A DNA stretch of 45,997 bases from Trichosphaerium sp. ATCC 40318. Lineage: Eukaryota; Protista; Tubulinea. Below are positions 1-45,997 of this stretch, one piece after another. Numbering within the stretch: position 1 is the stretch's first letter; each line of letters begins with the position of its first letter. The translations under genes were made by a program, and so were the position numbers. The DNA is taken from the NCBI GenBank assembly GCA_038496445.1, contig JALMLS010000157.1, positions 1-45,997 of the forward strand, read 5' to 3'. The notes beneath the pieces were generated by a model, which did not search any database, was not told the origin of the DNA, and was given only the letters and a program-made list of their open reading frames with translations.

Positions 1-69
1 AGATAAAAAATCACGTCTCAGTGTGGGCATGAAAACGAAAAATGAAGAATGCAATGAAGATTTCTGAAT

Positions 70-474
70 ACAATTTAGTCGGGCCTCTGCCTCAGCAGGT
101 CGTCGCACCCGAAGGCTTGAGCGACTCCCTAGCTTACAACAGTAAATGCCCTAAGACCCTGTTCGAGTTCCCGTGGTTTACGGGGCCCCTGCGGGCGTTT
201 GCTAAGACGTGCTACTTGTGCCATAGTGTAGAACCTTTGCGGGCCGAAGCCTTTCGTTCGAGGAGGCGCAGCAACGACAATGTCGCCGCGCGGCTCTTGG
301 CGGCTGGGTTTCCGACTTTAGAGGCCTTCAGCCGTACTCCCAATGGCGTGGCTTCGCGAACCGCCCTCTCGGACGTCCGCGGACACTAGAGGCCACCGAT
401 GCCCGTTCCTCTCGTACTGAGGCATCGCTACCGACGACGCGCATGTTAATAAAATAGGCCCACCAGTAGGGTAA

Positions 475-518
<44 letters not shown>

Positions 519-1235
519 GTAAGTGGGTGAACAATCCAACCCTTGGAGCATTCTGCTACACCTGGATAGGAAGAGCCGACATCGAAGAATCAAAAAGTCG
601 CGTCGCTCTGAGCGCTTGGCGACCACAAGCCAGTTATCCCTATGGTAATTTTTCTGTCACCCCAGTGTCAGGTTACATGACTAGTCACGAGGGATCTCTA
701 GGCCTCCCGTTAGGGTGCAAGAGCGATGGCTCCACTCTTGCTCAAGGGGGCTTTTAGCCTTGGCCTCTACGTGGGGTTTCTGTCCCCACTGAGCTCCCCT
801 TAGGTCATCCGTGTTACCCTATAGCGGATGTGCCGCCCCAGCCAAACTCCCGGCCACGCGCTGTCCGCCTTAATGCTTGTCAAAGTTCCGGAATCGGAAG
901 GTAATCCGCACTTTCGATTGGGCCCGCCTCATCCTAAGAACCGACTTGTATGGTTCGAGCAGCGCCACGTCCTCCGAAGAGGCAGGCGCTTTCGCCCGTT
1001 TTGAATGCGTCTGGGGCCCGACCTCCGGAGTAGAAGTGTTACACCTTTCGTAAAAAACTACTTCCTACCCTATACCTCCAGTGCCAAGCCCCTAAGCGTG
1101 GTGAGAGTCAAACTCAACAGGGTCTTCTTTCCCCGCTGGTAGAAAAGTCGCCCGTTCGCGACTCTGTGGTTTCGCCACGGTCGGCGTAGGGACAGCGAGA
1201 ACCTCATTCATCCATTCATGCGCGTCATTAGTTAC

Positions 1236-1285
<50 letters not shown>

Positions 1286-3897
1286 AACCCGTGCTTGGGT
1301 GAAATTAAGCACCGCAACTTTCAAAGCACTGGGCAGGAGTCACCCTTTGTCAGACCTCAGAGGAGGTATCAAAGGGCTAAGTTTTAAGTAAACAGTTGGG
1401 TTCTCTAAGCTTCTGAGAGTTCCGCCATGATCCGCTTGTGGACCTCTTTGCAGGGACTGTGCGCCATTCCCGAAGGGGCTACACTGAAGTAGCGCAGACG
1501 CACGTCGTCCCGGGTCCCGGTCAGCAGAGCCAGCCCTTTTCCCGAAGTTACGGGCCGCGTATGCCGACTTCCCTTACGCCGTTTACACCGTGCAGCGCCA
1601 GAGGTGACTAACCTAGGGGACCTGATGCGGTTTTCGGTACGGTATGAGCCTGGAGGACACTGAACACCCGAAAGTGTCGGCTTCGGAGAGGAGCAGCCTC
1701 GTGAGAACGAGCTCACCAACACCCCTAGAAAGCAAAAGTGCTTTCCCATTAGCTACCCTCGACTCTTTCCCTTCGCCGCTTTACGTGGCTCCGGGGAGTT
1801 TCCCTCGAATAGCTTAGGCGCGGGAGAAGGCCCCAGAAGTGTGGTTGCTCGCGTGCGCTCTCTCTCTCAGTGTTGCCACTTCTAAAGCAAATGCATCCTC
1901 CTTACCCATGCCCTGGATTACTCACCAGGTTGCCTTTCGCCGAGTTGAAAGCATCGCAGACTTCCACCAGTCTTCAGAACCGTAAAGTTCATCTGAACAG
2001 GTGTCGTCTGCCAGCATCAAACAGTATACTCTATTAGGAGCTGGCTTAGGACCGGCTAACTCGCAGCTGAATGCCATCACCGCGAAACCCTTCCCCACTT
2101 GGGCGACCTGGCTGTGATAAACACTGTTTCACCAGGCTCCAATTGCTACTACCACCAAGATCATCACTGCTGGTGGCTCCGGGTGGACGCCACCGCCCCC
2201 CTTCTACGCCACCAGCACGCCGTCCTACCGCACCCTGGGCCGAGCCGGGGCGATCGCGCAGCGGCGGCTAAGGCAGTTTAGCGCCATCCATTTTCGGCGC
2301 GTCCCAATTCGGCTGGTGAGAAGTTACTCACTCCTTAGAGGATGACGACTTCCATGTCCACCTTCCAGCTGTCTAAACTGGAACACCGCCTTCGTTGTCT
2401 TGGTTACTGCCTATTCGGGCGCCTTTGCTGCTGCTCGCGTTTAAAACCGTCTCGTCAGTCCTGCTTATCAAGACCGGCCCAATAGGGGTCCACCGTCTCG
2501 GTGATCACAGCCATTCGGCCTGTGATCGGTCGCCTCTTATGTGTTTGATAATAGGTCGATGGCAACTTTGGCCTCCGATACCTCTTTCCAGTGGCTCTAC
2601 GAGACGAGACCGGCGTCACGGACCCCCTCTATCCTTAGGGATACTTCGAACGGTACCAGCTACGTTGGCAGCTCGTTTGGTCTCTCGCCCCTATACCCAA
2701 TGTCCGGCGAGCGATTTGCACGTCAGCAACGCTACGGGCGTCCAGCGGGATTTCTCCCGCCTTCCCCCTTTTCGGGTATAGATCGCTACCTTTCGGGTAT
2801 CGCCCAACGTACTATCGCCTGCCAAGAGAACAACGCCGGAGATGGCAAAGTGTATCTACTTTGGTGTGACGTGTTTTTAATTACTTGCGTAACATAAAAA
2901 CATGATAATAGCATAGTCGGTTTTTTATGTCGATCTTTGCAAACTTATACATGTAATGTAATACGTTTGTTTTTATATAAAGAACTTGACGGCCTAGGAG
3001 CTTATCCTTGGCTTCATTTCTGTGCGGGTTGGAGGTTTGATCTCTCACCCTCGCACGCTCGGCGAACTCCTTGATCCGTGTTTCAAGACGGGATACACGG
3101 AGGCCATGGCCCAATAAGGGCATAGAGCCTCATTGAGGTTGTGGACGATGAATGACGAACTTCGTTCCTTTCGGAAGAAGACGTACATTCGGAGGTTTCA
3201 GTAATTTCAGTGAACCAACGCCATTTAAAGGTTTAAAAGTGCTTTTTGATGTCCTTTCAACCAAACCCACGTTTTTATGCTTTTCAGCTTGTAGGATGGT
3301 GTGGACAGCACAATTAGCCAGTATGACTTTTTTGTGTTAGTCACTTCTATGTTACCTTCCCCTCGACGTTTTGTTTCATTATAATCTTCCAGGGCACAAG
3401 GCCCCGGTCGCTTTTCCCTCGCTACAAGAGCGTCTGCCATGTGCAGATTAGGTGCAGGGCACCTACGTACTCCGTGCCATTTGTACCCTTGCCGGCTTCG
3501 GGTCTTTTAACCCTCTATCGAGGAGTGCTGTTTCAGTCTTCCCTCACGGTACTGGTGCGCTATCGGCCACCTCCCGATACTTAGCCTTGCCGGGTAACCT
3601 CCCGGTAACTTCGTATGGCACGGCCAAACCATACTACTCCTGGACGATGGGACTCTATTTCCTCGGTTGACAGCGTACGGGGCTCGCACCCTCTACGGCT
3701 ACGACTCGTGCGTAATTCCCGTCAACGTCTGGAAGAGCCACCACGCCTTAGCCCACAACTCCGATGCTAGGCTCGGATTCAGGCTTGAGCTTGTCCCCTT
3801 TCGCTCGCCGCTACTCAGGGAGTCCCTTTTGGTTTCCTTTCCTCTGCCCCAATGATATGCTTAACTTAGGCAGGTCGCCAAGTGTAACTCAGGACGC
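70..3897 (-). rRNA. 28S rRNA: LSU (28S-type) rRNA, highly divergent
   Basis: Reverse complement contains the LSU 5' signature (..AAGTTAAGCATATC), CCCGTCTTGAAACACGGA (~3075-3092), GACTCTCTTAAGGTAGCCAAATGCCTCGTCA (~1237-1268), the peptidyl-transferase region (GATGTCGGCTCTTCCTATC; GAGCTGGGTTTAGACCGTCGTGAGACAGG) and the sarcin-ricin loop AGTACGAGAGGAAC (~405-418). Ends approximate. Confidence 0.97.
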
Positions 3898-4095
3898 AAG
3901 TTGTGTTTTTTTAATGCTTTCAGTATAGAACCAACCTTCCCTCTAAAGCTTCGCTTAAGTAAGCTAGGCATGAGTTCTGGAGGAACGTCACTTCCGGCAA
4001 TTTATTAATTAGTTGTGGCAACCACTTTCTTTTTTAGAAGATTAAGTGTGTACACCATACGCAGCACCAAATAAATTTAGTGTTTGTTTTGCTGG
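3898..4095 (-). other. ITS2
   Basis: AT-rich spacer between the 5.8S-like segment and the LSU 5' end. Confidence 0.8.
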
Positions 4096-4258
4096 CGTCG
4101 CTGAGTCACGCTCCTTTGCCTGTGATTCGTGAGAATACAGAACGCGGCCTGAGGCATTCGGCAATGCCACCTTCAGATGAGAGCGATTCCGGTGGCTGGT
4201 TTCATAGTGATCCATGGCCTTCTTCGGGGAGGTGCCTAACCGTTCACCGACAAGGTTT
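4096..4258 (-). rRNA. 5.8S rRNA: 5.8S rRNA, highly divergent
   Basis: ~160-nt GC-richer island between two AT-rich spacers. Sense strand AAACCTTGTCGGTGAACGG...CGAAGAAGGCC...GCCGAATG...GACTCAGCGACG aligns loosely to the 5.8S consensus, and the position is as expected. Confidence 0.8.
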
Positions 4259-4492
4259 GGTTTCTTTCGAAAATCTTGACGTTCTTTATAGTCGTGCCAC
4301 GACTGTGTTTTGGTTTGCCAAAATGGCGGTTGTGGAGCTGGCAGATATACAAGATATCACCACAGCAGAGGATGATTACATCTTCACTTACCGAGGTAAG
4401 ATTAGATTTACCAAACCAGAGCTGATACTCCAATTTTTTTTAAACTTGGTTAAAAGTTGGTTTAATTGCTTCTAAGGGTTAAATACCAATAG
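4259..4492 (-). other. ITS1
   Basis: Spacer between the SSU 3' end and 5.8S. Confidence 0.8.
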
Positions 4493-7130
4493 TATTGATC
4501 CTTCAGCAGGTTCACCTACTGAAACCTTGTTACGACTTCATCATCCTTTATGAGCGCAAGTTCGAGCAGGTTCGATAACCGGCAAGCCGGTCGTCCCCCT
4601 GGTCTCACTCGCACCCACATCGGTCGATGCGACGGGCGGTGTGTACAAGCAACAGGGACAGATTCCAGGTGCGTTGATGACACACCTGTACGAGGCATTC
4701 CGCGTTCGTGGCTACAGTTACAGCAACCAGTCCCTAAGCACGCATGTGTCTTTTCGAAGAAGCAGCATTGAGCACACTTAACATCCAAATCGACCACACG
4801 GTGCGCTTTCATGTATTTTTTTATGAACATTGCAGAAACTTGCTTCATAATAAAGTTTGCCTTGGTAAAGATATAATCTTCCAAGTCAAAGCATTTAAGT
4901 GAAGAAGAAACCTTGTTTGTTAATTTGAAACGATCCACAGCTCTTTCAATGTTTACACTAAGGAACAAGTCCAAAGATGTAAGTTTCATCTAACAGCGCT
5001 TCTCGTCTTAACATTAAAGGAATTTAACTTCCTAAAAAGCCTCGACGAGGGGGTTAACTCTTTATATTAGGTTCAGGACAGACTTTGTTTGAAGGTGGTA
5101 GTTTCCGAAGGTGCGTTTAAGTGTAGTCGTATTTAGATAATAAAATCTGAGGTTTAACTCGCTGTCGTGAAGAAGTGTTCTGGCGGTTTCAGGGCTTGCC
5201 CGGATGCCTGTTCGGCCCAGGAACCCGTTGAACTAAGCAGTGTAGGCCGCGTGCGGCCCGGAATATCTGGGGGCATCCCGGATCTGTTATAGCCGCCGCT
5301 TCTTACGACTTTTCGCCGTCAGTCCTGCACAGGGGTCCCGCACGAGGCGGGGGAATCAATGTGACAGTAGCGATCTCGCCCGTTATCGGAATAAACCTGA
5401 CAGATAAGTCCACGAGCCTAAAACGACCATGCACCACCGTTAGCTAACTCGGAAAAGACCCTTCAGTCTGTTCGTCCCCTTAGAGCGTCCGATCCCGGTA
5501 AGTTGTCGCGCGTTGAGTCAAATTGAGCCGCAGCCTCCAGAGCCTGGTGGTGTTGCTCCGTCAATGCCTTTAAGTTTCAGCCTTGCGACCATACTTCCCC
5601 CCTGGGCCCGATTACTTCGGTTTCCCGTGGGAACGGGCCCCGAGCCTTGGTTTGCCCGGCGCCCATTCAGTCGGCATCGTTTACTGTGGAGACTACACGG
5701 GTCTCTAATCCGCTTCGCTCCCTCCACCATCGTTCTAGATCACCGGCCACGCCCTTGCAGAGCGCCTTCGCTTCGGGTAGTTTGGATCAGGTCAAAAGAT
5801 TTCACTCCTCGCTGATACCACACTCTCTACCCCGTACGCACCTAGTAATCGTGTGTTCTTTATTAGTGTGAAGACTAACTCAAGTTTTCCTCAAAGTACT
5901 TTTGTAATTCACAATGTTTTTATTCCCTTAATGAAGAACATGAGTTTTCACTCAGACTTGCATATCAGGATATTGTTCATACTTAGTTAAAATGAGACTT
6001 GAGCGTCGCACTTGGTAAAGTGTTGTTTTTTGTTTTTTTAAAGCCCAATTCCAGGATGCTGGTGGGTGGCATAGCGGCCGAAGCCTAAACTGACCTTGCG
6101 TTTGAGCGAAGCCATTTATGCCTGGTCGGGCGATGAAAAAGAGTCGGGGGTTTTGTCAAGGAGTAAACTCCTATCTAAACCTTGTCCCTCTCAGCTGTGT
6201 CGTTGTTTGGACTGCGAGCGCTTTAACAGCAACAGCAAAAGTATAAGCTTTCGGAGTGGGTGTTACCGCGGGTGCTGGCACCCAACTTGTCCTCCAATAG
6301 TTTCTCAGGGCGACATTCAGTTGCCCCTCATTGCGACGACCGGTTTAAATGCCGGCCTCGTTACACTCAGTCGCTGGCTCGATTTGCAATCAATGGCCAA
6401 GTTACGCGCCTGCTGTTACCCGTAAGTACAGGGGCCGTATCTAATGCCCCTTCTCCGGGAACCGAACCCTAGTTCCCCGTTACCCGTCACTGCCGCGGTA
6501 GGCCGTTACCCTACCGCCTGGCTGATAGGTCGGCCGCCCTTCCGACTCGTGGAGGGGGAGAACTCTCAACTTTATATCGATATGATCTTTATGAAAAAGC
6601 ACATTCAGCGAAGGATCGAGATTTGAACAATGTTCATTTTTCTTTCACCTAGTTTCACTTGTGTAAACTTTACATTTTTTTGAAACATGTCTAGTCAGAG
6701 AGAACTCCTCATAACTCCATCGCATGCCCCAACGCCGCTCTTCCCGACGGAGTACGGACGCCGCTTCCTAAGGGGAGGCTGCTTCCCTTGGCGAACCAAG
6801 ATGGGATCGGGTGATCGTCCGCTCCTGAGCGTTGGATGCGACCGATGGGTCCTTGCAGCAGAGGGGCCCATCGGCAGCGCTAGGCGCATTACGTATTAGC
6901 CGCAGGTTTCCTTTAATCCCGGTTATCCGCGGGGAGGCCACGAGTTTTGGTTATAGTGCGTTTAGGAAACGAGTTCCTGTGTGCAAAATGACGTGACCAT
7001 TATTAGTCTTGTCGGGTGGGTTACGACCGTTTTAAGGAGCCGTTTGCGGCTCCGAGGATACCTCTTTGCTGAGCTTGCATGGCTTAATCCTTCGAGAAAG
7101 CTTATCACTCCTGGCAGGCTCAACCAGGTA
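4493..7130 (-). rRNA. 18S rRNA: SSU (18S-type) rRNA, ~2.64 kb, highly divergent with large insertions
   Basis: Sense strand begins TACCTGGTTGAGCCTGCCAGG and contains GTGCCAGCACCCGCGGTAA, GCAAGGCTGAAACTTAAAGG, GTACACACCGCCCGTC, ending AAGTCGTAACAAGGTTTCAGTAGGTGAACCTGCTGAAGGATCA. Confidence 0.98.
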
Positions 7131-8650
7131 CCTTTTGCATCAGAGTTTTTAAAGCAGATAGCTGCATTTAAAATAATTTCTCATCAGACCAAAGGTGGTT
7201 GAGGTTTTTAGGTGGTTTTTTGAAGAATGAACTTCATAAGAAACCATTCAATCTACATTCCTATTCTCTTTCAAGGAGGATATATAGATGAAGGTCTTTT
7301 TGATGAACATCACAAATACCTGGTGCCGGACAACATCAGCCTTTCTTGTTGGAGAAGAAGCTGATGTGTCTTGGTTATGGTTTTTATGGCAAGAGATGCT
7401 CATAGAGCACATTGCCACAACAGCATAGGGTTGTGTCTTTTTAAAGGACTACTTTTCTTGATGAGTCATGCCTATTTTTTTTACTGAGTAGCCATTGAGG
7501 CATCGTCGGTAATAGCTTGCAACTGCATCATTTTTCATACACTCTTTTTTTTTTTATTTTTCTTTACTATTCAAGTACTTGAACTGTGCCTTTCCTTGTT
7601 AAGCCTTCAAGTTGTAGCAATTAGCTACACTTGCTTTTATTGATGTACTTGGCTTGTGTGCCTTTCCATCAATTTGCCTTTCACATTTTATTGCTTCAGG
7701 CTCACATCCTGTATTATTACCCAAGTACTTGATACTTGTCTTTCCATTGGGTGTTTCAGATGTGGTCAATACAACTTTTGTGAATTACTTGGAGCACTTT
7801 GACTCCTTTCATCCACCTAAGCATGTGAATTTGCACATACTTAGAGCTGTATTGTCGTAGTATAACCATGAACTCGATTAGCATTTCTACACCTTTTTTT
7901 TTTGGAGGTGTTATAATGTTAGAAGAGAACATGTGTTCATACTATTGGCAGTTGTTGCCCACTGAGGGCTTCAACTTGATTTACATACTCCTGGTGGTGT
8001 GACTTGCACATACCTAGGAACCGTGAATTTGCCTAATCTTGCCATTCGATTAGCATTTCTACACCTTGTGGTAAAGTGTTCTAATGCTAGAAGAGATGGC
8101 TCAGTTTCGGGCTAACATGACTCGATTAGCATTTCTACACTTTCAAATGAGTGTTCTAATGCTAGAAGAGCACATGTGGGTTTGTACACAAGTGGTTGTT
8201 GCCCACTAAGGGCTTCAAAACTCATGGTTTTCATGTTGCATTTACCTGTTTGCCCACTGAGGGCTACAAAGCTTAATACTTCAATTTGTGTATTGACAAT
8301 AACTCGATCGACATCTCTTTATCAATCTGTTAATTTAAGTGACAGAGATAAGATGAAGGAGGAGTATAGTGTCTAGTTTATTGTAAACAATGCATTAGTC
8401 CACTGAGGACAATGATTGTAACAAAGTGCGTATTTCTAATGATACAAGTAACTCGATTAACACATTTTACATATGAAAGAAGAGTACTTTGTGGTCACTG
8501 ACAACATTGCCACTATTGAAGTGAAATGTTGCTTGTGTCATTGAGAGTACAGTTTTCTTTTGTTATGATCCCAAGGACTCGATTAACATTTCTACGCTCC
8601 GTACTAAAACGTGCGTTATAATGATAGAAGAGAACTCTTCATTCTGGGGG
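7131..8650 (-). other. Probable 5' external transcribed spacer / proximal intergenic spacer, hairpin-rich
   Basis: Directly upstream of SSU. Several imperfect inverted repeats (~7233-7307, 7330-7370, 7388-7417). Transcription start not identifiable. Confidence 0.6.
7866..8635. repeat. Interleaved array of two hairpin-forming repeats (motif A x6, motif B x5)
   Basis: Motif A, CTCGATTAGCATTTCTACAC-loop-GTGTT(C/A)TAATG(C/T)TAGAAGAG, at ~7872, 8044, 8120, 8577, degenerate at 8302 and 8451. Motif B, GCCC-ACT(G/A)A-GGGC, at ~7951, 8196, 8247, variant GTCC-ACTGA-GGAC at 8393, degenerate at 8490. Confidence 0.9.
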
Positions 8651-10654
8651 GGCCGGACACAGTACTAAAGCTGCTATGTTACACATACAACAAACAACCA
8701 ACGGGCATCGTCATCGATGGATATACTAAGAGACGTGCTTAACTCGCCCTTTTCTATCACATAAGAAAGCTAGAGTAGCCATACTTGTGGTTTTGTGTTT
8801 TTTTTTATGTGTGCATAAGCGCAACTAGAATGCTCATGTCCAACTTTCCAGTAGGAAGAACGGTATCGCGTAGCAAACAGGATTTACAGCCATGTGCTCT
8901 AAAACGCTCAAAAACTCAATAGAACCACGTGATTGGTTCCATGTGTTTTTTGTTGCAATAGAAGAATACAGACCACCCTTTTCGCTACGTTTTGAGCCAC
9001 AAGTCGATTACCGCTGCCTATGGTGCTTATGTTTTTTACGCATTTTTCATAGGGGCTTTACGTGGTAGAAGACGACGGCATCATTCTAGGTCCTCGCGCT
9101 TACCGTCGCACCCGATCGCACTCCTGCGTTTTGTTTGGAATGTTGATCAGGCGCGATAGCCAGTCACCGTAAATGTGCTGCACGATGGGCGGACCCATAT
9201 CACCGTGCACTCCCTGTGGGCTCTTTCATCGAGTAAAAACAAAAGGTTGCAGCATTCGTCGCATCTTTTCTTCTCAAGAAGAAAAAACGCTTTTGCATTC
9301 GACCGATTATTTTTTTGTTTTTCTCGATTGTGCCAAGGGAAAGAGATCCGACTTCTGCAGGCGTTTGTCGCTCAAAATTTTTCCTTGTCTTTCTGCGCAG
9401 GCAAATCGCCTGGCAGTTGATGGGAATTTGATTTTGGTTTATGCCTCGTAGCCTTTTCTCCATTTACGCCGCCATTAGGCTACACGGTTGTAAGACTGCC
9501 TCCCTTTCCCGAAAATATCGAGTTTTCGTAGTCCTGGCTTGGTTCAATGCCGCTATTACTCACTTTAGGACGCAGTACAAATATCCACGGTTGGGAAAAA
9601 AAACTTTTCGAAGCTTTGTTTATCGCGTTGTACCCGCCCCCTGCGCTTTGTGCCGCCTTTTTTTCGTCATAAACTACTTGCGGCTGGGGTTTTTAACCAC
9701 TTGGCGCTGTTATTTCTCATTTGTAGCGTTGGTACGTTTTATTTTCTGGATATTTTGTCCAAAAAAAAAACCAACTTCTTTTTTTTTTGAGTTCAAATCG
9801 CTTTATTTATGGTCTTTACGCTCTTTTCAATCAATTTACGCACTACAAATCGCTATGGCTCGTCTACGTCGCCTTTCCTGTCCACCATGAATTTATCTTG
9901 ACGACGAACGCAAAAAAACAACCATCAAAAATCTTCTTACGCTTCATTTTTTATTATACCACTGTCTTTCTCCCGTACACAATTGTGTCAAAAAAATAAC
10001 AACCACGATCCAATCCGATGCGCGGCAAGATTGGTACTTATCCTACAAGATGTTAACGTCATATGGCTTGTTTGCTAGCCCTCACTATCGCTAACGTTTG
10101 GTTGTGCCACGTGAAAGATAGCGTAAAAAAAAAAAAAGTGCCCAACAAGTAACCTTTGTCTACTCGATCGAGTTGTGAGCTATGTGTACATTTTAACAAC
10201 AAGCTTATAAGGCCCAGATAAGCGATAAGGGGGTCTGGTAGTAAGTGTTGTAAATGTTAGAGCTTAGCTGGGTTTTTTTTTTAAAGCACAACATAGTAAA
10301 ACTGCGCGTGCTACGTTACAATCATTTATTTTTTTTTTTACACTGGATTTATTTTACACCACTGGGCGCGACACGGAAGTTTGAGCTTGTGGTTACATAA
10401 AAAATTACGCCCAATTTATTTTATCGCCCTGTAATCTTAAAACCCCAAGATGAAAGTACACACAAGGGTACTCTCTTCGCTACACAAGCAAAAAATGGGT
10501 AGGCGAATGGGGGTGGGGGATTAAAAATACCGCAACAAACTTTCGTTCTGAATTCTACAAAGGAAAAGATAGTTAGCGGAAGGTTTTGTTATATTTTGTT
10601 GGATGAAAAAAAATTTTTGTTGCTGCTAAACAGTTTGTTTTTTGGGTATGCACC

Positions 10655-13536
10655 TTACACGTTAAAGGCGAGTTTTGTAGTTAGGAAAATTGTTTTAAAC
10701 ACTCCTTTCATTGTTGATCTTGTAGCACACTCGTTCATCCAAGGGTGCTAAATCGAAATGGGTTAGCAAACGATGCACAAATGAACCATTTCAATAAAAT
10801 CTCAAAAAACAGAGAAAAAGAAATCAAATATGTGCGTGACGGTCCGAGCCAACGTACCTTCAACAATTGTTCTATACTCCACCGATTCTTTGGTGTAGTT
10901 TCCAGACAGTGGCTAAGATAATCCCGTAGTTCAAAGGACCAGTTATTTCGCGCTGCCGAGTCTTTTAAAGGATCAGGGAAGCCCTTTGTGGCTGCTGTGA
11001 ACATGGCTAGCACTGAAGAAGATTTACAAGGTGGTGCGCCGTTCGCCAGTTCCATCATACAAATACCAAAACTCCAAATATCAGCCTGTATCGATATATA
11101 AGTACTTACAGTTTGAATAATAGTTGTTCAAAACAAGACGGCTTTTTCATAAGCAAACAAAAAAAAAAAAAAAAACTCGCAAAGCGAATTGTATTAAACT
11201 CGAGTATGTACCTTAAGGCCATGGGGTTCCCTTCGTATCATCTCGGGCGCCATCCAAAATGGAGACCCGACCATATGAACGACCTCGCCTTGCGAAATGT
11301 CCGAACATAATCCAAAATCAACTAGAAAAACATTAATTAATTTTCACTTCACATTGTTAACGCAAACAGTAGTATTTTCAACACAAGCCAACAAAAAAAA
11401 AAAAAAGTTAGTGAAGCATTCAGTTTGTGCACAAGTCAGAAAAACTTGTTCGAGCAAACTGCACACAACGCTTGAAAAGAAACTATTCAGTATAATGGAT
11501 TTTCTCGTACTTATTTTAACTTCTCCGCTCAAACTCAGCATAATATTCTGGCTTTTGAGGTCCCGATGAGCTAATTTATTGCGGTGTAAAAAATCTATCG
11601 CCCTGGACACCTCCCGAGCTACATAACACAACTCCGACTCCGAAAACTCGTGAACTTTCACGGCCTAAGGTAAAAAAATCAGTTTCTGAGCTGCCGAAGC
11701 CTTGCGAACGACCGAAAGAGACGAGAAAAGACGTGAAACGGAAGGCGTTTATACTGAAAACGGCCAGTTTGTGGGAAAAAAGAGAAAAAAACCTACCTGA
11801 GCAAGCGTTCCGCCTTGCATAAATTCAGTTATTATCCAGATTTCTTCTTTAACTTTGAAACTGCGATAATACTTGACTATGTTTGGGTGTTTACAATATT
11901 TGAGAAAACGAATCTCTTGAAAATTTTTCCGCTTTAACTTATTTGCATTATGTGGCACTTTTTTAACAGCGACCTAAGGTAAAAAAAAGAGGTAAATATC
12001 GCGAAATTCCATTTTTGCGTAGTTTTTTTGCTGTTTTCCATACCTGGTGGCCATCCTTATGCGACTTGTAAACAAATACTTTACCAAATCCGCCTTTACC
12101 CACCAAACAAACACATTTATAGTCCTTTTTTCGATAATCGCTTTGTAAGAGGACAGCTAAACGTAATAAGCTTAAACGGTCACACGTAACAATAAGATCC
12201 GGCAAAGCAAACAAAAAAAAAATCTGTAAATAATAATTACCTTCTTCTTTATCGAGTGGCTCCACTGAAACAATGTCCGTACTTACACGTGAGTGACCTG
12301 TATCCCCAAAGTAAGTACAAGAACAAACTTTTTTGATGTACTGGGCGCTTTTCTTGTTGGGTTTTTTTTTTTGTCCGTCTGGCTTACCTTTGTTTCGCCG
12401 TTTTATCCTCTTATGATTCCTGTGTCTATTGGCGTATTGTTCGGGGGTGTAAAACATATTTTTTGTCTTAAAGTGCAATAAATTCATAACAACGCTCAAG
12501 TTCTTTTGGGCTTGCTTGGGCGTGATAGACGACTGTATTATTTTTTGTTGGAACATTTGTGGTATGTCCTAAAGAGAGAAAAAAAAATTAACGCCAAAAA
12601 TACCAACACGGGTTTTACAAAAATTTTACGAACCGAAAAGCATTCTATAATGTACGTCTTCTTTTGTTGAGATTTGCGCGACTACAAAAAAGGTTATTAA
12701 TTTAATTTTAGAACGAGAAAAAAAAGAAGAAAAAAAAAATTATAAATCCAACACCAAAAAGAAAATAAAACAGTTGGGCCTATTCGCCTTATTTAATAGA
12801 TGTGGAGTAATTAAAAAAAGAAATAAAATGGAGGCTGTTTGCGAGTTGGCAATTAATAAAAACAAGGACAGTTCGGGAGCAGCGATGTTTGAGATTTTGT
12901 TGTGTGAGGTACAATAGTTGTACCCAAACAGATTACGTACCAATATAATTTTTACTTGCGAAGTTGGTAATTGTTTTACAGCTGTGCCGAGTTGATCCGT
13001 TAGATTATGTCTTACTGCCCTACAAAAAAAAAAAAGTAAACACGTGGGGTCTCGTACGGAGAAGGGAAGGTTGGTGGTGCGAGGAGGTTTTTTTTTTTCA
13101 AAACCCAAGCGAAATTCCCCCGTCCCTTGCCCTGGAATAAAAAAATCCAATTGTTTGTTCAGATCTCTCGCAAATCGTTGTAGAGCGTTGTATTTACCAT
13201 TGTTCGGCTCGAATTTTATGCTTCTTGCATACAGTATCCAAAACTTCTCCAGCGGTGGCGTTTGGGTCACAATGGAGCATCAGCTTCGAATGTTCTTCAG
13301 TATCGATTGTAATAGTTACCTGCGCGACGACATTAATATAGCACGCGACCAACGCCAATATAAAGCGTGTGAAATACGGAAAGGCATTTTTGTATTTCAG
13401 TTTTTTTTTTTTTTTTTTGCTTGAGAGGGGCGTAATTTGATTTTTTTTTTGTTTTGTGCCCCATATTAAACGGTTTGCACACCTCCAAAGAAACCTTTGA
13501 CTCTTGACTACCCTTACGGGCCTTTCTACTCGTCAT
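10655..13536 (-). CDS. STE20/PAK-like Ser/Thr kinase (multi-exon) with PAK inhibitory-switch-like segment and a putative N-terminal ubiquitin-like domain
   Basis: Spliced exons give GKGGFGKV, VAVKK, HRDLKSQN, IDFG, GSPFWMAPEM, ADIWSFG. DIPQMFQQKIIQSSITPKQAQKNLSVVMNLLHF resembles the PAK autoinhibitory switch. 5' exons less certain. Confidence 0.88.
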
Positions 13537-14465
13537 TTTGAAACGCCGGCGTTGTTCCGTTACAGATTGGCGCAGTCCATTTATATGTTAAATTGCAACA
13601 AGATTTACTGCAATACTAGTGAGGAGAGTTGACCACCGAATGAAATGTACCTCGTGCGTGGGGGTGCAAAACAGTCAAAAAAAAATTTAGTGATAAGGGA
13701 ACTCCTATTGGCTTAAAAAAAAAAAATCCCCAAAAACCAAAAAAAAAAAAACTGTAGTTCACCTTTTTATTTCGGTGCGCTTGCGCGTGTTCGTCAATGT
13801 CGTGATTGCTTTTTTTTTTTTCAATGCCCAAAAACAAAAACCAAAAAGCAAAAAAAAAATCAACTTCTACGTTGGTTAAAAGTGGTTCTTTTGCGCCTTT
13901 TTTTACTTCAACGCGTAGTATCGTATAGCGTTTGCAACTACGCGACTTTCGTCGCGTAATACTAAGGTGTGAAAATCGGACTTGGCGTTTGGAGGACTTA
14001 CCTAAAATAGACAATTGCCTTGTGCCAATACTACGTGTTTTATAGTCACGAAGCCTATTTGTACAATTGAATACGCAAAAAAGTTGTTTTGAATGCTGCG
14101 TAGCAATAGCCTTCCTTTTTGTAAAACTTTTAACCTCCCTTTGTACTGCACACACGCATTGATAGCGATATACTCCGGCAACCTAGCCCCGCGTAAATAA
14201 ACACAAAACAAAGCGCAAAACATATTTATTACGATTTTTCTTTTTAGAAGTCCAACTAGGGAAGTGGTACAACGGAACTAGCGAATATGAACCATTACGG
14301 TTTCCATTGTGCGGTTTATTTTATTAAAGTCAGAATCATCAAGAGCCTTCAACGTTCCCTACTGTACTTATTTGGTCGACCACAAAGAGTCTATTTTTTC
14401 TCATTCTTTTAACGTATTGGTTTTTCTGTATTCTTTTATCCTTCACAAGTGAGCTCTAACTTGTT

Positions 14466-16981
14466 TTAGCGTGCCACTTGGGGATTCACTCGGAGCCATC
14501 AATGACGGTTGACCTAAATAGGTTTAGAGATCTGAAAAGGCGTGTAGGGCGCAACAAGGGTATAAAAAAATACTCACTCGATGAATATGCGTCAGGTGAC
14601 AAGGGTATTGCTCCTCGCGGAACTTTTAACATAGTTTCCGGACAAGCTTTTACTATTGTTGCGCTAATAGTGTCCACATCTCCTTTCCACCAATACGGTA
14701 TTGGCACCCATGTGATGCCTAGGATTATGTCAAAGCTTCGGAAATTGTCTATAGTCTTTTTTGAGACTTATGTGTTGTGAGTACCTAGGTCATTGCATAA
14801 TTGTTCTTTGTCATCGTCACGCCACCTCTGCGCTAGTACACAATTCCCGTCTTTGTGAACATTGTCTTGAAAATGCTGTTCGCCTTTTATAGTCAGTGAT
14901 TGTGCACCATCAAAAAAATATTTTCATTTATTGCGAATAAAAATTAAAAGATGGCAAATAGCCAGCTGGCGTTTTTAAAAGAAGAAGACTCTTTTTTTTC
15001 TTACCTTGGTATTCAATACCTATAAAGTAGTCTGGTATGAATATGTCCAGTGATATAATAGAGCCAGTTGCTCTTGTCCCAATAAAATACTCTTCAACGA
15101 CGGTGTGGTCGGGAAATAGGTGCTTGACGCACTTCAATAGCCATCTAAACCGAGTTGGTATGGCTAAGTGGGCGCGGAAACGTACTTTTGGGTTCTCAAC
15201 CTTTTCGTCACAGAAAAGTTTTCCCATTGGAAGCGAAATTGAGGTTCTATCGCTGATAACACATGCGGAAAATACTGCAATAAGCCCTGACCTCCATGTG
15301 CGGCGATTTGAAAGCTTGTAACGTTGTACCTTCAGGAAAAAAAGCTATTTTGAGAAAAAAAAGGTGTACAATCTTTTTAGTGGCAGCATTTTCGTACCAG
15401 CTCTCGGGTGTTGTAATGCGCATAGACTTTTGTAAACGACGCAGGAAATCAAGTTGGCGTTTGGGATCTTGCCAATGTCCTTTAGGTCGCCTCAAGGGTT
15501 GCTGAGGGAAATGGAACGCGTACTCACTGTATATGGCGCTAATCATTTGGTTTACAGAGAAGTTATACCTACGGAAGCCGAGATGAGTCCATCATTTTCG
15601 ATGGGAACATTATAAGTACCGCTTTAAAATGCCTCCAGCATTATGGTCAAGTATTTGTTGTGTTGATACTGTATGCCAGTTGTCTAGGTGTTTTACGCCC
15701 AATATCTCGCCAATCTACGCGCAAAGGTTGTGAGACAGATGAAGTTTATAGGTTGGTGTTTTACCGTGTTCATTTTATTTCGTTGGTTACTTATGTCATC
15801 CCAGAAATTCTTTGGAACTTGTCTACAAGTGTGAGATTGTGTATTATTTTACAACAAAATAATAGTACTTGAAGTGCCACATGACCCAAGGGTAGTCTGG
15901 GAATACATCTTGCAATGCAGCTGAGAGCGAGCCGTTATATCTACCACTGTTAGTTACACTGTTTGTGTATACCGAACAAGTCACCTCATGAGAATCGAGC
16001 GACCATCCTCCTTTACTACATCATTGCATGTGATGTTGTACCACTCGCTTAATTTTTTTGAAGATACACCAAGTGCCTCACCAATGCGAAGCATTTCTGT
16101 GCGCCGTTCAGATGGAGATATCAGAGTTCGAGATTTTCTGTAAAGAAATTAGATTATCTAACGGCATAGAGCGTACCCAAATCTCGACATATTCCATTCA
16201 TGATCAGGATAAATTGTAGACAGAGCTTGAGCAATAGAAGAATCATATCTTGAGAAAAATTTTTGTGAGTATGACATTTTGACACATGTCACATTGCGTA
16301 CTGCGCCATTATACTTTTTCCGCCAAGTTCTGACACGCGTATCGCCGGTATATCATACCACGCATCTAGATCTTTTATGGTAAGGTTATGGCCAATATCG
16401 TCGAACATTTGTCGTTGATGTGACCGCAAGGACCAGTAATACTTTGGCGTACACCTAAAAATTGTCAATGTTGTCATTTTTGAAATGGAAATTTGATAAT
16501 GAAACGCACTTGAAAAGCCATGGTTTCCAGTCTTGTGTAGGATAAACCGCGTGTAAGGTTGAATATAGAGAATAGTTGTACCTAAAAAAAAAAACTATTG
16601 GCTGGAGGTAATCTTTGGAAGGATAAAGTTACTTTGCCAAGACACCAAGTCCTCCTGCTTTACTGACTTGTTCGCCTGTTACATTGTACCACCCTTGTGG
16701 ACTTTGAATTTGTAATTCGTGGCTGATAGCCGTTAGTTTGGCTTTTTGATTCTCTACGTTATCCCAGTATCCCCAAGAAGCTCTATAGCTTTGTGTTAGA
16801 CCATTGATTACTATTTTATCCGGGATTACTTCTTGGCTCGTTTGCCATAACGTGTAAATGCTCCCGTGTGTATTCTACTATGTATTTTAGCGGTTAACAG
16901 CGTTTTTTTTTGTTTATTATACCTTTTTGAGCTTGCAGAGCGCGAATGAATTGAACTACATCCTTTTGATACTGCTTTCAT
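14466..16981 (-). CDS. Trp-rich tandem-repeat protein (5 x ~70 aa) with C-terminal PD-(D/E)xK / RAP-DUF559-like domain and basic N-terminal leader (multi-exon)
   Basis: Repeats such as GYWDNVENQKAKLTAISHELQIQSPQGWYNVT..GGLGVLAKYNYSLYSTLHAVYPTQDWKPWLF. C-terminal LDIFIPDYFIGIEYQGEQHF...RDDDKEQLCNDLGITWVPIPYWW. Canonical GT-AG introns keep the frame. Confidence 0.85.
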
Positions 16982-17081
16982 AAGAGAATGCGTTCATGTA
17001 CACCCCAATAGCCATCAGGCTTTATTTGTTGATGAACCTTGACTGAAATAATTTGATTTTGTGGTTTAAACAACCGCAATT

Positions 17082-18857
17082 ATGGCGACAAGGCTACTTC
17101 TACGCGACGTTGATAATCAAAAGAACGAAAAGGTGCTCCTGCTTAAAGCAAGGAATTGGAGTCAATTTTTGAAGTCTGCTTCGTCCAAATTACGCGTCAA
17201 GCCTAAGAAAGGTACATTTGGGCGTTTTGCAAACGTTTGGTTCTAAGTAGACGCAGGCACACCGCTACGATGCTTTGTAGGTAATACTGGAGAGGTGAGG
17301 GCGTAACTGTCTTGGTCATTTGCTGAATTGCTACACAGGAGTTAACTAAAGCAACCTTTAGCTCGGTAACGCTCTCAAATGGTACAGTTATAATAGGTAC
17401 GTATTATTATAGTTGTACAACATTACACTGTAAAACGTAAGTGTAATAGGAGGTCAATATGCTCACTAGCAATTTAGTCACACGTGGTAGCGATTTCAAA
17501 GGTACAGTAAAGACCAAAGGTGTGGCGCCACAAAAGGGCGCTAAATGGAGTGATGGCACGTTCCACGACTACGACTAAAATGACGTAACTAACATTGCCA
17601 TCAGGAATGCTATTTGTTGACTTTCCTTCAATTGAAAACACATATAGAGCGTCATTGCTTAGTGCTATTCGCCAAGAAGGATATGAAAAAGAACCTTGGG
17701 TTATATTAGAGAAGAGTACGTTTGTTTTGACATGTCAAGCTGGTCACTTGTTTATGAATAACTAGTTGATGGTGCCAATTTTTCATTTACTACGGATGGC
17801 ACAACTGTTTCTGTAGCTAAAAGACGAGGGTTTATCGCTCCAGGTAAGGTGATTGATTGAGTATGTATACTCACAGTTGATTTAGGTGACACTTTTTTTG
17901 GCTACGAGGCAGTTGAAAAGAAATACTGTTCAACTATTAAAAAGGCATTTAATGTACGTGCTTTTACTAGTTGGCCTTTTTGCTGTATTTTAAATGAAGT
18001 GAGCAGATTTTATCAGAAAACATTGAAAAGACAAATACTAAAGTACTGACTACAATGACGGTGTATGGGGAGCTGTTTGGAGGTAAATCTAAACGTATCT
18101 TGTGTTTGTATTTATGGACTTGTTATTAGGAGTGTATCCACATAAAGAGGTTCCTAAACTTGCTACAAAGTCTGTGTTTGACCGTGTGTTCTATGCACCT
18201 GATGTAGACTTTTTTGCGTTTGACATTTTAATCAATGGCTCAGAGTTTATAGATTTTGATATGTTCCTTTCAGTTGTCAAAGAAGCTGGATTCAACTTGC
18301 ATGCAGAGCCTCTTGGACATCCAGACTTAGTCATTCATCGCAAAAACGAGTACTCCTTCCCCACATTCACCTTGGACGAGTCATTGAAGTTTGCTGTTGA
18401 AGATTTTGAGTCAACTGTGCCAGGTGTATTGGGCTTGCCAAAAATATCCAAGAATTTCGCTGAAGGTGTTGTCATACGACCAGTGCACAATGTGCAACTC
18501 AAAAATGGCGCTCGTGCTGTGCTAAAGAAGAAGAGAACGGCATTTGCAGAGGGTACACCTCACAACGTTCAAAACATAAAAGGGAAAGCCAAGATAACTG
18601 AATTTCTTTGCGAACAAGCTCCTACAATGATGAACGTCAATCGCCTTTACAACCTGTTGTCAAAACTTGGCTCTCTAGATAATGACGGTACAATAGACAT
18701 GTTAGTTGTTGACGCTTTGGAGGATTTGGAAAAAGTGTATCCGGACTACTTTAGAAAGATATCAACTGAGGACAAACAAAACATAAGCAACGTACTGAAA
18801 GGGGAAGCAGAGATACTTGTAGGTGATCAGCAAAGTTTACTTTCACAAAATAAATGA
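17082..18857 (+). CDS. ATP-dependent RNA ligase, T4 Rnl2 family, with extra N-terminal domain (multi-exon)
   Basis: FPSIEN, motif I EKIDGANFS, Ia AKR, III YGELFGG, IIIa FAFDI, IV EGVVIRP, V LKKK..FAE, and the Rnl2 C-domain signature NRLYNLLSKLG...DALED. Confidence 0.92.
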
Positions 18858-18944
18858 AAATAAGTGAAGATTGAGTGAACTAAGTCAAGGCAAAACACGC
18901 TTTTTAAAAGGTTTTGTTTATTGGGTTGACAACAGTGCCATAAA

Positions 18945-21900
18945 ATGTCCAAGCCGAAGCTCAAGGTTGAATACGCAAAGAGCAATCGCTCTAAGGTAAA
19001 TAAAGAACTCAAAACAGTTTGTTTAATGAAAACATTGTTTGTACTAACCGTGGTGTTAGTGCAGGATAAGTAAAGACGTTATTCCAAAGGGTAGCGTGCG
19101 TTTGGGTAAACTTGAACGCTCTCAAAAGTTTGATGGCGAATACTACGTCTGGCACATTCCTAGAGAATTTAAGAAAGTACGGTAACGTTTTTAGTGGCGT
19201 CGGTTTTTTTTTTGGTTTTATTGGAAAAGCTGTTTAACGTACCGCTAGAAACACGCTGCTATGGTTACTTGCGATGAAGATCTCAGCAATTTGCAATCAT
19301 TAAAATGGGAAGACCAAGAGAAGTTGCGAAAGCTGTTTGGTCTTGGAGGTACGCCTCGTAATCAACTGACCAACGCGCCTGACTACCTTTTAAGGCAGTA
19401 AAAAACGTAAACGTGGATCGGCTGATGATGAAGAAGACGCTGAAGCAGCTGCTCGTCAAGGTAAACTTTTGTTTTTGGCATTTACTAACTAACCGAAAAT
19501 AATAAAAGCTGAGCGTAAAAAGAGAACCCAAGCGCTTTGGAAAAATAAAAAAAAGTTGGAGAAAGATTACACTAAAGAAGGCCTTCGTGGAATCCTTCGG
19601 TACAATAAACAGTACTACAAGGGCACCAACGAATCTGACTTGCAAGATCGCGTTGCTATGTACATGCTGTACGTCTCACCACTACTTTTTCATTATCATT
19701 TGCTAAATATATAGTGATGGCGGTCTGCCAATGTGTCCGCTACCTAAATGTACAGGCGGCTACTTAAAACTATCTGGCGACAACATAACTTGCTCTGGAT
19801 ACTTGAGTGCCTGGTCTAAGTGCACTTATGTTTGCACGCTGCGTGCACTCAAATCTAAAAGGTAAAGAGATAGAATGACAGTGTCACGTTTTTATTTTTT
19901 TTTTTTTTTGGTATTTGTTTTGTTTTTGTGGTTATCGTGATCTCACGTAGTTTAGACCAAAGCTTGTTATTCCAAGCGACGATGATATTGATGAGCAAAT
20001 AGAAGAACTTGAAATTGAGAAAGAAAAGCTCAAACAGGAAAAAGAAGAGGGCGCAATGCCAGTGTCCAAAAAAACCCTTGAAGGGTCAGTATTCTTGTTC
20101 ATTGGAACTTGGGGTTCAGGTTACGTTAAGAAGGATATAAAAGCAGCAATCTTAGAGGCCGGAGGCAAAGTTCAGACCAAACTAAACGATGATGTACATC
20201 TACCTTACCCTAACTCATTAACCAGATAGCTTATTCTTGTTTGAATTTTAGGTCACATACTGCTTGACAACTTACACTGTCGTAAAGAAAAAGAAGAAAA
20301 CTAAGGTTCTTCAAGGAGCTATGGACCGTGAGCTTCCTTTATTAGATCCTGACTTTGTTGATTTTGCAATCGACAATGGTTCAGTGGCTCAAGCTGATGA
20401 ATTCCGTGTTTGGGTAAATGACAAGGTACCTCATCAGTGAGTTTTAAGTTTCTATTGACACGAGTTTAGGCTACTCCAGTTGACACTGATTCCATAGTAA
20501 GTAAAGCACCTACACGAGAAAAGAGGGTATGTAAAGGGAACAGCGAAATTGAATACTTATATGTTGTAGAAAATGGCTATTCCAGCGATTGATAAGATGT
20601 GCGAATACGTTGAAGCGGTACGTTGGTTTACTGTTTGTTTTACAAATGGAATTAGCTTACTTTCTCGCAGGGCGAGATCCTCACTGATAATGGTGAAGTA
20701 TACGCAATTTCACTCAACGTAGTACGTATTTTATCATGTGACTGTAAACTCTACACTTCTAACTTTTTGATTTACAGACGGATCTTGGTGTTGGTTCAAT
20801 TGGACAAAACTCGTTCTATATTTTACAAGTAATTAAACTAACGGTACACTTCTATACTTCATTTCCTTGCTTAGTACTTGGTGCTTATTCTTTATATTAT
20901 AGGAGGACGACGGTTATTGTGTATTTAAGCGATGGGGTCGTGTTGGCCAAGATGGTAACACTAGTGAGAAAATATTCTACAAGAAAAAGGCAGCCATTAA
21001 ATTTTTTAAGACAACGTACGTTTTACTAAACTGGCCTATGTTGGTTCTGTTTTTTTTTTTTTTGTTTGGTTGACTGTTTTTTTTTCAAGATTTTTCGAAA
21101 AGACATTGAACCACTGGGAAAGTTATGTATACAATGAGTTTGAAAAGAAACCAGGAAAGCTCTTCCCTGTAGAGTTAGATTTCGATGACTCAGAAGATGA
21201 AGAAGATGAAGAGAAGAAGGAACGTATTCGTGAGCTCATGTCCAAGACAAAATGCGGCCTGCCAAAGCGTACTCAAGACTTGGTATGTAATCCATTCAGA
21301 TTTTGAATTTTTTGGTTGTTTGTTGACCAGTTCTTTTTAGATCAAGCTCATCTTCAACAAAGAGATGTTGGAAGATACCATGAAAGAGTTAGATCTCGAT
21401 ATCAAAAAGATGCCTCTTGGAAAACTTTCAAAGAACCAAATCGATGAGGGTTATGAGATCCTTGAAGAGATTGAAGAGATGCTTGAGAACGGAGATGATA
21501 AGAATATGATACATGAAGCTTCTAATAGGTATGTCCTGACTGGTGCTCTCCCTTTTGAGTGTCTGAGACCTACAAGCAATTCTTTAACCGAGAACGTTAG
21601 GTTTTACACTAAAGTACCACATGATTTTGGTGTTGAGGCAAGACCACCTGCTATTGATGACAAGGAATTGTTACAACAGAAATACGACTTGTTGGATGTA
21701 CTTGGTGATATTGAAAAATGTTTGAAGATGATGGAGTCCGAAGGAAAGAGTGTCGGTACTCATCCTATGGAAGGTGCGTGGCATAGAGTTAATTTTAAAG
21801 CTTTTGGTGTTGTTTGGTTAATATTTTTCTGTTCTAAATAGAGAAGTACAAGCAATTAAAGAACAATGTCAAACCAATCCCAAAGAATGGGGACGAATGG

Positions 21901-22785
21901 ACACGCATCGAAAAGTACTTACACCTGGTTTTCCTTTGTTTACCATACTGTTTGTTAACGCTCTCTCAAGATACTTGGATCTCACTCGCGAGACTTGGAA
22001 CCTCAAGATTCTCGACATTTACTCTCTCGATCGTCATGGCGAGGTACTTTTTGGCTTTAATAATTACAAAGAAGAAAACTAAGTTATTCAACCTTTAGAC
22101 CGAGCGTTTGGAGAAATATCAAGATGTCGAAAAGCGTAAGCTTTTATGGCATGGTTCGAACGTTGCTGTATTCGCAAGTATCCTTTCTGGTGGCGTGAGA
22201 ATCATGCCTCACTCTGGCGGTCGTGTGGGCAAAGGATGTGCGTCTCAGTCTTTGTTCATACTCGGATCTTTGTCACTTACCTTCTTTAGTGTACTTTGCT
22301 GATATGATAAGTAAATCTGCTGGTTATTGTACACTCCATGGTAAAGTGGGTCTCGTGTTATTGAACGAAGTCGTTTTAGGTTAGTTTTTACAGGTGGTTT
22401 TGTTGGTTTTTCTTATTGATTTATTTAGGAAAAATCAATCGTATTTACAGAGACAGATCAGACTTCAAACACGGCCATGCTGATCTTAAAGGTTACAATT
22501 CTGTTTTAGCTAGTGGTACTATCGAACCATCAGAATCAAAGGACTTCATAGAGTATGTGAATACCATTTTATTTTGTAAAGAACTCTTTTTAACACCTTT
22601 TTTTTAGTAAGGACCTTTCAAAATCAGGACACCCTGTCTCAATCCCACAAGGCAAACCTGGTACTGTTAAGGGCAGATCAAGTTCATTTAGACACAACGA
22701 GTATCTTGTATACGATGAAGCACAGGTTGCTATGAAGTACTTGCTTATGTTGGAGTGGCAAGATAGAATCCCAAGCTGGCATTAA
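18945..22785 (+). CDS. Poly(ADP-ribose) polymerase family protein: degenerate zf-PARP, PADR1/Zn3, BRCT, WGR, regulatory and catalytic domains (multi-exon)
   Basis: VEYAKSNRS..LKWEDQ, CPLPKC..CSGYLSAWSKC, KRWGRVG, KMPLGKLSK, FYTKVPHDFG, LLWHGSN, HSGGRVGKGLYFAD..SKSAGY, HNEYLVYDEAQV. Confidence 0.96.
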
Positions 22786-22938
22786 TCGCTTATTATCACG
22801 TGCCAACATATTTCTTTTGTTTTGTTTTTTTTTCTCCTTTGCTTTTGTAGTAAAACGGATAAAAGAAGCAAGAAGATCAGGAGAAATTATTTTAGTTTGG
22901 TCAGGCACTACAGTTGCAACTAAATAAACATTCCATTT

Positions 22939-23925
22939 TTATTCCTGGCCATCAACTTGTTCTATTTCCTCCTCTAAATCTGAACCAACTGGCTCGCCAC
23001 TGTGAAAATGTTGATGTATCAATAGCTCACCATGTTCTGACCATTTTTGATAAAGTCCCTCAAGTTTCCCAGCAACGTAGAAGCACTCTCTGTCAACTTG
23101 TCCATTAATGTAGTAGTAAGTAACCTTTCCCTCTTTTTTACCTTCTTTGAAGGAGCTAATAAGCCGTTGTTGTCCATTGTTATACCAGCTAAGACGTTTT
23201 CCATTACGTTGTCCTTGTTTGAAATTTGTGACCGCCTTCACTTGACCGTTGCTATGCCACTCAGTCTGTACCAAAAACAAAACTTTTAGCAAACAAAGAT
23301 AACACGTGTTAAACACTTAAACATAAATGTACCTTTGGTCCTTCTTTTTTACCTCTCTTGTAGTAGTCTATTGTGTGTATAGCACCACTCTCATACCGGC
23401 AGGTACGTTAGTTTACATTAACAATAATTTAAAAAAAGTGTACCACTGTTTATGCTCCCCTTCCTTTAAGCCATTCTCAAAGTAACACAGCACCATGTCT
23501 TGTCCTCCTTCATAGAATTGTTTATGCTCTCCGTGCCTTGCGTTTTTCCAAAGTGTTTGCCATCCAAAGAGTTTCCCTGACGGATACCAGAAAGTCTTTT
23601 TACCGGAACAAAGACCATTTTCAAAAAAACATGTGCACGAAAGTTCGCCGCTTTCGCGCCATACTTTGTGCTCTCCGTTCTTTAAACCGTGCTTATAAAT
23701 ACAGGTAGTCTTTATTCGACCGTTTTTGTACCACTGAATGCATTTTCCGTGTTTTTGTAGATTGTTATCATAGTGAGTATGTGTGGCGGCTGTCTTGCTC
23801 AGTAGTGGCCATTTTGAGTACATCTCAGCATCTAATTCGCAAATTACATTTTGTAGATCTGCTGGTAGGTGTAGTATTGAATAGATTAGCTTCACGTCAC
23901 GTAAATTACTTTGTTTACGCTTCAT
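22939..23925 (-). CDS. MORN-variant (MORN_2/YwqK-like) repeat protein with F-box-like N-terminus (3 exons)
   Basis: Repeats G.K.G....W(Y)..G throughout. N-terminal ILHLPADLQNVI. One intron acceptor is irregular (see findings). Confidence 0.85.
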
Positions 23926-24014
23926 TTTGTAACGGCGGTATTAATAAAAAATAAAAACCTAAATTAGTTAGTCATAACCGTTCAATTAAGCAAAGCGTTT
24001 ACAAAACACAAGCA

Positions 24015-27000
24015 ATGTTAACGACGCGTGCCTTACTCGTTTTCGGCATTATTGCCTTTGTTGGCGCTCAGCTTGATTTTACATCTACAAATGATGGCAC
24101 TTATGCCGTTACCGTCTCAGGAAAGGAATGGCTAAAAGGGTGAAGCTAATATAAAGCCACTACAATGCTTATAGTGTTTTTTAGTTCGTGGTCTGGTTTT
24201 CATTCGGGAAAGACATGGTACAGTACACAAGATAAATCCCTAGCCCTAAAGAAAGCGGAAAATTACTCTGGCAGGTAACTCAGACTCATTTTTAAATTTG
24301 ACACTTCACTCGAAAAGTTTTTTCAGTGGAAACGTGGTCGCACTTTTCGTTCTAATTAACGTACGTATTAGTGACGCCATGGGTGCTTTTCGGGCTGTCA
24401 GATACACTTGGTCTGCTATAGATAAACTATACATTACAACGATTAAGTCATATCCAAAGCTAAATGCTGTTACATTCACTCAGGTAAAGTGTCACCCATT
24501 TCTCGGTGTTTTTAATCTTCCGCTAAAAATGGTCATTAGTCTTTTCCTAATGGCTTGGTTGATACTGCTCTAAGCACAGACGATGTCGTATCGGTATTTC
24601 CTAGCTTTGAAATGCCATCTGATGCCTCAAAGTATGCAATTTTTTTATGAAAAAGTGAAGTGGACACAGTCAATTTTTATTGCCTTTAACGTTCACTCTA
24701 GAGGATTCGCAGGAGTCTCCAATCAGTTTTTAAAGGATGTCTCAATGGGCATCTTCAAAAAGGGTGCAAAACTTCCTGGTAATCTAAAATAACCTATCAC
24801 GTGATACTCCAAATCAGAATACTAAAATACTATTTTTTTTTTTACAGGCGGTATGGATGGCAGCGGTCCTCTACTCATTTTTGAAGAAGATCTTAACAAT
24901 GTCGCCGTTTTCTCGAGTTTGAGTAACTTTATGGCTGCGTCATGGACACAAATGAACGATGTCTTCGTTTCAGGTAGCGAAAAAATTAGAAAAGAAAAGT
25001 TAACATGTTAAAATACTCAAACTCGCTAGGTATTATGGGTACTGTTACCAACATTCCTGCTGGTTTTGAGCTTGAAACTGTTCTTGTATTGGATCAAGTA
25101 AGCTCTACTTTTATCTTTTTTTCACGGCGTAGACTCATCCTTTGTGTAGGGTATTAATGACGCAATGAACTACTGGGGATCTATTTTGTTAAACAGATAC
25201 AATAAAGTGAGTACTTTGATATTTTTCTTGACCAGGCTGACCTTATTAAACCTCACAAGGTTCAAAACAAACTAGACTATGCTCTGAACTACTTGGGATA
25301 CAACACTGATCATGGAGCATACTATGTACGAACCTACATGACAATTTGTTGTTAACTTGTTTTATTTCAGTACTACCATACTGAAAACAATACCAACTAT
25401 GAGGAAACACTCTTTGCGTACCAAAAATATGCCGAAGCTGAGAAAATACCTTTCAAGTGGATTTTACTTGACAGCTGGTAACCACAGCTCATACGAATTA
25501 TCTACTAATTCTTACCTAGGTGGTACTTGCAGGGCATTGGCAACGGTGTGAAAAACTGGACAGTCCGACCTGATGTACGGACAAGCTACAACTCAGACAT
25601 GTTTTATCAATCTTATCTTTTTACTCTATTATTTGTTAATCACACACCCCTAGGTATTTCCACATGGTATGCGTAACTTTAGAGATGTCACTGGATGGCC
25701 TATTATGGGCCATAACCGCTTTTGGGCGAGTGATAATGTATACGCTAAGCAGAATGGCGGAGATTTTGACTTCAACGTTCAACCTCCAAAAGCTATTCCA
25801 CTCAAGCGCGAATTTTGGGATTATCTTATGAGGTTAGTCTTTTATACCTTAGAAAAAACGTATGCTGATTCAATTAGTACTTCTGCAGAATGGGGTTTAA
25901 TGGTTTATGAACAAGATTGGTACGATTTCATCTCATTTTTTTTCTTACACGAAGTTTGTTTTACTCATCTTCACTAAAAGGCTTCACAATGAGTTCGCTG
26001 GTCTCAATATTACTCTTCAGGATCCTACAATGGGAAGAAAATGGCTACTTGAAATGGTACATGCTGTGGAATTTCTACTATACGTATACTAATAAACCAA
26101 CAGGGCTACGCTGCAGAAGCCAATGACATTACAGTACGTTTCACTTATGTTTTTTGAAAAATTCTTACTCCACCCTTAGATCCAATACTGTATGCCTTGG
26201 GCACGCCATGTACTTCAATCAGTAGAGATACAAGCTGTAACACATGTGCGATCAACAGATGATCACCTTCCTGGAAATCAAGAGTGGAAGCAAGGTTACA
26301 GTTCGATGATCCTTCACGCTCTTGGCATGGCTCCTTTTAAAGATAACTTCTGGACTACTGAACACCAGCCAAATAGCCCTTATGGATCAAAAGCTAGTGA
26401 ACCTTATACCAAGTTTGAATCTTGTATTGCTACATTCTCTACAGGTCCAGTAACGCCAGCAGATAAGATTGGTTACACTGATAGGTACAAAAGGCCGCGT
26501 TTTGTCGTCATTTCATTTATTCACGTGTTTTCTTAGGCAACTTGTAATGAAAAGTTGTATGAATGATGGCACATTACTACAACCTAGTAAACCATTGACA
26601 ATGGTCGATGCAACATTTGCCCACAGAGCCTTTACTAGTGCTCCAGGACCAGGTAATACAAATACCATTTAACATAAGGTCTTATTTCTGAGCACCTTTA
26701 ATAGACGGCGAGTTATGGTCTACACACACTGCTATTGGTCAACTCCGTTTCCATCATGTACTTGGTGTTGACATAACTACACCTTACAAGGTGAGATATC
26801 CACGATATATATTTGGGTGGCACTAATACATCAATCAGGTAGTTCCATCGACTCTGACACGTAAACCACTAAGCGGAGAATACATGGCTTTTAAAAATCC
26901 AGAAATGGGTAAAGCACCATATCAGCTTTTCAGTGAGAAGGATCCTATAACAATACCAACTTGTGGTCAAGTACGTAAATATAAGTGAGTAATATTTAGT

Positions 27001-27414
27001 CGTATGTAACGATTGTTCTTAGGGCGACTTTAATCTATGGCATATTTGTCCAGTACTTCCAAACGGATGGGTTTTAATTGGAGAGACAAATAAGTGGGTT
27101 CCTGTTTCAGAAGATCGTGTTATTTGTATGTTAGTGTCACTCTTTAAAGAATAACCCTCTCTAGCTATTACTTATGATGACGAATCAATAACTGTGAATG
27201 CACGTGGTACACCAGGAGAAGCTGTAAGCAAACATGGCCCATCTTTCACTATTGCAATAACACGTGTTTTTAGGTTGGACTTTCATTTGTTCATGTGAAG
27301 AATGGTGTATTTGGCGCACAAATAACTCCAGAATGTGTTGTTCCTGAAGAAGGTACATTCTCTGCAACTGTCACTACTTCTTCTGCAACTGGCACCTGTA
27401 ATGGAGTTGTTTAA
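24015..27414 (+). CDS. Secreted uncharacterised glycoside-hydrolase-like protein (clan GH-D-like TIM barrel; multi-exon)
   Basis: Signal peptide MLTTRALLVFGIIAFVGA. Motifs WILLDSWWY, VFPHGM, YEQDWL, IQYCM, RSTDD, FSTGPVTPADKIG resemble GH27/31/36-type motifs. Family assignment is inference. Confidence 0.7.
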
Positions 27415-27571
27415 AAACTATAAACAGAAACCGCATTAGTACACAAGTATTGTTTTACAAGTTTGCTCAACAGTAGCTAAGTATCAAGTCTGTTGCTGTA
27501 AATCTTATATCATGTTTCATTAACTGAACAGTTGTTGATGTTATTAGTTTTATTCATCTTTTTTCTTTGTT

Positions 27572-30500
27572 TTACAAGCAATCTGTATAAATAACAGTAA
27601 ATTGCAACTGTTTTGTTTCTTTAGGTAGAAACTCCAGTCTAAATTGCAATCTGTTTGCATAGTCAGCATCAAACTCATACTTTGCTTGAGTCTCTACTTT
27701 AAATTCTTTACCTCTAAAACAATGCCCATTAATATCAACCAAGAAGCAACAAATCATGTACCTCCACAGAACTTCCTCTAGTAGTAGGGAGTAAGAATCT
27801 CTTTCATCACGATTTCGGACAGTGAACTTTACAGTCTCCTTTATAGTGCTGTTCTCACGATCAAGCACCCATCCTGATTGTACTCTTGATACGTATAGTG
27901 CACTAACTACACCGAGATCTATCTCGCATTGTACAGTGTCCGTATCGTGATCTAGGGAGAGTGTATTTGCTCTCACAATACCTGACTATCAAACAAAATT
28001 AGCCAAAGAAGAAAAACAATATTAATGTATAATTCGAAAAAAGAAGTCAAGCTATATAGCATGAACTTACCCTCAAGTGTTCGTGAATGCGCTTGCCTTC
28101 CCGTCTATGATACATCTATACGTTGTTTAACACATTAAAATCCCAAACCAATGTACTTACTTCTACAGGTCCATTCGGCAACTGTTCAAATTCATTTGTC
28201 AAGTTTCCTTTAAATCGGATAACAGAATGAGGCATGCTAACACGTGGAGACTGAGGAAATCGCTGTGATGCCTGAAATAGCGGTGTCAGTATACGGGGTG
28301 GATTAAAAACTTAACAAACGTACTTTATCCGGTCTATATTCGGCGTAATCACTTCCTTTGAACTACACAAGTTCATTAATAAATAACCTTGCATAATTGA
28401 CGCACAAGAGAGAATGTATGGACAGGGTATGTCTCTCCGTTTAGGAAATTCATACGCAAAGACTGACCATGAGATATATCAATTGGCGGTAATTTGAACT
28501 CATGGTCAGTATCCTTTGCTACTAATCCAACACGTGTATCACGTTGAAACGTTTTCCCAGAATTATTAAAAATATTTAAGAACCCATGTAACACTATGGT
28601 ATCTTCTTCAGGCGCAAGAACGCCAACATATCTAAATAAGCCAAGGTATTACTTGAAGTGTTCTCTTGTAAATAAATAGTTCAAAACGTACGATGGCTTC
28701 CAGTATAGGTCTCTTATCTTGTAGAATAGCTGAAGTTGGTGTACTTTATCAGTATCATTAGTAGTAAGAGTAGCTTCTAGAATTGCACCACAGCTTTTAC
28801 CTTCAAACTCGCAGTCACTTTCCTCTACATTCCAGTATCGTTGTCTTGAAACTTGAGCCTAAACACATTCCATCAACGAATAACAACAACAAAAAGACAT
28901 ACAAGTGGGTCCGATAATAAATTAAAATGCAGCGTCTCTGGGATTACTGTATATGGCAGATCTATGAGTATTGCTGTTAGTACTTGTATAATAACAACAC
29001 ATCAAAACTGGTACCAGTTATTCTAGTCTTGCCACCCTTATCAATTGTGACAGACCTTGTATCATCAACAAGTGTACCCTCACTGTCTACTCAACTATAA
29101 GTACAAAAAAAACAAGAAAACCAACTCAATAATACATACCTAGTCCAACTCTCAAGTAGCACCTCTCTTCGTTAATATTTTCCTTTGCTACAAAACAGTT
29201 AACACTAACTGATGCAATTTCATACCAATGATTGGCCCTAGCACTTCTGTGATCTTTTCCATTGTGTTTGCACTCATAACACGCTCACGTTGAGTATTTT
29301 TTCTACAGAGTATCTCAGCTGATTAATTAACATATAAAGCAGGTTCACTCACGCTTTACTTAATGCTGCCTTCAAGAGTGATACAGGAGTACTTCTACCC
29401 TCTGATTCTAACTTTCCATGTTCTTTTGGTGCCGTGAGTATACTCTTTAACTTCTTTAACCTTTGGGTTGAAATAACAGAGAACACTGCACTCTTAAACC
29501 TTCTCTTTGCATTAAATGTTTTAATGCGCTGATGTCCCTATTATTCATAATGAGTAAGGTTTTTATTAGGTTGGGTTAATCCGTACAGATAAAAGTTTTG
29601 TACTCAAGTCCTTATTTTTGCTAACAAAAGGATGTTGTAAAGCTTCACTTGCTGTCATCCTCTTTTTTGGATTTGTTTCAAGTAGTTTTGCAATAAAGTC
29701 TTTAGCTGTATCACTAACACCAGACCACTCTTCTTCCTAGAGAAGTAATCAACCTTCAGCTATATTTATAGCAAAAAGAAAGAAAAAAAGGAGAAAAACA
29801 ATCTAACAACGCACGTGGAATTTGTATTTGCCACAAATAATTTGTACTGAAACGGATAGTGGAGATTCTTCTTTTGAGAAGGGTAAATAACCACCTAGGA
29901 GAACATAACAAACAACACCAGCAGACCACATATCTACTTCCTTTCCATACGCTTCTTTTTTCAAAATCTCAGGTGCAATATAAGAAGGTGATCCGCATAT
30001 TCCAGTAGTAGTTCCTGTCGCTGTAAGGTGTTTACCGAGACCAAAATCAGTAACTTTTAAATCTACAACAAGTATTAAAATAAGAAAATAAGAATTTTGA
30101 AAAAAAACGTGAAAAATGTACCTTCTACATTCTCAGGATCTGAGTTTGTGCAAAGTAGACTGTAGTTCAAGATATTAACTTCCAAGCAATGCTAGCATAA
30201 CAATAATAATAAAAAACTCGTACTTTTCGGGCTTTATATCGCGATGAACGACGTTGTATTTGTGAATATGTTGCAGAGCAACTAATAATTTCTGAATAAT
30301 ACCTGATCCACATTTTTCACTATACCAGCCCTTTGTACATCGTCAGCATACAAGGTGATCTTAACCAACACTCAAACCAATGCCAAAGTGTCATATGGCA
30401 TGTACCTTTTTCTCAATCTTATCGAACAATTCGCCACCGCTTACCTTTAGGCAATAAGGTTAGACCACTCTAAAGCTACTGTAGACGCCTCGTCTTAACA

Positions 30501-31054
30501 ATAGAAAACGTACTAGCTCCAGAACCATGTGTAAGAAATTACCTGTCTCGTAAGACTCGAAGAAGTGAACGACTAGTTGAAGTAAGTCATAAAGTCTTGA
30601 AATGGAAAGTGTAAAACAACGACTGTTGCAGTTTGTATAATGGTAGTGGTACCATTAGGATGCCCTGCTACACGTTTCATAATTTCAACTTCATCTTTAA
30701 TTATCGATAGTTCGTTTTTGTGACGTGATTTGTTAATGCTCTTTATAGCTACCATAACATCATCTGCCTTTCGTCTCGCTTTATATACTTGGCTGAACGC
30801 ACCAGAGCCTTCGGTATTAATAAGAAACTCAAGTAATTAACCGTTGACGCACCTATTGGCTCCAGAAATTCGTACGCTGTGCGTATATTCGTCTTGTTTG
30901 CATGTATGTCAATGGACGAGATATCAAGCTACTATTTTCAGGTTTTGATCGCAGTATTTGCGCTTGTAAATCGTGTGCGTAACGAATGATGCTTTTTTTA
31001 AAACAATTTTGTAGAAACGCTCAGCGTAATTCTAAAGGTTGGAACACGTACCAT
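27572..31054 (-). CDS. CaMK-family (CaMKI-like) kinase fused to a DUF4140/DUF4139-like beta domain (multi-exon)
   Basis: [48 protein letters not shown] and CaM-binding-like [11 protein letters not shown]. The frame continues via canonical introns into [51 protein letters not shown]. First coding exon is probably only ATG (31052-31054). Confidence 0.8.
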
Positions 31055-31283
31055 TATTGCCAAAAATGCCAACTAGCTGCTACAGCGTTGTCACTAAGCT
31101 AATACGGAAATATCGAAACAATACTTAAATTCGCACTTATGGATCACGCTTAATTGGCGAAGAACCTTTTATTGCTCGTTCACACTGTACTCCCAACACA
31201 ACAAAACGTTACGACTCATTATTGTCAATTTGGCACCAAGTTAGTTACAGAAAGTTGTCTACAGTGCTAGAGACGCGACTAAA

Positions 31284-34200
31284 ATGGACAGAGACCAAGA
31301 TTTATTTGATGAGTTAACGTTGTACAGAAAAATATCGCACCCTTTTCGTAGAGCTGTTTCAAACATTGATGTCGATCATTCAGGCACACAGCTTGCTGTT
31401 GCTGGGTACAAAAACAATTTCTTACGAGTAGTCGCGGAGCTAACGCGAATACAGCAACCAACATGTACACGTTATCGACATGGAGCACTTGGATCATACG
31501 CAACTATTGTTTGGAAGGTCAGCATGTCGTTTTTTCGCTTTTTTGCTAATCCGTACGCCAGGGACTATAGCGCTGTTCAATGGAACCCTCATGAATCCAA
31601 ACAAAGCGTATTGGCTTGCGCGTCAAGGGGCAAATTGCACATTTTTGATTATTCCATCCAACGAGAACAGGTACGTTAAATACCACCTCCCCATAACACC
31701 TGAAGATAACATAACGTAAAGCCACCTCTCACAAGACACACGTTACCTATATCCGACATTGGATGGAACAGATGCTTTCCTAATATCATTGCATCTTGTG
31801 GAAGGGATACGAAGATTGTTGTATGGGATATAAGAGATGGTAAAGCTCAACAATTCGGTGCTGTCAGCTTTGGAAATCCTGCACACTTAGCATGGAAGCC
31901 TGGAAACCCTTATATTCTCGCAACTGCACATGGTTCTAAAATATACCTATGGGATCATAGGGTACGCATGCCACAACGTGGGGAATACAGTCGTCATTGT
32001 TTTTGACAATACTCTAGAGAACAGCAAGTCCAATTTCTGACCGTAATCATGGGAGAACAATTAATTCAATTGATTGGGCATACTCTTCAACAGATAGCAT
32101 CTTATCTTGTTGTACTAATACTATAAATATTTGGGATACTAAAAGAAGCTCTAACTCAAAGAGTCCAACACGTGTTATAAAAACGAACAGGATTTTGTCC
32201 AAAGCAAAATTCATGGTACGTTTTACCATTGAGGTTTACCTTGCCACAGGTTGTGCTTTTTGGATTTTTATTAATCACGTGTTTTAGCCGTATTATGAGG
32301 CTGTAGTGACTGTTGAGAGTGATTACGTGATGCGTTTATATCGCATCAATGATGGGGAACTTGTACACGCTTTTAGAGGTCACTCGAATACAGTTACTAA
32401 TATTGCGTGGCGTATGCCTAAAGACGCTGAACCTGATTGTCAATTAATATCTCGTTCTGCTGATACACATATTGATTTTTGGCCTATTCCAGAAACAGCT
32501 GTTTCTAAACTTACAAGTGCGCCAATACAAGCATTTAAGAATCCTTCAGCACCTCAGGAGTCATCACTACAAGTACGCGCACAATCATTGGCACAAGAGA
32601 TCAATCAAATTCGAATACTTGGAAACGTTGTGCCTAAACATATTGACATGAAAATGAACACTGCTGGCCGCTTTGTTACGCTAGAATTTGATGTTTCAGG
32701 ATTACTAGCAAAGATACAAATCACCTTCCCAACTCATTATCCACAAGCGCCAGTAGATATGAAGTTTTTACCTAATAGTAGTATCTCACAACAGATGCAG
32801 AAATACATTCTGGAGGTACTGGCGAAAACGAGCTTTGTTTTTCTTTTTGGAGCAATTGTGATAATTTATTATAACTGTCCTTTATGTTTTTGCTTATTTA
32901 ATGTTTTTACACTAGAAACTCTATGATGTGACACGTATAAACGCAAACAAAGGTGTTATTACCTTAGAAGCCATTTTACAGCGTATAGATGCATTTACAG
33001 ATGGCAGCTCTAAAACTGATCCTATTGGTATACCAGGGATGGATCCTAAGTCACTTACACCACAGCAACATAGGAATTGTAAAAACGTCCCTCACCCTCG
33101 ATATGCACAAGCTGTATTCCAGCCAAATGGAAGTCTAGTAATGTTTGCAAGCTCCAGGTCCAGTATAGACATGGGATGCGCACCATATAGCAAGTATTTG
33201 AATATTGTTTGCGCTCTAGCTCCTCCTTCTCCTACGGAAATGCCACCACTTCAAAATGCCGTTGAGGAACATCAAGAGTTGGCCTCAAGCCCAGTACGGA
33301 CCTAGGTTTTCTAACTTTGTTTTTTTTATTTATTTTTTACCTCTCTAGTCCATGTACAGTCGACCCCCAATATATGAGCCAACTCTGCAACAGCGAAGGA
33401 CAGTTACTGTGTTTCATAACACTAAAATTGAACCTCTTAATAGAGAATTGGCTGAGGTACAGTACTTTAACCATTAGCTGTTTGTAACGTGCCTATGTAG
33501 CAATACGAAATTACTGGAAAGTCTCGTTCAGAGTTATGTTGTCACAACGCCGCTGTAGCACTTGAACAAGGACGCCCTGTATTATCCCACACGTGGCAGG
33601 TATGTTCTGAATAGTTTAATGAGGCAACTTATTTCTCAAAAAGGCACTTGCAGCTATATCCAACGAGGTACTCTACACCAAGCGTAAAGCAACAAAATCA
33701 TTCCAAACACTGGAAATACCATGGCAGGTAATAAATGTCAAACATAAACAATAAGTTAACTAATCTCAATAAGGCATACCCACTAGGACAAGCATTGGTT
33801 AAAAAAATGTACGTTATAAATCACGTGCTTGATCAAGCATAAGTTTGTCCCGTCTAAATTTTTTTATGCTATAGATTCCAGCAGTATATCAAAGCCAGAG
33901 ATATACAAACTCTTGCTGTAATGTCTTGTATACTAGCACCAAAATATGATAAATCCATAAAAGGAGGTTACTTTGCCGACTCACTCCTAGAACCCTCTCT
34001 CGGTAACACGTGCGCAAAAAAATTGAAAGAACTTAGGGTCTCTTTTTCTTGGGTTAAGGCTTCTGACAAAGCACTAGGTACGACTTATACCGTATTGCAT
34101 ACGCCAATGTACGTCAAAAAAAAAGAGTCCAAGAATTTAAAAAAATTCTGATTTTGTACTCAATAGTTGTTGCATTCTTGGGGACTTTTTATAAAGCGCG

Positions 34201-34746
34201 CAGAAGTATTAAATCATTTACAAAAACGAAGAATGTCCATACTGACTAATGACTTACAAATAATGCCAATATGTGGTAAATGTAATACAAGACTAACAAC
34301 ACAATACTGTTCTAATTGCAACGATCATTCATGGTACCCTAACATTCCAACCAAACACCCTCTAACCTCTTCCCTTCCTACAGGCGATGCTCTGTATCAA
34401 ATAAACCAGTTCGTGGTCTTGCCACGGTATGTGCTAAATGCGGTCATGGTGGAAATGTAATACAGCTGGTACGTAATCCGGTAACAAAGGAAAATCGAAT
34501 ACTAATTTCTTGGGTTTTTTGTAGGCTATGTGGTTCGAGAAGGAAACAGTCTGCCCTTTTCCCGGTTGTAAATGTACTTGTACAACACCAACAGTGGAGA
34601 AACCTAAAGTTATAGACCCAAAGATTCTATCACCTCTACGACGAGCACGTACTTCTTCAAACTCCTTACGTTTAACAAATAGACGTACACGATCTGCTAG
34701 TATCCCTACACCAGCGATGATTTTTGCACTGGGAGGGGATGTATAA
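31284..34746 (+). CDS. WDR59: GATOR2/SEA complex subunit WDR59/Sea3-like (WD40 + RWD + C-terminal zinc finger/RING)
   Basis: WD repeats (VQWNPH, DIGWN, YLWD), RWD-like ITFPTHYP, VPHPRYAQAVFQPNGSLVMF, ELCCHNAAVA, HPLGQALV, RDIQTLAVMSC, YADMLHSWGL..KRAEVL-type helix, CAKCGHGG..WF..CPFPGCKC. Confidence 0.88.
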
Positions 34747-35020
34747 AAAAATAAATAATAAGGGTTGTACAGAAGTCTTCGCAATAATTTGTAATGGAAA
34801 CAAGAGTTTGAGAAATACTGTAGCTCCTTTTTTGACATACGACAATTTCGGCAAGTTGTGCCATCCGGCATTATTCAATAGTAGCCAAAACACTTTGTCT
34901 TTTTTGTTCGAGATTTCTCAGTTGACAAAATCTGGATAATTTGAAAAAACCGTTTGGGCTTAAAGTTTATTTTTCATACTGCTGTTTACCTAGGTAAGTG
35001 ATTTATACGTCTCTCAATTT

Positions 35021-35973
35021 TTAGTATTTGGATGAAGGCGCCAATTGCTTGTTGGCATGATCCCAGTTAACTAATCCCCACCACTTGTTAATGTAGTCAC
35101 CTCTACCATTGCTATAATCCGCGTTAATAGAATGTACCAATAACTACAAACACTGAACAAAATATGCCAGAAGCTTACCGATAGTCAATGTAGTAAGCGT
35201 GCTCCCAAACGTCAAGTGTTAATACAGGTACCAAGCCTTCAGATAATGGGTTACCAGCGTCACTACGAGCAATAATTTTAAGATTATTATCACCATCACG
35301 GACAAGCCAAGCCCATCCCGATCTTTTATCACGTGTCAATACTAAAATATTTAAAAAAAAGTTTAAGCGTACCCAAAATGGGTTCCAGCAGCAGTGGTAA
35401 ATTGCTAAGACTATTGTCAGTATGAATAATAGCAAGGAAAAGAAGCTACAGTGTAACTATAAATGTACCGCTTTGAAATTCTCAAAAGAGCCAAACGAGC
35501 GTTCAATGCACTGCTTGATGTTACCTCTTGGCGCACCACCACCGTTAGGTGACCTAGGTTATGTTAAGAAGGTTAAGATTAATTGACATGTACATGGAGT
35601 TCCAGTAGAACGTGTGGTTGTAGATTTGTGCAGCCAAGTTGTAAGCTTTGCCAGTTTCGGTTTTAATGATTTGTTCGAGCGTTTTCTTGGCTAACGGTGT
35701 ACCATCTGCCAGTGCGTTCAATTTTCTAACGTAACTGTGGTTTCTCAGAGTTAGTACTACCTGTCACACTCTATCGTTGTTGGCTTGGTGTCGTAAAGCG
35801 TACCCAGCATGGTGTTTACCATAATGGTAGTTTAATGTCTCTTCAGAGATGGCTGGTTCAAGCGCACGTTTGTTGTAAGGCAGAGGAGGCAATTCGAAAG
35901 CGTCACTAAAAAGTCCGTTGAAAACAAAAGTTTTTGAAAGGTATTTTTATTGATACCTTTCCGCGGAGGCCAT
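35021..35973 (-). CDS. sodB: Iron superoxide dismutase (multi-exon)
   Basis: [31 protein letters not shown] (Fe-type AAQ), [21 protein letters not shown]. Confidence 0.95.
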
Positions 35974-36297
35974 TTGGGAGTTCACGTAGAAGTACAGACC
36001 AAGAGAAGCTGATGTTAAAAGAAGAGGGCACCAAAACGATGCTCCTAACGTCAGTTCGTTAACGATGTAATCACTAGGTTAAACGTACGTGTAGTTTGGG
36101 TTTGAAGTGAAGGCGCAACAAAATGAGTACGTGTAGTTTTAACGCGCTTTTTTTGTTGGTAATGATTACGTTTGTTGTGGTGTGATCGAGCACCTATCCT
36201 GCAAGTCAATCGAGACAACATTTACAAAAAAGAAAGGTCAACAATTCAAAGTGGGTCTTCAACAACCTTTTTAGTCAGTTTCCTCATTACTTGAACA

Positions 36298-37614
36298 ATG
36301 GAAGTGATTGCGAAGGTGGTTGGTTTGGCCAAAAAGGCAGATGATTTTATTGAAAACGCTATGGTTGAGCACGGCGGTACTGTTTTAGTGTTGGTATTTT
36401 TTTGCTGACCGTATGCAAAGATGACCGCGTAAAGGACTGGCCATTGATGAGCTCTCCATGGTGCGTAACAGAGTCGCTAAATTGCAATATGTTTTGGAGA
36501 AAGCAAAAAAATTAACTTACACTACTCCAAAGGTACACGATTTACTTGTCCATCGCCTATGTTATCATCGTCATGCTTGGTACCTGGATTATGAAGAACA
36601 GAAAGCCTTTTGAACTGCGTATTCCTTTAATTATTCACAACGCCATTCTCGTATTCGTCAGTGGCTACATGTGTTTTTACGTTGCCTACGAAGCTCTTTT
36701 CAAGCTCGGGTATGGTTTTGTAATGAATCCAGTTAACTACGGTCCTGAAGGACTCCAGGTACGCAACACAACCTTAAAAACCGACATGAGATTTTAGCAA
36801 GAACAACTTTTCTTGTTACGCCTTTATTTTCATACGTAACGCAACGCAAACAGTCGTATTACACTACTTTGAATTAATTTTATTGGTCTTAATGCCTAGT
36901 TTAGATGGCAAAAGTTATGTGGTTGTTTTACTTCTCAAAGTCGTTGGAATTCGGTGATACCGTACGTTGGTGGTATTGTAAAATAGGCCTAACTGATTTG
37001 TGTTTCAGTTTTTCATGATTCTTCGGAAAAAAAATAATCAAGTATCGTTTCTCCATCTCTACCATCACGTATCAGTCTTCTCATTATGGTGGGTTGGTGC
37101 CAGATTTACCGCTGGTGGTGAAGGTAAATAACAGACGTTTTTGTTATTTTTTGCGTTTTGATTGAATGGTTCAATTCTAACAAAGCTTGCTTTAGCTTGG
37201 GTTTCTGTCGTTCAAAACTCTTTTGTACACGTAGTTATGTATTCATACTACTGCCTTACAGCTATGGTACGTTTTTTAATTCAAATTAACGCCTCTCATT
37301 GTTGTTTACACTTGTTTATAGGGCGTCAAGAACTTGTGGTGGAAGAAATACCTTACTCAATTACAAATGGGCCAATTTTTTATCAACATGTTCCATGTGT
37401 CAGTTGGTACGTTTATAAGACCTCCGTTTTAATTTTGTTACACGTAGATTCTCGCACTGTACTTACGTTTTTTTTTCTCAAAGCTCTATACGTCAATTCT
37501 CCTTTCCCACGCTGGATGGCCTATGCTATGGATACCTACATGATCTCTTTGCTCTTGTTGTTCCTTAACTTTTACCAAAAGCGCTACACTGCAAGCCAAA
37601 AGAAACACAACTAA
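36298..37614 (+). CDS. ELO/GNS1/SUR4 family fatty acid elongase (multi-exon)
   Basis: [75 protein letters not shown]-terminal KKxx. Confidence 0.95.
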
Positions 37615-37828
37615 TAAAGTGTTATTTATTGGGTTGAAGAACAACCATTATAACTGCGTAAAGAAAGTTGTAGATTAACAAATGAATTAAAAAAAGAGCC
37701 CGATCAATTATTTTTTACCAAAACAAGTGTTTTTGATTGCGTTTTAAACTCTAACTTAACCGTTTCGAATAGCGTTATTTGTTCTATAACCCCAACGTGC
37801 ATTGTTGCCATGCTAGAATACATCACAT

Positions 37829-40800
37829 ATGGCTGAAATCGAGCGAAATACTGGCTCTAGTGACCAAAATGCTCGCGATTTGGGGCGGAGCCTAAAAAAT
37901 ATATTACGCACCACACAACAGATAAACCGTGATGTTCAGCAATTACAGGCAGTTTTTGAAAATGCTCAAGCGGCAGTACTTGAACAGGTGGTCCAAGAAA
38001 CGTCTTTGATACTGCGAGAGCGTTGCGATCACCTTATAGCATCTATGGCGCATTACGGTGTGTATTCATTTCTTTATTTCAGACAGAACTCTTCTTCTCA
38101 TTTTTGACAAACATAGACGAAGAGGGCATTGAGCAACTAAGAAAACAAATGCAAGCGTTTACACAAATTGTGCACGGCCTCATTTTCGCCAGTTGCGCAG
38201 CCATTGGCGCTGATGACGCAGAAAAGGAGGAATCAAAGGTACTTTCCTATTTCCAAAATGTTTATCAACAGCTTTTTAGTACAAAGTGTTAGAACACACC
38301 AGTGCTGTAGCCATGCAAAGCAAACTGCTTATTACAGCTTCAAGAGTACGTCGATAATTGTTTGTCGCGTCTGACAAAAAAAAAACCTAACTAACACCTC
38401 TCCCTTAGACCATTCAGCGCGATCTTGGGCTTGTTGAGGTACGATAAGCGATTTAAGTTTTTGTGGTATAATTAAAATGTATTTAGACAAAAATGAAAGA
38501 CATTCTAAAACAAGTGGTAGACATTGTACAAGCATTACAAGTACGTAAACATTGATAGTTTTTTTAGTGACATTTTTATTGACTTTTTCATTTAGAAGTT
38601 ACGCGCAGAAGTTATGGGTGGTGACACACAAAGTGGTGGTTTCGAAGAGGCATGGAACGAGTGTGTAGATGCAATAGATGAATTATATGACGCACTCTCA
38701 CCAAACTTTCCAAATTACGCAGACATGATCAAGGTAAGATACATTTCTTTTTGTTTGGAATTGTACCGCTTTTTTTTTGGAGTTTGTGAAAGCTTATCTT
38801 GAGCTACTAGGACACTATTGATTCTACTTTGCAAATTGTAAAGATAGCATACGATAGACAAACTGATATTACAACTGCAAATATGGAAGAATGGATGCAC
38901 AAATGTTCTGACCGAATGAAAGAGATGATTGGTGATGTGCAACATAAAAAAGACCTCATGGCCGTACGTGAATGTTACATTTATTTCCTTCAACATAGAA
39001 ACATTAATGAGCTTGTTAGAGAAGATCATCTACAGGAGAAAATGAAGATCAGAACGTAAGTTGCATGTTATTTTGAGACCAACTTTTGTTAATTTTTTTC
39101 TAGCTAGATGCCAACAGAGAAGGTTTGAATATTAATCTCTCAGAATGTATGTCAACTAAGTATTTCACTAGATCAAGGTGTTGCAGTTCCGACTATTACA
39201 GTTAAAGAGGAATCGCCTCAAATTGATACAGTTGGTAGCCATAATGTGCCTCAAGAGTCTTTTAAAAATATAAGCGACGATCATTCTGATCATTTAGCTG
39301 AAATTGAAAGTCAAGTTTTCAGTGAAGATGCAACTGATGTGGTTCCTGGTCCTGGTACTAGTATGCATTCTTTAGCTGCTAATGAAAAGCAAATAAAAGT
39401 TCAACCTATTAATGTACGCTTCAAAGACAATAACAAGATACTAATATTATAATCGTAGATGGCCAAACTAAGAACCAAGCCTGAAGTAAGTTTCTTTCTA
39501 CCTCTTTTAAATCAAGCACGCATTTGCGGTAAGATAATTATAAATAGGTTCCTAGCAGAGTAGCAGCTTCAATAGCTTCACCTACAGGACCGAGTATGTC
39601 TATAGACTCCGATCCAATTGGATTTGTTCTTATTTTTTTCCTCTGTAGGAGCTTTCAGTCCGGTTACATCACCTAGGTCATCTCCAATTCCTAAAAGAAG
39701 GGATATACAATCAGCTCGACTGCCTGAAAAAACGACATCTCCAAGAGGTAAAGAATCAATCATTTCATAATGATAAATAACTGTACAATTAGTAAAGCCT
39801 CCTCTTCCTCCTCTCCCTTCAGAACCACAAAGTCCAAAAAGACCAAGGCGAGAATCTGCACCAACACCACGTAGACCTGCTCCAATACCTCCAAGAAAAA
39901 CAAGTAATTCTGGAGCGACCCCTTGGCAGGTAATGATAACGAGATAGTTTGCCTTTCTAATATTAATGTGTTTTAGCGTGTACATCCAAAGCAAACACTT
40001 GCAGGTTCACGAAAAGTGCCTACCTTGCCACTTTTGTCTCCTCAAGGTGTAAGACCTCCGCCTGTTCCAGCTCGCCCAAAGAGATCTCCAAGGACACATA
40101 GAGCGCCTCCAAGAATTCCTGCCAAAGTAAAGGTATGCATACTACTGTTTGGAATAGTTTTACAGTGTCTATTTTAAGGTGTTGTGCTCACATGTATTTT
40201 GTAGTTTGAAAAATTAGATGATCCAACTGTTGATTTATTTGAAGCTACAAACACTCCAGAGACTATCGTCTTTGCTAGTGATGAGAAATTAATTGTTGCA
40301 AGTGCTTCGTTACCTAAGCTCATTCAACGGCTTACATACGATTTATATCCAGGTAAACAAAAAGAGCAGTTTCGTTTGTGTTTTTTTCTTGTTTTTTGTT
40401 TTTATGTGTTGTTGTTTATTCTGACTTTATTTTAGATAACGATTTTGTAAATACATTCTTGCTTACATTTAGATTGTTTACAAATGAAAGTGAAGTTCTA
40501 AAACTGTTGACATTACGGTATAAGCAAAAGAAGTGATCATTCAGTTTTCTGACTTGTATTACTAGGTGGCACAGTACACCTCCTAAAAATGTTGAATTGT
40601 CGTTTTGGACATCCGGACGTTTAGCACGCATTCGCCATAGGTAAGTATAGCCATCTATACCAGATTACTCATAACTAGCGAAAAGCAAAACAAGATCATT
40701 AATTCTATTTTGTTAATTTTATAAATAGGATTTCGAAAGTGCTACGTATTTGGGTTGATGAACATTATAAAGACTTTAAAGCAAATCAACAAGCTGAGCA

Positions 40801-42193
40801 ATTACTTCTTAGTTTAGTTAATGAAGTGAAAGGTCAATTTCCTGAAACTGGTGCTGAGTTATTAGGCTTAATTGCTCGTAGGGTTAGTACCATATATTTT
40901 TTTTAAATCTATTTCTGTTTAGTTTAAACACTCATACAACTGTTTAGCAACAAGTTGTCAGAGACGCAGTTGTGCTTAACTCAACTAGAAAGGCACCAAA
41001 ACCTCTGTTACCAAAGAGTAGTAGGTATGTATTGTAGAACAAGGATAACGAGTGAGCTTTTTTATTGACGTTCTTTTTAAGGGTGACAATGAAGGATTTC
41101 AATCCAACAGAGTTTGCCAGGCAATTAACACTTGTTGAGCATGAGTTATTCAGAGATATCCAACCACATGAACTTTTAGGTATGCCTCACAGCATGGAAA
41201 CATCAATCTTGTAAATGTGTATCTAAACTATTTTTTGTAGGGCTCACGTGGACAAAAGATAAAGATGCTTCTGCAAATATTCACAACCTCATTCAGTGGT
41301 CAAATCATGTACGTTGATAACATTTCTCTATTTTTGTCACGGAGGCATCCTCTTAACCTTGACAAAAAAAACTTTGTTTTAGTTCTGACCGTACCCTTTT
41401 CTTTCCCTCTTCTCTTGCTTCTCTGGACTTATTTTGTGTTTATTAGGTTATAAACTTTCTCGCTTGGGAAATTGTATACCCTGAGGATATAAAGCAACGT
41501 GCTCTTGTTCTAAAGAACATTATTGTAATGTCAAAGAAGCTTGTAAAGCTTCAGAACTTTAATGGTGCCTTTGAAGTATTATCTGCTTTACGATGTGCAT
41601 CTGTACATAGACTTACAGAAACTTGGAATGTACGTTTGCATACTTGTTACTTGTACAGAGCAGGCCTGAAAACCTCTTTTTTGTTGATGTTTTTTTTGTT
41701 TATTTACATGTTTGTTGTAGCAACTCACAGCGGAATATTTCGAGATTTATGGAGAAATTGAAGCTTTATTTGAGACTGATGATAATTTTAAATGCTACAG
41801 GGAAGCACTTGATAAAGTGGAACCACCTGCAATGCCATTTTTTGGTACGTAAACCCAAAAGCAATTTAAAAAAAAGCTTTAGCTTAGCTACTTTGATTCT
41901 GATTTCTTTTGTTAACTTTTTATCTAGGGAGATACCTTACTGATCTTACAATGCTTGAAGAAGCACAAAAGACAATTGTTCCTGCTACAGGACACATACA
42001 TTTTGGTAAAATGACTCTTATTTCGGCGTTGATATCTGGCATTCAATTTAATCAAATGCACACTTTTAACTTTGTTAAAGTTGATATTATTCAACATTAT
42101 ATGCGAAATGCAACTACTCTACAAGAGAAGGAGTTGTATCAATTGTCTATTAAGCGTGAAGCAAGAAAAGGTGGAGGTCCAAAAGCTTCCTAA
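37829..42193 (+). CDS. RasGEF (REM + CDC25 domain) with N-terminal helical region and Pro-rich linker (multi-exon)
   Basis: ASLPKLIQRLT, FVNTFLLTFRLF, PTEFARQLTLVEHELFRDIQPHEL, QNFNGAFEVLSAL, PPAMPFLGRYLTDLT. PxxP-rich segment ~39500-40130. Confidence 0.9.
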
Positions 42194-42614
42194 GCGTACG
42201 TCAACCAGGTTTATGTTTTCTACTTTTCTTATTTTTTTCTTTGCTCAGTTTTATCCAGCTTGCTTGTTATCTATAGGCTTAACTCTTTCAGTTTGTACAC
42301 AAAGATGAAAAAACTAAATAAAAATAAAATTGGTGTAAAAGAGTTACGAAATAAATAACTTGTGGCTATTTGGTTATTTTTTTACCTGACTACTTTGTCC
42401 ATTACTGTGTAGGTTCTCCAAAAAAGAGCTCTTTACTGTATACCATATTCCCCTGTCATGTATTTGCAAGCTTAAGCTAGCATACTAGTATTTACTAAAA
42501 GAAACGTAAGCGGAGTTCAATCAATTTCCATTTAAGGCTTGACTTGATTGATTGTATAAAAAAAAAGCGAAGAAAATTCAATTTGCAAAACAAAATAACA
42601 CACCGAATCGTACA

Positions 42615-43234
42615 ATGAAACCAGTAAAGAGGGTAAAACTAATTTACCTGTTTAATTAATTCAAACAAAAAAGTAGGTACTGGCAACCGCAAACGTTCAA
42701 GGTATATCTGTACTAGAGTTGCCTACAGAACTCCACAAAGAAATGATGGAGCTGGGCAACTCAGTTTTTTTAAAATGGCCTTTGCTGTCTAAACATACAG
42801 CAACAACAACAAGATTTAGCGCACGACTCGAGAAGCATGGGAAATGGGTTAAACCAAGGAAGGGCAACCTCCCAAAAAATAAATTAGCTGAAGAGCACTG
42901 GGAAAATGGACTCCAGAACGGCAAGTGCAAGGAGGGGCACAATAATGACCAATTGAAGAGAGAATATAGTGTCGTCAATGGTACCATTGAAGGAGAATAC
43001 ATAGAGTGGCACCACAACGGCGTGATAGCTATTAAAACCTACTATCGCCATGATAAGATACATGGCAAGTACCTCAAGTGGGCGTGTAGTAAGGCTAAAC
43101 TCGAGCAGGCCACTTTCGTAGATGGCAAACGTCATGGAAAATGCTCCAAGTGGTTTTTCGGCAAGCGTGAACTTGTTGCAAATTATAACAATGGCGTACG
43201 AGTAACTGCTGTAGAGATTTGTGATTTGAAGTAG
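42615..43234 (+). CDS. MORN-variant repeat protein with F-box-like N-terminus (paralog of 22939-23925)
   Basis: MKPVKR|VLATANVQGISVLELPTELHKEMMELGNSVFLKWPLLSK followed by G..HG/NG...W repeats. One short 5' intron. Confidence 0.85.
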
Positions 43235-43349
43235 CAACTCACACACAGCAAAGTCACGTTTAATAAATCACCAAAAACGGAGTGTTTACAAAAATCAGAG
43301 TTTTAATCAATCACTTTTAATGATGTGTTTTTGGATACTAGTTTGTCTA

Positions 43350-44918
43350 TTATAGGCATGGTACTCCCTTGTACGACTGCTTCAAACAACAATGTATAAA
43401 CAAGTGATCATAGTGAACAATACTAACGCCTTGTAAGTCTTTATAACATCTTGCATTGATATGGGTCATGTCAGCAAAAGAAAAAACACCTTTATAAAAC
43501 AATTCAGTAATTTTTGCATGAGTGACGTCTTCACAATCATTAAGGCCAATAGTATGTACCCCGGCAATTGCCTCAATACCTTCACCTGTAACAGACGTGC
43601 TATCAAGGTTGATGGCATAAACTCCAGCGAGTGCTTTGATGCCCTCATCTGTCACTAAAGTGCGAGAAAGGTCAATGGCATAAACACCTGCAAGTGCTTT
43701 AACTCCTTCATCTGTAACAGCTGTATCTCCAAGATGTATAACATGAACACCTGCCAGAGTTTTTATACCTTCATCTGTCACTGATGTATTTTGGAGGTGT
43801 ATAGTATGAACACCCTTTAACGATTTGATACCTTCATCTGTCACTGATGTATTCTGGAGGTCTATACTGTGGACACCTTTTAAAGCTTTGATACCTTCAT
43901 CTGTTATATTTGTGTAAGCAAGGTCAATGGTATGAACGCCATTTAAATACTTTAGGCCTTCATCTGTCACTTGTGTACAATCCATAAGATCAATTGTATG
44001 CACACCTTTGAGTGATTTAAGGCCTTCATCTGTTACTTTACATCCAAAAAGGCTTATATCATGAACACCCTCCAGCTCTTTGATGCTTTCATCTGTTGCT
44101 GCAGTGAGAGAAAGATTAATAGTGTGCACACCTCTTAAACACTTGATGCCTTCATCTGTTATATTTTTACAATCTGCAAGACGAATGGAATGAACTCCAG
44201 AGAGTGCCTTAAGATCGTTATCATTAATAACATTATTGTCACGGGATACAATTCTCAAGTGCCCTGTAGCTATGTGGCGGCATCCAGATAACAATGAATA
44301 CAGAGTGTTGTTTTCAACTTCCATAATGACTGTACTGTTATTCATTATGCCTTTGTACTGTCTTATCTTTAGGATATCTGGAATGTCATAGATATATATC
44401 TTTTTGTATCCAACCACTTGGTGGATAATGTCAGCCATCAAATGACACGATTGAGCAACACTGAACCTTGATTTTGCATCTGTATGATTCAGAATAGTTG
44501 CAATAACCTCTGGAGGAAACTTGACAATATCATGATGTGTGCATGTTGTTGTCTGTGTCTGTGACCTTTATGGTTGCCTCGTTGTTAGTAACCTCTACTT
44601 GAGAACAGGTCATACGTACCCTCTTGCTTGTTTTAGTTTTGGTGCATGTATGCCCTCAGATTGTCCTGTGTGCACTTGTTCTGGTAAGCTATGGTTACCA
44701 GACTGTTCTTTGTGGCGTTTGGTTGCATTAACTTCTGTATCTATGTTTTTAAAGAGGTATTCTTCTAGTTGTTGTACAAGTCTCGCATTTGCAACGTTTA
44801 AGATACTTTCAAGTTGATTTATGAATACTTCTCGTTGTTTTGTAATTATTACGCCAAACTCTTCTGCATAATTATTACAATAGTACGCGATAGCTTGCTC
44901 TACTGAAACCAATTTCAT
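43350..44918 (-). CDS. F-box-like + leucine-rich repeat protein (2 exons)
   Basis: ORF 44610-44918 joins via a phase-2 GTACGT..AAG intron (~44568-44618) to DIVKFPPEVIATIL..RFSVAQSCH (F-box-like) and ~11 near-perfect 21-22 aa LRRs (LKGVHTIDL..TSVTDEGIKA). Confidence 0.85.
43530..44215 (-). repeat. Coding tandem repeat, 63-66 bp unit (LRR units)
   Basis: CCTTCATCTGT(C/T)AC-type block recurs at ~63-66 bp spacing. Confidence 0.9.
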
Positions 44919-45318
44919 GTTGTTCCAATGAAACGCCCGTGAAAATTCAAGTAGTGAAACGGCCTTAACTAGTCTTCTTTAAAGACATTAAGTCATCGGC
45001 CTCAATGCAACAAATGTGTTGTGGTAAGAATAGTACTCCACAATAAATTGTGTCAAATTCTTTTTTGCTATTTTACCAGGGCAACACATTTCCGTCAACA
45101 ATGATGAGTTGTAAGTCCTTGACCTCTGCCTCTCGACGTTCACAACGCTTGCGATACTGACTTCTCGGTGGACCACGAGGGTTTTGCCAATTTCAGCAAA
45201 AACAGAAACATCATAGATAGCACAAAAAATCAGTTGAAATGCATTGTACATGTACAGACAGCAATTAAAAGCTTTAGGCTAAACTATTTTATTTACATTC
45301 GCTCAGATTCATACAAAG

Positions 45319-45997
45319 CTAATCAAGGAGTGGTGTATTTGGATGTACCATCAAGAATCTAAAATAAAATAAATGATAAAGAAATTACTCCACAAAATTC
45401 CAAGTTGAGAAAAAAATAACTCGGGCTGTCAGGTTTAAGGTACCTATTGTCTTTATCTTTACTATCCGATACAGCAATCAACAAGTTATCAGCATCAACA
45501 AGTCGATTTAAAACGAACTGTAAAATGTACACTTGCTGTTTCAAAGCCTTTTCACTCTCCGGCTATAAAAAAGTCAGACGAAATACAAAAAAAAACATAT
45601 CAATTCCCAGCAGTCTGTTCATCTTTTTTTGCTTTAAAACCTTTCACAAACTTACCACACCATGTTCCTTGATATACCAATCAACTACCTCTCTTTGTCG
45701 TAAACCTACCAAGAACATTAGAACTTTTAAGATGGAAATAAACAACGTACCTTCGTAGTCAGCACTCTTATGCTCTTCTTCTCGTAATCGGTGAACGACA
45801 ATACCAGCGATACGATTATACTCTTCACGACTAATCTTAAGCTTCACCTTACGTTGTCTAGGGGCTCGTTTTGGTGCATTGGCAGGTCTGTTCTCTTTGT
45901 CAACATCCATTGCATCAACAGGTGGTGCATTGGCTGTGGTTGGTGGAGCTTCAGCTTCTGGTTGTGGTGCAGGAGATTTCTCACTACGTATAACAAC
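45319..45997 (-). CDS. MCM6: 3' end of MCM6 (C-terminal winged-helix domain), partial
   Basis: KISREEYNRIAGIVVHRLREEE..GLRQREVVDWYI..VLNRLVDAD..L..RFLMVHPN matches the MCM6 C-terminal domain pattern. Gene continues beyond the window. Confidence 0.8.

Follow-up and report, generated by a model that had tools for sequence, protein, structure and literature searches.

Upstream of the rRNA genes of this protist lies an array of short repeats that can fold back on themselves, and the locus raises the question of what such repeats are and whether their structure has been kept beyond simple repetition, as a reading of the letters without database searches (the sequence-only reading) had proposed. 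In the window, i.e. the whole 46-kb stretch of DNA that was analysed, both eukaryotic rRNA genes lie on the minus strand, and therefore the array at 7866-8635 is located 0.74-1.5 kb upstream of the SSU gene. The SSU 5′ end can be fixed near 7130, since the sequencing adapter in a 571-nt ENA contig (ERZ1029224) begins exactly at this end. In the 5′ part of the SSU, this contig (1-571) is almost identical to window positions 6600-7130, apart from small indels where the SSU is variable, which indicates that a close relative occurs in that sample. From about 9.5 kb on, the window is AT-rich and protein-coding, with exons of PARP, RNA ligase and LRR. Our best reading of the array is that it consists of rDNA upstream-spacer subrepeats made of fold-back modules, which makes it a structured form of a known kind and not a new category.

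Hairpin modules of the upstream spacer

The array contains two hairpin modules, A and B, whose copies are collected in Table 1. The 5′ arm of motif A was searched as a 20-mer with up to 3 mismatches and with 100 shuffles as control, and four matches were obtained in the window against 0 expected (none in the 100 shuffles). A covariance model (CM) built from four good copies and run unfiltered over the whole 46-kb window detected six plus-strand copies, all inside the array (7867-8638), including two diverged copies left out of its training (8297-8370 and 8446-8490). A probable seventh copy (A7), strongly diverged, lies 360 nt past the range given by the sequence-only reading, and a weak inverted A-like hairpin overlaps the element which that reading had called B′. 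Nothing further in the 46 kb scored better than E 2. For the core of motif B, five matches were found in the window against 0.36 expected, four of them in the array (7957, 8201, 8252 and 8398); the fifth, in the LSU gene, is likely a chance match, and apart from it motif B does not occur outside the array within the 46 kb. All A and B copies in the 46 kb fall within 7867-9078, i.e. the array repeats are confined to the rDNA. The proposed module order A-B-A-A-B-B-A′-B-A′-B′-A was found to be correct by the motif searches and the CM.

Table 1. rRNA genes and spacer elements in the window, ordered by position.
Feature	Position	Core	Strand	Basis and remarks
LSU rRNA (eukaryotic)	277-3897		-	Rfam
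SSU rRNA (eukaryotic)	4493-7130		-	Rfam
Proximal 5′ETS	7131-7555		-	Abundant in RNA runs
Four diverged ~75-nt C repeats	7556-7860		-	Repeat comparison; between array and abundant 5′ETS
A1 hairpin	7867-7933	7873-7927	+	CM 85 bits; RNA fold
B1 hairpin	7950-7976		+	Outer stem AGTTG/CAACT, TT/TT loop, GCCC/GGGC, loop ACTGA; z -3.05
A2 hairpin	8041-8101	8045-8095	+	CM, fold; closing stem GCCAT/ATGGC
A3 hairpin	8115-8177	8121-8170	+	CM, fold, pair table
B2 hairpin	8192-8221	8201-8213	+	Loop ACTAA
B3 hairpin	8247-8268	8252-8264	+	Core match, fold
A4, diverged A copy	8297-8370	8303-8364	+	CM 22.2 bits, E 0.0014 (whole window); fold z -2.7
B4 hairpin	8388-8418		+	Inner stem GTCC/GGAC (double change), outer stem CATT/AATG
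A5, truncated degenerate A copy	8446-8490	8452-8484	+	CM 21.8 bits, E 0.0019; poor plus-strand fold
Weak inverted A-like hairpin	8487-8545		CM match on -	17.3 bits, E 0.029, match at 8490-8543
A6 hairpin	8572-8638	8578-8632	+	CM, fold, pair table; inner stem ACGC/GCGT
A7, probable seventh A copy, strongly diverged	8997-9078		+	CM 15.7 bits, E 0.079

The predicted folds of motif A have negative z-scores, and the structural details described earlier are correct apart from small amendments. On the plus strand, fold z-scores range from -3.1 to -4.4 for A1-A3 and reach -2.7 for the diverged A4, which has the same architecture as the other A copies; for example, A1 folds with -23.6 kcal/mol (z -4.3) on the plus strand and with -15.5 kcal/mol (z -3.7) on the minus strand. 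A7 has the basal stem GTC/GAC instead of CTC/GAG and retains the GA/AA loop and the T.G, and it adopts the family architecture on the plus strand with a z-score of -2.2 versus -0.4 on the minus strand, while the inverted hairpin at 8487-8545 folds on both strands (z -2.1 and -2.6). Motif A had been given two fixed 3x3 internal loops, but the outer one is predicted to be a 2x2 loop, GA opposite AA, with a U.G pair next to it. The closing stems do vary and still pair, as had been stated (GCCAT/ATGGC and the CATG type); however, A1 and A3 close with one and the same palindrome, CATG, and these two are thus homologous and not independent covariation. For motif B, described as GCCC-ACTGA-GGGC with a conserved pentaloop, the compensatory GTCC/GGAC copy stands (at 8398), but the loop of B2 is ACTAA and the hairpin is longer than proposed, with a second outer stem which is copy-specific (GTTG/CAAC in B1 and CATT/AATG in B4).

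Self-comparison shows how the array was assembled. The segment 7867-7974 (A1 and B1) is 78% identical to 8116-8218 (A3 and B2), and 7807-7928 (leader and A1) is 70% identical to 7981-8096 (leader and A2). The interleaving of A and B therefore results from the duplication and rearrangement of a composite unit of about 175 nt. In Logan contigs of three runs, modules are joined in other ways (7929>8577, 8170>8572, 8366>8570 and 8218>8294), and many such joints imply other rDNA copies with fewer or differently ordered modules. Loose contig ends at 9222 and 9339 run on into diverged versions of the same sequence, which indicates that other rDNA copies differ there, while the unit in the window abuts single-copy protein-coding DNA. 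Between the array and the gene, each of the four C repeats carries GGAAAGGCACA and the perfect palindrome CAAGTACTTG; they lie directly upstream of the jump in RNA depth described below, and the depth steps down across them. We regard them as candidate promoter-proximal repeats, and they could be tandem duplicates of a promoter. A sliding fold scan found hairpins to be frequent throughout 7560-8640 and rarer in 8640-9470. One of them, at 7817-7844, is an 11-bp hairpin (CUAAGUAUGUG/CACAUGCUUAG on the rRNA-sense strand) with a z-score, in 75-nt context, of -5.2 on the sense strand versus -1.7 on the other, and a portion of it is repeated, with its order permuted, at about 7990-8035.

Conservation of pairing in motif A

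Several comparisons address the pairing of motif A, and their statistics rest on seven copies, all paralogues of one locus. First, in the six plus-strand copies of the array, 91.5% of the cells were standard pairs, against 23-52% when the partners were slid by 1-3 columns, and in five pairs both partners had changed (12 of 500 shuffles gave as many), in an alignment which was fitted to the model and is hence biased towards structure. Second, in a register-free table anchored on the basal stem, all seven copies have the 3-bp basal stem, an unpaired GA/AA (AG in A4) and the T.G, and the junction of GA/AA and T.G is present even in two copies with arm identity of about 60% or less. Third, the 5′ half of each copy was paired with the 3′ half of every copy over 720 permutations, and the pairing of own halves ranked 3/720 with whole halves, 14/720 with the apical parts alone and 21/720 with the 10-nt outer flanks alone.

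The individual changes are of the same kind. A4 carries two double changes from U-A to C-G, and in A6 an A-U pair of the inner stem is replaced by G-C, which agrees with the exchange of ACAC/GTGT for ACGC/GCGT noticed earlier in the copy at 8578. In A7, the basal C-G has become G-C, and two pairs of the second stem have become other Watson-Crick pairs. With RNA parameters, the family fold is still predicted for the diverged copies A4, A6 and A7. The apical loops, in contrast to these stems, are different in every copy, as had been noted, and in Logan contigs of other rDNA copies the same A arms enclose other apical inserts, at least five in number. The spacing of the arms ranges from 10 to more than 30 nt across the copies.

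The double changes, the own-halves ranks and the folds of diverged copies together indicate that the fold-back and one fixed asymmetric junction are conserved and that the apical loop is free. The claim that structure is kept beyond simple repetition is therefore upheld by the five double-change pairs, the 91.5% pairing, the own-halves rank of 3/720 and the double changes of A7, and we consider the evidence for conserved pairing in these seven paralogous copies good but not decisive. Template switching inside quasi-palindromes can imitate compensatory change, but it would not explain why the asymmetry of GA/AA and T.G is never corrected.

RNA depth, folding strand and polymer

The place of the array relative to the pre-rRNA was assessed with Logan contigs, which are unstranded, of four runs compared with 7140-10400 (3,261 letters). 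In the three runs that are RNA libraries, recorded or guessed (RNA-Seq is on record for run X6 only), the depth was 3469, 449 and 155 at 7140-7530 and about 200, 10 and 2 across the array, after a stepwise fall over 7576-7800. The drop at about 7530-7690 is 15- to 100-fold in these three runs, and the high-depth contigs stop at a run of A near 7555. Judged by this fall in depth of unstranded contigs upstream of about 7530, the main 5′ end of the pre-rRNA is probably near 7555-7800, and the array would then be located upstream of it. The weak signal of the array in the RNA runs may come from spacer transcription or from carried-over multi-copy rDNA. In all four runs, the depth is zero beyond about 9430-9540, and we read this as the end of the multi-copy unit, or of a transcribed spacer, near 9470. 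As a separate observation, the depth-3469 contig (run X2) has an Illumina adapter joined at 7319, 188 nt before the SSU; this junction marks a discrete abundant RNA end inside the 5′ETS, which may be an early processing site.

With regard to the strand, the A and B elements summed give -189 kcal/mol on the plus strand (antisense to rRNA) versus -165 kcal/mol on the other, with 17 versus 10 G.U pairs. The z-scores favour the plus strand in five of the seven A copies, and the invariant T.G of motif A is a wobble on the plus strand only. A preference for this strand, which had been proposed from the G-U pairs, is thus weakly retained for motif A on energy, G.U count and the invariant U.G, but the hairpin at 7817-7844 prefers the sense strand, so that the strand asymmetry is not uniform over the spacer. 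For motif A itself, the predicted folds let us lean slightly to the plus strand. When DNA parameters are used, only weak hairpins of -7 to -11 kcal/mol are predicted, and the family fold is no longer adopted by A6 and A7. These weak folds, with the wide range of arm spacing, tilt the fold-back reading to RNA on purely thermodynamic grounds.

The modules may, however, be cis elements of duplex or extruded DNA, such as a Pol I enhancer, an upstream terminator, or replication-fork barrier or origin sites that have dyad symmetry, with the hairpin potential as a by-product and the symmetry kept by template switching or repair in quasi-palindromes. We consider this explanation unlikely but serious. 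In well-studied rDNA spacers the position of the array is that of enhancer and terminator repeats, and such DNA elements would also fit the sequence conservation in the arms and at the asymmetric positions, the repeat number varying between rDNA units, the very low level of the array in RNA libraries and the wobble asymmetry, which is mixed across the spacer. Against them, neither cruciform extrusion nor binding of a rigid dimer to duplex DNA fits well with arms that are 10 to more than 30 nt apart, A4 and A7 change both arms complementarily while the presumed half-site sequence is lost, and in seven copies the asymmetric junction was never turned into a perfect palindrome. The weakness of the single-stranded DNA folds and the architecture lost in A6 and A7 also count against them.

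The depth profile bears on another explanation, in which the array belongs to a 5′ETS of 2 kb or more, as its distal part. The primary transcript would then begin near 9100-9470 and undergo an early cut near 7560, and the sense-strand hairpins of the array would bind early processing factors, much as nucleolin sites do or the plant A123B cluster that precedes the primary cleavage site. This arrangement is consistent with RNA-run contigs that cover 7576-9470 and stop there, with a depth gradient that climbs towards the gene, with the strong sense-strand hairpins in 7596-7850, and with A1-A3, which fold well on the sense strand too (z -3.7 to -4.5). We nevertheless judge it quite improbable. The 15- to 100-fold drop in depth lies at about 7530-7690, an end of the multi-copy DNA would account just as well for the stop at 9470, and gross differences in repeat number and order from unit to unit are more typical of untranscribed spacer. 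In addition, sense-strand folding is poor for A4, A6 and A7, with z-scores of -1.25, -0.4 and -0.4.

Proposed role and comparison with known elements

Returning to the reading of the array as structured spacer subrepeats, we estimate at roughly 40% the probability that A and B work at the RNA level, as hairpins of scarce spacer transcripts in which proteins read the junction of A and the loop of B, with an effect in cis on the rRNA genes. According to this proposal, an ancestral composite unit of about 175 nt, with a short leader, hairpin A and hairpin B, would have been duplicated and reshuffled in such a way that number and order came to differ between rDNA units, and selection would keep the A and B modules folding back on themselves. 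The asymmetric junction at the base of A, with its 3-bp stem, GA/AA loop and U.G, stays fixed in all seven copies, while the upper stems change yet pair and the apical loop is free; B retains the pentaloop ACUGA and the 4-bp G+C stem. The hairpins would be carried within low-abundance transcripts crossing the spacer upstream of the main pre-rRNA start, and proteins may recognise the fixed A junction and the B loop. Their action in cis on the rRNA genes might be regulation of the promoter or chromatin, or the handling of spacer transcripts.

Repeats in the spacer that precedes rRNA genes are commonly interpreted as enhancers in duplex DNA, whereas each repeat here keeps an intramolecular fold through sequence turnover. 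If A and B are RNA hairpins, structured spacer RNAs, so far mainly established in mammals, would extend to a distant protist lineage, and the locus would offer a compact pair of hairpin modules for finding the binding proteins. Should the array function purely as DNA, it would amount to a common spacer feature with an uncommon shape. A more far-reaching version of the RNA proposal, namely that A and B are a new family of protein-binding RNA hairpins on the rRNA-antisense strand and form a modular spacer RNA which controls the Pol I genes of a deep-branching protist and is read at the GA/AA and U.G junction and the ACUGA loop, seems to us very unlikely. Functionless palindromic spacer DNA, i.e. 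small foldback or MITE-like insertions or slippage products duplicating with the spacer, would account for the hypervariable apical centres, as at unstable palindromes, and for the degenerate A5, but we hold it to be highly improbable in view of the conserved B loop, the confinement of all copies in the 46 kb to the spacer, and a junction that is invariant in seven copies, two of them with about 60% arm identity or less.

Among known systems, the spacer subrepeats of other rDNAs come first, including the Xenopus 60/81-bp enhancers with spacer promoters, the Drosophila 240-bp and mouse 140-bp repeats and the plant SalI boxes. Like these, the array consists of short repeats that do not occur outside the spacer and probably lie upstream of the Pol I promoter. 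It was made by duplication of a composite unit, its modules differ in number and order from one rDNA unit to the next, and it is followed by repeats close to the promoter, for which the 75-nt C repeats are the candidates here. The Xenopus, Drosophila, mouse and plant repeats are not known to carry complementary arms specific to each copy, whereas both modules of the present array are hairpins whose pairing survives divergence. A second comparison is with mammalian promoter-associated RNA (pRNA) and other spacer transcripts, which are bound by NoRC/TIP5, and of which PAPAS is antisense. The proposed role resembles pRNA in that a low-abundance spacer RNA from upstream of the promoter, with a hairpin conserved in structure and not in sequence, would be read by protein; however, pRNA matches the gene promoter sequence, the array is without similarity to the region by the depth step, and the host is a distant protist.

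Protein-binding motifs are also found in the 5′ETS, for example the nucleolin hairpins with the loop U/GCCCGA and the crucifer A123B cluster before site P. The array shares with them repeated hairpins upstream of a probable early cleavage site or 5′ end of the pre-rRNA, and motif B similarly presents a conserved loop on a short G+C stem, but unlike in the nucleolin hairpins this loop is ACUGA, or UCAGU on the sense strand. In form only, the array is like bacterial REP/BIME arrays, with two interleaved types of imperfect palindrome, fixed mismatches and variable loops; those are prokaryotic, genome-dispersed and linked to RAYT transposases, whereas the present array is nuclear and rDNA-specific. 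Finally, the rDNA circles of Naegleria are reported to contain non-ribosomal sequence with numerous direct repeats (PMC7714845, PMC5805870); if the host were a heterolobosean, these would be the closest rDNA spacers described so far. The abstracts mention no hairpin family (PMC7714845, PMC5805870), and in contrast to the circles the rDNA unit here abuts protein-coding DNA.

Searches against known RNAs and sequences agree with the earlier remark that the array was not recognised as a known family. With Rfam, only LSU and SSU reached the gathering threshold over the window, and at permissive E-values the best spacer matches scored 12-22 bits against thresholds of 45-109, which is noise. Self-cleaving motifs and small-RNA (miRNA) precursors, both offered earlier as possible roles, are without Rfam support, as are snoRNA and tRNA, and ARAGORN found 0 genes for tRNA or tRNA-like cloverleafs in 7131-9600. 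When the array was compared with the rRNA genes for similarity or complementarity, exact matches were no longer than 12 nt, a length within the range of shuffles. Further candidate identities were also rejected. A nucleolin recognition element does not fit either strand of the B loop (ACUGA on plus, UCAGU on sense, not U/GCCCGA); identity with the gene promoter, as in pRNA, is contradicted by self-BLAST of 7131-9600, with no match of the array to 7131-7806; a MITE or foldback transposon disagrees with the lack of any copy outside the spacer in the window and with flanks that are homologous parts of a larger duplicated unit; and none of K-turn, loop E, H/ACA and C/D, compared by eye with their consensus, fits the A junction or the B loop.

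Relatives were sought beyond the window as well. When metagenomes were scanned with a 17-mer from the A arm, 95 single matches were obtained, none with the 3′ arm, a second copy or motif B, and we therefore take these as chance matches and not as relatives. Exact look-ups of six rDNA or spacer ORFs gave no match, nor did homology searches with an ORF of an SSU insertion and one of the distal spacer, and the ORF across the SSU 5′ end had one match, the 571-nt ENA contig, which ends at the SSU end without spacer. A literature search for hairpin subrepeats in rDNA spacers returned no described match.

Two minor observations concern the rest of the window. In 3898-4492, between LSU and SSU, no 5.8S match is listed at the Rfam gathering threshold, which may reflect the removal of an overlapping clan match or absorption of the 5.8S by the LSU model. 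In the protein-coding part, a 63-nt tandem repeat occupies 43679-43971 within a leucine-rich-repeat ORF at 43350-44441 on the minus strand.
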